Shown here: positions 1 through 64,000 of the stretch, in pieces
Numbering within the stretch: the first letter of the stretch is position 1
How the letters are laid out: every line of letters begins with the position of its first letter
Source: Candidatus Multivoradales bacterium
GTDB taxonomy: Bacteria; Acidobacteriota; Thermoanaerobaculia; Multivoradales; Multivoraceae
Reading direction: 5' to 3'
DNA length: 64,000 nt
NCBI GenBank assembly: GCA_965223325.1
Contig: CBDCWI010000002.1
Span: 832,001 to 896,000 of the forward strand
Program-made: the position numbers and the translations under genes
Notes under the pieces: model-generated
The model's database searches: none
What the model was told of the DNA's origin: nothing
Seen by the model: only the letters and a program-made list of their open reading frames with translations

Positions 1-1905
1 GGCGCGACAGGCCTCTAGAACCGCCTCTTCAACGTCACGGTGATGATCCAGGAAGAGCTCGAGGCGGGTCCGATCTGGAGGTCGCGGCGTTTCGGCGCTC
101 ACCGCCAGGAAACGATCGAGAGCCGCAGTGTCGATCGACCCGCTGAGCCGGGGTAGATAGAGACTCGCCTTCGACGGCGCCAGGGCCACCATCAGTTGCA
201 TGCCCGAGCGGTCGGCAGTTACCTTGAGTCGTTCGAGCACCCTCGTGGTTTCCTGGAGGCCCTGGCGATCGCGCCACTGGCTGAGCGCAAGCGTTCCGGC
301 GAACAACTCTCGATCGTGGAAGGCCACTGCCACTTCCCGCCCACCGAGTCGCCCCTCAACCGGGCCGAAGCCGCCACTGCGCGCAAACGACTCGAAACTC
401 TGACGGCGGCCACCACCCAGGAGCGCTCTGCCCGCAGCCACGACGAACCAGTGATCACGGGCCCGGGCGATTCGGTTTCCACGCCGAGCCCACTGCTGGG
501 CGTAGAGGAACTGCATCCATGACATTCCCGAGTGGCGGTAGCGAACGTACTGCTCGGCGTCCATGAGGTCATTGCCGAGGTAAAGGAGCACCACCGCCAC
601 CGCCGGGTGTTGGCTGTCGTCCTCTGCCGCTGCAAAACGTGCGAGCACCTCCGCATACTGTTGGGGTCCATAGCCACCGACGCCGAGGTTGCGCACCGCC
701 CCCCCACGGAGCCGAGTTTCAGCCAGGGCACGCTCGAGAATCGACGGCCAGGTGGACTCGCGCGGGCTCTGATCGCCTTCGGTGAAGGAGTCGCCGATCG
801 CAATCACCGCTGGAGCCTGTGCACCTGGAGGATTGCGAAAACCGTCGCCGTCGGTCTCGAAGCGCACCTTGGGCCGCCTGCTCAATAAGCTGCGAGGGTG
901 TTGCCCCTGCTCTTGGAGCCAGTCCGCAGCCAGCAGGTCGAAACGGTGTTCGGGAACGTAGGTGGCGGTCTGGTGGGGTCGATGCAAGAAGCCGAGCTTC
1001 TGATCGAAGCGCGTCGACGCGGTTCCACCCTGGTAGTAGCGAAACAGACCTTCGTCCTGCAGATGACCAGCTGCCTGCGCCGGAAAGGTGAGCGGGAACT
1101 GGCGAAAGAACATCTCGACGACCAACAGGACCAACACACTCGAGAAACCCGCCAGAGTCACACCACGCACGAGCCTCCGTACAGCCGGAAGCGGGGTCGG
1201 AGCGAAGCGACCGGTCTCCCGGTTCGTCACCGCACAGAATAGCCCGGCGAGAAGCAGCGAGAGCGCCAGGCCCAGCCCTCGAATCGAGGTCTCCTCCCGG
1301 ATCAACGGTTGGCTCCATAACGCCCAGTCGTAGGCGCGTGTCGCACCGCTTTCGGTGTCTAGGACCAGGGCGACGCCCGAGCCCGGGCTGGCAAACGAAA
1401 GATCGATCTTCCGCCAGCCCGACCGCGCCTCTTCCGGCGACAGGAAGACCTCTCGCGACGCAAGGACGGTGTCGCCCGCTCCAGTTCCCGCCTCGGGGAG
1501 CAACGCGCCCCCAAGACTCCCGGGCACAACGACAGAGACCCGAAAGAGAACCCCATCGCTCCCTTCTTGACCTGTCGCCTCCGGCAGCAGCGCCGCCGCC
1601 ACCGAGACACGGGAGCGACCGCGGCGTAGATCGAGAGGCCATCTAAGCCTCGACCGGGGGTGGGCAAAGATCGCGACGCGCGCCGCGGCTCCGTCCTCGT
1701 CTAGACGGTAGAGCTCCTGCCAGTGGGGGTCACTTTCCAGGGCAACCAATGCGTCGTTGAGCGACAGGCTGAGGCTCTTGGAATGACCCGCCTCTCGTAA
1801 CCAGGCCAAAGCCACAAGGAGGGCCATCGCCGAGAGCGCAACGGGAAGCCAAGAGAGTACGCCGCTCCTTGGCCCGCCCGGCGAATAGAATGAGCGACGG
1901 GTCAT
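1..1905 (-). CDS. Membrane-anchored SGNH/GDSL hydrolase-family protein (AlgX/AlgJ-like O-acetyltransferase), runs off the window start
   Basis: Not in the ORF track. Manual translation gives an open minus frame from ATG 1905 to base 1 with TM segments and SGNH blocks: TDGDGFRN, AIGDSFTEG, NLGVGGYGPQQY, LYLGND, LAPSK. Confidence 0.8.
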   Translation of the reverse strand, partial: MTRRSFYSPGGPRSGVLSWLPVALSAMALLVALAWLREAGHSKSLSLSLNDALVALESDPHWQELYRLDEDGAAARVAIFAHPRSRLRWPLDLRRGRSRVSVAAALLPEATGQEGSDGVLFRVSVVVPGSLGGALLPEAGTGAGDTVLASREVFLSPEEARSGWRKIDLSFASPGSGVALVLDTESGATRAYDWALWSQPLIREETSIRGLGLALSLLLAGLFCAVTNRETGRFAPTPLPAVRRLVRGVTLAGFSSVLVLLVVEMFFRQFPLTFPAQAAGHLQDEGLFRYYQGGTASTRFDQKLGFLHRPHQTATYVPEHRFDLLAADWLQEQGQHPRSLLSRRPKVRFETDGDGFRNPPGAQAPAVIAIGDSFTEGDQSPRESTWPSILERALAETRLRGGAVRNLGVGGYGPQQYAEVLARFAAAEDDSQHPAVAVVLLYLGNDLMDAEQYVRYRHSGMSWMQFLYAQQWARRGNRIARARDHWFVVAAGRALLGGGRRQSFESFARSGGFGPVEGRLGGREVAVAFHDRELFAGTLALSQWRDRQGLQETTRVLERLKVTADRSGMQLMVALAPSKASLYLPRLSGSIDTAALDRFLAVSAETPRPPDRTRLELFLDHHRDVEEAVLEACRA

Positions 1906-2101
1906 CGGCGCGAGCCAGAGCGGCCCGACTCCCTACCCCACCGAGGACCCGCAGGATTCGGCCCTGCCGGGTTCCCCCGCCCGATGACCAACCTCGAATA
2001 CATCACCCTCGTGGATCTCAAACGATGACAATCGCTGGACCGAACGACCGGCGATCTGGTTCCCACAATTCTACGCCGGCTCGGTCGAGCGAGGCGAGAC
2101 G

Positions 2102-2746
2102 GTGACCGAACCGATCTATCGCGGCATCGTCGACTTCTGCGAAGCGTGCTTCGAAGAACACGGAGACTCCTACCTGGGGGCTGGCTGGACGCGCAGCGCG
2201 GAGCTCGCAGACCTCCGCTACCAGGTGGTTCTCGACCTCGTTCCCGCACAGGGGAGGCCGGCAAGCCTGCTCGACTTCGGATGCGGTGCCGGCCGCCTCT
2301 ATGACTACCTGAAACGAACGCAAACGGAGGGCATCGAGTACGCCGGCCTCGATGTCTCGGAACGGGTGCTCGAATTCGCTCGCGGCAAGTACCCCGAGGT
2401 TAGCTTCTACCGCCTCGACCTTCTCGAAGCGCAAAGGAACAAAAGGCCCGTCCAGTTGCCGGTCTTCGACTACGTCGTCATGAACGGTGTCTTCTCCTAT
2501 CGCGGTGAGATCGCACGCGACGACATGGTGACCTACCAACAGGAGCTCATCGTAGCGGCGGCAGAACATGCGCGTCGTGGTCTGGCCTGGAACGTCATGT
2601 CGACCTGGGTCGACTGGGAGCGCGACGATCTCTTCCACGTGCCGCTCGATGAGACGGCAGAGTTCGTGACCAGGACCTTCGGGCGCGAGTTCGTGATTCG
2701 GCACGACTATCAGCAGTTCGAGTACACCGTCTATGTCTACCTCTAA
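2102..2746 (+). CDS. Class I SAM-dependent methyltransferase
   Basis: LLDFGCGAG motif I; overlaps the next gene in a sugar-modification operon. Confidence 0.85.
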   Translation: MTEPIYRGIVDFCEACFEEHGDSYLGAGWTRSAELADLRYQVVLDLVPAQGRPASLLDFGCGAGRLYDYLKRTQTEGIEYAGLDVSERVLEFARGKYPEVSFYRLDLLEAQRNKRPVQLPVFDYVVMNGVFSYRGEIARDDMVTYQQELIVAAAEHARRGLAWNVMSTWVDWERDDLFHVPLDETAEFVTRTFGREFVIRHDYQQFEYTVYVYL

Positions 2747-3956
2747 GAGCCTCAGGAGGCTGGCCGTTTTCGGTGGACACCCTGCGTTTGAGACGGCACT
2801 TCACGTCGGCAGGCCGAACCTCGGCGACCTCGAGCGGTTCAGACAACGCGTCGACCAGGCCTTGGAACGCAACTGGCTCACCAACGATGGGCCTCTCCTG
2901 GCCGAGTTCGAAGAGCGGGTCGCCGATCTGCTCGGCGTCGAACACTGCATCGCGACCTGCAACGGGACCATGGCACTCGCGATTGCGGGGCGCGCTGCGG
3001 GAGTTGAAGGCGAAGTCATCGTGCCCGCGTTTACCTTCGTCGCCACCGCTCACGCCTTTGATTGGCAGGGCATCAAACCGGTGTTCTGCGACGTTTCACT
3101 CGACTCTCATCACATCGACCCCCAGTCGGCCGACAGGGCGATCACCGAGAACACAACGGCAATCGTTGGGGTGCACACATGGGGCCGCGCCGCTCCAGTC
3201 GAGGCGCTGTCTGCCCTCGCCCAGAGACGGGGTCTCACTCTTCTCTTCGATGCTGCGCCGGCCTTTTCATGCACGCATGGCGGCACCATGATCGGCGGCT
3301 TCGGTCGCGCCGAGGCGCTGAGCTTTCATGCCACCAAGGTAGTCAACACCATCGAGGGCGGCGCAGTAGTGACCAACGACGGCGAGGTCGCAGAGCGCGC
3401 CCGTCGCATGCGCTCCTATGGCTTCGTCGCAACCGACACGGTGGTCTCGACCGGCACCAACGCCAAGATGAGTGAGATCTCGGCAGCCATGGGCCTGACC
3501 TCGCTCGAGAGCCTCGAGGAGTGGAGGGCCCACAACCGCGAGAACCACGAGCACTACCAACGGGGGCTCCTGGGCCTTCCAGGTCTCCGACTGCTGGGCT
3601 ACCCAGAGGGCGAGCGAAGCGTCTTTCACAACGTTGTCGTCGAAGTCGACGGGGCGGAAGCCGGGCTCACGAGGGACGTGCTACACGACGTTCTGGTGGC
3701 CGAGAACGTTCTGGTGCGCCGCTACTTCTTCCCCGGATGCCACCGCATGGAGCCCTACCGCTCGCGCGCTGCCAGTGCCAACGCCCCAGCGCTCTCGCTC
3801 GCCAACACCGAGCGCCTCTCTCACACCGTCCTCTCGCTACCCACCGGCACCCAACTCGGGGGTCCAGAGATCGACCGTATATGCGGCATCGTGCGTTCAG
3901 CCCTTGCGGAACCTGGCGAGGTGACCCGTCGTGTAGGCCAGGTCAAAAGAGGGTAA
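2733..3956 (+). CDS. DegT/DnrJ/EryC1/StrS sugar aminotransferase (VioA-like)
   Basis: WLTNDGP, PAFTFVAT, SFHATK (PLP lysine), EGGA, NAKMSE, RRYFFP motifs. Confidence 0.9.
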   Translation: MSTSKSLRRLAVFGGHPAFETALHVGRPNLGDLERFRQRVDQALERNWLTNDGPLLAEFEERVADLLGVEHCIATCNGTMALAIAGRAAGVEGEVIVPAFTFVATAHAFDWQGIKPVFCDVSLDSHHIDPQSADRAITENTTAIVGVHTWGRAAPVEALSALAQRRGLTLLFDAAPAFSCTHGGTMIGGFGRAEALSFHATKVVNTIEGGAVVTNDGEVAERARRMRSYGFVATDTVVSTGTNAKMSEISAAMGLTSLESLEEWRAHNRENHEHYQRGLLGLPGLRLLGYPEGERSVFHNVVVEVDGAEAGLTRDVLHDVLVAENVLVRRYFFPGCHRMEPYRSRAASANAPALSLANTERLSHTVLSLPTGTQLGGPEIDRICGIVRSALAEPGEVTRRVGQVKRG

Positions 3957-3964
3957 ACCCTCCG

Positions 3965-4921
3965 ATGAACGTCGAAGCGAAGAGCCCGATGGGGAGCGGG
4001 GCGGCCCTCCTCACAGTCGTCGTCACGACCTACAACCACGAGCGCTACATCGAGCAGGCGCTCGACGGCGTAGGCGCCCAGGTCACGCGATTTGCCTTCG
4101 AGGTCGTCGTACTCGACGACTGCTCAACTGACAGAACACCCGCGATCGTGCGGCGCATGGCGGAGTCCTCGCCGGTTCCGATGACGCTCGTCCAACCGCC
4201 TCAGAACAACAACAACCTCGAGCTCTTCGCCTCGGCCATCGACTCGAGCGGCTCGCGCTACATCGCCATACTCGACGGTGACGACTACTGGACCGACGAG
4301 CACAAGCTGCAAAGGCAGGTCGACTTCCTCGAAGACCACCCGGACTGCGTGCTCTCGTTTCACAACGTACTTCTCGACCACCACGACGACACCTCACCGC
4401 CGAGACCAGAGTACGCCCCCGGACAACTACCGACCTTCAGCGATCGCGACGATCTCTGGCGCGGCAACTTCGTGCGCACCGCCGCGGTGGTCTTTCGCCG
4501 CGATCGCTTCAAGAGCCTGCCTTCCTGGTACAAGACCTGCCCGTTCGGCGACTGGGAACTTTTCTACTTTCTCGCCGGCTTCGGGCGCCTTGGCTACCTC
4601 GACGAACCAATGGCGGCCTACCGGATTCACCAGCAAGGCGCCTGGTCTGGCCGCACCTCTCGTGATCAGGCGGAACGTTGCCTCGAGGCCATGGCGGTCA
4701 TGGAGGCCCACACAACGGCCGAAGACGTCTCGGCAGAGGGTCGTTACTCGCGCAACCGACTGCGGGCCGACCTCTATCTCGAAATCGGAGACTGGCCGGC
4801 CGCAACCCGCGCCCTGTGGCAGGCGGCCAGGACGGTACCATCGTCTTCGCCGAATCGTCTGGGCCGCCGCACCAGAGCACTTGGCCAACTTCTCCACACG
4901 TTGCCAAAGGCACTCCTGTAG
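3965..4921 (+). CDS. Glycosyltransferase family 2
   Basis: TYNHERYI, DDCSTD, ILDGDDYW..KLQRQ; ATG 3965 just after the upstream stop. Confidence 0.9.
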   Translation: MNVEAKSPMGSGAALLTVVVTTYNHERYIEQALDGVGAQVTRFAFEVVVLDDCSTDRTPAIVRRMAESSPVPMTLVQPPQNNNNLELFASAIDSSGSRYIAILDGDDYWTDEHKLQRQVDFLEDHPDCVLSFHNVLLDHHDDTSPPRPEYAPGQLPTFSDRDDLWRGNFVRTAAVVFRRDRFKSLPSWYKTCPFGDWELFYFLAGFGRLGYLDEPMAAYRIHQQGAWSGRTSRDQAERCLEAMAVMEAHTTAEDVSAEGRYSRNRLRADLYLEIGDWPAATRALWQAARTVPSSSPNRLGRRTRALGQLLHTLPKALL

Positions 4922-4972
4922 AACGCTCGAGCGGTCGCACTACTGAGGCACGCGCCCTGGTGGCGCCCCCTC

Positions 4973-6415
4973 TCAGAGCAACGTCGGGTCGATCTCGGCC
5001 TCCTGGGTCTTGGTGGTGGCACGCCGGAGGGCGACCCGCCACCAGACGCTCGCCACCGCCGCCGACAACCAGCCGCCGAGCAGCATCGAACCGAAGACGA
5101 ACTCGATCGGTCGGGAGTCGAGGAAGGTGAAGTAGGCCGCCAACGGAACCGAGATCAAGAGCACCCGGAGAGTGGAGAGGACCAGTTCGGGAGCACCCAG
5201 CCCGAGACCCTGGAGCGCGCGACCGAGGAGGATCGAGAACGGGAACATCGGAAAGGCGAAGGCGACCCAGTGCAGGTACTTCACCGCGACGGCACGAATC
5301 GACGGGCTGTCGGTGAACGGCGCGACCAGCCAAGGCGCCGCCAGGAGAAAGAGTGCTGACACTGCAAGGGCCATCACGAACGCCGAGCGTTGCGCGTAGC
5401 GCGCCACCTCCGCCACCAGCTCGAGCCGGCGCGCGCCGTAGAACATTCCGACCAACGTCACGAGCGAGTTGGCCATTGCAACCAACGGGAGGACGATGAG
5501 CTGGTCGAGCCGTCCGCCAACCTGAAAGGCGGCAACTGCGTCGGGCGAGAACTCGACGAGAATGCGGTTGAACGCCCCGCCACCGACCGCCATGACGAAA
5601 AAGGAGAGCGACGCCGGCGCACCGATTCGCACCAGGTCGATGAGAATCGGCGGATCGAGGCGAAATTCTCGAAACGAGAGGTCGGCATGTGCCCGCTTCC
5701 GAACGAACAAGAGAAAGGCGAAGATCGACATCGTCAGCGCCTGCGAAACGACTGTTGCCAGTGCGGCGCCTCGCACGCCCAGGTCGAGCGCGAAGATGAA
5801 GATCGGGTCGAGGATGAGGTTCGCGATCGTGCCAATCGCTCCGATCACGACCGGTAGCTTGACCTCTCCTTCACCAGAGAAGATGGACCGAAAGAGAATC
5901 GCCATCACCTGAAAAACAAAACAGAGAGCGATCAGCGAGAAGTAGCTCCAGGCCAGCGGCAGGAGGGCCTCAGGCACTCCGATCATGGTGAGCAGCTGCG
6001 GCCCGTAGCCGAGACCTACGCCACTGAAGAGCAACGTCAAGAGGACTCCCGCCAGCACCGCGTGCTGCGCCACCAGGTCGGCCCGCCGCTTGTCTCGTGC
6101 TCCGATGGCTCGGGCGATCAGCGACGTGACCGCACTACCGAGACCGAAGGTTGATCCCATGGCCAGGAACAGGAGCGGCATGTTGAACGCCACCGCAGTC
6201 AGAGCGTCGGCACCGACCATGCCAACGAAGATCATGTCGGCGATCGTGTAGAGGGTGTAGATCGACATGCCGACCATGATCGGTAGCGCCAGGCTCCAGA
6301 GGGCACGCTTCGGATCGCGCTGGAACTCCGCCAGGCGCTGTGCGGCTCGATCGTCCTGGGGACGGTCAGACTCCGGCCGGCTCTTCGGGTTCTGGGCGTG
6401 GGGGCTTGGGCTCAT
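4973..6415 (-). CDS. MATE family efflux transporter
   Basis: About 12 TM segments; LALPIM..IADMIFVG, NLILDPIFIF..LGVRGAALAT. Start uncertain (6415 or 6433). Confidence 0.9.
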   Translation of the reverse strand: MSPSPHAQNPKSRPESDRPQDDRAAQRLAEFQRDPKRALWSLALPIMVGMSIYTLYTIADMIFVGMVGADALTAVAFNMPLLFLAMGSTFGLGSAVTSLIARAIGARDKRRADLVAQHAVLAGVLLTLLFSGVGLGYGPQLLTMIGVPEALLPLAWSYFSLIALCFVFQVMAILFRSIFSGEGEVKLPVVIGAIGTIANLILDPIFIFALDLGVRGAALATVVSQALTMSIFAFLLFVRKRAHADLSFREFRLDPPILIDLVRIGAPASLSFFVMAVGGGAFNRILVEFSPDAVAAFQVGGRLDQLIVLPLVAMANSLVTLVGMFYGARRLELVAEVARYAQRSAFVMALAVSALFLLAAPWLVAPFTDSPSIRAVAVKYLHWVAFAFPMFPFSILLGRALQGLGLGAPELVLSTLRVLLISVPLAAYFTFLDSRPIEFVFGSMLLGGWLSAAVASVWWRVALRRATTKTQEAEIDPTLL

Positions 6416-6782
6416 CTTCCTCGGGGCACACAAGGGGCGCTCATGCCGCCCCGACTCACGGCACTCTAGTACCCCGTACCATTGAAACGCACAGCGTCTG
6501 CGCGGTCCTCGCGCTCGATCTCTGTGTTGTCACTCCTCGACAGATCACCAATATGCCTGCGTCGTGACGCCTTGATCTCGAGCACGAACATCCGCTCAGC
6601 CACTATCCGTTTCAAGGGTACGGGGTACTAGTCCCTCGCAGCCGATCGCGACACTTCCTTGATCTCGAGCGCGACCGTCGACCCGACGGCTACCGGCGGC
6701 AGCGCCTCGGCGAAGCGCTGAAACGCTGCCAGCTGGGCTATCCTGGTTTCGTTCTCCAATCCATGCCTCGAAGGGAGCCGCC

Positions 6783-7314
6783 ATGCTGGGTAGCGAGATC
6801 GTCAAGGAGCGCATGACCACCAGCAACGACGACGATATGGTCGTCTTCCTGATCGGCATGCGCATCAACCGTCTCTTGAAGGTTCACAAATGGCTGCCGG
6901 TCTCCCTGAGCGATGAGTCGCATGCTCGAGGAGCTGTATGAGCAGCCCGAACTTGGATTCATTCATCACGAGCAATGGTTCGGGCGCACCGCGATCCTGG
7001 TGCAGTACTGGCGCTCACTCGACCAACTGATGGCCTATGCCCGCATGCGCGACGCTCAACACTTGCCGGCCTGGGCAGACTTCAACCGCAGAGTCGGTTC
7101 GAACGGTGATGTCGGGATCTGGCACGAGACCTACGCCGTCTCCGCAACGGCCTATGAGTCGGTCTACAACAACATGCCGCCCTTCGGGCTCGGAAAGGCT
7201 CTGGGACTGGTGAGCGCCTCCGCTCGGCGCATGAGTGCTCGCGGGCGTCTCGCTCAGTCAGACGGTCGCGACGACCCGTTCACACAACAGCCGCGAGAGG
7301 AGATCGCGAGTTGA
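6783..7314 (+). pseudogene. DUF4188-family (monooxygenase-like) protein with a +1 frameshift near 6909
   Basis: Frame from ATG 6783 gives [16 protein letters not shown]. Removing A6909 joins it to [30 protein letters not shown]. Confidence 0.75.
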
Positions 7315-8453
7315 CCGCGCCCGAGGCCACTCGCCTCGAGCACCTCCGCGACCTCGCAGAGCGGGCCGACCGGGACGCCGATCGCGTCGAAGCAGAATCC
7401 TGCTTGCCCGACGAGCTGGTCGCCGACCTCGCACGCACCGGCGCCTTCCGGCGCTGGGTGCCGCCGCGCCTTGGTGGCGGCGGAGCCTCGCTCGAAGAGG
7501 GCCTGGAGGAGATGGAGCTGCTCTCTCGAAGAGATGGGGCACTCGGTTGGATGGCGATGATCGGTTCGACCACCTCGGTGCTTTCGGGCTACCTCGAAGA
7601 GGCGGTGGCCGAGGAGATCTGGTCCGACCCAGAGGTGCTGGTGTGCGGCGTCACCATGCCATCGGGGACGGCCAGAGTCGACGGCGACTCCCTGGTCGCG
7701 AGCGGTCGCTGGAGCTGGGGCAGTGGTACCCGCTACGCCGGCTGGATCGGCGGCGGCTGCATGGTCGACCTGGGAGAGAGGAAGGAACCCTGGTTCGTTG
7801 TCTTCGAGCGCAACCAGGTCGTCCTCCACGACGACTGGGACGCCGCAGGACTTCGCGGCACCGCCAGTGTCACCTTCGAGGTCAACGATGCCCGCGTACC
7901 AAAGCAACGCCACGTGCATCTCGGGGTGACCGAGCCCTGGGCCGACGGAGCGATCTACCGCGTGCCGATGTGGGGGCTTCTAGCGCTTGGGGTGGCTGCC
8001 GTTGCGCTAGGTCTCGGGCGCCGAGCGATCGATGAGCTCTTAGCGATCGCCGAGGGAAAGCGCTACGCCAGCACCAGGAGAACCCTCGCCCGGCGCGCCA
8101 CGGTGCAGGCCGAGGTCGGGCGCTGTGACGCCGCCATGCAGGCCGCGCGCGCTCTCCTCTACGCCGCCGCGAAGGGGCCGGAGGAGCGCCTCGGGAGCAG
8201 CGCGGCGGCGCTTTCGATCGAACATCGACGGCGCATGCGTCTGGCGGCAACCCACGCCACCCGTGCCGCCCTCTCTACCGCCCAAACGATGTTCGATCTC
8301 GCCGGTGGCACCGCCGTACACAAGAAGAGCCCCCTGCAGCGTGTCCTGCGCGACGTAACCGTCGCTGCGCAGCACCAGAGCGTCGCGCTGCGCAACTTCG
8401 AGCTCACCGGCCGCATTCTGCTCGGACTGAAAACCGACACCACCCTTCTGTAA
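7311..8453 (+). CDS. Acyl-CoA dehydrogenase-fold flavin-dependent monooxygenase (HsaA-like)
   Basis: SGRWSWGSG, DWDAAGLRGTAS, LAGGTAV..PLQRVLRD. Confidence 0.85.
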   Translation: MTAPEATRLEHLRDLAERADRDADRVEAESCLPDELVADLARTGAFRRWVPPRLGGGGASLEEGLEEMELLSRRDGALGWMAMIGSTTSVLSGYLEEAVAEEIWSDPEVLVCGVTMPSGTARVDGDSLVASGRWSWGSGTRYAGWIGGGCMVDLGERKEPWFVVFERNQVVLHDDWDAAGLRGTASVTFEVNDARVPKQRHVHLGVTEPWADGAIYRVPMWGLLALGVAAVALGLGRRAIDELLAIAEGKRYASTRRTLARRATVQAEVGRCDAAMQAARALLYAAAKGPEERLGSSAAALSIEHRRRMRLAATHATRAALSTAQTMFDLAGGTAVHKKSPLQRVLRDVTVAAQHQSVALRNFELTGRILLGLKTDTTLL

Positions 8454-8473
8454 AGCATCGGGGAAAAGACCAT

Positions 8474-9127
8474 ATGGACATCTACGACGCCATGAGCACG
8501 CAACGCGCGGTGCGCAAGCTGCGCCCCGATCCCATCCCCGACGACGTTTTGGAGCGAGTCCTCAAAGCTGCGACCTGGGCGCCCACCGGCGGCAATCTGC
8601 AGCCATGGAGAATCGTGGTGGTCGACGACGCCCAACAGAAAGAACGCCTACGCGATCTTTACGCGCCGCAATGGAAAAACTTCGCTCTGATCTACCGGCG
8701 TCGTTTCGCGCACCTGGAGAGTGAGGAGCGTGACGCTGCGGAGCGCACGCTCGCGGCCGGCGACTACCTGGCCGAGAACATGGGCCGTGCACCGGTTGTG
8801 TTGGTGTTTTGTTTCAACCCCGACTGGATGGCGATCACCGACGCCGAGCAGAACCGCGTTTCGGTGGTCGGGGGCGCCTCGATCTACCCTGCGGTGCAGA
8901 ACACACTTCTCGCCTGCCGCTGCGAGGGCCTGGGTTGTGTGCTGACAACCCTGCACTGCCAACGTGAGCCCGAAGTCAGAGAGACATTGGCGCTTCCCGA
9001 AGGCTGGTACATAGCCGCCACCGTGCCGGTCGGTTACCCGGTAGCGCGCGGCCACGGCCCCATTTCGCGCAAGAGCGTGGCTGAACTGACCTTCAGGAAT
9101 CGCTGGCCTGAATCGGCCTCGGACTGA
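8474..9127 (+). CDS. Nitroreductase family protein
   Basis: RAVRKL, APTGGNLQPW, SIYPAVQN.LLA.R.EGLG, PVGYP. Confidence 0.9.
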   Translation: MDIYDAMSTQRAVRKLRPDPIPDDVLERVLKAATWAPTGGNLQPWRIVVVDDAQQKERLRDLYAPQWKNFALIYRRRFAHLESEERDAAERTLAAGDYLAENMGRAPVVLVFCFNPDWMAITDAEQNRVSVVGGASIYPAVQNTLLACRCEGLGCVLTTLHCQREPEVRETLALPEGWYIAATVPVGYPVARGHGPISRKSVAELTFRNRWPESASD

Positions 9128-9165
9128 CCTCGCATCAACAGCGCAAGTCACCTGGAGCCGAGAGG

Positions 9166-11946
9166 TCACCCCTCCGGCGTCCACTCCGCAGCCACCTTGA
9201 CGCGTGGGAAGTCCGGCAGGTGGCGGATCGAATCGAAGCGCGGGTCGAGTTCCAGGTACTGGCGGGAGACCGGTGACGGGTCCTCGAGCAGGCGCTCAAT
9301 GATGGCAACCGCTTCCTCTCCGTCACCGAGGCGCGCCAGGACGGCGATCCGCTGGCGATCCATCCACGCTCGCACCGTGATGTCGGCCTCGTTCGTCATC
9401 CGTTGATCGAGCTTCTCGAGCCACCCAAGCGCTTCCTTCTCACGGTCGAGGTGGGCAGCGGCAAGCGCCGCGCTCACCATATAGCGAGCATCATCCGGTG
9501 CCCTCCGCGCCTTGGCGGTGAGGGTTCGAAGAGAGCGCTCGAAAGACGCTCTGGCTTCGCCCTCGTCGCCCTTCTCGGCCACCGTGATCAGGCCCTCAAC
9601 GAGATCACGCGGGAAGTAACGCACATCGATCTCCCAGGCCCCTTCGGCGATTTCGTCGAGGGTGCTGCGCGCCATCGCGAAGTTGCGGTCGAGGTAGTAG
9701 TACCAGACGATCTGGTAGGCAAAGACATCGGGGACGCCGCCCGGAAAGCCCAGCAGTCGCGCTCTCGCACGGTCGGTGTCGCCGCAGCAGTGGACCTCGA
9801 GCTCGGCCAGGTAGGCGTGGGCGTAGCCATCGGCTGGTCGCATCTCGAGCAGCAGTTCGAAATACTCCCGCGCTCTGTCCCAGGACCGCAGGTAGAAGTT
9901 GTAGCGCGCCGGGGCCTCGGACCACACGTCGCCCACGGGCCCGAGCCCGAGTGCGCGCTCGGCGCTGTCGCGCGCCTCCTCGTAGCGGTGGGTGTGCCAA
10001 AGGAAAGCCGCATAGGCAGCGTGGCCGCGCGGATCGGGAGCGAGCGTCAGGGCACGCTGATAGTACTCGTCTGCCAGATCGGGCATTTGTGCCGCGCGAA
10101 AGTACTGACCACGCGTGAGGTTGGCCATACCGTGGTCAGGCGCCAGCTCGAGGGCGCGTTCGGTGAGTTCCGCCGCACGCTCGAGCCTGGCCTCGTCAAG
10201 GTCATCGCGATAGATCAACAATTCCGTTCCAGCGACGTAACACATCGCCTCGACGAACTCTGGGTCGCGATCGAGCGCCTGTTGGAACATCTCGAGCGCC
10301 GCCATCCGCCGAGAACGCAGGGGGTCGGTCAGGCTGTCGGTGTTCTCGAGCTCGAGGCCCTTGAGAAAGTAGCGGTAAGCCTCGAAGTCACGCGTTGGAA
10401 CCCGTGCCAGGGAGCGTTCGGAAAGCTCGCCGAGCGAGAGCTCTAAAGCATCGGCCACTGAGCGCGCGATCCTGGTTTCCGCTGTTGCAGCGTCTTCGAC
10501 CGCCAGCACAATGGTGTCGTGCCAGACCTGGCCACCGTCGACCACCGCGACTAAACGCGGTTCGATGCGCACCTCACTAAGGCGGTCGTCGCTCACCGTC
10601 CATTCGACATGACCCTGGAGGGTGTAGTCGACGCTGTGCCGGCGCGCGACCTCGTGGTTGGACACCGGGGCGTCGGCTGGAACCAGACTCCAGAGCAGGG
10701 TCATCTCCTGAACTTGCGACAGCCGGACCTCGAGTTCGTCCGAGAGACCTCTCGTTAAGTCGAGGAGGGAATCGGGACCCTCATGGGTGAACGGCATGAC
10801 GGCAACCCGTGGTTTAGGGGCCGGCGGCGGAGCGGTTTGACGCTCGAGGCCCCACCAGGTCACCAGGCCGAGGAGCAGCACCGCCGTCGCTGCCGCCAGC
10901 CAGGTCCAACGACGCCGCGGTGCCTGGGTGGCCTCGAAGGCGCGCAGGTAGGCATCGGAGAGGTCCAACTGGTGAAGCCGCACCAGCTCTTCCTTGACTT
11001 CCGAGGCGCTTCGGTAGCGATCACCGGGTTTCTTGGCCAGACAACGATGAATGATGCGCGCCAGCTCCGGTGAAACGTCATCACGCAGGGAACGCACCGG
11101 TACCGGCTCGTCTTCCTGCACCGCACGCATGACCTCGGGGCCGCTGTCGCCCTCGAAGGGACGTTGGCCGGTTGCCATCTCATACAAGAGGACACCGAGC
11201 GAGAAGACGTCCGACGTCGCATCGACTTTCTCGCCACGCATCTGCTCAGGCGAACCGTACGCGACGGTGCCGACGACGTTGCCGGTGCGCGTCAGGGAGA
11301 AGTCGGCGCTGCTATCGGTGAGGCCGTGCGCGGTGCCACTCTCACCCTCATCGGACCACTTGGCAAGACCGAAATCGAGAACTTTGATCGCCCCCGACTC
11401 ACTGACCATGATGTTTGCTGGTTTGAGGTCACGGTGAGTGATCCCTGCCGCGTGGGCGGCACCCACCGCGTCGGTCAGCGGGATGGCGTAGTCGAGCAGC
11501 TGACGAATCGCCAGCCCGCCCTCGCCGATGACCGCCGCCAGCGACGTTCCATTGACCAACTCGATGGTCAAGAACGGCCGGCCCTCGTCTTCCTCGACCG
11601 AGTACAGAGTGACGATGTGAGGATGGTTGAGAGCGGCGACTGCGCGGGCCTCACGCTTCAAGCGACGGCGGCGCTCGGGGTCGGAGCCGAAGTCCTCCGG
11701 CAGCACCTTGACGGCCACCCGACGGTCGAGTGACGGATCGACCGCTTCGTAGACCGCTCCCATGCCACCACGGCCGAGTTCGCGCAGGATGCGGTAGCGC
11801 CCCATCGTCTCGAGACGGTGGGGGGAGGGAAAGGACTGTGCGAAAGACAGGGCGCTGCCTGCTTCGAGCGGCGCTTCCCCGATTCCCGCGTCGCTCGAAA
11901 GTTCTGCCTGGCTGGCTGCCGGAGGCCTGGGCCTCTTGTTGGGCAT
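9166..11946 (-). CDS. Hanks-type Ser/Thr protein kinase with TM segment, TolB-like domain and TPR repeats
   Basis: LGRGGMGAVY, VAVK, HRDLKPAN, DFG, GTVAYGSPEQ, DVFSLG; VAVMPF domain; TPR-like helices. Start chosen at ATG 11946. Confidence 0.9.
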   Translation of the reverse strand: MPNKRPRPPAASQAELSSDAGIGEAPLEAGSALSFAQSFPSPHRLETMGRYRILRELGRGGMGAVYEAVDPSLDRRVAVKVLPEDFGSDPERRRRLKREARAVAALNHPHIVTLYSVEEDEGRPFLTIELVNGTSLAAVIGEGGLAIRQLLDYAIPLTDAVGAAHAAGITHRDLKPANIMVSESGAIKVLDFGLAKWSDEGESGTAHGLTDSSADFSLTRTGNVVGTVAYGSPEQMRGEKVDATSDVFSLGVLLYEMATGQRPFEGDSGPEVMRAVQEDEPVPVRSLRDDVSPELARIIHRCLAKKPGDRYRSASEVKEELVRLHQLDLSDAYLRAFEATQAPRRRWTWLAAATAVLLLGLVTWWGLERQTAPPPAPKPRVAVMPFTHEGPDSLLDLTRGLSDELEVRLSQVQEMTLLWSLVPADAPVSNHEVARRHSVDYTLQGHVEWTVSDDRLSEVRIEPRLVAVVDGGQVWHDTIVLAVEDAATAETRIARSVADALELSLGELSERSLARVPTRDFEAYRYFLKGLELENTDSLTDPLRSRRMAALEMFQQALDRDPEFVEAMCYVAGTELLIYRDDLDEARLERAAELTERALELAPDHGMANLTRGQYFRAAQMPDLADEYYQRALTLAPDPRGHAAYAAFLWHTHRYEEARDSAERALGLGPVGDVWSEAPARYNFYLRSWDRAREYFELLLEMRPADGYAHAYLAELEVHCCGDTDRARARLLGFPGGVPDVFAYQIVWYYYLDRNFAMARSTLDEIAEGAWEIDVRYFPRDLVEGLITVAEKGDEGEARASFERSLRTLTAKARRAPDDARYMVSAALAAAHLDREKEALGWLEKLDQRMTNEADITVRAWMDRQRIAVLARLGDGEEAVAIIERLLEDPSPVSRQYLELDPRFDSIRHLPDFPRVKVAAEWTPEG

Positions 11947-12067
11947 CGACCCGTATTGTACCGGCCCCGGTTCCGGTATCGTCGCTTTCAAGTCACCGTC
12001 CTTCGCATCGACCACAATCGATCCAGCGGATCGAGAGGCCTGCGCACGCTTTTTGGGGGTTTCACCT

Positions 12068-12952
12068 ATGTACCGAATTCGTCGATTCCGTTGCCCAGAC
12101 TCGCTTCGAAACCTCGTTTTGATCACCACCAGCGCGACAGTGATCGCGTTCAGCGCGAATGCCCTCGAGGCCCAAATCGCCACTGTCGACCCTCCCTATT
12201 CCGGTCCCGACCGCATTGAAGAGTGGACCGGGAAGCGCATTCTGGTCGTCACGCCGCATCCCGACGACGAGACCTTTACGTCGGGCGGCCTCTTGGCGCT
12301 TCTGGCAAGGCAGCAGAACGAGATCTCGGTGGTCGTCTACACCAGCGACAACGCCGGATCCCGCGACCCGACCATGACCCACGAGCGACTCGCCGCGATT
12401 CGCAAAGCCGAGGAAGAGGAGGCCTGTCGCCTGCTCGGCATTCCAGAGGAGAACCTCACGTGGCTCGGCCACGACGACGGCATGCTCGAGTACGTCGACG
12501 CTCGGACGCTGACTCGCCAGGTAGCGCGCGAGATTCGCCGCGTACGACCGCACCTCGTTCTGTCGGTCGACCCCGGGGCGCCTTATGAGCAGTACCACAA
12601 GAGCGACCATCGGGCGGCCGCGTTCATCACCGTCGACGCGATTCGCGCCGCGCGCTGGCGCCTCTACTTCCCGGAGCTCGAAGCTGCCGGCTACAAGGCA
12701 TGGAATGTTCCGCTGGTGTTGTTCTACTACTCGGCGAACCCCAACTACACCGTCGACATCACCGAGGTGGCGGAGACCAAGGCCAAGGCGGCGGCAGCGC
12801 ACACCAGTCAGTTCGATCCACTGGTCGATCACTACGATCCCGCCAAGATCACCGACGAGCACAAACGAAAGCTCGCCGCGTCACTGGCCGCCCGCCAAGC
12901 GCGCGAGAACGGCCGGGTGGTCGAGCGCTTCCGCCGCTCGACGGACTATTGA
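12068..12952 (+). CDS. PIG-L/LmbE family deacetylase, probably secreted
   Basis: PHPDDE and HKSDH metal motifs; hydrophobic N-terminal segment. Confidence 0.85.
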   Translation: MYRIRRFRCPDSLRNLVLITTSATVIAFSANALEAQIATVDPPYSGPDRIEEWTGKRILVVTPHPDDETFTSGGLLALLARQQNEISVVVYTSDNAGSRDPTMTHERLAAIRKAEEEEACRLLGIPEENLTWLGHDDGMLEYVDARTLTRQVAREIRRVRPHLVLSVDPGAPYEQYHKSDHRAAAFITVDAIRAARWRLYFPELEAAGYKAWNVPLVLFYYSANPNYTVDITEVAETKAKAAAAHTSQFDPLVDHYDPAKITDEHKRKLAASLAARQARENGRVVERFRRSTDY

Positions 12953-15900
12953 AGAACGGTCCTCGAACCCCCCGCTCGTCGACGCCCGGAGGAGCGCTGC
13001 CTGCGAAAACACCGTCTCGGGCAACCCTGCTCATCGCACTGTCGCAAGTCGCTCTTTCGGTCTTCCTTTCGCCAACCCTGGGCGCACAAGCCAGCAACGA
13101 CCACCAGATCGCGCCTGGCTATCGACTCGAGCTCGCGGCCCAGGAACCGCTGGTGCTCGACCCGGTCGATCTGGTCTTCGACGCCCGGGGTCGTGCCTTC
13201 GTCCTCGAAATGGCCGGCTACCCCATCGCTCGAGATAGCGAGCGCCTGGGTCGAATCGTCATCCTCGACGACGACGATGGCGACGGTCGCTTCGACCGTC
13301 GCACCGTGTTCGCCGATGACCTTCGTCAGCCCGACTCGATCGCTCCGTGGCACGACGGCATCCTCGTCGCCGACGCACCGTCCGTGGTCTGGCTGGTGGA
13401 CGAGGACGGTGACGATCGCGCCGAGTCGCGCCTCGAGGTCCTCCGGGGTTTCGCGGTCGGGCCCAGTGAAAGCAACGTCAACGGGTTGGTGTTCGGTCCC
13501 GACAACCAACTCCACATCGCCAACGGTTCGAGCGGCGGCCTGGTGCAGCTGGGGCGCGACGTCGAGTCGTCCGCGAGTGCGTCACCCGTCGACATACGAG
13601 GTCGCGACCTGCGCCTCCACTTCGTGCCCGAGTCGCGCCAGGCGTCCTTCGAACTCACCAACCCCACCGCCGACGGCTACGGCATCGCCTTCGACGACTG
13701 GGGCGAGCGGTTTCTCAACCACGCTCAGAAACACATCCAATGGGTTGCAACCGAGGCCTGGCAGGTCGCACCGGCACCTTCACCCGCACCGCGCGAGATC
13801 TCCGATCACGGCACCGGGGCTTCGACCCGGGTGTTTCCCGTGCGCGCCACCGGCGAACGCCCGAACCATCCAGAGCAAGCCGGAAGGATGACAGCCGCCA
13901 GCGGCCTCACCCACTACGGTGGCGACGCCCTCCCCGAGCTTGCCGGCCAGTTCTGGAGTGGCGAGCCGGTCTATGGGGTCGTACACCGCGACCTCGTCGA
14001 ACGGCGAGGCTCGGGACTCACTGCCCGGCGCGGCGAACACCAGAGCGAGTTTCTGGCGTTCGTCGACCCACGGGCACGACCGGTCCACTTCGCCACCGGC
14101 CCCGACGGCAACCTGTGGGTGGTCGACATGCGCCGCGAGATCATCGAACACCCCGAGTGGATTCCCGAAGAAATGCTCGCTGGCCAGAATGTCCGCGCCG
14201 GAAACGACGAGGGGCGCATCTACCGAGTCGCCCGGGCTGACGGAGAGCGCCCCCGACCGCGACCGAGAAACCTCGCTGCCCTGCCCATTGGCGAGCTCGT
14301 GCGTGAACTCGAGAGCACCAACCAGTGGCGTCGCGACACCGCACGCCGGCTGCTGGTCGAGCGTTCAAAGACCGACGCCGTAGACGAGATCGTACGCCTC
14401 ACCAGGGAGGCCCACGACCCACGCGCCCGCTTGACGGCTCGCTGGACTCTCGACGGCCTCGGCTATCAGTTGCCCTGGGAGACCGGCCTCCTAGACCGCC
14501 ATTCGCGGGTGCGCATCAACGCCTATCGCCGCCTTGCCGAGCGCCTGGGCTCCGAGAGGTACTCGATCGATCGCGAGGACGCGGACCGACTCGCCCGAAG
14601 GGCCAGAGGGAGCATCGCCAGCGACGTGCCGGCAGTCGCCGTGCAAGCCATGCTGGCGCTCGAGCCGCTGCGCGCCGCCGCCGAGCTGACCGAACTCTCG
14701 CGGGCCAGCCTGGATACGATTCTGCAGGCGGCTTCGCGTTACCCTGACGATAGAGGCATCATCGCTGCCGCAGTCGCCGCCACCCGCCACGCTCCCCTGG
14801 CCTTCTTCGAGCACCTGGCGAGCGAGCTCGATCACCCTCATCGGGTCCCGCCAGCGCTCTTCGAAGAGACCGCGGTCACCCTCGGCCGCAGCGGTTCCGC
14901 GTCGAGTGTCGAAGGCTTGCTGGCGACCCTGCGGGAGCTCGACACCCAGGGCGAGGCGCGGGCACTCATCAATCGCACCCTCGTCGGCCTCGCGCGGGGC
15001 CAGAGCCAGCGTTCCGAAAAAGGGGCACCGCCGCCTTCGCTGGCACACTTCCTGGCTTCACAAGAGCCGACGACACAGGCCCTCGCATGGCAGGTGGCGG
15101 CGCACACCGGGGTCCCCGCCACCATCGACCTCGCCGCCGAGCGTCGGGCGGCTCTTCAGGTGCTCGAGCGTGAGCAGAATGGCAAGGGCGACGCGATCCC
15201 CGTCCGCCTGGTGGCGATCAAGCGCCTCGGTGCGATCTACCGGCTGTCGAAGGATGCCTCTCTGCCCAGCGAGACCCTCCTGGCCGGCCTCGATCCCTGG
15301 GCGCCGAAAGACCTGCAGAACGCGACCTTCGACGTTCTCCTTGGCATCGATCGCCGCGGCACACCAATGGCTGCTCCCCTCTTGGAGCGTTGGTCTTCGC
15401 TCTCACCGGTCGTGCGCGAGCGTGCCGCAACCCTTCTGGTGTGGAGCAAGCACAACCACGACGCCTTGCTCAGCGCGCTCGAAGAAGGGCAGGTGTCGAT
15501 CGGCCAGCTGCAACTCGACCTCGAACGCCGGCGCTCCTTCTTGCGCTGGAGCACACCCGAGATCGCGCGGCGGGCAAAGCGCTTCTTCGATGACCGGGTC
15601 GTGGTCACGCGTCGAGAGGCACTCGCCAAGGCGCGACCAGCTCTGGCGATGGCGGGCAACGAGGAACGCGGGCGCCAACACTTCTCCGAGTTGTGCGCCC
15701 GTTGTCACCGGCTGGCCGGAGAGGGATCCGCCATAGGGCCAGACCTCGACGACGCCAGTCGGAAGAGCAGCGCCGCCCTTCTCCACGACATCGTCGACCC
15801 CAACGCCGGCGTCTCGCCCGAGTACCTCGCCTACGACGTCACCACCACGAACGGTGAGCTGGTCAGCGGATTGCTCGAGAACCAGGACGAGGCGATCATC

Positions 15901-16056
15901 GTTCGGACGGCGGATGGCAAAGAGCGGCGGATAGAGCGCGTAGACATCGAAGAGGTCTACTCGAGCGGCCTTTCGCTGATGCCTGAAGAACTCGAGTCCG
16001 GTCTCGATCATCAGCAGCTCGCTGACCTCCTGGCATGGCTCAAGCAGAACCACTAG
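12949..16056 (+). CDS. PVC-type haem-binding CxxCH protein (membrane-bound dehydrogenase-like beta-propeller, HEAT repeats, cytochrome c)
   Basis: AQEPLVLDPV..FD..GR, GPDG.LWVVDM.R.IIEH, C-terminal CARCH..IGPDL..SLMPE. Start (TTG 12949) inferred. Confidence 0.85.
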   Translation: MKNGPRTPRSSTPGGALPAKTPSRATLLIALSQVALSVFLSPTLGAQASNDHQIAPGYRLELAAQEPLVLDPVDLVFDARGRAFVLEMAGYPIARDSERLGRIVILDDDDGDGRFDRRTVFADDLRQPDSIAPWHDGILVADAPSVVWLVDEDGDDRAESRLEVLRGFAVGPSESNVNGLVFGPDNQLHIANGSSGGLVQLGRDVESSASASPVDIRGRDLRLHFVPESRQASFELTNPTADGYGIAFDDWGERFLNHAQKHIQWVATEAWQVAPAPSPAPREISDHGTGASTRVFPVRATGERPNHPEQAGRMTAASGLTHYGGDALPELAGQFWSGEPVYGVVHRDLVERRGSGLTARRGEHQSEFLAFVDPRARPVHFATGPDGNLWVVDMRREIIEHPEWIPEEMLAGQNVRAGNDEGRIYRVARADGERPRPRPRNLAALPIGELVRELESTNQWRRDTARRLLVERSKTDAVDEIVRLTREAHDPRARLTARWTLDGLGYQLPWETGLLDRHSRVRINAYRRLAERLGSERYSIDREDADRLARRARGSIASDVPAVAVQAMLALEPLRAAAELTELSRASLDTILQAASRYPDDRGIIAAAVAATRHAPLAFFEHLASELDHPHRVPPALFEETAVTLGRSGSASSVEGLLATLRELDTQGEARALINRTLVGLARGQSQRSEKGAPPPSLAHFLASQEPTTQALAWQVAAHTGVPATIDLAAERRAALQVLEREQNGKGDAIPVRLVAIKRLGAIYRLSKDASLPSETLLAGLDPWAPKDLQNATFDVLLGIDRRGTPMAAPLLERWSSLSPVVRERAATLLVWSKHNHDALLSALEEGQVSIGQLQLDLERRRSFLRWSTPEIARRAKRFFDDRVVVTRREALAKARPALAMAGNEERGRQHFSELCARCHRLAGEGSAIGPDLDDASRKSSAALLHDIVDPNAGVSPEYLAYDVTTTNGELVSGLLENQDEAIIVRTADGKERRIERVDIEEVYSSGLSLMPEELESGLDHQQLADLLAWLKQNH

Positions 16057-16136
16057 CGGGCAGGATCTGGACCGCCAGTAAGATCACGTTCCTCCCCTGA
16101 CCGACAAACCAAGAAACACTGCCGGAGACGCCAACG

Positions 16137-16685
16137 ATGGGAAAGGTCTACCCGCACCTGGACGGCGCGCTGCAAGGCTTTATCGAGGACCAGCACATGT
16201 TCTTCGTCGCCAGCGCGCCGCTCGCCGCCGATGGACTGGTCAACCTCTCGCCTAAGGGACTCGACAGCTTCCGCGTTCTAACACCGTCGACGGTTGCCTT
16301 CCTCGACCTCGGCGGCAGCGGCATCGAGACCCTCGCCCACTGCAAGGAGAACGGCCGGATCGTGTTCCTTTTCTGCGCGTTCGAGGGACCACCTCGCATT
16401 CTCCGACTCTACGGCACGGGTGAAGCCATCGAGCCAGGGCACCCGGAATGGAACGCGCTGCTCGCGGAGTTCCCCGAGTACCCGCACCCGCGTTCAATCA
16501 TCCGCGCCGAGCTCACCCGCATCGCAGACTCCTGCGGCTTCGCCGTTCCGCTCTATGAGTACCAGAGCCAACGTGACCAGCTGGTGCGCTACAACCAGAC
16601 GCTCGGCGAAGAGGTGCTCGCCGAAAAGCGCAACGAGCACAACGCGACGAGCCTCGACGGCCTTCCCGGGCTCACCCCACGGTGA
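16137..16685 (+). CDS. Pyridoxamine 5'-phosphate oxidase-like FMN-binding protein
   Basis: FFVASAP..NLSPKG, GSGIET.AH..ENGR, FCAFEGPPRILRLYG, SCGFAVP. Confidence 0.85.
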   Translation: MGKVYPHLDGALQGFIEDQHMFFVASAPLAADGLVNLSPKGLDSFRVLTPSTVAFLDLGGSGIETLAHCKENGRIVFLFCAFEGPPRILRLYGTGEAIEPGHPEWNALLAEFPEYPHPRSIIRAELTRIADSCGFAVPLYEYQSQRDQLVRYNQTLGEEVLAEKRNEHNATSLDGLPGLTPR

Positions 16686-16812
16686 GAGGTCTCGGAGATC
16701 CCCGCTAGGCCGCGACCGTGACCACGATAGGCTGGAGATTCACCATCTGGAAGAAGCTCTCTTACGCACGTCATGCAGGAATGGCGCCTCGCGCCTCAGG
16801 GAAGGGAACACG

Positions 16813-17826
16813 ATGATCTCCAAGCTACGACTTCTCGCTGTCGCCTCGGCGGTCTTGTTGGCGGGCAACACACTCGCCGCAACACCCCCCGAGGTTCCAC
16901 GGACGGCAGATGGGCACCCATCGTTCGACGGGGTGTGGACCAACGCCTCCTTGACCCGTCTGACGCGCTCACCTGACGTTCCCCTGGTCCTCACACCGCA
17001 ACAAGCGGAAGAGATGGCGGGCGGGCACTTTCACAACGTGCGTGCGGCTCGCGACTCGAAGCCCAGCGACCCCAACCGCAGCGCCCCCGAAGCGGTCGAG
17101 AAGCTTCCCCCGGTAGGCAACTACAACGCCGGCTGGGTCGAACCGGGAACGAAGTACGGAGTGGTTCGGGGCGAAGTCCGTTCGTCATGGATCGTTTCCC
17201 CTGCCGACGGCCGCCTGCCGCTTCGCGAGGGGGTCTACAAACGCGATCGCTCGCTCCGCGAGACTCCCGATGACCCGGAAGTCATGTCACTGGGCGAACG
17301 CTGCCTGCTGGGCTTTGGCGGCACCGCCGGTCCGCCGATGCTCAACGTGCTCTACAACAACTACTACCGCATCGTGCAAGGTCGCGATCACGTCGCGATC
17401 GTGGTCGAAATGGTGCACGACACGCGCCTCGTGCGCCTCGGCGGCGAGCACAGTAGCGCCCTGTCGCCGCGCTGGCTGGGTGAATCGGTGGCCCATTGGG
17501 AGGGCGACACGCTGGTGATCGAGACGGCAAACTTCCACCCCATTCGGGCGCTCAACGGGCCGATTCCCTACTCCGCCGACGCGGTGGTCACTGAGCGCCT
17601 TACCCGGGATTCGGCTACCGAGCTGCACTACGAGTTCCTCATCGAAGACCCGACCTTCTACACCGAAGCCATCCGCGGGGAAATGACCTTTCGGGCGGTC
17701 GACGAGGCGGTCTTCGAGTACGCCTGCCACGAGGGCAACTACGGCCTCAAGAACATTCTCACCGGCGCGCGCTTCGAGGAACAGAACGAAGTCGAGAGTG
17801 CCAGCAAAGAGTCCGATCGCGAGTGA
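16813..17826 (+). CDS. Secreted hypothetical protein (EYACHEGNY family), paralog of 20557-21645
   Basis: Signal peptide; DGHPSFDGVW, ERCLL, WEGDTLV, EYACHEGNY. Confidence 0.75.
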   Translation: MISKLRLLAVASAVLLAGNTLAATPPEVPRTADGHPSFDGVWTNASLTRLTRSPDVPLVLTPQQAEEMAGGHFHNVRAARDSKPSDPNRSAPEAVEKLPPVGNYNAGWVEPGTKYGVVRGEVRSSWIVSPADGRLPLREGVYKRDRSLRETPDDPEVMSLGERCLLGFGGTAGPPMLNVLYNNYYRIVQGRDHVAIVVEMVHDTRLVRLGGEHSSALSPRWLGESVAHWEGDTLVIETANFHPIRALNGPIPYSADAVVTERLTRDSATELHYEFLIEDPTFYTEAIRGEMTFRAVDEAVFEYACHEGNYGLKNILTGARFEEQNEVESASKESDRE

Positions 17827-20549
17827 CTCTCTGGGCAGGCTCCGCGCATCGTTGGCCTCCCGCGCTCGGAGGTTGCTCTTGCATGCTGCTCGTGTTGTTG
17901 GTCGTGCCCCTCGCCTCGCAGCCGTTGGCGCCGGCTCCAGCCGACGAAGCTTCGATCCTGGCGTCGTTCGAGTTGCGCAACATAGGACCCTTCCGGCCTG
18001 GCTCGTGGATCACCGCAATTGCGGTTCCCGAGATACCAGCCGCCGAGGCCCGTTCCCCCCACCGCTACACCTTCTACATCGGGGCCCGCAACGGCGGCGT
18101 GTGGAAGACTGACAACCTCGGAACGACCTTCGAGAACACCACCGATCCCTACGGCATCTCGGCCGTCGGTTCGCTCGCCGTTGCACCTTCCGATCCGTCG
18201 GTCATCTGGCTCGGAACGGGCGACGCTGAGAACGCACGCAGCTCGTACTCCGGCAACGGCATCTGGCGCTCGACGGACGCTGGAGAGACCTGGCAACACC
18301 GCGGACTCACCGACAGCCATCACATCGCGCGCATCGTAGTGCACCCAGAAGAGCCCGGCACCGCCTGGGTCGCCGCCATGGGTCACCTGTTCTCGACGAA
18401 CGACCAGCGCGGTGTGTTTCGCACCCGCGACGGCGGCGAGACCTGGCAGAAAATCCTCGCTCTCGGACCCGAGGTCGGCGTCATCGATCTGGTGGGAAAT
18501 CCGCAAGAGCCGGAGGTGCTCTACGCCGCCTCCTACGACAAGGTGCGCCTGCCCTGGCACTTCGAAGCAGGCGGTCACCGCAGCCGGATCCATCGGAGCC
18601 GTGACGGGGGCGACACCTGGAAGCTCCTCTCGCGCGGGCTACCACAAGGTGTCCTGGGGCGCATCGGTCTCGACATTCACCGCGCCGACCCCGACATCCT
18701 CTACGCGATCATCGAGAACCTCGAAGCGAGCGACGACAAAGACGAGGACGGAAACGTGCTCCCCTTCGGTAATCAGGTCTACCAGAGCGAGAACGGCGGC
18801 GAGAGCTGGCGACGGGTCAGTCCAGACGGGGTTTCGATCGGCTCGAAGTCGGCCTACGCCTTCAATGAGATTCGGGTCGACCCACGCGACTCCTCAAAGG
18901 TGTACGTGCTTTCGGAAAGCCTCCTGTCATCATTCGATGGCGGAGAGAGCTGGAACGATCTCGAGTGGCCACCGCAAACGCTCTTCGCTTCGATCTTTGG
19001 TGATGTACGTGCCTTCTGGATCGATCCGTATGACCCGCGTCGCATGATCCTGGGCTCAGACGGTGGCGTCTTTCTGACCTGGGACGGTGGCAAGACGGCC
19101 GACAGCCTTCACAACCTCCCGCTCGGTGAGGTCTACGCCGTCGCCGTCGACCTCGAGCAGCCCTACAACGTCTACGCCGGGCTCCAGGACCACGAGGTCT
19201 GGCGCGGACCCGTCAACTCGTGGTCAGGTGCGGTCACCCTCGAGGACTGGGTGGTCACCGGGAAGTGGGATGGCATGTACACCCAGGTCACCCCCGACGG
19301 GCGCTACGCCTACTCGACTACCCAGTTCGGCAACCACATCCGGGCTGATCTACGGCTCGGCGTGCGTTCCGAAATCGAACCAGAGCCGACCGACGGTGAC
19401 GGGGAGTACCGGTTTACCTGGACGCCACCGATTCAGATTTCACCGCACGACCCTGATCTCTTGTGGGCCGGAGCCCAGGTCTTGTTGTCGTCGACCGATC
19501 GCGGCGAGTCCTGGACCGTTCGATCTCCCGACTTGACCACCAACGACGAAGCGAAGATCGCCGGCAAGGGCCACATCCGCTACTGCACGATCACCACCCT
19601 GGCCGAGTCGGCCAAGGCGCCGGGCAGCCTCTGGGTGGGCACCGACGACGGCCGGGTCTGGCGCACGCCAGACGCCGGCGGCGAATGGATCGAGCTCAGC
19701 CAGGCTCTGGCTGTGGCCGGGGCACCAACCGCTCTGAGTGATACTCCCCGGTGGACCAGCCGCGTCGTTCCCTCGGCTCACGCACCCGAGCGCGCCTACG
19801 TCACGTTCTCGGGGTACCGGCGCGACGACATGACGCCCTACGTCTTGCGCACCGACGACAACGGCATCACCTGGAAAATGATCACCGCCGGCCTGCCCAC
19901 GGCCGCGGTTTCAGTGCTCGTCGAAGACCCGAAGAACCCGAACCTTCTGTTTGTCGGCCACGACCGTGGAGTGTCTGCCAGTCTCGACGGTGGTACGACC
20001 TGGTCCCCCTTCGGCAGGCTCCCGACGGTGCCGGTGCGCGATCTTCTGGTTCATCCACGCGAGGCTGACCTGGTCGTCGGCACCTACGGTCGTGGGGTCT
20101 GGGTCGGCGACATCGGGGTCGCACGCGAGCTCGACGCCACGCTGTTCGAGAAGGCCGTCCACCTCTTCGCCATCGAGGCAAAGCCCACGCGCCTGACCGA
20201 ACGCGACAGCTGGGGCGACCATGAGCTGTACGGTGACCGCCATATCGAGGTGCCCAACGAGCCTGACGGTCTCCTGATCCACTACTGGCTCGGAGCCGAT
20301 CTCGAGAAACCGCCGCGCATTCGCATTCGCCGAGCCGAGCGTGCCGACTTGGGGCTCGATGACCTCGCGGCGCTAGAAGGTGAATCCCAACGCGGTCTCC
20401 ACCAGATCCACTGGGACAGTCGAACGGCGAAGACGGGTGCGATCGAGGTGGTGCTCGAGGCGGGCGCCGACATTCAACGCCAGTACACCTGGTTGTTGGA
20501 CCCGCCACCGATGCCGGTCAATCCTCGCCTGGCCCCAGAACGACCCTGA
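17823..20549 (+). CDS. VPS10/BNR (Asp-box) repeat glycosyl-hydrolase-like protein
   Basis: Many S/TxDxGxTW Asp-boxes; GGVWKT, GSDGG, GLQD, GTYGRG. Confidence 0.85.
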   Translation: MTLWAGSAHRWPPALGGCSCMLLVLLVVPLASQPLAPAPADEASILASFELRNIGPFRPGSWITAIAVPEIPAAEARSPHRYTFYIGARNGGVWKTDNLGTTFENTTDPYGISAVGSLAVAPSDPSVIWLGTGDAENARSSYSGNGIWRSTDAGETWQHRGLTDSHHIARIVVHPEEPGTAWVAAMGHLFSTNDQRGVFRTRDGGETWQKILALGPEVGVIDLVGNPQEPEVLYAASYDKVRLPWHFEAGGHRSRIHRSRDGGDTWKLLSRGLPQGVLGRIGLDIHRADPDILYAIIENLEASDDKDEDGNVLPFGNQVYQSENGGESWRRVSPDGVSIGSKSAYAFNEIRVDPRDSSKVYVLSESLLSSFDGGESWNDLEWPPQTLFASIFGDVRAFWIDPYDPRRMILGSDGGVFLTWDGGKTADSLHNLPLGEVYAVAVDLEQPYNVYAGLQDHEVWRGPVNSWSGAVTLEDWVVTGKWDGMYTQVTPDGRYAYSTTQFGNHIRADLRLGVRSEIEPEPTDGDGEYRFTWTPPIQISPHDPDLLWAGAQVLLSSTDRGESWTVRSPDLTTNDEAKIAGKGHIRYCTITTLAESAKAPGSLWVGTDDGRVWRTPDAGGEWIELSQALAVAGAPTALSDTPRWTSRVVPSAHAPERAYVTFSGYRRDDMTPYVLRTDDNGITWKMITAGLPTAAVSVLVEDPKNPNLLFVGHDRGVSASLDGGTTWSPFGRLPTVPVRDLLVHPREADLVVGTYGRGVWVGDIGVARELDATLFEKAVHLFAIEAKPTRLTERDSWGDHELYGDRHIEVPNEPDGLLIHYWLGADLEKPPRIRIRRAERADLGLDDLAALEGESQRGLHQIHWDSRTAKTGAIEVVLEAGADIQRQYTWLLDPPPMPVNPRLAPERP

Positions 20550-20556
20550 GGAGGCG

Positions 20557-21645
20557 TTACTCCTGGGCTTCACGCTCGAGGAGCCGGGCCCCGCGCAGGA
20601 TGCCCCCCAGCGCATAGTTCCCTTCGTGGCAGGCGTACTCGTACATCTTCTTGTCGGTCGCCGGCCAGGGGTACTCACCACTGTAGGGCGCGGCGTAGTT
20701 CGGATCGTTGATGGTGAACTGGTAGCGCAGCGTGTTGCCGTCGATGCGGCTCCAGCGCTCGACTGCCTCGAGCCCCGGAGCGAAGGTGCTGGTGACGCCG
20801 CCCTTCGAGAGAAAGTTCGCGGTTCGAACGACCAGCGTGTCGCCCTCCCAGTGACCGACGGAGTTCCCGAGCCACCGCGGCGGCAAGTCATAGGGATCGA
20901 CGTCGCTCAGGTGGATGATGCGCGTGTCATGCATCCACTCGACGTGGATGAGAACGTGATCATCGGTTTGCACGATGCGCTTGATGTTGTTGTACATCGC
21001 GGGTCGCGCCGGCGGGCCAGCGGCACCGCGCGCCAACAAACAACGCTCGGCCAGTGGGCGCAACTCCGGATCGTCGTAGGGGCCGAAGTCGAGCCCGGGT
21101 TTCTCGAGCCACCAGGCGGTGCCGGTGTTCTCGTGTCGGTAGGGAGCCACGGCTGCCCGCTTTGCCTTCCCGGCCGCCGAGAGCGGCGGCATCTGGCCGT
21201 TCGCTGGTGACGTGAGGATCGAGGTGCGCCATTCGCCGTCGAGCTTGAAGGTCCCCTCGCCGATGTCGACAAAAAAGGCATTGTAGCCTCCGACCTTGCC
21301 GGCAGCACCGGTGAACTCGGGCGCGTAGATGCCCACCCCTCCTTCGGGAGGCGCCTCGCGATCCGGGTCGCTGGGCTGGTAGTCCTTCTCGAAGTTCTTG
21401 CGCCAGTGCTCGGCAATCGCCTGTGCCTCCTCGTCGCTGAGGGCGAGGCGATCACCGTAGTGCTGGGGACGCACAAACGGGGTGAGGGTCGCCGTGTCGT
21501 ACGTTCCCGAAAGATCGGGCCGACCGTCAGGCCGTCGCGGAACATCCTCCCCGTCGCTCGCGGCAACCAGCGGAGCCACGACCAGAAGCAGGAGGGCGGC
21601 GAACATGGTGAACGAACGTGGCAACGTGCTCTTTCGCTTCGGCAT
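20557..21645 (-). CDS. Secreted hypothetical protein (EYACHEGNY family)
   Basis: Signal peptide; DGRPDLSG, ERCLL, WEGDTLVV, EYACHEGNY. Confidence 0.75.
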   Translation of the reverse strand: MPKRKSTLPRSFTMFAALLLLVVAPLVAASDGEDVPRRPDGRPDLSGTYDTATLTPFVRPQHYGDRLALSDEEAQAIAEHWRKNFEKDYQPSDPDREAPPEGGVGIYAPEFTGAAGKVGGYNAFFVDIGEGTFKLDGEWRTSILTSPANGQMPPLSAAGKAKRAAVAPYRHENTGTAWWLEKPGLDFGPYDDPELRPLAERCLLARGAAGPPARPAMYNNIKRIVQTDDHVLIHVEWMHDTRIIHLSDVDPYDLPPRWLGNSVGHWEGDTLVVRTANFLSKGGVTSTFAPGLEAVERWSRIDGNTLRYQFTINDPNYAAPYSGEYPWPATDKKMYEYACHEGNYALGGILRGARLLEREAQE

Positions 21646-21731
21646 AAAACTCCCCTCTGACTGACAATTGTCCTGACATCATAGGGCAAGCCTCACCACC
21701 CGCCGCCCGCAGCGGCCAGAGAAGGACAACC

Positions 21732-22733
21732 ATGATGCCTTCGTTTACTTCGCTCGCGCCTCGCCGCGAACCGCAGGCGCTTCCTCTAATGGTGCTGCTG
21801 TCCGTCTTGTTCATCGCTGGCTGCTCGGCGACCGACCGAGAGCACCCGCCTTCCGCCCGCCCCGCCCAAGTAGCAGCTCCCGACCTGGTTCCCGAAGTCT
21901 CCGATCCACGCTGGACCCACGGCAGCGGTCCGGTGGTGGGAGTCGACGCCGCCCACAACAACTTCCACACCTTGGATGACCGCTACGCGGTCTTCGGCGA
22001 ACTGCTGGGGCGCGACGGCTTCCGGGTGCGCTCGTGGAACGGCCCGACGACTCTCGAAGCACTCGCTCCCCTGGACGTCCTGGTGATCTCGAATGCCCAG
22101 GTCGAGGGCGATGCGTTCAGCGTCCTGCCAACCGAGTCGGCGTTCAGCGATCCAGAGATCGAGACCCTCTTCGCCTGGGTCGAGGAGGGCGGAGCCCTGT
22201 TCCTGATCGCCGATCACATGCCGCTTGCAGGAGCCGCAGCCGCGCTGGCAGAACGATTTGGTGTCCTGCTCACCAACGGTTACACCTACGGTGCACCAGC
22301 GGTGTTTCCTGACGTCTTCACGCGCGACAACAAGGGACTATCCAGCCATCCGATCGTCGCCGGGCCCCAGGGAATGCCCGCGGTCGAACAGGTCGCCAGT
22401 TTCGTCGGCAATGGTTTCCAGGTTCTCGAGCCCGACGGGTCCGATGAGCTCGGGGTCTGGGAACCCATCCTGACGTTCGGCCCCGACGCCTTTACGCTGA
22501 TGGCGCGCGAATGGGGTGAGCTCGAAGTCGACACGCCGCGGGTTCGCTCACCGTATTGGCACCACGGCGGAGTTCGCCGGGTCGGTTCCGGACGCATCGC
22601 GATCTTCGGCGAGGCGGCCATGTTCACCTCACAGCGTGCGGGTGACGTGGTCATGGGCATGGGACACCCTGAGGCGATCGACAACGCGCGGCTCACCCGC
22701 TACCTGCTCTACTGGCTCTGCGGCGACTTCTGA
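21732..22733 (+). CDS. Lipoprotein with class I glutamine-amidotransferase-like (DUF4350-like) domain
   Basis: Lipobox IAGC; DAAHNNFHT, GGALFLIADHMP, GEAAMFTSQ. Confidence 0.65.
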   Translation: MMPSFTSLAPRREPQALPLMVLLSVLFIAGCSATDREHPPSARPAQVAAPDLVPEVSDPRWTHGSGPVVGVDAAHNNFHTLDDRYAVFGELLGRDGFRVRSWNGPTTLEALAPLDVLVISNAQVEGDAFSVLPTESAFSDPEIETLFAWVEEGGALFLIADHMPLAGAAAALAERFGVLLTNGYTYGAPAVFPDVFTRDNKGLSSHPIVAGPQGMPAVEQVASFVGNGFQVLEPDGSDELGVWEPILTFGPDAFTLMAREWGELEVDTPRVRSPYWHHGGVRRVGSGRIAIFGEAAMFTSQRAGDVVMGMGHPEAIDNARLTRYLLYWLCGDF

Positions 22734-22757
22734 GGGGCCCGGCCCCGTCCGGTTGCG

Positions 22758-24050
22758 CTAGCCGAGCGCGTTCTCGATCGCTCGTTCCAGGCGGGCGCTA
22801 CCTTCCGCCGCCTCGTTCTTGCTCAGGCACATCGGCGGTGCCATCCGCACGACGTTGCCGTACATACCGCCCTTACCCACCAGAAGCCCCTCTTCGCGCG
22901 TCGTTTCCATCAAACGACCCGCCACCGCCGCGTCAGGCTCGAGCCCCCCGGGTTTGACCAACTCGATCGCCAACATCAGTCCTCGACCGCGCACTTCGGC
23001 GATGGTTGGGAAACGCCTCGCCAGCTCGAGCAGATGACCACGGACTTCTTCCCCGCGTAGTCGGGCGTTGTTCTGCAGGTCGTTGTCGAGCATGAAGTCC
23101 AGGGTGGCAAGCGCACCCCGTGTGGCGAGCGGGTTGGCACCGAAGGTCGTAAACGGCCCGATAGGCAGCGAGTTGATGATCTCGGCCCTCGCGACGACAC
23201 CGCCAATGGCCAACCCGTTGCCGATGCCTTTAGCGAAGGTCAACATATCGGGCACCGCATCGTGTGCCTGATAGCCCCAGAAGTGGTCACCGGTTCGACC
23301 CCATCCGGTCTGCACCTCGTCTGAGATCCACAGGGCACCGTTGTTCTCGAGCACCGGCTTCATCGCGCCCAGGAGACCATCCGGCGGAACCAGGAAGCCG
23401 CCGACTCCCTGGATGGGCTCGGCGATCAGGCAGGCGACGTTGCCGGCCGTTGCCACTTCGATGACGTTCTCGAGGTCGCGAACACACTCGCCGATGTACT
23501 CCTCGTCGGGAAGATGCCCAAAGGGTGAGCGTAGACGGTAGCCACCGTGAACGTAGGAAACGTTGAAGGGCGCGTGCGGCATCGGCGACCACGACTTGAT
23601 GCCGGTGACCGCGGTCGCGCCATAGGAGTTGCCGTGGTAACTCGAGCGTAGGGCAAGGACCTGATTCGACTGGCGATAGTGGGTGGCAATGAGAAGCGCC
23701 GCGTCGTTGGCTTCACTGCCGGAGTTGGTGAAGAAAACCCGCGCGTCGGGAATGCCCGACAGCTTGGCAATGCGTTCGGCGAGTTCGATCGCCGGCTCGC
23801 ACAGATAGAGCGACGAGGTGTGCACGATCTTGGCGACCTGATCCTGGATCGCTGCGTTGATCGACGGCACAGCGTAGCCGCAACTGGTCACCAGAATGCC
23901 ACCGAAGAAGTCGAGGTAGGACCGTCCCTCGGCGTCCTTTACCCAGCAGCCCTCGCCGGAAACCAGGGCGATGGGATCGTTGTAGTAGAGCTTGGTCCAC
24001 GCCGGCAGAGCGGCACGATGGCGGTTCGTCAGATCCTGGTGTGTGGTCAT
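22758..24050 (-). CDS. Class III PLP aminotransferase (AGXT2/beta-alanine or GABA type)
   Basis: YLDFFGG, NSGSEAND, AEPIQGVGG, DEVQTGWGRTG, TFAKG. Confidence 0.9.
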   Translation of the reverse strand: MTTHQDLTNRHRAALPAWTKLYYNDPIALVSGEGCWVKDAEGRSYLDFFGGILVTSCGYAVPSINAAIQDQVAKIVHTSSLYLCEPAIELAERIAKLSGIPDARVFFTNSGSEANDAALLIATHYRQSNQVLALRSSYHGNSYGATAVTGIKSWSPMPHAPFNVSYVHGGYRLRSPFGHLPDEEYIGECVRDLENVIEVATAGNVACLIAEPIQGVGGFLVPPDGLLGAMKPVLENNGALWISDEVQTGWGRTGDHFWGYQAHDAVPDMLTFAKGIGNGLAIGGVVARAEIINSLPIGPFTTFGANPLATRGALATLDFMLDNDLQNNARLRGEEVRGHLLELARRFPTIAEVRGRGLMLAIELVKPGGLEPDAAVAGRLMETTREEGLLVGKGGMYGNVVRMAPPMCLSKNEAAEGSARLERAIENALG

Positions 24051-24200
24051 GATGGCCACAGGCTACCCGGAGCCGCGTTCCCTGTCACCACATGCGAGAG
24101 GCGAGGATCGTGGTCGAGGCCTAGCGAGGTTCAGCTTCAAACCGCCAAGGATAGAGACTGACCTCGCTCGATCAACCCTCGAAGCGCGGTCGCGCGCGCC

Positions 24201-25337
24201 TCACAGGCGAGGCTCGTACTGGATCTCGACTCGTCGGTTGCGCGCTCTGCCGGCGGGATCGTCGTCGCCATTCGGAGCCGTGTTGTGGGCAATGGGTTCG
24301 TGAGCACCGCGACCACGAGCGCGCATCAAGGCGTAGGGAACGCCCTCGTTGGCGTTGAGCCAGCGCATGACCGCTACGGCACGCGCTTCGGAGAGCTTCT
24401 GGTTGTACTCAACGCTGCCCAGAGAATCGGTGTGACCGATGACCCAGACGACCTCTGCTTGCTGGCGCAGGAGGTGCGCCACCTTGCGCAGTTCGGGGGT
24501 TGCCGCCGATTGCACGCGGGCACTGTCGAACTCGAACAACACATCGCCGGCCAGAGTCAGCGCCATGCGCCCCTCGTCGCTTCGTTCTGCGCCGAGCTCC
24601 ACCAGGATGCGGTCGTTGTCGGCGCGGCTGTAGGAGGAGCGCCGCTCGCGCCAATTGTCGTCCCGATCACTGCCGGTTCCCAACCGTACCCAGCCATCGT
24701 CATCAACGTGGATCGAGGCACCCCCGCTTTCGATGTGGACGTCACCGTCGCGCAGATCGATATCGGCTCCCGGAGTTCTGATGCCGTCGGCGGTGATCTC
24801 GACACCGCCAGCGCGGATTCCGCCAGGACCGATGACGACCCGATCGTCCGGGGTAGCACCCGGAGCCTCGCGCCGCTCACTACGCCGAGTCGACGTACCC
24901 GGCGAGCCGCGTTCGAAGGAATTGCCGCCAAGATCGATCAGGTCGCCGCTCCCAATGTTTCGGGTTCCACCGATGATCACCGATGAGCCGAATTCAATCT
25001 CACCGCTACCGCGGATCTTGAGTGCATGCTCGCCGCCCTCGATGGTGCTGTCGGTGATCAGGACATCGCCGCTCGACGACACCATCACACCGACGCCACC
25101 GGCGATGATGTGCGAATTGCGAATCGTGATGTCGCAGCTGCCGCGCGTGTTCACCGCATCTCCCGCGGTCTCGATCAAGCGACCCTCGATCAGTACGTCC
25201 TTGCTGCCTGAGCAGACCACCGGTTCCATCGGGCGTAGTTCGCCAGTTTGAGCTGCTAGCGGACCGGCTGCCAAGAAGGCTCCAACGGCGATCAGGACGC
25301 TGGCGATGACTTGCGAAGGAAGGAATAGGTACTTCAT
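24201..25337 (-). CDS. OmpA-family protein with an N-terminal beta-helix-like region
   Basis: Signal peptide; C-terminal GDVLFEFD, GHTDSLG..YNQKLSEARA, NRRVEI. Confidence 0.85.
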   Translation of the reverse strand: MKYLFLPSQVIASVLIAVGAFLAAGPLAAQTGELRPMEPVVCSGSKDVLIEGRLIETAGDAVNTRGSCDITIRNSHIIAGGVGVMVSSSGDVLITDSTIEGGEHALKIRGSGEIEFGSSVIIGGTRNIGSGDLIDLGGNSFERGSPGTSTRRSERREAPGATPDDRVVIGPGGIRAGGVEITADGIRTPGADIDLRDGDVHIESGGASIHVDDDGWVRLGTGSDRDDNWRERRSSYSRADNDRILVELGAERSDEGRMALTLAGDVLFEFDSARVQSAATPELRKVAHLLRQQAEVVWVIGHTDSLGSVEYNQKLSEARAVAVMRWLNANEGVPYALMRARGRGAHEPIAHNTAPNGDDDPAGRARNRRVEIQYEPRL

Positions 25338-25446
25338 GACGCAGGCTCTCCATAGAGGGAGTTCTGGGGATGAAAAAACGGTGCTCGGTCTCTTGAAGAT
25401 TGCATTCTAGAGCGACGGCGCCGAGTGCCGCTCTTGCTCTCCAACG

Positions 25447-25480
25447 AAAAGAGGCGCCCACCGCAGAGCGGGGGCGCCTC
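25447..25480 (-). terminator. Intrinsic terminator after the lipoprotein gene
   Basis: Hairpin GAGGCGCCC-A-CCGC-AGA-GCGG-GGGCGCCTC, followed on the minus strand by TTTTCGTT. Confidence 0.7.
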
Positions 25481-25523
25481 GAACACTCCCTACCGACCAG
25501 AGTGGCCGGAAGGCGACGACGAA

Positions 25524-25919
25524 TCAGTGTCCGTCGTCGTCGTCAACGGCCTCTTCGACCGCATCTGCCGCATCGCCGACCGCGCCAGCGGCGGCACCGA
25601 CAACATCACCTGCGGCGTCGGCGGTGGCCTCAGCGGCGTCACCGATTGCCTCGCCAGTCGCGGCAGCTGCATCACCAACGGCATCCACCGCGTCACCAGC
25701 CATTTCACCAGCGGCCTCGACGGCATCACCAGCCGCTTCACCCACGGCCTCCACGGCGTCGCCAGCGGCGTCAGCGGCAGCGCCAACGGCGTCGTCGACG
25801 GCCTCGCCGGCACTTTCCATCGGACCCGCATCGGGGTCGTCACTGCTGCAACCGGCCAGCGGCAGCGCGAGCAGCGCGATGGCAAACAAAAGCAGCAGAA
25901 GGTTCTTCGTACGGTTCAT
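25524..25919 (-). CDS. Small acidic Ala/Gly-rich lipoprotein with 11-residue repeats
   Basis: RBS GGAGGA; MNRTKN..LAGC lipobox; about 8 copies of an xGDAAGDAVEA-like 11-mer. Confidence 0.8.
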   Translation of the reverse strand: MNRTKNLLLLLFAIALLALPLAGCSSDDPDAGPMESAGEAVDDAVGAAADAAGDAVEAVGEAAGDAVEAAGEMAGDAVDAVGDAAAATGEAIGDAAEATADAAGDVVGAAAGAVGDAADAVEEAVDDDDGH

Positions 25920-26210
25920 CTTGTATTCCTCCTTCCGCAGTCGACCCTGGCGCCCGTGCCCCGCTCTCTCCCACACTGGGAGGACGCTGCAACCGCCGCC
26001 CGTCGATGCGGGTGTGTCCTGACTTGGAACGAAGACGTGAATTCTACCGGCTGCAGGTGCCACGGCACTCAGGTTGGGGAGACACTTTCCCGATCAGCCG
26101 CATCGTACTTCTAGAATTCCTCGTAATTACGCGGAGCGAGACCGCAGAGATCCATCCCGGTGGGTCCGAAGACTCATCGACTCGAAAGACAGGAAAGGCG
26201 CAGCGCGCGC

Positions 26211-27848
26211 CTACCGGAGACCGACGATCTCGCCGTCCACCAGGTCGATGTGCTTGGACTGGGGCTCACGCGGCAGGCCAGGCATCCGCATGATGTCGCC
26301 CAGCAGCACGACGACGAAACCGGCGCCGGCCGAGATCTGAAAGTCGGAAACGGTGATCGAGAAGTTCTCCGGGCGACCGGCTCGGGCTGGCTCGTCGGAG
26401 AGCGACATGGGCGTCTTGGCGATGCAAACCGGTAGCTTGCCGTAGCCGAGCTTCTCGATGATCTTGAGGGATCGCTTGGCGGTCTTGGTGTAGTCGACCC
26501 CCGTCGCACCGTACATCTTGCCGGCCACCGCAAGGATCTTTTCGGCGATCGAAGCGTCGAGGTCGTAGAGCAGCTCCACCGGGGCGCCCGGACCCTGGAC
26601 GTGTTCGACCAGAGTCCGCGCAAGCTCCTCGGCTCCTTCCCCACCCCTGGCAAAGTGATCCGAGACCGCGAACGCCACCCCGGTCTCAGAACACGCCTGG
26701 CGCACGACGTCGATTTCTTCGTCGGTGTCGGTCCCGAACTGGTTGAGCGCAACCAGCGGCCGTTTGCCGAACAGGGCGATGTTCTCGATGTGCTTTCTGA
26801 GGTTGGGCAGCCCCCGAAGAACGGCATCGGGATTGGGCTCCGGAAGGCCCTTCTTGACTCCACCGTGCCGCTTCAAGGCGCGGACGGTGGCCACCAGGAC
26901 AACGGCTGCCGGGTCCAGGCCGGCGCTTCGACACTTGATGTCGAGGAACTTCTCGGCACCGAGATCGAAACCGAATCCGGCCTCGGTGATCGTCCAGTCG
27001 GCGTGGGCCATCGCCATCTTGGTGGCCAATACCGAGTTGCAACCATGTGCGATGTTGGCGAAGGGGCCACCGTGAACGAACGCCGGCGTGCCTTCGATCG
27101 ACTGCACCAGGTTGGGCAGCATGGCTTCCTTGAGGAGCACCATCATCGCGCCCACCGCGTCGAGGTCGCCGGCCAGCACCGGCTTGCCGTCGAAGGTAAA
27201 GGCGACGAGAAGTCGCGAAAGGCGAGCCCTGAGATCGTCGGCGTCTTCCGCCAGGCACAGCGCCGCCATGATCTCGGAGGCGGGAGTGATGTCGAATCCC
27301 CCTTCGCGCGGCACTCCCTGGAGGCGCCCTCCCAACCCCACCACCACGCGGCGTAACGAACGGTCGTTGAGATCGATGACCCGTCGCCAGAGCACGCGGC
27401 GAGAATCGATCCGCGGTTCTCCGCCGTGGTAGATGTGGTTGTCGATCAGGGCGGCGAGCAGGTTGTTGGCCGACGTAATGGCGTGAAAGTCGCCATTGAA
27501 GTGCAGGTTGATGGCGTCCTGTGGCACGACGATCGAGCGGCCGCCGCCGGTCGCGCCACCCTTGAGGCCGAATACCGGCCCGAGCGAAGGTTCGCGCAGC
27601 GCCAGGCAAACGTTTTCGCCGATGCGGGAGAGCCCCTGCGCCAGGCCGATCGAAGTCGTCGTCTTGCCCTCACCGGATTTGGTCGGCGTGATCGCCGACA
27701 CCAGCACCAGCCGACCAGGCTTGCGACCGTTGTCGCGCGCTTCGAGCTGCACTTTGGCGCGGTCGGACCCGAAGGGCAGCAGATGATCGGGGCTGATCCC
27801 GAGATCTGCCGCGACGTCCTGAATCGGGCGTAGTGTTTGAGACGACAT
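26211..27848 (-). CDS. fhs: Formate--tetrahydrofolate ligase
   Basis: TPTKSGEGKTT, LREPSLGP, HGGPFANIAHGCNS, TEAGFG.DLGAEKF, MRMPGLP; RBS GGAGGA before ATG 27848. Confidence 0.97.
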   Translation of the reverse strand: MSSQTLRPIQDVAADLGISPDHLLPFGSDRAKVQLEARDNGRKPGRLVLVSAITPTKSGEGKTTTSIGLAQGLSRIGENVCLALREPSLGPVFGLKGGATGGGRSIVVPQDAINLHFNGDFHAITSANNLLAALIDNHIYHGGEPRIDSRRVLWRRVIDLNDRSLRRVVVGLGGRLQGVPREGGFDITPASEIMAALCLAEDADDLRARLSRLLVAFTFDGKPVLAGDLDAVGAMMVLLKEAMLPNLVQSIEGTPAFVHGGPFANIAHGCNSVLATKMAMAHADWTITEAGFGFDLGAEKFLDIKCRSAGLDPAAVVLVATVRALKRHGGVKKGLPEPNPDAVLRGLPNLRKHIENIALFGKRPLVALNQFGTDTDEEIDVVRQACSETGVAFAVSDHFARGGEGAEELARTLVEHVQGPGAPVELLYDLDASIAEKILAVAGKMYGATGVDYTKTAKRSLKIIEKLGYGKLPVCIAKTPMSLSDEPARAGRPENFSITVSDFQISAGAGFVVVLLGDIMRMPGLPREPQSKHIDLVDGEIVGLR

Positions 27849-27952
27849 AGTTCCTCCAGAGCCGCGATGCGGCCGGCATATGCGGTGGTTCTTCTTGGGA
27901 TTTCTCTTAAGAGGCGGGTGCCCACGCATTCTGCTGGGCCAACCGAGTCAGA

Positions 27953-30781
27953 TCAAGCCGGCTCGCCCTCCCCTTCGGCTTCGACCCAGGCTGCCCAGGC
28001 TCCCGGAAACACTTTCTCAGCCACCGAACCTTCGACCGGTTCGAGCCGCACCGCACACACCTTGTACTCGCCGGTTCCGGTCACCGCGTCGCCGGCGTCG
28101 GTCGTCAGGGCATTGGTGCGCGCCTCCGGAAAGTGGAACGGCATCCACAGTGTGCGGCGCCGCACCTGGCGGCTCATCATCGCGCGACACCGCACCCGAC
28201 CGCGCCGGCTCACCACATCGACCATCTGACCGTCACGAACCCCGAGACGATCCGCGTCGCGCGGGTGGATCTCGACGAAGGCCTCGGGTTGTTTGAACGT
28301 TAGACCCTCACTACGCCGCGTCTGAGTGGCGGCGTTGTAGTGGTAGAGCGTCCGCCCAGTCGACAGAACGAGCGGGAACTCCGGATCCGGCTGCTCGAAT
28401 GGCGGCCGGAACTCGACCGGCTGGAACAAGCCTTTGCCGCGAATGACCCCATCGCGATGCAGAAACTCGGTGCTCGGCTCCGAAGGACCCGTCACCGGCC
28501 ACTGCAGACCACCTTCGCGCTCGATGCGCTGGTGCGATATACCCGCGAACCTGGGCGTCAAGCGGGCGATCTCATCGTAGATCTCAGAAGGACTGCCGTA
28601 GGCGGGTTGTTCGTAGCCGGCCTTCTCCATCAGGGCCAGCAGGATCTGCCAGTCCGGCCGCGCCTCGCCCGGCGCCGGAACCGCAGGACGGACTCTCTGC
28701 ACCCGGCGGTCGGAGTTGGTGAATACGCCCTCCTTCTCGGCGAAACAGGCGGCCGGCAAAACGACGTCCGCGTAGCGGCAGCTCTCGTTGAAGAAGATGT
28801 CCTGGACAACGAGAAAGTCAATGTGGTTGAGCGCCTCTTCGACCCGCGTAACGTTGGGTTCCGAGATCACGATGTCCTCGCCCATCAGGAACATGCCGCG
28901 CAGCTCGCCGGCAACCATCGCCTTCATCATCTGGTTCAGGTTGAGACCCGTGGTCTCACTCTGCGGTGCGCCCCAAGCCTCGGCGAACTTGGCGCGCACG
29001 GCGGGATCGTCGGCCGCTTGGTAACCAGGATAGAAGACCGGTGTGGCGCCCGCGTCGTTGGCCCCCTGCACATTGTTCTGCCCGCGCAATGGGTTCATGC
29101 CCGCCGAACGCTTGCCGAGATGGCCAGTCATCAGCACCAGGTTGGATAGCGCGTAGACGTTGTCGGTACCGGTAGTGTGTTCGGTGATGCCAAGGGTGTA
29201 GTAGATGCCGGCTTTGGGCGTCGTGGCGTAGGCCCGCGCCACTTCGCGGATGTGCTCGCTTGGCACCCCGGTGACCTTCTCGGCTTCTTCGGGTGAGTAC
29301 TTCGAAACCATGTCTGCCGTGGCAGCGAAGTTCTCGGTGTTCGCCTCGATCCAGGCGCGGTCTTCGAGCCCCTCGTCGAGGATGGTGTGCGCCATGGCGT
29401 TGAGCAGCCAGACATCGGTGCCGGGCTCGAGCTGTAGGTGCCAGTCTGCGATCTCGGTCAGCCAGATCGCCCGCGGGTCAGCAACCGCCAGGCGTGCCCC
29501 GCGCCGCACCGCACGCTTCATCTCCATGGCGATCACCGGATGGGCCTCTGTAGTGTTCGAACCGATGACGAACAGAAAATCCGCGTCGCGAATCTCGGGG
29601 ATCGAGTTGGTCATTGCGCCGGCTCCGAACGTGGTCACCAGACCGGCGACCGTTGGAGCGTGTCACGTCGCAGCGCATTGATGGACGTTGTGGGTGCTAA
29701 ACACCGCCCGCGCCATCTTCTGCACCAGGTAGTTCTCTTCGACCGTGCAACGACTCGAACTGATGAAGGCGAGCGCGTCACTTCCATGCTCAGCTTCGAC
29801 CGCCCGCAAACCGCTGGCAGCGCGCTCGAGGGCCTCGTCCCAGGTTTCCGGCACCAGTTGACCGCTGGCATCGCGAACCAGCGGAGTGGTCAAACGATCG
29901 GGATGGTGAATGAAGTCGTTGGCAAAGCGCCCCTTGACACACAGGTTGCCGTCGTTGACGGTCGTGCCGGGTTCCGGCGCCGTGACGTAGGCGACGCGCT
30001 CGCGTTCCCGATCGACATGAAGGTCGAGTTGGCAGCCAACGCCACAGAAGTTGCAGGTCGTGCGCACAACGTCGAGCTCTCGGTGCGCCTTGCCGGTCGC
30101 TTCGTGGTAGCGCATCGCCGTTTTATCGACCATTGCACCGGTGGGACACACCGCAATGCACCCGCCGCACATCTCGCAGGTGGTCTCTTCGAGGGACAGG
30201 CGGTCGGCCGTCGAGACTGTCGTCATCGCGCCGCGTCCGGCCATCGTGATGGCCGAGACCCCTTCGATCTCATCGCAGTAGCGAGTACACAGTGAACAGC
30301 CGATGCAGCGCTCGGCGCGGAACCCGACGTAGGGGTTCTCATCATGCGGGCGATCCTGGCGCGGCGTCACCACCTCGGGCCATCGCGTTGTGTTCTCGTC
30401 CGCAGTGCCGTAGCGCAGGTTGTGGGCCATGAGCCGCGACGGGGCGACGTCCTCGGCGACCGCGCGATCGCCCTGGATCTTCTGGCCGCCGCTATCGGCC
30501 GTGTGAAGCGCCAGGATGAACCTCCGGTTGCGCTCTGTGCGTTCGGTTTGTGTTCGTACCTGCATGCCGTCGGTGGCCAAAAGAGCACAGGCCGGTTGCA
30601 TCAGGCGGCTGCCCTCGACTTCGACCAGGCACAGGCGGCACGCACCGGCAGGATCGAGACGCTCGTCCCAGCAGAGGGTGGGGATCTCGCGACCGACTCG
30701 CCGCGCGACTTCGAGGACCGTTTCGCCAGGAGAGAACCCGACGTCCTGGCCGTCGAGCTGGAGCTTTGGTTGCTGACTCAT
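27953..30781 (-). CDS. fdhF: Selenocysteine-containing Mo/W formate dehydrogenase alpha subunit (942 aa; FdhF/FdsA-like with N-terminal Fe-S domains)
   Basis: The two track ORFs are in the same frame and joined by TGA 29665-29663 at the metal-ligand position (HQCAAT-U-HAPTVAGL). Also CNFCGVGC, PLRGQNNVQG, FTNSDRRVQ, GEYKVCAV. Confidence 0.92.
29633..29651 (-). promoter_or_regulatory. Bacterial SECIS hairpin
   Basis: GGUCGCC-GGUCU-GGUGACC begins 11 nt after the UGA, with spacing and loop like the E. coli fdhF SECIS. Confidence 0.85.
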
Positions 30782-30801
30782 GCTGGGGTTCCTCCGAGAA
30801 C

Positions 30802-32319
30802 CTACGGGCGCGGTTGGAAGTCTTCTCCGAAGTAGTGCATGGCGCTCTCGAGCGGTAGCGGAGCAGCCTGGCCGAGGCCACAGATGCTGGCTTCTTTCAT
30901 TCCCCAGGCGACCTCTTCGAGGTGCGCCAGGGCCTCTGGATCACGCGTTTCGACAAAACGATCAAGCGCCTGGCGCACCATCTGCGTGCCGATCCGGCAA
31001 GGCGCACACTGGCCACACGACTCGTCTTCGAAGAAGCCCGCCTGGATGCGGGCCGCTTCGGCCATGTCAACTGTCTCGTTGAGCAGCACGATCCCGGCGG
31101 AGCCGAGCATGCTCCCGGCTTCTTGCAGCGAACGGAAATCGAGGGGTACATCGATGCGATCGGCGGGCAAAAAGCCACTCGAGGCACCGCCGGGAGAAAA
31201 CGCCTTGAGCGTGCCAACGACGCCGCCGGCGCCTTCGAGCAGCTCGCTCAAGGTGGTGCCCATCGGCGCCTCGTAGACCCCGGGCCGCTCGACGTGACCC
31301 GACAAGCAGTAGAGCTTCGAGCCCGCTTCGGTTGCGCCGGTGCTTTTAAACCACGCCCCGCCCTTCCGCACGATCGCCGGTAGGCAGGCGATCGTCTCGA
31401 CGTTCTGGATCAACGTAGGCTTCTGGCGAAAACCCTTCTCGCCCGGATAGGGCGGCTTCATCCGCGGCAGGCCGCGCTTGCCCTCGAGCGCTTCGAGAAG
31501 GGCGGTCTCTTCGCCGCAAATGTAGGCTCCGTGGCCGTCGACGAAGTGCCAACGGAGCTCCTCTTCGACCCAACCGCGGGTGCGTGCCAGAGACACCGCG
31601 CGTTCGAGCGCCGCCTTGACCATCCCGAACTCTCCGCGCACGTAGCAGTAGATGTCACCGGCACCGAGAGTGTGAGCCGCAATCGCCAGGCCCTCGACCA
31701 CCAGGTGAGGACGCCGCAGAATGACCTCGCGATCTTTGAAGGTTCCAGGTTCTCCTTCGTCGGCGTTCAGGACGACGTAGCGCTCGCGCTCTGTCTGGCG
31801 GGCGATCGCCCGCCACTTGATGTGTGCAGGAAAGCCCGCGCCGCCACGACCGGTGAGCTCGGAAGTCTCGAGTTCATCGAGGAGCCACTCCGGCGGTTTC
31901 TGGCGCACCTTCTCGAGCGCCGCGTAGTCATCGAACTCGGCTGCGAGGAGATCGATCGCGTGGGAGGAGCTAGACGGTGAGAAAGCAGTCGCCGGAAGGG
32001 TCTCCGGGGAGGCTGCGTCCCACACCGCCGGCGCGAAGTCGCAGCGCCCGAGACACGACGCGGGCAGAGCAGTGGCACCGGAAGCCGTGAGTTTCGCGAG
32101 GTGGTCCTGGCTGCCGGCCAGGCGGCATGACAGGCCCTGGCAAACCCGGGCACCGGCATCGGGCTCGGCGAGGAGATGGTAGAAGGTCGCCACGCCGTAG
32201 ATATCTGCCGCTGGTACACCCGTCTCGTGATGCACCCGGTCAACCGTTCCGGGACGAAGGCCCCCATGAGCCTCGAGGCAGAGGGGGACCGTTTCTCTCT
32301 GTGCCTTCTTCGATTCCAT
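30802..32319 (-). CDS. NuoE-NuoF-like fusion (NAD-linked diaphorase subunit of formate dehydrogenase)
   Basis: GVATFY..CQGLSC..CLGRC (2Fe-2S); GRGGAGFP, NADEGEPG.FKDR, YICGEETAL, SCGQCAPCRIG..SICGLG. Confidence 0.9.
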   Translation of the reverse strand: MESKKAQRETVPLCLEAHGGLRPGTVDRVHHETGVPAADIYGVATFYHLLAEPDAGARVCQGLSCRLAGSQDHLAKLTASGATALPASCLGRCDFAPAVWDAASPETLPATAFSPSSSSHAIDLLAAEFDDYAALEKVRQKPPEWLLDELETSELTGRGGAGFPAHIKWRAIARQTERERYVVLNADEGEPGTFKDREVILRRPHLVVEGLAIAAHTLGAGDIYCYVRGEFGMVKAALERAVSLARTRGWVEEELRWHFVDGHGAYICGEETALLEALEGKRGLPRMKPPYPGEKGFRQKPTLIQNVETIACLPAIVRKGGAWFKSTGATEAGSKLYCLSGHVERPGVYEAPMGTTLSELLEGAGGVVGTLKAFSPGGASSGFLPADRIDVPLDFRSLQEAGSMLGSAGIVLLNETVDMAEAARIQAGFFEDESCGQCAPCRIGTQMVRQALDRFVETRDPEALAHLEEVAWGMKEASICGLGQAAPLPLESAMHYFGEDFQPRP

Positions 32320-32608
32320 TGCGTCTTCGGTCCTAGGAGGTCGAGCCTACTGCACAGACCCCGGAGAAGGGCCTTGGATGACGAACCGTAGCCTCTGCCC
32401 ACCGAACCGATAACCTTTGCTGTCGCCGCAGTCTCGGCTCTGGCTCAGCACCCCTTTCATCAGCATCGAGTCTCCTTCGCCAGCCTCTTAGAATCCTCAT
32501 GACAGTCGTCCATGCGTCACCGGGCCGCGCACGGCCTTTTGCAACCCGCCTCGCGATCGCCCATTCTTCGATCACACTCTTTCTTCGATCACTCTTTCGA
32601 CGTGCCTC

Positions 32609-35593
32609 TTGCTGGCTTCTGCAGCTCCGGCACAAGAAGACCCGACGCAGCTTGCGGAGGCAGCCAGCTTCGCCACCCTGCTCGAGACTCTGCGCTCTGA
32701 GCCATTGCGGGTCGAGCAAGCCGTTTCCGCCGACGATCTCCGACTGGCAGCCGGCTCGGCGGTCTTCGAGGTCGACCATGGGGTGCTCTTCCCCGCTCCA
32801 GCAATCGCGGAGCGTCCAACCGAGTTCGTCTTTCTCGGCAAGGCGACCCTGGTCGTCGAACCGCCAGACGCCATCGAGGCTCACCAACTCGCAGTCTTCA
32901 CCGGTTCCCGACGGCTCGAACGAAGAATCGAAAGCGCGGTTCTGGCGATCACACTCGACCAGGCCGTCGACGCGATCCTCAGACGCCCGACTGCCGCACC
33001 GAGCCCGCGCCAGCAGGAAACCGCGCGGCGCTGGCTGGCCCAGTGGCGCGACTCCACCGAACGCCGCACCCTCCAGGTCGATACGGCACTGATCGCCGAC
33101 CAACTCGGCGACGCCACCATCGAGGGCTTCTTCGCCGGCTGGTTCGAAGACGACGCCGACCGCTTCCTCTACCGAGTGGATCCTCGTGATCACGAGCAGG
33201 TCCAGCTCGGGCGCTTCGTGCCTCTAGAGCTCACCGAGCGTGAAGAGCGGCAGATCAGCCGCATGATCCGCCGCGGCCAGCGTCGCGGTCGCTGGATGGA
33301 CGCTGAGGTCGACCGCCTCGGTGAGTTCGACGTCTGGATGGCGCACTCCCTACGGCGCAACGAACAGCCCGTTCCGGGCGCCGCCGCCTTCGAAGCCAGG
33401 CACTACCGTTTCGAGGTCACCATCGAGAGCAAGACCGAGCTCAGTGCGAGCGGCGCGATCGAGATCGAGGCCCTCCCCAACGCCGGGCGCTTTGTCACCA
33501 TCCATCTCGACTCCGACCTGCGCATTCAGTCGCTGCGCCACCGTGGCCGAGACATCGCCTTTTACCAGGAACTCGCCACCACGACGGCCATTCTTCCGGC
33601 GCCGCCGGCAGCCGGCGAACGACTGGTGCTGGAGGTCGAGTGGGCGGGCAAGGCCTTCGAGAAGTCCGAGGCCGGCGGCGATCGCTCGTACCTTCTCAGT
33701 TCGACGATCGCCTGGCATCCACATGTCGGCAGACGAGACCTGGCGACCTACGACGTCACCTACATCTACCCGCGACGCTGGCAGCTGGTGGCCGCTGGAA
33801 CTCTCGTCGATCACGGCAGCCGCGGCCGGGCTGACTTCCAGCAACGCCGTATCGATCGCCCGACGCACGGGGTCAGCTTCCAGTTCGACCGCTTCTTGAC
33901 CTTCGAACGGCGCGTCGGGCACATCGACGTCACCCTGGCCATCGACTCTTTCAGCCGGGGCATTCTCCAAGGGGAGACCTTGCTCGACTGGATCGAGGGC
34001 GCGATCGTCTTTCTCGAGGCGACCTGGGGCGAACTTGCGACCGACCACCTCGAGATCGTCACCGCGCCGCAGTTCTTCTCGCAGGCTCTCGACAGCTACG
34101 TGACCCTATCGACGTTCATGATCATGGACGACCGCAGCTTGGCGCTCGAAGGCTTCGAGGACCCGCAGTCGGTCGTAGCCCATGAGCTCGCTCACCTGTG
34201 GTGGGGCCACTCGATCGCCTGGGACGGCTATCGCGACCAGTGGTTGAGCGAAGCGCTGGCCGAGTATTCGGCCAATCTCTATCTGCGTCGCGAGCATCCC
34301 GAGCGCCTAGGCATCTGGAGCCGACCCGGCGACCACTGGGTCGCGGCATCCCGCGACACTATCGACAACGGCATGCGGGTCGAAGAGCTCGGCCCAGTGG
34401 TGATTGGAAACCGTCTCGGCGGAAGCTTCTCAGAAGACGCATACCAGACGATCGTCTACACCCGCGGAGCCCTGGTCATGGACCACCTGTCGCGCCTGAT
34501 CGGCGAGGACGGTTTCACCCGGACCCTCCGCTTCATCAGCACAGAGTCAGGCCTCCTGGAACTGTCGACTGCCGCCTTCATCGACATCCTCGAGCGTGCC
34601 ACTGGGCTCGATCTGGCCGCTTTCGCCGAGTCGATGGTCTACGGAACGCACACTCCCCGGGTCGATTACCGTTGGCGGAAGGAACAGCGCGACGACGGTT
34701 GGCACCTGGTTGGCGAGCACTGGCTCACCGAAAGCCTGCGGCAGAAAGTCGCCGTCGTTCCGCTGCCCGGCAGGCAAGGGGTGTTTGATGTCCGGTCTGT
34801 GCTGGTTGCTGATTCGGCGCCGCCCGACGGTCTCGAAATCGCTCTGCCGATGGAAATCGGTGTGTTCAATCCCCAGCTGACGGGCGGCAAAAAGAGAAAA
34901 CGCCTTGCCCGTCGCGATAGGCAGAGTGACGGGCCCGCGTTAGCCAACCACTTGCACCGCGGCGTGATGAGGGTCAAGAAAGAACCCACCACTTTCGACA
35001 TCAGGCTTTCGAATGAGCCGCTGTCTTTTGAGCTCAACCCTCGTGACGCCGGCCTGGCACACACCTACGATCTCAACGACCAGAGCCGTAGGGGACACCT
35101 CTGGGCCTACCGAAGGGCCGAGGCGGCCGGCGATCATGAAGCGGCGCGAGAACGCCTTCGCGCCCTGGCAACCACCGGGGTCGAGAACCGCGAACACCTG
35201 CAGGACTTCTTCGTCGTCCACGCTGCTCTTCTCGAGGCTCAGTTCGACATGAATCTCGGTCACCTCGACGCGGCAGCTCAAAAGATCGCCGCGGCGGAGC
35301 GCGGTTACAAGAAGCTCGAGCGCAACGAGCGCGATGCCTTCGCAGAACGCATGCTGGTGGCCCGGGCACGCTTGAGGTTGCTCGAGGGCAAGTGGAAGCA
35401 GACCCTAGAACTGCTGCGCGAGTTCGTCGTCGATGACGAGCTCTGGGAATCGCCGATGGCGCCACTCCTCCTGGCGGAGGCGGCGCGGCGCTCCGGAGAC
35501 TCTTCGGTTTTTCGTCAGGCCATTGGGCAAGTCGAGGATCGCCATGGCGACACCCTCGATCTGTGGCGCCTCGTGAGCGAAGAGGCTCCCTGA
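32609..35593 (+). CDS. M1-family (gluzincin) aminopeptidase-like protein with C-terminal TPR-like helices; 5' end possibly frameshifted
   Basis: AHELAHLWWG..WLSEALAEY and YTRGALVM motifs. Confidence 0.8.
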   Translation: MLASAAPAQEDPTQLAEAASFATLLETLRSEPLRVEQAVSADDLRLAAGSAVFEVDHGVLFPAPAIAERPTEFVFLGKATLVVEPPDAIEAHQLAVFTGSRRLERRIESAVLAITLDQAVDAILRRPTAAPSPRQQETARRWLAQWRDSTERRTLQVDTALIADQLGDATIEGFFAGWFEDDADRFLYRVDPRDHEQVQLGRFVPLELTEREERQISRMIRRGQRRGRWMDAEVDRLGEFDVWMAHSLRRNEQPVPGAAAFEARHYRFEVTIESKTELSASGAIEIEALPNAGRFVTIHLDSDLRIQSLRHRGRDIAFYQELATTTAILPAPPAAGERLVLEVEWAGKAFEKSEAGGDRSYLLSSTIAWHPHVGRRDLATYDVTYIYPRRWQLVAAGTLVDHGSRGRADFQQRRIDRPTHGVSFQFDRFLTFERRVGHIDVTLAIDSFSRGILQGETLLDWIEGAIVFLEATWGELATDHLEIVTAPQFFSQALDSYVTLSTFMIMDDRSLALEGFEDPQSVVAHELAHLWWGHSIAWDGYRDQWLSEALAEYSANLYLRREHPERLGIWSRPGDHWVAASRDTIDNGMRVEELGPVVIGNRLGGSFSEDAYQTIVYTRGALVMDHLSRLIGEDGFTRTLRFISTESGLLELSTAAFIDILERATGLDLAAFAESMVYGTHTPRVDYRWRKEQRDDGWHLVGEHWLTESLRQKVAVVPLPGRQGVFDVRSVLVADSAPPDGLEIALPMEIGVFNPQLTGGKKRKRLARRDRQSDGPALANHLHRGVMRVKKEPTTFDIRLSNEPLSFELNPRDAGLAHTYDLNDQSRRGHLWAYRRAEAAGDHEAARERLRALATTGVENREHLQDFFVVHAALLEAQFDMNLGHLDAAAQKIAAAERGYKKLERNERDAFAERMLVARARLRLLEGKWKQTLELLREFVVDDELWESPMAPLLLAEAARRSGDSSVFRQAIGQVEDRHGDTLDLWRLVSEEAP

Positions 35594-35691
35594 ACCGGCT
35601 ACCGGCCAGAACCTTTCCCCCCCACGCCAAAGAGCCGTCGCCCGGCCTCAGTGAAGCTGGAACGACGGCTCGCATGGCGGAGCAGGAACCG

Positions 35692-37221
35692 CTAGACGTG
35701 CGGACCGCCGGTCGAACGACCGGTCGCCGCTACTTCGATGCGCTCGAGGTAGCGCTTGGCGATGTCGCGACCACCGATCCCGAAGGAGATCGCACCGGCC
35801 ACCGCCACCGCGCCCAGGGTCAGCCCGAACGCGAGGTTGATGATGTCTTCCGCGACGTCGATCTGACGAAGCGCCATGGCACCGGCGAGAATGATGATCG
35901 CCGCGCGCGCCACCGTCGACAGAAGGCTCGCCTGGGTGAGGCCACTGGCCTTGATGGTGCGAGCTGCCAGATCAGCCAGGTAGAGGCCGACTCCGAAGAC
36001 CACCACACCAAGTGCGACCTTGCCCAGAAAGACCGTCAACGACGCAACCAAGGCCGCCAGAGTGCCGAACTCGAGCAGCTCGAGCGCCTCGATGGTGGCA
36101 AACAAGAGCACCGCGATCATCACCAGAGTGCCGACCAGAGCCGACGGCGTGCGCGCCTCGGAGGAAGCGTTGGCACCGAAACCAACCCGCTCGAGCAGGC
36201 GGTCGAAACCAATCGCGGTGAGCAGCTGCGTGACCAGACCCGAGACCAGCTTGGCAACGACCCAGGCAAGCAGGAGCAGCACACCAGCCGCGAAGATGCG
36301 TGGGATGGCCTCGAACACGGTCTGCAGCATCTCGCTGGCCGGGCCACTGACAGCCTCGAGCTTCAGCGCGTTGAGGCCGGCGATCAAGACCGGGATCAGA
36401 ATCAACACGTAGACCGTAATGCCGACGATCGACGAAACGCTCTGGCTGCCGAGCGCCTTCTCCATCCCCACCCGCTGACCGAGCTGGTCAGCGCCCGAAG
36501 CCATCAGGAGGTTGGTGACAATGCGGCGCACGACGCGGGCGATGAACCAACCGATCGCAACGATGACCGCCGCAGCCATCAAGTGCGGCAGGAAGTCCAT
36601 GAGCTTGCCGACCAGATCGTTGACCGGCTCGAGCAAGCCGCGTAGCTCGAGGGTGCCGAGAATCGCCGGCAGGAAGAGCAGCCAGATCAGCCAGTAGGCA
36701 GTGTCGGACAGGGTGCGCGACAGCGGCTGCGGGCCACCACCCTCTTCGATCGCGTCGGAGTCGTCGTTGGTCGCGTCGCCGATGCGCTCGTCGAAGCGCG
36801 ATGCCTCGAGGGCGCCACGGACCGCGAACCGCACACCGGTCGCGACGGCCCAGGCGATCAGTGCGAGAAGACCAGCAGCGAGAATCTGTGGCAAGAAGCT
36901 GAAGATCTGATCGAGGAAACCGCGGAACGGCCCCGAGACAGCCGACAACTCGAGGACCTCGAAGAAGCCCACCAGGACGACCATCATCATCACCCAGAAG
37001 ACCACCCGGCCGAAGAGCCTCTCGGCGTCGGGCGCCCGGTCCTTGCCACCCAGGGCGGCGGCGAGCTTGTTGTCGAGCGTGGTGTGCGAAAGGGCCTTAC
37101 GCGCCAGAGCGGCAACCAGGAGGGCGACCAGCCAGCCACCGATCAGGACGGCGACCGCCATCAAGAGCTGCGGCGCCTGGGTCTCGAGCGTTGCCCGGAT
37201 CCCATCGATAAATTCGTTCAT
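35692..37221 (-). CDS. Conserved-TM-helix repeat protein (CmpX/MscS-like mechanosensitive channel family)
   Basis: Four repeats of the P.l.aA.lil.igW.vA module; C-terminal AISFGIGGRDIA. Confidence 0.8.
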   Translation of the reverse strand: MNEFIDGIRATLETQAPQLLMAVAVLIGGWLVALLVAALARKALSHTTLDNKLAAALGGKDRAPDAERLFGRVVFWVMMMVVLVGFFEVLELSAVSGPFRGFLDQIFSFLPQILAAGLLALIAWAVATGVRFAVRGALEASRFDERIGDATNDDSDAIEEGGGPQPLSRTLSDTAYWLIWLLFLPAILGTLELRGLLEPVNDLVGKLMDFLPHLMAAAVIVAIGWFIARVVRRIVTNLLMASGADQLGQRVGMEKALGSQSVSSIVGITVYVLILIPVLIAGLNALKLEAVSGPASEMLQTVFEAIPRIFAAGVLLLLAWVVAKLVSGLVTQLLTAIGFDRLLERVGFGANASSEARTPSALVGTLVMIAVLLFATIEALELLEFGTLAALVASLTVFLGKVALGVVVFGVGLYLADLAARTIKASGLTQASLLSTVARAAIIILAGAMALRQIDVAEDIINLAFGLTLGAVAVAGAISFGIGGRDIAKRYLERIEVAATGRSTGGPHV

Positions 37222-37667
37222 GAGAGCTTTCTCCTCACAGCCAAGCCGGTGCCCCTCCTCGGGCCTCGGACTTCGCTCGGATTCAGTGAAGTTTCAGACA
37301 GCCTCCATGCACCAGCACCGACAACGAGCAGAACTCCTGAGGTCGGGCGGCATGTGGCCAGGCGAAGAAACGGGTTTGTGACTATGGGGCTAATATAACT
37401 CTGACCAGCATCCGACCCGAAAGTCACACTTCCCGTCGAGAAACGTTCGAAGGGCAGGAAGAAGCTTCGAAGAGCAGGACAGTGTGTCCCTGTCGAAGAG
37501 GGGTCGGCCTTACGATCGACCCGAAATGGAGATCCGACCCTCGGCAATACAGATAGAGCGATACGCGGAGCCGACGGCCCACCGCACCCGGCTGGCTGAC
37601 CCGCCGTTCTCGACCCCGTCTGCCCGAACCTCATCGCTGGAGTCCGTACGACCATCAGGAAGAAGAC

Positions 37668-38072
37668 ATGACCGCCAGGAAAAAGCAGCAATCGAAGCCG
37701 AAGAGAACCTCCCGCCGTGCGGGCCGAGACCGCGGGTCGAGCCTCAAATCAGAACGCATCATTCTCGGAGCCCGGAGCTCCGGGCAAGACGACGGCCGGC
37801 TGACCCAGAAGGCCATCAGAGCGGGTCTTCGGGTCCTCGGCGGCTGGAAGCACAAGGTCAAAGCGAAGCAGATCGAGCGTCTCTATGTCTTTCCGAGCTT
37901 CGTCGCCGCAGTGCGCTTCGTCGCCTACGTCGCCGAGCTCGCCGAAGCCGCCGATCACCATCCCGATATCGACATTCGCTACAACAAGGTACGACTTGCC
38001 TTGTCGACTCATTCCGCTCGAGGCATCACGGCGAAAGACCTCGACCTCGCGCGTCAAATCGACAACCGGTGA
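37668..38072 (+). CDS. phhB: Pterin-4-alpha-carbinolamine dehydratase
   Basis: AEAADHHPDIDIRYNKV..LSTHS.RGIT.KD. Confidence 0.88.
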   Translation: MTARKKQQSKPKRTSRRAGRDRGSSLKSERIILGARSSGQDDGRLTQKAIRAGLRVLGGWKHKVKAKQIERLYVFPSFVAAVRFVAYVAELAEAADHHPDIDIRYNKVRLALSTHSARGITAKDLDLARQIDNR

Positions 38073-38107
38073 GCCCAGAAAACGCCCACCACTCACTTCG
38101 GAGATTG

Positions 38108-38563
38108 ATGATGACCCGGAATCCCTCGAGAAAGTTCCTGCTCACTGGTGCTCTACTCACAACAGCTCTTCTCACGGTCGCGCTGTTTGCCTCCTTGTCT
38201 TCGCCGCTCCTCGCCGAGGGTCCTGGCGCTTACGAGCTGCGGGTCTACCACGCGGCTCCCGGCAAGATCGATGCGCTCCACGCGCGCTTTAGAAACCACA
38301 CCATCGAACTGTTCGAAAAGCACGGCATGAAGGTCGTGGGCTTCTGGGTGCCTACCAACAAAGAGGGAACCGAAGGAGACGGCAGTGACCGCCTTCTCTA
38401 CATCCTCGGCTACGACGACCACGCCACGCGCGATACCGCCTGGAAGGCTTTCGTCAACGATCCGGAGTGGAAGAAGGTCTACGCCGAGTCGACGGCCGAC
38501 GGCCGCCTGGTCGAGAAGGTCGAATCGACCATGATGTCGCCGACCGACTACTGGTCACCCTGA
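38108..38563 (+). CDS. Secreted NIPSNAP-family protein
   Basis: Signal peptide; YELRVY..PGK..LHARFRNHT..LFEKHGM, WKAFVNDPEW. Confidence 0.85.
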   Translation: MMTRNPSRKFLLTGALLTTALLTVALFASLSSPLLAEGPGAYELRVYHAAPGKIDALHARFRNHTIELFEKHGMKVVGFWVPTNKEGTEGDGSDRLLYILGYDDHATRDTAWKAFVNDPEWKKVYAESTADGRLVEKVESTMMSPTDYWSP

Positions 38564-38623
38564 ACTGGAGCTCGGCTGAACCTTTCTGGATGGGGCCCCA
38601 CCACCAAGGACAGGCAACCGAGG

Positions 38624-39601
38624 TCAGACGATCGAGCTGCCAATCGAGAGGTCGTTCTCGCGCGCGAACCGTGCGGCAGCGATGGTGTCGCCGTTCTTGA
38701 GCCGCAGGCGCTGAATGCCAAAGACCGTGTTGTTGTTGCACAAAACCGCCAGCCGACCGGAACGCAGTCCGAGGTAGGTGCCGGTGTCGCCGTAGGTGGG
38801 CTTGAGCCACTCGACCGGTGCGCCCTGGACGATCTCTACCCGGCTCGCCTGAATGAAGACCTCGAGCCCCTGATCGGGAAGGTATGCGCGCAGCCGGTTG
38901 TAGACGTCCTTCGACTCCAACCACCAGGGTGGCTTGCGATGCCGTCTGGTGATTCCGGGGCTCTTTGAAGCGCGGCGCTCGTCCTGGCGCTTGGGAGCGA
39001 TCTTCTTTCCTTTGCCCGCCAGCCGATCGACCGTTTCGACCACCAGCTGGGCGCCGAGTTCGAACATGCGAGGCGCCAGCTCACCATAGGTCTCGTCGGG
39101 TTCGATGTCGACTTGCTCCTGGAGCAAGATGGGACCACCCCAGTCTTCGTCTTCCAATTGGAAAGTCGTCACACCGGTTGAACGTTCGCCTTCGGCGAGC
39201 ACCGAACGAATCGGCTCGCCGCCCCGGTAGCGCGGCAGGTAGGACGGATGGAGGCCGACACAACCGAGCCGCGGTACGTCGAGAATCTCCGTTGGGAGGG
39301 GCTCATCCCAATTTGCGGTCAGAACCAGGTCCGGTGGATCGGCGATCAGTTCCTTCACCCACTGGCGGCGATCTTCCTCCTCCGGGTATTTGACCGGAAC
39401 ATCGTTGCGCTTCGCCCAGCGCGCAACCGGCGACGTGCGGGTGCGCTTGCCGGTCTCGGGATCGAGCAGGCGACGGGTGAACACCTGGCTCGGCGTGTAG
39501 CCGGCCTCGACCAGAGCGTTGAGCGCCGCGAGTGCAAAGCGCTGCTCGCCGAAGAAGGCGAGGCGCCCGAGGTCACCCTTCTTTTCTGCCTTACCTGCCA
39601 C
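38624..39601 (-). CDS. Methionyl-tRNA formyltransferase/ArnA-like formyltransferase with divergent active site
   Basis: HPSYLPRYRGGEPI, TGVT, GPILLQ, VYNRLRA. The usual Asn and Asp catalytic positions appear substituted. Confidence 0.75.
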   Translation of the reverse strand: MAGKAEKKGDLGRLAFFGEQRFALAALNALVEAGYTPSQVFTRRLLDPETGKRTRTSPVARWAKRNDVPVKYPEEEDRRQWVKELIADPPDLVLTANWDEPLPTEILDVPRLGCVGLHPSYLPRYRGGEPIRSVLAEGERSTGVTTFQLEDEDWGGPILLQEQVDIEPDETYGELAPRMFELGAQLVVETVDRLAGKGKKIAPKRQDERRASKSPGITRRHRKPPWWLESKDVYNRLRAYLPDQGLEVFIQASRVEIVQGAPVEWLKPTYGDTGTYLGLRSGRLAVLCNNNTVFGIQRLRLKNGDTIAAARFARENDLSIGSSIV

Positions 39602-39779
39602 GTCTTCCCCCTCTAATGCCGGCAGAGGGTATCAGTCCGCCCGTTCGGGTCGCGCAAGCAGCTGTCGGCGCCCTCCTCCCTTCTAGGTGGCCACGCACAA
39701 TTCTTCGCCGCTTCTCACGCCAGACGAGGCCCGCACCCCGAGAGACGGAACCTCTTCGCTAACAACTCCATCGCGGAGA

Positions 39780-40690
39780 CTCGAAATCGCGTTGCCAGTG
39801 AGGCAGATCTTTGACTCCAACTTCGGCTACTAGATGGATCAGGAACGCCCACAGTGCACACTCGCAGCCATCCTCGGAATCACCGACCCTCCGGCCAAGG
39901 CCGTATCTGCCGTTAAAATGGCCTACCAGGTTACCTTCTGCCAGGACACCGTATTCGAATGACGGAGTCTTCTGCTCAGCTTCTGAACAGAAGAGTCCGT
40001 CATGCCCGCTCGAAGCTACCGGTTCTCAAGGTAGGCGCACCTACGCGCCTCGACCGATCAGCCCCTTGACGATCGCCCTTCGTGCAGCGCATAGGGGACA
40101 ACCGCACGGCTCCGGCAAGACGCAGCCGCCTGATACAACCCTACGCGCTCTGCTAGCGGAGACAGCGGCTGCGCCATTTCTGCAGGAGGAGACCACTGCT
40201 GCCAGAACAGTTCAGTACAGTCCTCGCGGGCGCAGCCGTAGTCCGTTGGCTCAGCCGGCCAGACGACAGTGTCGTAGACCTTCGGTCACCACCGGTTGTA
40301 ACTTGGACACTTTCACCGGTTTGGATTGGACACTCGTAGAAGTGTCCGACAGATCGTCGTCGTAGACGCTGTGCGTAAGTGTGTGAAGGGCCGACGGGCG
40401 AGAGCCCGAGGCGCTTTCCAAGGGCTGAGGGAATCTCGGTGACCCGAGTGGCTCAGTCATCGAGAGCTCGGGCTTGTGCCCGGAGATCTCGACACCCACG
40501 GAAAGGAGGCCGAAACCGACTGACGAAAGTGTCCAATCCTCGTCGGTGTTTCTGTCCAAAATGAAATCGGTGTTGACAACGTCGTTCCCTGAGCGTCCAC
40601 CGTGGACGTGACAAAGACCACGCTGACTCCGATCACGAGCAGGGTTCTGGTGACATACCCCCTCAAACGACGATAGGGCCGCGGGCTCAT
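39780..40690 (-). pseudogene. Probable decayed gene for a secreted protein (or a non-coding region)
   Basis: ATG 40690 overlaps the upstream stop (ATGA) and encodes a signal peptide (TLLVIGVSVVFVTSTVDA-Q). After that, only short open segments in changing frames. Confidence 0.4.
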
Positions 40691-41307
40691 CGGTCCAGCC
40701 CCCGCAACGCGTTGTCCAAGGCATCGCGGAAACCAGTGTCGATCCTATTCATCAGTTCGAAATCGGGTCCGCCGGTGGTGAACACGATCGTGCCAGCGCA
40801 TTCGTCTTCGACCGAGGCCTCGATGAGAGAGGTGTCAAACCCCGAGTTACGGAGATCGCGAAGAAACTCGCCGTAGATTCGACCGAGAGAACCCGCTTTC
40901 AAAGCGGCGTGTTCGCGCTGTACCTCGACCACCTCGGCACCCGAGATTTCATCGGCCTTGAAAGCCTCTGTTGCGGCACGTACCTCCGTTGGGGTCTCCT
41001 CTTGCCGCAGGATCTGCATCTCCGTAAGGAATGCGAAGAACCTTCGCTCTTCGGGCTCTCCTTCCTCCAGGCCGATCAGGTCGAGCATCCGTCCGAGGCT
41101 GACTCCGCCGGCCTGATAGCAGAACCTCGCAATCTGCGTGAAGTTATCGAGACACATCGAGAGCGGTAGCTCCTCAGGAGCGTACTCATATGTGTGGGCG
41201 GCATCTATTTCGGGCCGAGATTCACGTGCTCTTTGCTCCTGCGCGGCGGCTGTTGACGCCAAAGCAAGTAGCGACACTCCGATCGTGGCAACAGACGAAA
41301 TCCTCAC
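40687..41307 (-). CDS. Secreted hypothetical protein
   Basis: Clear signal peptide ending AAA-Q; 206 aa, helical and acidic; TTGACA upstream at 41416-41411. Confidence 0.65.
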   Translation of the reverse strand: MRISSVATIGVSLLALASTAAAQEQRARESRPEIDAAHTYEYAPEELPLSMCLDNFTQIARFCYQAGGVSLGRMLDLIGLEEGEPEERRFFAFLTEMQILRQEETPTEVRAATEAFKADEISGAEVVEVQREHAALKAGSLGRIYGEFLRDLRNSGFDTSLIEASVEDECAGTIVFTTGGPDFELMNRIDTGFRDALDNALRGLDR

Positions 41308-41819
41308 ACGGGACTCGTTTCACAGCGTTTTCCTGAGGGGCTCCGGGCTGTTGTCTGACACGGGGAGCGTGAACCGCCCGGAACTTTCCTGTACCGCAGT
41401 CTAAACGATCTGTCAACTCTCTTCGAGACTGTTACAACCCTGCGCGTTGGTGAACCTCCCGAGTGCTACGCCCGTGTGCCTTCCACGACCCGACCGGCAG
41501 CAGCCCTGGAACCAAGCCGCCTTTCTAGAAGGTTGGGCTCTCGGCCACCAACGTCAAGGCTTCTTCGCTGCCGCACCGTCGGTATCTCGGGGGCCGCCAC
41601 TCCTGGCCCTTGAGCCTCCGCCTCACCCGATCGATGATCCCAGGGCGTCTACCAGGCGAAGACTTGTTGTCGGCCGCCCTCGGGAGGAAGCGAAGCGCTC
41701 GTGCCTGTTGAGGAAGCGCTGAGCCGCAGCGTTGGTCGCTCGACTCATGAGAGGTAGCCGAGGACGCGTGTAGGGTAGGCAGAAGCAGGACGCCAACCGA
41801 TCGAACCAGAGGAGCCCGC

Positions 41820-42830
41820 ATGACCGAGCTCGCCCCGGGGATCCCTGGGCATGCCATGGAGACCATTGACAATCGCGGGCTCGAGCAACGGGTTGTCTGC
41901 CTGGGAAGCGGCCCTCTGGTGCTCCTCCTGCACGGCTGGCCCGAATCCTGGTACTCGTGGCGGCACCAGATTCCCACCCTCGCCGCCGCCGGCTACCGGG
42001 TGGTTGCACCCGATATGCGCGGCTACGGTGGAACCGCGGCACCGGCCGAAGTCACCGACTACGACATTCTGCACCTCAAACAAGACATCGACGGTCTGAT
42101 CGATCGTTACGACGAAGGCGACGCGAAGGGGGCCTACGTCATCGGCCATGACTGGGGGTCGATCGTCGCCTGGCAGTACGCCTTGATGACCCCCGAACGC
42201 TGTCGCGGCCTCGCAACGCTCTCGGTGCCCTGGGCCGGCCGCGGGCCGATGTCGTTGGTCGATCTCCTCGAGCGCACCTGGGGGGAGAACTTCTTCTACA
42301 TTCTGTACTTCCAGGAACCCGGCGTCGCCGAGGCCGAATTCGACGCCGATCCCGAGGCGATTCTCAAGCGCCTCTACGTTGCCCCAGGGGTCCGGGTCGG
42401 CGAGCCTGAGGTCACCGACCCGAAGCGTGCGGCCGGCGGCTGGATTCCACGACTCGGGGAACCGCTCGAAGAGCAGGCCTGGCTCAAAGCCTCTGACCTC
42501 GCCTACTACACCGCCGAGTTCACCCGCGCCGGCTTTCGTGGCGGCATCAACTACTACCGCAACTTCCGGCGCAACTGGGAGCTCATCGAGCCCTGGGCGG
42601 AGGAGAAGATCAGGCCCGCGACGCTCTTCCTCGCCGGGTCCCACGATCAGGTCTTGATGGGGCGCGACCGCGACGGGCTCTTCGAGTTGATGGGGCCAGT
42701 CGTCCTGGACCTGCGCGATGTCACGCTCTTGCCGGGGGCCGGCCACTGGATTCAACAAGAGCGGCCCCGCGAAGTCAGCCAGCACCTGATCGCGTTTCTC
42801 GACGCGCTCGAGAAGTCGCGCTCGGCGTGA
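41820..42830 (+). CDS. Alpha/beta-fold epoxide hydrolase
   Basis: HGWPESWYSWRHQ, PDMRGYG, GHDWG, NYYRN, GHWIQQE. Confidence 0.92.
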   Translation: MTELAPGIPGHAMETIDNRGLEQRVVCLGSGPLVLLLHGWPESWYSWRHQIPTLAAAGYRVVAPDMRGYGGTAAPAEVTDYDILHLKQDIDGLIDRYDEGDAKGAYVIGHDWGSIVAWQYALMTPERCRGLATLSVPWAGRGPMSLVDLLERTWGENFFYILYFQEPGVAEAEFDADPEAILKRLYVAPGVRVGEPEVTDPKRAAGGWIPRLGEPLEEQAWLKASDLAYYTAEFTRAGFRGGINYYRNFRRNWELIEPWAEEKIRPATLFLAGSHDQVLMGRDRDGLFELMGPVVLDLRDVTLLPGAGHWIQQERPREVSQHLIAFLDALEKSRSA

Positions 42831-44347
42831 TTCAAACCGCATCTTCACCTCCGACCCGTGGCGGCCTCGACGCCTGGGTCGACGAGAAGTTTCAGCCGCT
42901 CGCCGAGGGGCTCTCTGACGTCGTCTTCTTCGAAGTCACCCTTCTCGGCCAGCCGGTTCAAGTCGTGGTTCTGTGGCTGATCGTCGCAGCACTTTGGTTC
43001 ACGATCTCTTTTCGCTTCATCAACCTTCGCGGCTTCGCCGAAGGTGTGCGCCTGGTGACTGGGCGTGGCACCCGCATCCCGGGCGAGGACAAGGCTCTTG
43101 TCCAGCCGGGCCAGGTCAGCCACTTCCAGGCCCTGGCGACTGCGGTCTCGGGAACTGTCGGGGTCGGCAACATCGCCCATGTCGCGATCGCGGTCTCGGT
43201 GGGCGGTCCGGGCGCGATCTTCTGGATGGTGATGGCCGGCTTCCTGGGCATGTCGTCGAAGTTCGTCGAATGCACCCTGGGCGTTGTGTACCGGGTCGAA
43301 GATGACGACGGCCAGGTGCTCGGCGGCCCGATGTTCTATCTCAGCCGCGGTCTCAGAGAGCGCGGCTTGCCACGACTCGGCAGTTCGTTGGCCATGTACT
43401 ACGCCTTCTGCGTGATGATCGGAAGCCTCGGGATCGGCTGCATGTTCCAGGCGAACCAGGCCTACGCCCAGTTCAACGACATCACCGGTGGTGCCGAAGG
43501 ACCGCTCGCGGAGCGCGGCTGGCTCTTCGGCGTGGTTCTGGCTCTCATTGTGGCGGTAGTGATTGTCGGCGGAATCCAGAGCATCGCTCGCGTGACCTCG
43601 AAGCTGGTGCCAGGGATGGCGTTGACCTATCTCTTGTGCGCCTGGTTCGTCATTGCCTCAGACATCGAGCGGGTCCCGGCAGCGTTGGCCGCGATCGTCG
43701 CCGGTGCCTTCGAACCCGAGGGTTTCGCGGGCGGCATGTTGGGCGTCATGACTCTGGGCTTTCTGCGCGCGGCGTTCTCCAACGAGGCCGGCATTGGCTC
43801 AGCTTCCATCGCCCACGCCGCCGTGCGCACCCGCGAGCCGGTCACCGAAGGGTTCGTCGCCATTCTCGAACCGTTCATCGATACGGTGGTGGTGTGCGCG
43901 ACCACCGGCATGGTGATCGTTGTCTCAGGTGTCAAACGACCGGGGGTCTCCGGTGTCGAGCTGACCTCAGATGCCTTCGCCCAGGTGGTTCCCTGGTTCC
44001 CGGTGGTGCTGGCTCTGGTGGTCGCCCTGTTTGCCTTCTCGACGATCATTTCGTGGTCGTACTACGGGCTTGCCGGCTGGCTCTACATTCTCGGCCGTGG
44101 CCGTCGCACCGACGACGCCGGCAACGTAACGACCGAGGGGCCGCGCCCGCGGGGCCTGGCCGCGCAGTCCTTCAACCTGCTGTTTTGTGTCTTCGTCGCA
44201 CTCGGTTGCATGACCTCGCTCGACAACCTGCTCGACTTCTCAGACGCCATGGTATTCGCCATGGCCTTCGCCAATGTGCTAGGGCTCTACCTTCTGGCGC
44301 CGGTGGTGCGCGCCGAGTTGGCGGACTACTGGGCGAAGCGCGGCTAG
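42827..44347 (+). CDS. Alanine/glycine:cation symporter (AGCS/AlsT family)
   Basis: SGTVGVGNI, GGPGAIFWM, GGPMFY, FSNEAGIGSA, EPFIDT, FAFSTIISWSYYG. Confidence 0.93.
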   Translation: MIQTASSPPTRGGLDAWVDEKFQPLAEGLSDVVFFEVTLLGQPVQVVVLWLIVAALWFTISFRFINLRGFAEGVRLVTGRGTRIPGEDKALVQPGQVSHFQALATAVSGTVGVGNIAHVAIAVSVGGPGAIFWMVMAGFLGMSSKFVECTLGVVYRVEDDDGQVLGGPMFYLSRGLRERGLPRLGSSLAMYYAFCVMIGSLGIGCMFQANQAYAQFNDITGGAEGPLAERGWLFGVVLALIVAVVIVGGIQSIARVTSKLVPGMALTYLLCAWFVIASDIERVPAALAAIVAGAFEPEGFAGGMLGVMTLGFLRAAFSNEAGIGSASIAHAAVRTREPVTEGFVAILEPFIDTVVVCATTGMVIVVSGVKRPGVSGVELTSDAFAQVVPWFPVVLALVVALFAFSTIISWSYYGLAGWLYILGRGRRTDDAGNVTTEGPRPRGLAAQSFNLLFCVFVALGCMTSLDNLLDFSDAMVFAMAFANVLGLYLLAPVVRAELADYWAKRG

Positions 44348-45678
44348 GCCTGGGCGCGCACCCGAATGTGGTCGCCGGCTTCGGAGAGATCAGGGATTCC
44401 CAACTGACCCTCACTCGCGGCCACCACCGTGGCGACGGTAGCGTCACCGGTGACGTTGGTGACCGTGCGCAGCATGTCGAGAATGCGGTCGACGCCGAGG
44501 ATGAGGGCGATGCCGGCGCTGGGCACGCCGATCGACTGCAGGATGATGACCAACATGATGATGCCGGCTCCCGGCACGGCCGCCGTCCCGATCGAGGCCA
44601 GCACCGCAGTGAGAACGATCGTCAACTGGCCGGCGAGACCGATGTCCATCCCCATCGCCTGGGCGATGAACACCGCTGCGACCGCCTGGTAGAGAGCGGT
44701 ACCGTCCATGTTGATGGTCGCACCCAGAGGCAGCACGAACGACGAGACCTCCTCCGAAACGCCGAGTTTCTCTTCGCAGCGTTCCATGGTCACCGGCAGG
44801 GTCGCGCCGCTCGAACTGGTCGAGAACGCCACCAGCTGCGCCGGCGCCATGCCCGCCAGGAAAGTCTTCATCTTCATCGGCGTCAGGAACTTGAGCAGCA
44901 GGCCATAAGTGAACGCGGTGTGCACGAACAGCCCGAGCACCACCGCCAGACAGTAGAAACCGAGAGCGGCCAGGAGGTCGAGGATCTGCCCCAGGTCGTC
45001 GCCAGCGAGACCCGTAATGGTACGCGCAATGAGCGCAAAAACACCCAGCGGAGCCATCAGCATGATCAGGTCGACCAGGCGAATCACTACCTCGTTCGCC
45101 GACTCGAGAAGATCGAGCAACGGTTTGGCGCGCTCCGGTGCGAGCTGGATCAGACCGATCCCCACGAACAGCGACACGAACACCACCTGCAGCATGTTGC
45201 GGTTGCTTGACGCCGAGGCAAAGAAGTTCGACGGCACGATGTCGACCAGGATCTGGAGCGGGCCACGCTCTGCCGCATCGCTCGCTGCCGCTTCGCGCAT
45301 GCTGACGTCGCCGGCAAACTGTTCCTGGAGCTGGTTCTGGGCCTCGGCGGGGACACGGTGACCGGGCTGCATGAGGTTGACGATCAGAAGACCAAGGGTG
45401 ACCGCAACGGCGGTCGTGCCGATGTAGATCGCGATCGTCTTGCCACCGATGCGAGACAGCTTGCGAAGATCGGAAAGCGACGCGACGCCGCCGATCAGCG
45501 ACACGATCACCAGTGGTACTGCAATCAGTTGCAGAGCGTTGATGAAGATCGTACCGAAGGGTGAGATCCAGTCGGCGGTGAAGCCACCCCATCCCTGGGC
45601 AGCCGCGACCAGGCCATAGATGAGGCCAAGGATCATGCCGACGATGATCTGCCAGTGCAGCTTGCGGTACCAGGCCAT
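44344..45678 (-). CDS. Dicarboxylate/amino acid:cation symporter (GltP/DAACS)
   Basis: AFSTSSSGATLP, PLGATINMDGTALY, ASIGTAAVPGAG, DRILDMLRTVTNVTGD. Confidence 0.95.
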   Translation of the reverse strand: MAWYRKLHWQIIVGMILGLIYGLVAAAQGWGGFTADWISPFGTIFINALQLIAVPLVIVSLIGGVASLSDLRKLSRIGGKTIAIYIGTTAVAVTLGLLIVNLMQPGHRVPAEAQNQLQEQFAGDVSMREAAASDAAERGPLQILVDIVPSNFFASASSNRNMLQVVFVSLFVGIGLIQLAPERAKPLLDLLESANEVVIRLVDLIMLMAPLGVFALIARTITGLAGDDLGQILDLLAALGFYCLAVVLGLFVHTAFTYGLLLKFLTPMKMKTFLAGMAPAQLVAFSTSSSGATLPVTMERCEEKLGVSEEVSSFVLPLGATINMDGTALYQAVAAVFIAQAMGMDIGLAGQLTIVLTAVLASIGTAAVPGAGIIMLVIILQSIGVPSAGIALILGVDRILDMLRTVTNVTGDATVATVVAASEGQLGIPDLSEAGDHIRVRAQA

Positions 45679-45781
45679 CAGGGGGCGCCCTTCGAAGAAA
45701 CGGGTGTCGTAGTGGGATCCACCGCAACCTACCAAAGCCAGCTATCCTAAAAGCCTCTACCAACCAGAAGGAACCGACCGC

Positions 45782-46378
45782 ATGCCGCCAGTGATCTCGG
45801 ACGAAGCCCTGGACGTACTCTTCCGCGACGCCCGCAGCCAGAATGGCTGGCGCCCGAAAGATATCGACGATGGTGTCCTCGATGAGCTCCACAACATCAT
45901 GAAATGGGGGCCAACGAGCGCCAACGGCTGGCCCATGCGAACCGTTTTCGTACGCTCACCCGAGGCGAAGGCAAAGCTTGCGGCGACCGCTATGGAAGGC
46001 AACCAGAAGAAGATTCTGGCGGCTCCGGTGACCGCGATTCTGGCTAATGACTTCGCCTTCTTCGAGCGCATGGACACCCTCTTCCCACACAATCCGGGGA
46101 TGGCTGAGATGTTTGCCGGCAACGCGGAGCTTGCGGAGATCACCGCGCTGCGCAACGGAACGCTGCAGGCCGCCTACTTCATGATCGCCGCACGCGCTCT
46201 CGGGCTCGATTGCGGTCCGATGTCAGGGTTCGACAACGCCGCCTGCGACCAGGCGTTCTTCAGCGAAACACCAGAGGTGCGCTCGAACTTCATCTGCAGC
46301 CTCGGCTACGGCGACCCGGCGGCTCTGTTTCCCCGACTGCCGCGGCCAGAGTTCGACGACGTCTGCCGCACCGAGTAA
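45782..46378 (+). CDS. rutE: Malonic semialdehyde reductase (RutE-type nitroreductase)
   Basis: LFRDARSQN, KWGPTSAN, RNGTLQAAY..ARALGLDCGPMSGFD, PRLPR. Confidence 0.88.
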   Translation: MPPVISDEALDVLFRDARSQNGWRPKDIDDGVLDELHNIMKWGPTSANGWPMRTVFVRSPEAKAKLAATAMEGNQKKILAAPVTAILANDFAFFERMDTLFPHNPGMAEMFAGNAELAEITALRNGTLQAAYFMIAARALGLDCGPMSGFDNAACDQAFFSETPEVRSNFICSLGYGDPAALFPRLPRPEFDDVCRTE

Positions 46379-46408
46379 GGCGGCGACTGCCCTCCCCTTC
46401 GGACCGCC

Positions 46409-47224
46409 ATGCAAGACCGGCAAGCGGAAGATTTCCACTACGAGCTCGAAACGCGTCTTGCCGAGCGTTTGCGAGCGGCCGCCCCTGCTGAGCGTCAAGC
46501 GCTCTACGGCGAGGTCTACGACGAGCTCTACCGGCAGTTGACCGACAAAGGTCTCGGCCACCGCGTGGCGCAAAACGCACCTGGCCAGACGGAGTTGCTG
46601 CTCACGCTGCTCGCCCCTTTTCTCGAGGGCACGCGTGTCTTCGTTGAGTTCGGTGCCGGCGACGGCGGGCTGGCCGAGCGGGTCGCTGAACACGTGCCGA
46701 CGGTGTGGGCGGTTGACTCCTCGGCCGAGGCCGCCCGAGAGGCCGACTCTGGGGTTCGCAAGCGAACCCCGGAAGTTGCGCGTCTCGAGATCGCTCCCGC
46801 CTCGGTCGACCTGGCCTTCAGTTGCCACCTGGTCGAGCACCTTCATCCGGACGACCTGCCCGGCCACCTCAGCGAGGTGCATCGCCAGCTCTGTCCCGGC
46901 GGTCGATACATCGTTGTGACGCCGAACCGCCTGCTCGGTCCGCACGACGTCTCACGCGGTCGCGACCCAGTACCACGCGGTCTTCACCTGGCGGAGTACG
47001 ACCACGGTCAGCTGGCCAGGGCACTCCGAGGCGCGGGGTTTCAGAAAGTGCAGGCGCTCATCGGAATCGGCACGGCACCGCGAACCTCCGGGGTCCTTGC
47101 GCTCACCCTCCTCGAAGGGGCGCTGGCCACACTTCCCCGCCGGCTGCGGGCTGGTCTCTTGGGCCGTTTCGGTCGGCAACCTCATCGCCCGCTCGAACAG
47201 GTCAAGCTGGTCGCAACGCGGTAG
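46409..47224 (+). CDS. Class I SAM-dependent methyltransferase
   Basis: VEFGAGDG, LVEHLHPDD, PGG.Y..TPNRL.GPHD. Confidence 0.82.
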   Translation: MQDRQAEDFHYELETRLAERLRAAAPAERQALYGEVYDELYRQLTDKGLGHRVAQNAPGQTELLLTLLAPFLEGTRVFVEFGAGDGGLAERVAEHVPTVWAVDSSAEAAREADSGVRKRTPEVARLEIAPASVDLAFSCHLVEHLHPDDLPGHLSEVHRQLCPGGRYIVVTPNRLLGPHDVSRGRDPVPRGLHLAEYDHGQLARALRGAGFQKVQALIGIGTAPRTSGVLALTLLEGALATLPRRLRAGLLGRFGRQPHRPLEQVKLVATR

Positions 47225-47287
47225 CAGCCATGCGGCAGTTCATGTGAGATCCTGCCGTCACATCAAGCAACCCGGAAACGAGAGCCC

Positions 47288-48838
47288 ATGAGCTGGCAGG
47301 ACGAGATTGAAGAACTGAAGCGCCGCCAGGCGCTGGCCTTCGAAATGGGTGGCGAAGAAAAGGTCGATCGCCAGCACTACTACGGCAAGCTGACCATTCG
47401 CGAACGCGTTGCGCAAATGGTCGACCCCGGGACCTTCCGCGAGATCGGCACTCTCGCCGGGGCAGCGCGCTACGACGACAAGGGCGAAATGATCGCCTTC
47501 ACACCCTCGAACTTCGTTTTCGGCACCGCGCGCATCGACGAACGGCCGGTGGTCATTTCGGGCGACGACTTCACGGTTCGCGGCGGCTCTTCGGAGGCTT
47601 CGATTCCCGCCAAGCGCTTGCAGTCGGAAGGACTGGCCGTCGAGCTCGGGCTGCCGCACGTGCGTTTGATCGACGGCATGGGCGGCGGCGGCTCGGTCAA
47701 GACGATCGAGATGGCCGGCCGCACCTACATCCCCGAGATCCGCGGTTGGGAGACTGTCGTCGAGCACCTGGCGGTCGCCCCGTCGGTCGCGCTCGCGCTG
47801 GGCTCGGTCGCCGGGCTGGGGGCGGCGCGGGTGGCTACGAGCCACTACTCGCTGATCGTGCGCGACACGGCGCAGATGATGATCGCCGGCCCGGCTCTCG
47901 TCGAAGGAGCGGGCGGCGGCACGGTTTCGAAAGAGGAGCTCGGCCACGCCCGCGTGCACACCTCGAACGGCGCCATCGACGATGCCGTGGCAAGCGAGGC
48001 CGAGGCTTTCGAGCGCACCAGGCGTTTCCTGTCGTACCTGCCGCAGAACGTCTCCGAACTGCCGCCCCGTGCAACAACGGGCGACGACCGACAGCGAACG
48101 GACCCCGAGCTGCTGGACATCGTGCCGCGCGATCCGCGGCGCACCTACAAGATGCGTCGCATTCTCGAGTCCGTCTTCGACCAGGGCTCCTTCTTCGAAA
48201 TCGGCCGCGCCTGGGGGCGCTCGATCATCACCGGCCTCGCCCACCTCGACGGCCACCCGGTGGCGGTCTTCGCCGAGGATGTCAACCACTACGGTGGCGG
48301 CTGGACAGCCGACTCGTGCCGCAAGCTCATCCGCCATATCGATCTGGCGTCGACCTTTCACTTGCCACTGGTTCATCTCGAAGACTGCCCCGGCTTTGTC
48401 ATCGGCAAGCAAGCCGAGGAACAGGCCACCATCCGTTTTGGATCGCAAGCTCTGGCCGCCCTCGGCCAGTCGACGACACCGTTCTGCTGCGTGGTCATCA
48501 GGAAAGCCTTCGGGGTCGCAGGTGCCGCCAACCGCAAGCCCGGCTCGCATCACCTTCGGATGGCCTGGCCTTCGGGCGACTGGGGGTCGCTACCGATCGA
48601 GGGTGGCATCGAGGTCGCCTACAAGGCCGAGCTCGCCGAAGTCGATGACTACGACGCCCACCTGGCCGAGATCATCGAGCGACTGAACCGCACCCGATCC
48701 CCGTTTCGTTCTGCCGAACACTTCGAGATCGAAAACATCATCGACCCGCGCGAGACCCGTCAGCACCTGTGTGACTGGGTCCAGCTCGCCGCCGCTGCCA
48801 CCAGGCCGGGCCGTCAAGCGTTTACCTACCGTCCTTGA
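47288..48838 (+). CDS. Acyl-CoA carboxylase carboxyltransferase subunit
   Basis: MGGEEKV.RQ..GKLTIRER, DDFTVRGGS, AGP..V, DCPGFVIG, IIDPRETR. Confidence 0.92.
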   Translation: MSWQDEIEELKRRQALAFEMGGEEKVDRQHYYGKLTIRERVAQMVDPGTFREIGTLAGAARYDDKGEMIAFTPSNFVFGTARIDERPVVISGDDFTVRGGSSEASIPAKRLQSEGLAVELGLPHVRLIDGMGGGGSVKTIEMAGRTYIPEIRGWETVVEHLAVAPSVALALGSVAGLGAARVATSHYSLIVRDTAQMMIAGPALVEGAGGGTVSKEELGHARVHTSNGAIDDAVASEAEAFERTRRFLSYLPQNVSELPPRATTGDDRQRTDPELLDIVPRDPRRTYKMRRILESVFDQGSFFEIGRAWGRSIITGLAHLDGHPVAVFAEDVNHYGGGWTADSCRKLIRHIDLASTFHLPLVHLEDCPGFVIGKQAEEQATIRFGSQALAALGQSTTPFCCVVIRKAFGVAGAANRKPGSHHLRMAWPSGDWGSLPIEGGIEVAYKAELAEVDDYDAHLAEIIERLNRTRSPFRSAEHFEIENIIDPRETRQHLCDWVQLAAAATRPGRQAFTYRP

Positions 48839-50031
48839 GACGGGGCGAGGACTTGGTAGAAGTCGGGCGCCGCCGGCTGTCCGAGGCTGGCCGCCGCCTG
48901 CGGCCAGTCGTAGCCCAGGAGTCGCGCGACGGTCGCTGCGATCTGACTCGCCGCCACGGGGTCGTGCGCGTGATGACTCGCCCCGCGTTCCCCCAGGGCC
49001 GGAATGCCGGCACCGATCGCCGCTAGCCAGACCTCACCGGCACCCTCGACATCGGCGCCATGGCCCGTCCACAGAGAAGGCTTCAAGGCGCCGCGACCGC
49101 GGCCGTGATCAACGGTGAGAAGCATCGTCGTGCGCAGCTCGCCGTGCTCCGCCATGTCTTCGCGCACCAGGCGTTCCCAGAGCACAGCTAAGAGCGCGTC
49201 GCAGCGGCGGGTCGACACCAGGTAGCGGTCGTAGCGCCCCTGGTGTGCCCAGTCGTCGGGCTCAGCGAGGGCGAGATGAAAGAGACGTGGCGCGAGATGG
49301 TCGAGCACGTCATGGGCAATGGCCATGTTGAACGAGTCGTAGCGCACGTTCTCCCACTCGCGTGCCGTCGTTTCCATGAGCTCGTTGGTGCGCACAATCG
49401 CCGCGCGGTCGGCCTCGGAGAGCTGCCGTGTCAGGGACTCGGGCAGCGTAAGAGGCATCCAGCCGGCGTTGACGAACACCCCCGACCTGCTCTCTGCCAC
49501 GATCCACGGAAACACGTCCCAACCCGCAACCAGCGCCGTGTCGATGCGCTCGCTGGCGGCGTCTTGATCGAGACCCTCGATCCACTCGAGCAGGGTGACG
49601 TTCGGATTGTCGACCTTGCTGTTGCTGAATATGCGGGAGTCGTCGGCATGACCAGTGAGCAGCTCGCTGTAGCCCGGGTAGGAGAAGTGACGCGTGTTGG
49701 CCAGGTCGACCGCGCTTCCGAGGTCGCGATTGCCCAGGATCTGCCCGTCCCGCAGCACCGTGTCCCACAAGAAGGGCATCAAGTAGGTCCGTCTCTGGTT
49801 GGCGTCGCCGGCAATGAACTCAGACATCGCATCGGCGGCCTTCACCTCACCCAGGAGCTCCGCGTCGGCACCTCGGAAGACGTCCTGCCATCGCAAACCG
49901 TCAATAGTCACCAGAACGACCCGCTCGGTAGGCGCCGCTTCGGCCGCCAGCGGCGGCGGGAAAAGCGCCAGGAGGACGGAAACCCCCAGCGTGATCCAGA
50001 CTGCGGAATCCCGCGTTCGATCGAACAACAT
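48826..50031 (-). CDS. Alkaline phosphatase/phosphodiesterase superfamily protein
   Basis: VTIDGLRWQD, FSYPGYSELLTG, DDWAH, TVDHGRG. Confidence 0.82.
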   Translation of the reverse strand: MLFDRTRDSAVWITLGVSVLLALFPPPLAAEAAPTERVVLVTIDGLRWQDVFRGADAELLGEVKAADAMSEFIAGDANQRRTYLMPFLWDTVLRDGQILGNRDLGSAVDLANTRHFSYPGYSELLTGHADDSRIFSNSKVDNPNVTLLEWIEGLDQDAASERIDTALVAGWDVFPWIVAESRSGVFVNAGWMPLTLPESLTRQLSEADRAAIVRTNELMETTAREWENVRYDSFNMAIAHDVLDHLAPRLFHLALAEPDDWAHQGRYDRYLVSTRRCDALLAVLWERLVREDMAEHGELRTTMLLTVDHGRGRGALKPSLWTGHGADVEGAGEVWLAAIGAGIPALGERGASHHAHDPVAASQIAATVARLLGYDWPQAAASLGQPAAPDFYQVLAPSQGR

Positions 50032-50110
50032 CGCGCGCTCTCCGGAAGGTAGTGTGAAGAGTCAAAGCCTATCTCCCCACCACCGAACCACCCCCGTAGG
50101 AGCAACAACG

Positions 50111-50524
50111 ATGCAAGACACCTCCGCCGGACTCGAGGCATGGCATCGCCTGGTGCGCGAGCAGAACACCGCGCTCCTCGACGAGCTACTCGCCGACGAC
50201 GTCACATTTCACTCGCCAGTCGTCCACACGCCCCAGGAAGGCAAGGCGATCACGCGGCTCTACCTCACCGCTGCCACCGAGGTGCTCGGCGGTGACGGTT
50301 TCGAATACGTGCGCGAAGTCGTCGATGGAAGAAACGCCATCCTCGAGTTCCGCACCGAGATCGACGGCATCGTCATCAACGGCATCGACATGATCCATTG
50401 GAACGCCGATGGCAAGATCGACGACTTCAAGGTCATGATCCGGCCACTGAAGGCGATCCAGAAGCTGCACGGCATGATGGCGGCGTTACTCGAAAAAATG
50501 AGCAAACCCGCCCAGCCGCACTAA
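50111..50524 (+). CDS. NTF2/SnoaL-like protein
   Basis: LLADDVTFHSPVVHTPQ.GK, NGIDMI.W..DGKI.DFKVMIRP. Confidence 0.85.
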   Translation: MQDTSAGLEAWHRLVREQNTALLDELLADDVTFHSPVVHTPQEGKAITRLYLTAATEVLGGDGFEYVREVVDGRNAILEFRTEIDGIVINGIDMIHWNADGKIDDFKVMIRPLKAIQKLHGMMAALLEKMSKPAQPH

Positions 50525-50642
50525 CGCCCCGAGAATCCCCAGATTCACCCCAGTCGTTTCCCAGTCGTATGCCCGGGAAACGCCCGGGAGGCGCCCGGGA
50601 GGCGCCGGGCGTCGGACCGGAGATGGTTGCCTTTCGGGACCC

Positions 50643-50690
50643 TTGCCTGATACCCCCAGGGGGTATAGAATGGATACCCCCACCGGGTAT
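50643..50690 (+). promoter_or_regulatory. Sigma70-type promoter with two CsoR operators
   Basis: TTGCCT-N17-TAGAAT; palindromes ATACCCCCAGGGGGTAT (50650-50666) and ATACCCCCACCGGGTAT (50674-50690). Confidence 0.8.
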
Positions 50691-50718
50691 TCCAGCGGTG
50701 CGGTCCAAGGGAGTGGTC

Positions 50719-51006
50719 ATGGACACAGATACGCAGAAGCTCATCAACCGTCGGTTGCGGCGCGCCGAAGGGCAGGTCGCTGGCATCAGCCGCATGATCG
50801 AGGAACAGGAGGCCTGTGTCGACGTCTTGATGCAGATCTCGGCGGTTCGCGGTGCGCTTGGCAAGATTGCCCAGATGATGCTCGCCAACCACCTCGACAC
50901 TTGCGTCGCCAGCGCCATCGAGAGTGGCGACAAAGAGGCGCGACGTGAACACATCGACGAGATCACCGACCTGTTCGGGCGCTTCGGAGCATTGGCGGGA
51001 CGATGA
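50719..51006 (+). CDS. csoR: CsoR/RcnR family copper-sensing repressor
   Basis: NRLRRAEGQV.GI.RM, C.DVLMQISAVR.AL, HLDTCV. Confidence 0.9.
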   Translation: MDTDTQKLINRRLRRAEGQVAGISRMIEEQEACVDVLMQISAVRGALGKIAQMMLANHLDTCVASAIESGDKEARREHIDEITDLFGRFGALAGR

Positions 51007-52229
51007 GCACTCTCTCGGTCTTCGCCGGGGCGGTCTGGGACGTGACCCTCGAACTGGCTCCCTGGCTGCTGCTGGGTACGGCGGTGGCAGCGCTTCTCCA
51101 CCTCTTTCTTCCCGCCGACCTCATTCGGCGCCGCATGCAGGGAAAGCGCGGCGTTCTCACCGCAGTGGTGCTCGGTGTTCCGCTGCCGCTTTGTTCGTGC
51201 GGTGTCATTCCTGCCGGCATCGGACTACGCCGCGACGGCGCCAGCCGCGGCTCGGCTCTGGGTTTCCTCATCAGCACCCCGCAGACCGGAGTCGACTCGG
51301 TGCTGGTTTCGGCTTCGTTTCTGGGTTGGCCGTTCGCGATCTGGAAGCTCGCGGTCGCCGGCATCACCGGCGTTGTTGGCGGTTTGCTCACCGAAGAGCT
51401 GGTCGCCGAGGGCCCGAGCGACCGCGAGGCGCTCGAGGCCATCACTGCAGACTCCCCCACGCGGGCCCTACGCACCCCACGTGCAGCTCTCGATCACGGG
51501 GTCGATATCCTGCGCAGTATCTGGCGCTGGCTGGTGTTCGGGGTGCTGGTGTCAGCGGCCATTACCACTCTGGTGCCACCCGATGCCTTCGCTGGCTTGA
51601 GCGGCAACAACGGCCTGACCGCGGGCCTTGTCGCACTGGTGATCTCGCTGCCACTCTATGTCTGCGCCACCGCCTCCGTTCCGATTGCGGCTGCGATGGT
51701 GAGCACCGGTCTACCCGCCGGGGCGGCGCTGGTGTTTCTGCTTGCCGGACCGGCAACCAACGTCGCCACCATGGGCGCGATTCGGCGCGCCTTCGGTGGC
51801 CGCACGCTCGGGATCTACCTCGGCACGCTCATCGTAGGGTCACTCGCTGGCGGCATGCTGTTCGACAGTCTGCTCGACGGGCAGGCGATCTCCGAGATGG
51901 CCCACCACGAGATGACCCAACCGTGGACGATCGCTGCAGCCCTTGCCCTCATCGCTCTCTTGTTCTGGTTCGCAGGGGAAGAACTGCGCGCCTTCATCAA
52001 GGGCCGCCAGTTGACCGACCCCCAAGCGGCGCGTCAACAGTTTCCAGTCGAAGGAATGAACTGCGGTAACTGCGTGCGCAAGATCGAAAGCGCGGTGGGC
52101 GCCCTCGAAGGCGTCGTTCGGGTCGAGGTCGAGCTCCAGGAGGGGCGGGTCGACGTTATTGGTGCCGTGTCTCGACCCGCGATCGTCGCGGCCATCGAGA
52201 CCGCCGGTTTTCGACTCGCGACCCCCTAG
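51003..52229 (+). CDS. DUF318/SO_0444-like metal permease fused to a C-terminal HMA domain
   Basis: PLPLCSCGVIP, PLYVCATASVP, GPATN; GMNCGNC. Confidence 0.88.
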   Translation: MSTLSVFAGAVWDVTLELAPWLLLGTAVAALLHLFLPADLIRRRMQGKRGVLTAVVLGVPLPLCSCGVIPAGIGLRRDGASRGSALGFLISTPQTGVDSVLVSASFLGWPFAIWKLAVAGITGVVGGLLTEELVAEGPSDREALEAITADSPTRALRTPRAALDHGVDILRSIWRWLVFGVLVSAAITTLVPPDAFAGLSGNNGLTAGLVALVISLPLYVCATASVPIAAAMVSTGLPAGAALVFLLAGPATNVATMGAIRRAFGGRTLGIYLGTLIVGSLAGGMLFDSLLDGQAISEMAHHEMTQPWTIAAALALIALLFWFAGEELRAFIKGRQLTDPQAARQQFPVEGMNCGNCVRKIESAVGALEGVVRVEVELQEGRVDVIGAVSRPAIVAAIETAGFRLATP

Positions 52230-53364
52230 ACACGCCGGCTCCGAGGTCCGGCTCCGGCCTCTCGATCGAGTCTTCTGTGCCGGCGGCTGCTGCGCGTGAT
52301 CGAGGCACCGGTCGGTGCGGCACGACACCTCGGGGAGGTGGGTACTCGTCGATGAAACCCCGATACGCCTCGTAGGCCGGCTTGGGTCGTTCGTTCGGGC
52401 TCAGGATTCCGTACTTTGAAACCTCTGGGCGGGGATCATCGATCAGCTCGTAGAAGAACACCTTCGAGAGCCAGGCGCGCCCGGTGTCACCCGCGAACCA
52501 CTGGTCGAGAAAGCCGCGGTAGTAGAGCGCCTGCCGCTGTTCATCGAGGCGGCTGGTTGTCCAACCGGTCTCGGTGAGCCAGACCGGCCCGCTCCAGGAA
52601 AAGGCATCCAGTACCTCGCGCAGCGACGGCGCCACCAGGGCCCACCCGGCCGGGTCAGACCCGAAGATCGTTCGCCCATCGAGCTTCTCGGTCAGGTCGT
52701 CGGGACCGTCGCGGTCGTAGGCGTGGTGGGTCAGAAAGTCGAGGTCGTCGGCCGCTTCTTGTAGGACCGCAGCGAGCCAGGCGTACCAGTCCCGCTCGCC
52801 CGAAGTGAGGTGTGCCAGTGCTGGACCCCCGATCTGGGCGTCGGAGCGCGCCGCCCTGATGGCTCGGGCACCGGGTGTGAGAATCACATCGAGATACTCA
52901 CGCCGGGTGCCGGCCCAGAACTCGCTCAGGTTGGGCTCGTTCCACACCTCCCAGAACCGGATCCGGCCGCCGTAACGCTCCGCCGCCTGCTGACAGAACG
53001 CCTCCCACTCTCTCGGGTCGCGCGGGACACCGGAGAACGGCGGACCGTCGGTTGCCCACTCGGGGGTAAACGCAACCATGGCGAGCACTTCGAGGTGCCG
53101 TGCCGCTGCGGCCGCCACGATGTCGTCGTAGACCTGCCAGTCGAAGACGCCACGCTCGGGCTCGACCCAGGCCCAGATGAAGTCGATCCGCACCCACGAG
53201 ATGCCGGCACGCTCGACGGAGTCAAACAGGCGCTCGAGCTGTTCGTTCTGCGGAGCGTGCACGTTGATGCCGTAGGGCGAGCCCACGCCTTGACCGCGAA
53301 GCGGGTCGGCAGTGGTGATGGAGAGCACGGTCAGGAGACTGAGCAGAGCGGCAAGGCGAGCCAT
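52156..53364 (-). CDS. Secreted clan GH-A glycoside hydrolase (GH5/GH39-like)
   Basis: Signal peptide; WVRIDF.W, WEVWNEPN, HHAY, VWLTETGW. The C-terminal tail overlaps the convergent gene. Confidence 0.8.
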   Translation of the reverse strand: MARLAALLSLLTVLSITTADPLRGQGVGSPYGINVHAPQNEQLERLFDSVERAGISWVRIDFIWAWVEPERGVFDWQVYDDIVAAAAARHLEVLAMVAFTPEWATDGPPFSGVPRDPREWEAFCQQAAERYGGRIRFWEVWNEPNLSEFWAGTRREYLDVILTPGARAIRAARSDAQIGGPALAHLTSGERDWYAWLAAVLQEAADDLDFLTHHAYDRDGPDDLTEKLDGRTIFGSDPAGWALVAPSLREVLDAFSWSGPVWLTETGWTTSRLDEQRQALYYRGFLDQWFAGDTGRAWLSKVFFYELIDDPRPEVSKYGILSPNERPKPAYEAYRGFIDEYPPPRGVVPHRPVPRSRAAAAGTEDSIERPEPDLGAGVSRGSRVENRRSRWPRRSRVETRHQ

Positions 53365-53491
53365 GGCATTGCTCCAGAGGACGGTCCACGAAGAGTGGAG
53401 CCAAACACAAAGCGAACGACGATCCGCAACACCTGACCCTACAGGAGTCGAACCGCGAGAGTCCGCCAGCGTTCTGTATCCTGCCGACGTG

Positions 53492-54235
53492 ATGGTGCGG
53501 GTGAAGAGTGCGCAGCAGCCTGGAACCTTCCTTCTGGCAGCGCTCTGGTGCGCTGCTCTCTGTGGAAACGTCGGAGCGGCACGTGCTGTCGAGGTCAGCT
53601 ACGGTGTCGACGCCTTTTCGCGCTACGTCTGGCGCGGCATCACCCTCAGTGACGGGCCCGTTCTTCAGCCGAGCGTAAGGCTCTCGCACCAGCTGGCGAA
53701 ACGTCACACGCTAACGGGCATGGTCTGGGGCAATGTCGACCTCGAAGACGGCAACGACACCGCGGGGGACTGGAACGAGCTCGACCTGACGGTCGACTAC
53801 GGCTTCAACGCTCGCCGCTTCCGTCTTGCGCTTGGACTCAAGCAGTACACCTTCCCGAATACTGGCTTTCGGAACACCTGCGAGTTCTTTGTTCGCATCG
53901 AAGCACGCACCCTGGTCAAGCCGGTCCTGACTCTCTACTACGACTTCGGTGAGATTGACGACCCGTACGTCAACCTGGCGCTCGCGATCGACCGCACCAT
54001 CACGGCGAACTGGCGCTACCGTCTCGCGTTGTCGGCAGGCTACGCCGGAAGTGACTTCGCGATCGCAGGTCAACGCGGGTTGCACGACGGCAACCTCACT
54101 CTCGAGCTCACGCACGAGCGCGGGCGCCTGCGGCTTGGCGGACTCGTCGGCTGGACCGAGTCGCTCGACGAAGAGGTGTTGTTCACACAACCGGCGGGCG
54201 GTTGGGCTGGAGTGCGCATGAGCATGACCTTCTGA
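53492..54235 (+). CDS. Outer-membrane beta-barrel protein (Gcw_chp/TIGR02001-like)
   Basis: SRYVWRGITLS..PVLQP, ELDLTVDY, terminal Phe. Start uncertain. Confidence 0.7.
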   Translation: MVRVKSAQQPGTFLLAALWCAALCGNVGAARAVEVSYGVDAFSRYVWRGITLSDGPVLQPSVRLSHQLAKRHTLTGMVWGNVDLEDGNDTAGDWNELDLTVDYGFNARRFRLALGLKQYTFPNTGFRNTCEFFVRIEARTLVKPVLTLYYDFGEIDDPYVNLALAIDRTITANWRYRLALSAGYAGSDFAIAGQRGLHDGNLTLELTHERGRLRLGGLVGWTESLDEEVLFTQPAGGWAGVRMSMTF

Positions 54236-54384
54236 TTGTCACCCCGACGAGGGGATCGTGGCTGGCTAACGCGAGTCGAGCCCAGGCACGAAACCAGCGA
54301 TAGCGGTTCGCCGTACTACCACTAGCCCCCGCCCTGCCCGCCGACCGACCAGAACCAACCGCCCCACAACTGAGAGAGAGAGAG

Positions 54385-56889
54385 ATGAACCTCCTCCATC
54401 ACCTCCGCATTGGTTGCCGAGTGCTCGCCAAGAGTCCCGGGCTCGTACTGATCGCCGGGCTCTCACTGGGCCTCGGCATCGGAGCCAACACGGCGATCTT
54501 CTCGATCCTGCATCACAGTCTCTACAGCCTGCCGGGCGTCGAAGCGCCCGAAGAGCTGGTCAACGTGTACACCCGTCGCGAAACCGGCAGTACACACTCC
54601 ACCAACTCGATTGCAGATCTTGCCGACCTGCGGGCGCAATCGCGCGCCTTCGAAGAACTGGCGGGCTCCTCCTGGGCACTGGCCAACGTCGAGATCGGCG
54701 GCGATCCGACGATGCAGATCGCTTCTTTGGTCTCACCCGGCTACTTCGAGATGCTCGGCATCCGACCGCAGCGCGGCCGGCTCTGGAGCGACGACGAGCT
54801 CGTCCCGAACGGTCCGCCGGCGGTGCTGGTGACCGACCGCTTCTGGCGGTCCGCGCTCGGCGAGCGCAAGGACATCGTGGGCGAGAGACTGCGCGTCGGA
54901 ACGGTCGACTTTACCGTGACGGGGGTTCTCCCGGAAGGCTTTCACGGCATTCTGCGCGGGCTCGAGCCCGAGCTCTTCTTCCCCACCGCTGTCGTCGAGG
55001 TGGTCAGTCCGGCGGGTGAGATCGCCACTGAGGGGCGCCGCGGCGACCAGACTCTCTACGAGTGGCGGGGCTACCGCTTCATGACACTGACCGGAAGATT
55101 GGCCGAAGGCGAAACGGCGGGGAGCGCTCAGGCGGAGCTCACCAACCTGATGGCGAACCTCGAAGCAGCTCACCCTGAGTCGAACCACGACCTGACCCTG
55201 GCGGCGTTCCCGACGCTTTCGGTTCGCGTTCACCCAGACCTCGACAGCACTTTTCTCCCCGCCGCCACCCTGGTGATGGTGATGGTCGGCCTGGTGTTGT
55301 TGGTGGCCTGCGCCAACGTTGCGAACCTCCTCCTGGCACGGGCGACAGGACGACGGCGCGAAATCGGCGTCCGCCTGGCGCTGGGCGCCCCACGTCGTGA
55401 CCTCTTGGCGCAGCTCCTGACCGAGAGTGGCCTGTTGGCGATGGTTGGTACGGCAATCGGCCTTCTGGTTGCGTTCTTCGCCCTACGAGGCGTCCGTCTG
55501 ATGCGCCTGGACCTGCCGGTCTCGCCCGTTTTCGAGCCGCGCATCGAGGTGCCGGTGTTGTTGTTCACCGCTGGCATCGCCGCCCTGACTGGAATCGCTT
55601 GTGGACTGGCGCCGGCGCTGCAAGCTGTGGGCACCAACCTGGTCGGTGCGCTCAAGTCCGAAGCCAGTAGCCCAGGGAACCCGAGAACCTCGGCAACCGG
55701 AATCCGGCGCCTTCTGCCGACGATGGGCTCGGGGTTGGTGGTCAGCCAGGTCGCTCTTTCGCTGATCCTGGTCGTCGGCGCCTCGCTGCTGGCGCGCAGC
55801 GTCCTGGCTGCTCGCGATGTCGCCCTGGGTTACGACGCCGACAGTATCGGGGCGATCACAATCGACCTCGCTGCCCTCGAGCTCGACCGCGACGCCACTC
55901 GTGCCGCTTTCGAGCGCCTGGAACAGGCTGCGACGAGTGTCGCAGGGGTCGAAGCCGCAGGCGTTACCACCCGCATGCCCCTCGGGCTCAACATGTGGCG
56001 GGCGAACTTCTTCATTCCCGGGATTCGCGAGCGTGAAGACGACCCACCCCTCAACCTCGAGATCAGCCACGCCAACAACAACTACTTCGATGCGATGGAG
56101 CTCGAAGCGCTCGAGGGGCGCTTGTTCCGCAGCAGCGACCGCCCGGACACGCCCCACGTCGCCGTCGTCACGCGCGCCATGGCGGAGCGTTTCTGGCCTG
56201 GCGAGAGCTCGCTCGGCAAACGCTTTCGCACCAACCACATCGACGGCGATGAAGTCGCGATCGTGGGCGTCGTTCCAGATCACAAGGTCATCACCCCGGG
56301 CGAACCCGCGCGACCCCTCGTCTACTTCCCGTGGAGTCAACGCGGCGGAAACAGCTTCGCCATCGTCAACTACCGCTCGCGCGGCGACGCAGCCGCTGTT
56401 CTTGGCGAGGTCAAGAGGGCGATCGCCAAGGCCGAGCCGGGCGGCTTCGTCGCCGACGCCAGCACCCTGGGCCGCATGCGCGATGCGATCCTCCTCCCCG
56501 TGCGCGCCGGTGGCGCCGTGTTCTCGGGCATGGCCCTCTTGGCGCTGGTACTCGCCGGAACCGGTCTAGCCGGGCTGATCGCCTATCGCACCGCGTCGCG
56601 ACGTCGCGAGATCGGACTGCGCATGGCCCTCGGCGCTGCGAGATCGCGCGTCGCCAGCGAAGTCCTTCGGGACAGCCTGAGGCTGGTCCTCGCAGGCAGT
56701 GCCCTCGGTCTCCTGGGAGTCCTGATCCTCGGGCAACTGCTCCAAACCGTGCTCTACGTCTCGCCATGGGACCCCATCTCCCTGGTCGGCGGCGTACTCG
56801 TTCTCATCCTGGTTGCCTCCCTGGCAAGCCTCGTTCCCGCCCGCCGCGCGGCTTCCGTCGACCCACTCACCGCCCTCCGCCAGGCCTGA
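54385..56889 (+). CDS. ADOP-type duplicated ABC permease (MacB/FtsX)
   Basis: LGIGANTAIFS, LLVACANVANLLLARA..RRREI.VRLALGA, RRREIGLRMALGA, PARRAASVDP. Confidence 0.93.
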   Translation: MNLLHHLRIGCRVLAKSPGLVLIAGLSLGLGIGANTAIFSILHHSLYSLPGVEAPEELVNVYTRRETGSTHSTNSIADLADLRAQSRAFEELAGSSWALANVEIGGDPTMQIASLVSPGYFEMLGIRPQRGRLWSDDELVPNGPPAVLVTDRFWRSALGERKDIVGERLRVGTVDFTVTGVLPEGFHGILRGLEPELFFPTAVVEVVSPAGEIATEGRRGDQTLYEWRGYRFMTLTGRLAEGETAGSAQAELTNLMANLEAAHPESNHDLTLAAFPTLSVRVHPDLDSTFLPAATLVMVMVGLVLLVACANVANLLLARATGRRREIGVRLALGAPRRDLLAQLLTESGLLAMVGTAIGLLVAFFALRGVRLMRLDLPVSPVFEPRIEVPVLLFTAGIAALTGIACGLAPALQAVGTNLVGALKSEASSPGNPRTSATGIRRLLPTMGSGLVVSQVALSLILVVGASLLARSVLAARDVALGYDADSIGAITIDLAALELDRDATRAAFERLEQAATSVAGVEAAGVTTRMPLGLNMWRANFFIPGIREREDDPPLNLEISHANNNYFDAMELEALEGRLFRSSDRPDTPHVAVVTRAMAERFWPGESSLGKRFRTNHIDGDEVAIVGVVPDHKVITPGEPARPLVYFPWSQRGGNSFAIVNYRSRGDAAAVLGEVKRAIAKAEPGGFVADASTLGRMRDAILLPVRAGGAVFSGMALLALVLAGTGLAGLIAYRTASRRREIGLRMALGAARSRVASEVLRDSLRLVLAGSALGLLGVLILGQLLQTVLYVSPWDPISLVGGVLVLILVASLASLVPARRAASVDPLTALRQA

Positions 56890-56909
56890 GCCCCAGAAAC
56901 CCCAGCAAC

Positions 56910-56970
56910 CCATCCCCCGCACCCGGGTGGGGACCCGGGTGCGCGGCCGCCCCCGGAATCGTGGGGACGG
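56910..56970. repeat. Intergenic palindrome between convergent genes (terminator or REP-like)
   Basis: Perfect 11-bp stem CGCACCCGGGT-GGGG-ACCCGGGTGCG (56918-56943), inside outer arms CCATCCCC/GGGGACGG. Confidence 0.5.
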
Positions 56971-57025
56971 CGCCTCTCAGGGTGGACCTGAAGGACTCAG
57001 GCCGCGGCGGTAACCCGTCCGTCGA

Positions 57026-57817
57026 TCAGTGACCGCGGGCCCAGGTCACGTGCACCAGGTGACGGGTCCCATCGGCGTCGATGCGGATGAAGACTTCCTG
57101 CTGGCCACGGCGCCCCAACGAAATACCCCAACCCGGGGGAGTGTTCGCCGTCGAGGACTTGTTGCACCCCTTACCGGGCGGGGCGTTACAACCGCCTCCT
57201 CCGCCCGGAGAGCCTCCGTCGTAGGAGTTGTAGGTGTCGAGATGACCGTACTGGGTCTCGAGCTGGTCGAAATCATGGCCATTCGGGAACTCGAACGGTG
57301 GGTCCTGATAGTCCATGCAGGAAAACAGTGACTGATTGTCGAAGTCCTCGTCCTGGTGGCCAAGACCAACGTTGTGACCAAGTTCCTGGCAGGTGACGCT
57401 CTGTTTCCAGTCCGGAGAGTTGTAGTAGCTCTGAGAGAAGTACGTGTCGTTCAGCTTGGTGTAGCCGGTCGTGATGTGGCCGTTGTTATCCAACGAAATG
57501 CCGGCGATACCCAGCCACCCGGTGTTCCCGTAGGTGTCGTTGCAGATGCGCACCTGACCACTGCCACCTTGGCACCGACGGCGGACCCTCTTGGCATCGC
57601 TGCCTGACGACTCCACCATGTTGAGAACGCTCGAACTCGACCAGTCCCCGACTGCCTGCTCCACATAGGGGTCCCAATCAGACGTCGTACTGTTGACGAC
57701 GGTGAGATCGAAGCTGCTCGTTGTCCTGGCCCAGTGATAGTCGCCCCAACTGTGATCGGCGTACACCAGTCCTCCACACGTGCAAAGACAGAGAAAAACC
57801 AATAACCCCCGCTTCAT
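57026..57817 (-). CDS. Secreted metzincin-like protein with variant zinc motif CQELGHNVGLGH
   Basis: Signal peptide; xExxHxxGxxH followed by a Met-turn (SCMDY). Confidence 0.7.
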   Translation of the reverse strand: MKRGLLVFLCLCTCGGLVYADHSWGDYHWARTTSSFDLTVVNSTTSDWDPYVEQAVGDWSSSSVLNMVESSGSDAKRVRRRCQGGSGQVRICNDTYGNTGWLGIAGISLDNNGHITTGYTKLNDTYFSQSYYNSPDWKQSVTCQELGHNVGLGHQDEDFDNQSLFSCMDYQDPPFEFPNGHDFDQLETQYGHLDTYNSYDGGSPGGGGGCNAPPGKGCNKSSTANTPPGWGISLGRRGQQEVFIRIDADGTRHLVHVTWARGH

Positions 57818-58021
57818 ATCTGACTCCTTTCAAGGAAAACGGATTTGCACTAGTTTTACACCTCTGTGCATATCCGTCAAACCACACCGAAAGACCAGGG
57901 TTGTCGGTCCCCTTTGGGGAACTCCAGGAGCAGAGTACTTCGGGCGACGACCCCACGAGTCTGCTGAGCGACGAGGAGAAGCGTCTGTGTTCGAACCCTG
58001 AGGTGGTCGCCGTTGCTCCGG

Positions 58022-60778
58022 TCAGTCGTGGCGAAGGGCTTCGCTGGGGGCGATGCTGGCTGCGCGGCGGGCCGGGATCAGGCAGGCGAGGGCGGCGCTC
58101 GCGAGCAGGGTTCCGGTGACCAGGGCGATGGTGACGGGATCGGTCGGCGACACGCCGTAGAGAATCGCGCTCAGTGAACGGGCGGCGACGAGTCCGAGGC
58201 CGACACCCATGGCCAGACCGATGGCGGTTAGAAGAACGCCGCGTTGCAAGACCATGGTGATGATCTCGCGGTAGCTTGCGCCAAGTGCCAGGCGCACTCC
58301 GATTTCATGTGTGCGGCGCCCGACCGAGTAGGCAAGCACCCCGTAGAGTCCGACGGCCGCCATCAAGAGACCCAGGATCCCGAAGAGGCCGAAGAAGATC
58401 GCCGCCAGTCGAGGCAGCGACATCACCGGCGCCATCAAATCTCCAATCGGGCCGAGGGCGCTGACCGCCAGGTGGGGATCCTGCTTGCGAATCGCCCGAC
58501 GAACGAGCGACGTCGCCGCCAGGTCGGCGCGATCGAAGCGCACAATAGCCGTCCGTGAGCTAGAACCAAACTGGTCGATGGGCAGCCAGATGTGCCAACG
58601 CGGTGCCTCCCCGAGAACGCGGTAGGAACCGTCCGCCGCAACACCGACGACTTCGAAGGGTTCACCCTCCGGGCTAGTCCAGAAGTGCTGACCCAGCGCC
58701 TCCTCGCCCGGCCAGAGATCGTCGGCCATGACCCGGCTGACGACCGCCGTGCGCGCCGCACCTTCGCGGTCACGCTCGTCGAGCACACGACCATGGATCA
58801 GCGGAATCTGCATGGTCTCGAAGTAGCCCGGGCCGACGAACGCGGTATCGGCGCGCGGCCATTGGTCGAGCGGCACTTCGAGGCGGCTGCGGTCGGCGAT
58901 ATCCCAGGTGTTGATCCACATCGTGAGCGGAACGTGACTAGCGGTGCTGACCGAAACCACCCCAGGAGCGCCTGCCAGGTCTTCGGTCAGCTGGCTGTAG
59001 AACTGCGTCGCTTGCTCGTCGTTGTAGCCCTGGAGCTCCGGATCGAGCTGCGCGACGACGACACCATCGGGCTCGAAGCCGAGGTCCATGTTGACCGCGT
59101 TGCGTGCCGAGCGCGCCGTGAGAACCGCCACCACCAGAAGCAAAGCTGACAGCGCGACCTGCACGACCACCAGACTGCTCTGCAGGCGAATGCCGCGACG
59201 GGAACCGCCGCTGCGCTCTTGATTGTCGCGCAGAATGCCCGAGCTTCCCGACAGGCTTTCGAAGGCCGGCACCAGGCCAAACACCACTGCCGTCACGAAC
59301 GCCAGACCCGCGGTCGCTGCCAGCACGCGGTGGTCGATCTGAAGCCCTAGTTCGATGGGAATGAAGAGTGCGAAATCGAAGCGACCGAGGAGCGCCTGGA
59401 ATGCTGCTACCACTATCACCGACAGAAGTGCACCGAGCACCGCGAGGACGAGGCTCTCGACCATCAACTGACGGAGCAGTCGGCCGCGCCCGGCGCCGAG
59501 TGATCTGCGTAGCGCCAGCTCGCCACGACGGGCGATCCCGCGCGCCAGCAGCATATTGGCGAGATTGGCGCACGCGATCAAGAGCACCAGTCCCACCAGT
59601 GCGAGCAGAATCGCCGAGCCGACTTCGAGTCCGTCATCGACTGCCGAGATCAGGCGCACGTCATGGAGGGCCATGCTGATGAACTCGACCTGCTCGTTGC
59701 TGTCGGGGTACTCGGATGCGATCTGTAAACCACGCGCGCCGACCGCGGCTTCGGCCTCACTGAAGGACACACCCGGGTCGCGCCTGGCAATCGTCCACAG
59801 CCAGCGTCGACCACGCTGCTCAACGAGCGGCAGGCCATTGCTCGACGACCCGCTGCTTTGCATGGGCGCCGCCTCGATCGCCAGACCCCAGTGCAGCGGC
59901 ATCCACAGTTCCGGTCCCAACGACCGAAACAGGCCGGTGAACTCGGGGGGCGCAACGCCGACGATCGTCGCGATCTCACCGTTGACCCTCACCGTCTTAC
60001 CGACCACGTCGCGGGCACCGCCAAAGCGCATTCGCCACGCTCGATCAGAAAGCACAACCACCGGCTGGAAGCCGGCGGCGCCGTCATCGTCGGCCTGCAA
60101 CAGACGCCCGAGCCGGGGCTTGACACCGAGCAGCTCGAAGTAGGTGCCGCTCGCCATCTCGACCACCGCAAGCTCGGCCTGACCGTCGACCTCGAGCGCC
60201 ACCCGGCTCATCGCATAGGCGGAAACCGTCTCGAGTTCTGGCAACGAACGCAGGTCTTGGATGTCGGGGTACGACATGGGCTCGGTCGGAAAGAAGCCGT
60301 TGGGCTGCACGGTGTAGAGCCGCATGACCTCATCCGGACGCTCGACCGGATACGGCCGCAGGAGCAGCGCGTCAACGAGGCTGAACACCGAAACGTTGAG
60401 CCCGATACCGAGCGCCAGAGTCAGCGCCGCCACCAGGGCAAAGCCAGGGTCACGGCGTAAGCGGCGCATCGCAAGTCGAAAGTCGGAGCGCAGTCCCGTC
60501 AACCAGCCGCTCGCCCCCGACCCCGACTCGACCGCCGCGGGTGTCAGCCCGCGGCGACGTGGGTGCCTGGCCAGGTTCGCCGCCAGCTCCTCAAAGCCCG
60601 GCGCTTGCAGGTCGAGAAAGCGCTCGAACGCCACCTCATCACGATCACCGTTTTCGGACTCCCAGGCGTCGCGCAGAATCTGTGCCAGCTCCTCAACCAC
60701 CTCGACCTCGTCGGCCGGATCGAGACCCAACCGCGGCAGGTTCGACCGCACGATCGCTTCCCAGTCGCGCTCAGACAT
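58022..60778 (-). CDS. ADOP-type duplicated ABC permease with N-terminal permease-prefix domain
   Basis: EVVEELAQ prefix; D.RLA.RRL.RDPGF, LLIACANLANMLLAR, RTHEIGVRLALGA, PARRAA. Confidence 0.93.
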   Translation of the reverse strand: MSERDWEAIVRSNLPRLGLDPADEVEVVEELAQILRDAWESENGDRDEVAFERFLDLQAPGFEELAANLARHPRRRGLTPAAVESGSGASGWLTGLRSDFRLAMRRLRRDPGFALVAALTLALGIGLNVSVFSLVDALLLRPYPVERPDEVMRLYTVQPNGFFPTEPMSYPDIQDLRSLPELETVSAYAMSRVALEVDGQAELAVVEMASGTYFELLGVKPRLGRLLQADDDGAAGFQPVVVLSDRAWRMRFGGARDVVGKTVRVNGEIATIVGVAPPEFTGLFRSLGPELWMPLHWGLAIEAAPMQSSGSSSNGLPLVEQRGRRWLWTIARRDPGVSFSEAEAAVGARGLQIASEYPDSNEQVEFISMALHDVRLISAVDDGLEVGSAILLALVGLVLLIACANLANMLLARGIARRGELALRRSLGAGRGRLLRQLMVESLVLAVLGALLSVIVVAAFQALLGRFDFALFIPIELGLQIDHRVLAATAGLAFVTAVVFGLVPAFESLSGSSGILRDNQERSGGSRRGIRLQSSLVVVQVALSALLLVVAVLTARSARNAVNMDLGFEPDGVVVAQLDPELQGYNDEQATQFYSQLTEDLAGAPGVVSVSTASHVPLTMWINTWDIADRSRLEVPLDQWPRADTAFVGPGYFETMQIPLIHGRVLDERDREGAARTAVVSRVMADDLWPGEEALGQHFWTSPEGEPFEVVGVAADGSYRVLGEAPRWHIWLPIDQFGSSSRTAIVRFDRADLAATSLVRRAIRKQDPHLAVSALGPIGDLMAPVMSLPRLAAIFFGLFGILGLLMAAVGLYGVLAYSVGRRTHEIGVRLALGASYREIITMVLQRGVLLTAIGLAMGVGLGLVAARSLSAILYGVSPTDPVTIALVTGTLLASAALACLIPARRAASIAPSEALRHD

Positions 60779-61130
60779 CACGCCCTCCAATCAATGCCTC
60801 TTCGAGATCAAAACCCACGATCTGGTGCACCGCACGAATGAACTCGAGCCACTCCGCGCGCTCGACCCCGAGCGCATCGCGGCCGCGTTTGGTCAGTCGG
60901 TAGAAGCGCCTCCGCCGCTCCCCCGCCTTCTCCACCCAGCGACCACGAATCCAACCCCGCTCCTCGAGTCGCGAAAGCAGGGTGTAGAGCGACGCCACGT
61001 GAAACACCAGCGCGCCGTCCGAGCGCCGTTCGATCTGTTTGGCGATTTCATAGCCGTGCCGATCACGCTCGCCAAGGAGCGACAGCACCAGCATGTCGGC
61101 CGCTCCTTTCTTTCGTTCCCGATCTCGCAT
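60771..61130 (-). CDS. PadR family transcriptional regulator (Acidobacterial type)
   Basis: KKGAADMLVL..L..HGYEI, SLY.LL.RLE.RGWI, RRRFYRLT..G. Confidence 0.92.
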   Translation of the reverse strand: MRDRERKKGAADMLVLSLLGERDRHGYEIAKQIERRSDGALVFHVASLYTLLSRLEERGWIRGRWVEKAGERRRRFYRLTKRGRDALGVERAEWLEFIRAVHQIVGFDLEEALIGGRDV

Positions 61131-61138
61131 CGCGGACT

Positions 61139-61165
61139 CCTATAGATGGTAATACCACCTATAGG
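61139..61165. promoter_or_regulatory. Palindromic operator directly upstream of padR
   Basis: CCTATAG-A-TGGTA-A-TACCA-C-CTATAGG: 27 bp with one mismatched pair, 8 nt from the start codon. Confidence 0.65.
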
Positions 61166-61359
61166 TACGCAACAGGTACCGGCCAGGTTTCAAACGAGGC
61201 GGGCATCGTGGCGCGGCGGCCCAGGCTTCCCTCCAGAGACCTCCGAACCACCGTTCCAACGAAGGCACGAATCCGCGGCGCGCGACCAACGAATCGAAGT
61301 CTCATCAAGCACCATCAGGGCGGAAACCACAGCAGGCAACACCCGCAACGGACCGCTTG

Positions 61360-63269
61360 GATACGCCGGGATAAACCGGCATGGAGAAAGGAATGAGAGA
61401 GTCCCACCCTCGAAGGGGTAGCGACCCAGAGGGTCCCCGAGTCATGCGCCGGCTCCCGCGAGGGTGCGGTGAAGCGTTGACAGGGGCACACACAGGCCGG
61501 GTATTGAGCCGCGAAATAAGAATTTGGGAGTGCCGACGCTGTCAAGCGAAGCGGAAGGCGAGACTCCGTAGCGCGCTATCGCGAGCTCTGCGGCGACTCC
61601 CCGCGGTCGTAGACCCTGTGCATGTGTGGAATCTCCATGCGCGAGAACCGGGAGATCCGCGATCTGGCCAGTTGGGTATCTGGTCCGCATCGGGAAGGCT
61701 AGAGGCCGTAAGCCGATGACGCACGGATGGCGGAAGTCAGACAGGCCCGTAGTACCTGCGAAGTCGTCGAACAACGGTGGGAGACCAGCGGCGGAGGCGG
61801 TGGAGGGAAGGGGCCTGGCCAAGGGGAACACGGGCAAGCAAAACGCACCCCGGACACAGAGCCGGATGGAGAGTGCGAGCAATGCGCTGGGCCGTGTACG
61901 AGAAGCCGCCCGCAGGGGCAAGGAAGTGAAGTTCACAGCGCTTCTTCACCACATCACGGTCGAGCGACTCCGGAGCGCATTTGACGTGTTGCACCGAGAC
62001 GCAGCGGCAGGAGTGGACGGAGTGTCATGGAGCGAGTACGCAGAATCTTTGCTGAGCAATCTCGAGGACCTGCACTCTCGTGTCCACCGTGGGAGCTACC
62101 GGGCGAGTGCGACTCGTCGCGTCTACATCGAGAAATCGGATGGGCGGTTCCGACCGCTTGGCATCGCCACGTTGGAGGACAAGATCCTTCAGCGCGCCGT
62201 CGTCTCGGTGTTGGATGCGATCTACGAGGAAGACTTTCTCGGGTACTCATACGGATTCAGGCGAGGCCGCAGCCAGCACGATGCTTTGGATGCGCTATTC
62301 GTTGGAATCACAAAGCGGAAGGTGAACTGGGTGCTCGACGCAGACATTCGTGGGTTCTTCGATGCCCTGGACCACGAGTGGCTGGTGAAGTTTCTCGAGC
62401 ACCGTATCGGAGACCGTAGGATCCTTCGCCTCATCCAGAAATGGCTGAGGTCCGGAGTGATGGAAGACGGTAAGTGGCACGCGAGCACGCGGGGGACTCC
62501 TCAGGGGGCGACGATTTCGCCTCTCCTCGGGAACGTGTACCTGCACTACGTGCTCGATCTCTGGGTCCAGCAGTGGAGGAAACGCAACGCGCTTGGGGAC
62601 ATGATCTTCGTGCGCTACGCGGATGACTTCATCGTTGGATTTGAGAGGCAGGAGGAGGCAGAACGATTCCTCGAGGAACTGAACCTGCGACTCCGTGACT
62701 TCTCGTTGGAGATCCAACCCGAGAAGACGCGCCTGCTGGAGTTTGGCCGCTTTGCGGCCTACAACCGACGCGCGCGAGGTCTCGGGCGGCCGGAGACCTT
62801 CGAGTTTCTAGGCTTTACGCACTGCTGTGCGCAGTCTAGTCGAGGGAGGTTCTTGCTGAAGCGCATCACGAGCCGCCACCGAATCCGCAGGACACTGAAG
62901 GCTGTCGGTACGGCCCTTCTGGGACACCGACACTCGCCGCTACCAGAGCAAGGTCTCTGGCTGGGATCCGTGGTGCGAGGCTTCAATGCCTACTACGGCG
63001 TACCCGGCAACTCAGCGGCGTTGAACGCCTTTCGACAGGAGGTCATTCGGCACTGGATGCGCGCTCTGCGCCGACGCAGTGACAAAGACCGCACGTCCTG
63101 GAAACGGATGTGGGCCCTGGTGGCCCACTACCTACCCAAAGCCCGAGTCCAACATCCCTGGCCTGATGAGCGACTTGTCGTCAATACCTGAGGCAGGAGC
63201 CCAGTGCATTAGCAGTGCACGCTGGGATCTGTGCGGGGGGCGCCGGGCAACCGGCGCTCCTACCGCGAT
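61360..63269 (+). mobile_element. Group II intron (IIB ribozyme, probably bacterial class E), full length, 1910 nt
   Basis: Boundaries fixed by comparison with the empty repeat units. EBS1 CAAGCG (61543-61548) pairs with IBS1 CGCTTG (61354-61359). DI stem GCATGGAGA/TCTCCATGC. DV at 63197-63229 with AGC triad and AC bulge. DVI with bulged A63262. Ends in AT. Confidence 0.95.
61866..63191 (+). CDS. ltrA: Group II intron reverse transcriptase/maturase without endonuclease domain
   Basis: AAGVDG, RPLGI..EDK, SYGFR, DADI.GFFD, GTPQG..ISPLL, RYADD, FEFLGF, maturase X domain. The frame is open further upstream; ATG 61866 chosen as likely to lie in domain IV. Confidence 0.95.
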   Translation: MESASNALGRVREAARRGKEVKFTALLHHITVERLRSAFDVLHRDAAAGVDGVSWSEYAESLLSNLEDLHSRVHRGSYRASATRRVYIEKSDGRFRPLGIATLEDKILQRAVVSVLDAIYEEDFLGYSYGFRRGRSQHDALDALFVGITKRKVNWVLDADIRGFFDALDHEWLVKFLEHRIGDRRILRLIQKWLRSGVMEDGKWHASTRGTPQGATISPLLGNVYLHYVLDLWVQQWRKRNALGDMIFVRYADDFIVGFERQEEAERFLEELNLRLRDFSLEIQPEKTRLLEFGRFAAYNRRARGLGRPETFEFLGFTHCCAQSSRGRFLLKRITSRHRIRRTLKAVGTALLGHRHSPLPEQGLWLGSVVRGFNAYYGVPGNSAALNAFRQEVIRHWMRALRRRSDKDRTSWKRMWALVAHYLPKARVQHPWPDERLVVNT

Positions 63270-63917
63270 CGCCGCAAAGGTGATCAGTAGCAGGCGCCGT
63301 GGTAACGACCCAACGCATCTGCGAGGTCACCGCCCCACACCCACCGCAAGCCAGACGGAGAGCGCCAACCAAAGGCCGCTACCACGGCACCGACAGGCTT
63401 CCCTCCAGAGACCTCCGAACCACCGTTCCAACGAAGGCACGAATCCGCGGCGCGCGACCAACGAATCGAAGTCTCATCAAGCACCATCAGGGCGGAAACC
63501 ACAGCAGGCAACACCCGCAACGGACCGCTTGCGCCGCAAAGGTGATCAGTAGCAGGCGCCGTGGTAACGGCCCAACGCATCTGCGAGGTCACCGCCCCAC
63601 ACCCACCGCAAGCCAGACGGAGAGCGCCAACCAAAGGCCGCTACCACGGCACCGACAGGCTTCCCTCCAGAGACCTCCGAACCACCGTTCCAACGAAGGC
63701 ACGAATCCGCGGCGCGCGACCAACGAATCGAAGTCTCATCAAGCACCATCAGGGCGGAAACCACAGCAGGCAACACGCGCAACGGACCGCTTGCGCCGCA
63801 AAGGTGATCAGTAGCAGGCGCCGTGGTAACGACCCAACGCATCTGCGAGGTCACCGCCCCACACCCACCGCAAGCCAGACGGAGAGCGCCAACCAAAGGC
63901 CGCTACCACGGCGACTG

Positions 63918-64000
63918 CTACAACCGTTCTTCGATGAACTCCGTCATACGACGGTAGAGGTCGTAGACCAGGTTCGGGTCGCGCACGCCGTGGCGGGAGC
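63918..64000 (-). CDS. C-terminus of an S9 (dipeptidyl-peptidase IV-like) peptidase, partial
   Basis: Minus frame reads SRHGVRDPNLVYDLYRRMTEFIEERL*, resembling the S9B tail with the catalytic His. Confidence 0.6.
   Translation of the reverse strand, partial: SRHGVRDPNLVYDLYRRMTEFIEERL

Follow-up and report, generated by a model that had tools for sequence, protein, structure and literature searches.

A group II intron at one site of a multicopy structured repeat in a Multivoradales genome

The genome of Candidatus Multivoradales bacterium (assembly GCA_965223325.1) carries 14 copies of a group II intron, nearly all at a common site within a family of structured repeats that contain covarying helices, mostly end at stop codons and often form tandem arrays, most of which lack the intron. 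One such array lies in the window, the 64,000-nt stretch analysed here (contig CBDCWI010000002.1, positions 832,001 to 896,000). The initial annotation treated this array by itself and overlooked that it belongs to a structured repeat dispersed through the genome at stop codons; it appears to be an ordinary member of the family, with one of its three sites occupied by the intron. We consider it probable that the intron is active, lacks an endonuclease (En) domain and has become a specialist for a single conserved site in a structured repeat that is multicopy and lineage-specific, and that the arrays arise from the element's own biology. The system adds a new case to those in which one genetic parasite offers another a safe place to land. 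It illustrates nested parasitism cleanly and in nature: a retroelement has reached 14 copies by homing into a repeat in near-neutral positions after stop codons.

The window array is organized as three units on the + strand, the first of which is split by the intron. The 5′ part of unit 1 (61222..61359) forms the 5′ exon, ends in IBS1 (CGCTTG) and is 100% identical to positions 1–138 of unit 2, and its 3′ part (63270..63393), defined by unit comparison and BLAST, forms the 3′ exon. Unit comparison places unit 2 at 63394..63655, with an empty target site at 63531|63532; unit 3 (63656..63922; covariance model (CM) match C2:895682-895922) is the terminal one and has its empty site at 63793|63794. 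When the 1910 nt of 61360-63269 are cut out in silico, 61222-61359 and 63270-63393 meet to form a 262-nt unit. The earlier statement that excision restores an exact 262-bp unit thus holds for length and register but not for every base, as restored unit 1 differs from unit 2 (63394-63655) by one base. Two bases differ between unit 2 and unit 3 (63656-63912) before the array ends. The two further uninterrupted junctions described earlier are indeed present, with CGCTTG|CGCC intact at 63531/63532 and 63793/63794. Tandem Repeats Finder (TRF) reports a period of 262, 2.5 copies and 99% matches for 63270-63912, and 2.98 copies on the intron-excised genome. The similarity of the units is beyond chance, because unit-against-unit BLAST E-values are 1e-128 to 1e-134. 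A comparison of internal and terminal units shows that only unit 3 keeps the full 3′ arm of helix H2 (ACCACGGCGACTGCTAC).

Among the contigs of short reads compared with the region, none bridges the window array, which would be compatible with a single unit misassembled into an array; we regard such an artefact as extremely improbable. In short-read unitigs, unit pieces reach depths of 46.6 and 41.2 against 22.8 in the flank (run X1) and of 17.8 and 29.6 against 11.8 (run X4), 1.5 to 2.5 times the flank in two runs, and the unit is therefore multicopy in the raw data. Point changes distinguish the units, and 43 other loci of the same architecture occur in this 2-contig assembly. The unit is thus multicopy in raw reads, with the exact number of three resting on the assembly.

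The intron itself spans 61360..63269 (+ strand, GATACG...GCGAT), with boundaries taken from empty-site comparison. Its ribozyme domains match the Rfam family group-II-D1D4-6 at 61398..61616 (RF02005, 180.6 bits against a gathering score of 49, E 8.5e-54, model positions 1-225 of 225). In this alignment, CAAGCG at 61543..61548 (intron positions 184-189) lies in a hairpin loop as EBS1 and is complementary to the last six exon bases at 6/6 positions, bearing out the initial annotation's pairing of junction and EBS1. An intron-encoded reverse transcriptase (RT)/maturase follows at 61866..63191 (TIGR04416, 342.9 bits, cut-off 300); among solved chains its nearest are group II and IIC RTs, and no En domain was found in the protein (Pfam RVT_1 only, besides the TIGR04416 match). 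Domains V and VI are predicted at 63197..63269 from a ViennaRNA fold, as a hairpin starting with GAGCC and a hairpin with an unpaired A near the 3′ end; the last 110 nt of the intron fold into two hairpins at −53.4 kcal/mol. The usual 5′ consensus of group II introns is GUGYG, from which the 5′ end here, GAUACG, departs. This atypical end, and the lack of any match at E≤1 between the Rfam D5-D6 model and the intron 3′ end, count against our explanation. The intron of a relative begins with GAUGCG. GGTCCG (intron positions 323-328) could pair with exon positions −11 to −6, although it sits after EBS1, which is atypical for EBS2. When the class C (IIC) target mode was checked, the intron site was found inside a long-range helix of a structured repeat, with no U-tract terminator present. 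Judged by its sequence features (ribozyme, RT/maturase, EBS1–IBS1 pairing and precise insertion), 61360-63269 is a genuine bacterial group II intron, and probably a mobile one.

All 14 genomic copies are full-length; 12 are 100% and 2 are 99.948% identical, which implies recent mobility. Insertion boundaries are the same in 14/14. Thirteen copies occupy one repeat position, flanked by ..CGCTTG|C(G/A)CC.., and the remaining one is ectopic, at GAGCGCTTG|CAGT. The bare IBS1+IBS3 heptamer CGCTTGC occurs 1,811 times in the intron-excised genome. The 129 occurrences within elements carry 13 of the 14 introns, and only one of about 1,680 sites outside elements is occupied, so recognition needs more than IBS1 and IBS3. 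Eleven of 101 GGACCGCTTGC sites hold an intron. The proposal that a multicopy non-coding repeat serves as a landing pad is strongly supported by this concentration of 13/14 copies at one repeat site. A site preference of this kind is relevant to targetron design and to how En-less introns find single-stranded structured DNA.

This arrangement resembles RmInt1 of Sinorhizobium meliloti, an En-less group II intron for which PMC1802570 describes a natural homing site in the multicopy ISRm2011-2; in both, an En-less intron spreads through a genome by filling copies of a multicopy mobile element. The target here differs in being a non-coding ~241-nt repeat at stop codons, without terminal inverted repeats (TIRs) and often in tandem, rather than a transposase gene. 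In Pseudomonas putida KT2440, PMC1525189 reports that two of nine group II intron copies are REP-associated.

The family of this ~241-nt repeat comprises 186 hits in 64 loci, 44 of which have at least two adjacent units. From 21 copies RNAalifold predicts 23 pairs, and compensatory changes occur in 10 of them. Among 39 locus representatives, helix H2 has 16 bp, is 98% canonical, shows at least two pair types at 12 positions and encloses ~80 nt; helix H1 has 8 bp. A G35.T110 pair occurs in 38 of the 39, and other GU/UG pairs outnumber AC/CA pairs by 8 to 3, a signal of strand. C/A-rich single-stranded stretches separate the hairpins in the consensus. Searching Rfam with the window region and eight representative loci gave nothing better than E=0.3, and the candidate of a known Rfam RNA family was dropped for lack of a covariance-model match.

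In 33 of the 48 loci whose terminal unit is complete, the element's closing CTA provides a convergent gene with its stop codon, counting the longest convergent frame that stops within −8..+3 of the element end; the stop coincides with the CTA in 29 of the 48, and a length of at least 400 codons is reached by 22 of those 33 frames (counted by hand from the output). The element would thus sit directly behind genes, in positions where an insertion causes little damage. CTAG marks the 3′ end in this genome, with no consistent CTAG at the 5′ end, and the notion of CTAG targeting accordingly rests on the relative's metagenome-assembled genome (MAG) described below. No protein family recurs beside the element (largest cluster, 5/63 loci) and no transposase partner was found for it. 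Of 28 Y1_Tnp matches in the genome, one is at most 600 nt from an element and the majority are over 30 kb distant; the relative's element-bearing MAG has none, and a search of three genomes for a TnpB-type Zn-ribbon found nothing. The missing transposase partner and recurrent neighbour, with the 28 Y1_Tnp-like genes not adjacent, count against our explanation. A TIR-bearing MITE was rejected because the element ends in the relative (GGTCGACTAGGCC... and ...CCACGAGCCCGC) are not inverted repeats by eye, and REP/REPIN with RAYT or an IS200/IS605 PATE because Y1 (HUH) genes are not adjacent and are absent from the relative. Like REP/BIME, REPIN and IS200/IS605-derived palindrome-associated elements, the repeat is short, non-coding and TIR-less, has compensated hairpins, lies just after genes and is used as a target by other mobile elements. 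It differs in its far greater length, its 16-bp helix enclosing ~80 nt and the distance of Y1_Tnp-like genes.

At the window locus the array is flanked by genes on the − strand, to both of which the + strand of array and intron is antisense. A PadR-family regulator (60771..61130, Pfam PF03551, 1.9e-23), whose upstream region adjoins the array, is followed downstream by a permease with MacB_PCD and FtsX domains (58022..60790; PF12704, 2e-33; PF02687, 1.2e-20). On the other side, 63918..64000 encodes the C-terminus of an S9 prolyl-oligopeptidase-family protein (PF00326, 3.2e-53), the match reaching profile position 209/213 at residue 282/283. Its frame runs uninterrupted through at least 500 codons to the terminal CTA, and its TAG stop (63918-63920) falls within the last bases of unit 3. 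Weak terminator-like matches occur on the − strand in 60900-64000. The same-genus genome is not syntenic here and so offers no orthologous empty site to mark the element ends.

The position after genes recalls IIC-attC introns, which also home into a repeated, folded motif after genes and enter the bottom strand, opposed to cassette transcription (PMC3001079, PMC4424553); likewise, the intron here lies antisense to the gene that has its stop codon within the element. The element differs in having no visible attC R/L boxes or cassette ORFs, and IBS1 here is 6 nt.

Beyond this genome, the searches recovered the element from no more than a single Thermoanaerobaculia MAG and a single metagenome contig. 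The CM detected it in 2 of 41 related genomes and not in the same-genus genome. A pattern scan of 185,579 species genomes returned 44 loci in the one MAG and a single match in an Ectothiorhodospiraceae MAG, which the CM did not confirm and which we treat as chance. In the Thermoanaerobaculia MAG, copies are near-identical, as after a burst, and have CTAG at both ends, the TAG of which ends long frames at the 3′ end in 11/35 and at the 5′ end in 14/31. At least four loci there hold head-to-tail dimers sharing CTAG, and the MAG carries these dimers without this intron. The repeat is an undescribed, very narrowly distributed structured element.

In the explanation we favour, the element would be a TIR-less unit of ~241 nt ending in CTA(G), usually the stop codon of a convergent gene, the + strand of which (in the window orientation) can fold into the long-range helices H1 and H2. 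The intron would enter that strand by reverse splicing at the junction of G111 and C112, in the 3′ strand of H1, probably guided by EBS1/IBS1 (CAAGCG/CGCTTG) together with further determinants in the element. Insertion may take place while this strand is single-stranded at the replication fork, and may be primed by the nascent DNA strand; PMC4424553 describes such priming at the fork for introns lacking an endonuclease. The arrays would then come from self-adjacent insertion of the element, its local amplification or both, and not from the intron RT.

Alternatively, the element could be a family of functional small-RNA genes, its arrays being gene arrays that intron splicing restores, with the ribozyme perhaps also processing array transcripts at the IBS1 junction as the initial annotation had suggested. 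The strong covariation and conserved G.U wobble on the intron sense strand agree with this, as do the C/A-rich single-stranded stretches between hairpins, and the intron must be transcribed on this strand somewhere, because 14 identical copies exist. However, hairpin covariation is also expected of single-stranded-DNA elements, a scan of 60900-64000 for sigma-70-like promoters returned no sites, leaving the + strand at the window locus without a promoter-like match, and internal array units lack the H2 3′ arm. The overlap of the element end with opposite-strand stop codons in 33/48 loci, its presence in only two of 41 relatives and absence from the same-genus genome, and the burst-like, CTAG-bounded near-identity of the relative's copies also argue against RNA genes, which we consider quite unlikely.

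The arrays themselves show little dependence on the intron. The initial annotation had raised the possibility that the RT built the array by copying exon RNA, and had proposed to check whether arrays co-occur with the intron lineage. IIC-attC introns have reportedly been proposed to play a role in cassette formation, a parallel to such RT-built arrays. The genome-wide picture does not support arrays built by the intron RT: the intron is missing from 33 of 44 arrays, and head-to-tail copies occur in the relative without this intron. Occupancy tracks site availability, with 11 introns in arrays and 2 in single-copy elements against 117 and 12 available sites (binomial p=0.34). Several arrays are 5–8% diverged (TRF matches 92–94%), whereas the introns share at least 99.95% identity, and some arrays repeat only a part of the element without the target site (units 6-79 and 2-100).

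A more general version holds that an RT, the intron's or another, copies unit-length RNA with end-to-end template switching, and that the concatemeric cDNA recombines into the donor locus. Array periods do cluster near the element length, and 3′ breakpoints of internal units are non-random: by eye, all 24 arrays with near-full units have them within the element's final ~22 nt or slightly past its end, and in 15 of the 24 they fall at 220-234, immediately behind the ACCACG(G) with which the H2 3′ arm begins. The 5′ breakpoints vary, and fixed 3′ with variable 5′ ends would be the outcome of copying from a defined RNA 3′ end. These by-eye counts are softer than a proper alignment, and automated calls, whose scripts were upset by indels, are noisier, with 12 of 39 at 219-233, 12 at ≥234 and 15 elsewhere. 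In the array at C2:698706-701377, the ends of four partial units are no more than 1 nt from the intron site, and these units lie upstream of the one that bears the intron, although one breakpoint at the intron site among ~40 arrays is within chance. Given also the intron-less, diverged and site-less arrays, copying by an RT is a very unlikely origin. Self-adjacent insertion or local amplification, which we prefer, is itself left with two observations against it: within-array identity of up to 99% is unaccounted for by insertion of diverged copies, and so are the clustered 3′ breakpoints.

The 16-bp covarying helix and the recurrent array breakpoint pose a concrete question of mechanism for specialists in mobile DNA. 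One unlikely answer is that the element is a new strand-specific structured repeat whose tandem growth is driven by a defined molecular end at ACCACG|G, the entry to the H2 3′ arm. This end could be an RNA 3′ end that an RT copies while switching templates end to end, or a site-specific nick from which rolling-circle-like copying is primed; intron and arrays would then both stem from a common replication-linked, single-strand process at the hairpin.

The insert at 61360–63269 is a group II intron. Its ribozyme matches Rfam RF02005 over the whole model length (61398–61616, + strand, 180.6 bits), and the open reading frame (ORF) within the intron, on the same strand, encodes a reverse transcriptase (RT)/maturase (TIGR04416, 342.9 bits; cut-off 300), with group II and IIC RTs as the closest solved structures. 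RVT_1 is the sole Pfam match in this product, and Pfam finds no endonuclease domain. As the initial annotation proposed, EBS1 (CAAGCG, intron positions 184–189) is fully complementary to the CGCTTG (IBS1) that ends the 5′ exon, and the Rfam model places it in a loop. The final 73 nt are predicted to fold into two hairpins resembling domains V and VI, despite which the Rfam D5–D6 model gave no match at E ≤ 1 in the window region. Group II introns usually start with GTGYG; the 5′ end here (61360–61365) is the unusual GATACG (GAUACG in RNA), and a related intron in the genome of a relative, G036, begins with GATGCG (GAUGCG).

Excision of the intron fuses 61222–61359 with 63270–63393 into a first unit of 262 nt. 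The length stated in the initial annotation thus stands, but the unit is not exact, as it differs by one base from unit 2 (63394–63655). Unit 3 (63656–63912) departs from unit 2 at two bases before similarity ends, and TRF reports a period of 262 and 99% matches, with 2.98 copies after in silico intron removal. Both further units carry the intact junction CGCTTG/CGCC (63531/63532 and 63793/63794), as had been read from the sequence. In raw-read unitigs from two runs, pieces of the window unit have 1.5–2.5 times the flank depth and the intron approximately 9–10 times (218 versus 22.8; 103 versus 11.8). These depths agree with a multicopy intron and unit, the exact figures of 14 introns and 3 units being assembly counts only. 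Two further runs labelled as other organisms (X5 and X6) contain the intron without differences, flanked by other loci of the window's genome, which indicates that this strain, or one very close to it, also occurs at low depth in further samples.

Searching the intron-excised genome with a profile built from the 262-nt unit yields 186 matches, which fall into 64 loci (201 matches with an earlier profile); at least two adjacent matches occur at 44 loci and a single match at 20. Array periods range from 128 to 360 nt and are array-specific; TRF matches within arrays are 86–100%, and copies at different loci are approximately 70–75% alike. The element accounts for 39 of the 74 tandem arrays of period ≥80 in the genome. 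The other 35 include several within long open frames, which probably represent coding repeats, and about twenty short ones that look non-coding. Rfam has no family matching the element in the window region or at 8 representative loci. An alignment of 21 copies reveals two long-range helices comprising 23 pairs, 10 of them compensated. Across 39 representatives, one per locus, helix H2 pairs 129–144 with 224–239 (16 bp, 98% canonical, at least two pair types at 12 positions) and H1 pairs 28–35 with 110–117 (8 bp). A G35·U110 wobble is present in 38 of the 39 representatives, and apart from it there are 8 GU/UG versus 3 AC/CA pairs, indicating that the folded strand is the + strand, which is the intron sense strand. 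The intron enters between element positions 111 and 112, within the 3′ strand of H1. In one sub-family (for example, C2:4367075–4367376, C2:4105433–4105959, C2:3962431–3963378 and C2:2886983), an insert of approximately 35 nt rich in C5/G5 runs (CCCCC..GGGGG..GGGGG) replaces GCAAGAGTGAC right after the intron site.

Twelve of the 14 full intron copies in the host genome (6.69 Mb, two contigs) are identical and the other two carry one change each; shorter matches are a 3′ fragment of 239 nt and a piece of 36 nt. Thirteen of the 14 full copies share the flanks ..GGACCGCTTG/CGCCGCAA.., with small variations. The ectopic copy (C2:2349730–2351639) sits at GAGCGCTTG/CAGT and may interrupt a gene; its site after in silico excision lies within a 234-codon open frame, with the intron in the sense orientation. 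Of the 1,811 CGCTTGC heptamers that the genome contains once the introns are excised, only 129 belong to the element, and these 129 sites hold 13 of the 14 introns, so recognition needs more than IBS1 and IBS3. GGTCCG at intron positions 323–328 could pair with exon positions −11 to −6, but lies downstream of EBS1. At C2:4242250–4242488, the 239-nt fragment (97% identity) is fused with an element's 3′ half, reflecting either 5′ truncation on insertion or sequence loss at a later time. A stretch of approximately 418 nt in another genome from this order (L039; G034:C5, around 2461187–2461604) matches only 5′ (59–157) and 3′ (1820–1896) intron positions, and is possibly an ORF-less derivative of a related intron.

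Group II introns homing into repeated elements are already known. RmInt1 is described as homing into ISRm2011-2 (PMC1802570), IIC introns as inserting after terminators and into the attC bottom strand (PMC4424553, PMC3001079), and 2 of the 9 intron copies in Pseudomonas putida KT2440 as REP-associated (PMC1525189); for endonuclease-less introns, replication-fork strands are described as primers (PMC4424553). A limited literature search returned no account of the element, nor of any intron residing in tandem copies of its target. Two things are new here: the target is a long, structured, array-forming repeat located at stop codons, and the site preference is very sharp.

The initial annotation also offered the reading that the intron RT had built the arrays. 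The intron lies in 11 arrays and 2 single copies; 33 arrays are intron-free and none has two introns. Arrays contain 117 CGCTTGC sites and single copies 12, and the 11 of 13 introns found in arrays correspond to the availability expectation (p = 0.34). Some arrays consist of repeats of the element's 5′ portion alone, lacking the target site (units 6–79 and 2–100), and several are 5–8% diverged versus essentially identical introns. These observations speak against construction of the arrays by the intron RT, at least as a general explanation.

In 24 arrays of near-full units, judged by eye, internal units track the terminal unit as far as the element's final approximately 22 nt or slightly past it. 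Fifteen of the 24, including the window array, diverge at 220–234, just after ACCACG(G), so that in these only the terminal unit has the full H2 3′ arm; the 5′ breakpoints are variable. An automated call of the 3′ breakpoints was noisier, placing 12 of 39 at 219–233, 12 at ≥234 and 15 elsewhere. A defined end or a stall at the H2 3′-arm hairpin, in RNA or DNA, would explain the clustered 3′ breakpoints.

Of 41 related genomes, a covariance model of the element detects it in 2: the window's own, in which all 52 scored candidates match, and G005, from another genus of the same family, in which 10 match. By this model the element is absent from G001 (same genus, 99% complete), where a related intron is present just as a degraded piece with unrelated flanks. 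When 185,579 species genomes were scanned for an exact pattern, 44 element loci came from one Thermoanaerobaculia MAG, which agrees with G005 in contig number and coordinates, and one further match was unconfirmed by the covariance model; a metagenome collection contributed one confirmed locus. The MAG element is shorter, with near-identical copies and CTAG at both boundaries, and at least four loci have head-to-tail pairs sharing CTAG, the upstream copy being approximately 83% like the reference. Approximately 20 of the 44 loci (row count) are at contig ends of this short-read assembly, in which arrays could therefore be hidden.

In a GC-rich genome, CTAG is often a stop codon. In the MAG, its TAG terminates a frame of ≥100 codons at 11 of 35 testable 3′ ends and 14 of 31 testable 5′ ends. 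In the window's genome, by a longest-ORF heuristic and read in the element's orientation, downstream genes lie on the strand opposite to the element at 53 of 64 loci, and upstream genes are unbiased (32 versus 32). The terminal unit is full at 48 loci, and at 33 of these the longest convergent frame stops within −8 to +3 of the element end; in 29 cases the stop is exactly the CTA within the terminal CTA(G). Of these 33 frames, 22 (manual count) span at least 400 codons. The boundary and stop-codon pattern in the MAG fits a mobile element lacking terminal inverted repeats (TIRs) that enters CTAG. Neither a transposase partner nor a recurrent neighbouring protein was found for the element. The window's genome has 28 matches to Y1_Tnp (IS200-like, Pfam) in frames of approximately 320–410 aa, none adjacent to elements; the same-genus genome has 6 and the MAG none, and a TnpB-type domain was found in none of the three. 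Nine of the Y1_Tnp-like genes cluster within 31 kb (C2:4455510–4486968), and another six lie close together, inside 18 kb, at the C1 terminus (C1:2126128–2143849).

In the window, the convergent gene is of the S9 prolyl-oligopeptidase family (− strand, TAG at 63918–63920, with a Pfam match reaching the profile end). As this gene ends at the element, the intron is antisense to an element-abutting gene, and here also to padR. Just upstream of padR, approximately 55 nt from the array start, the near-palindrome CTATAGATGGTAATACCACCTATAG (61141–61166) is a likely operator.
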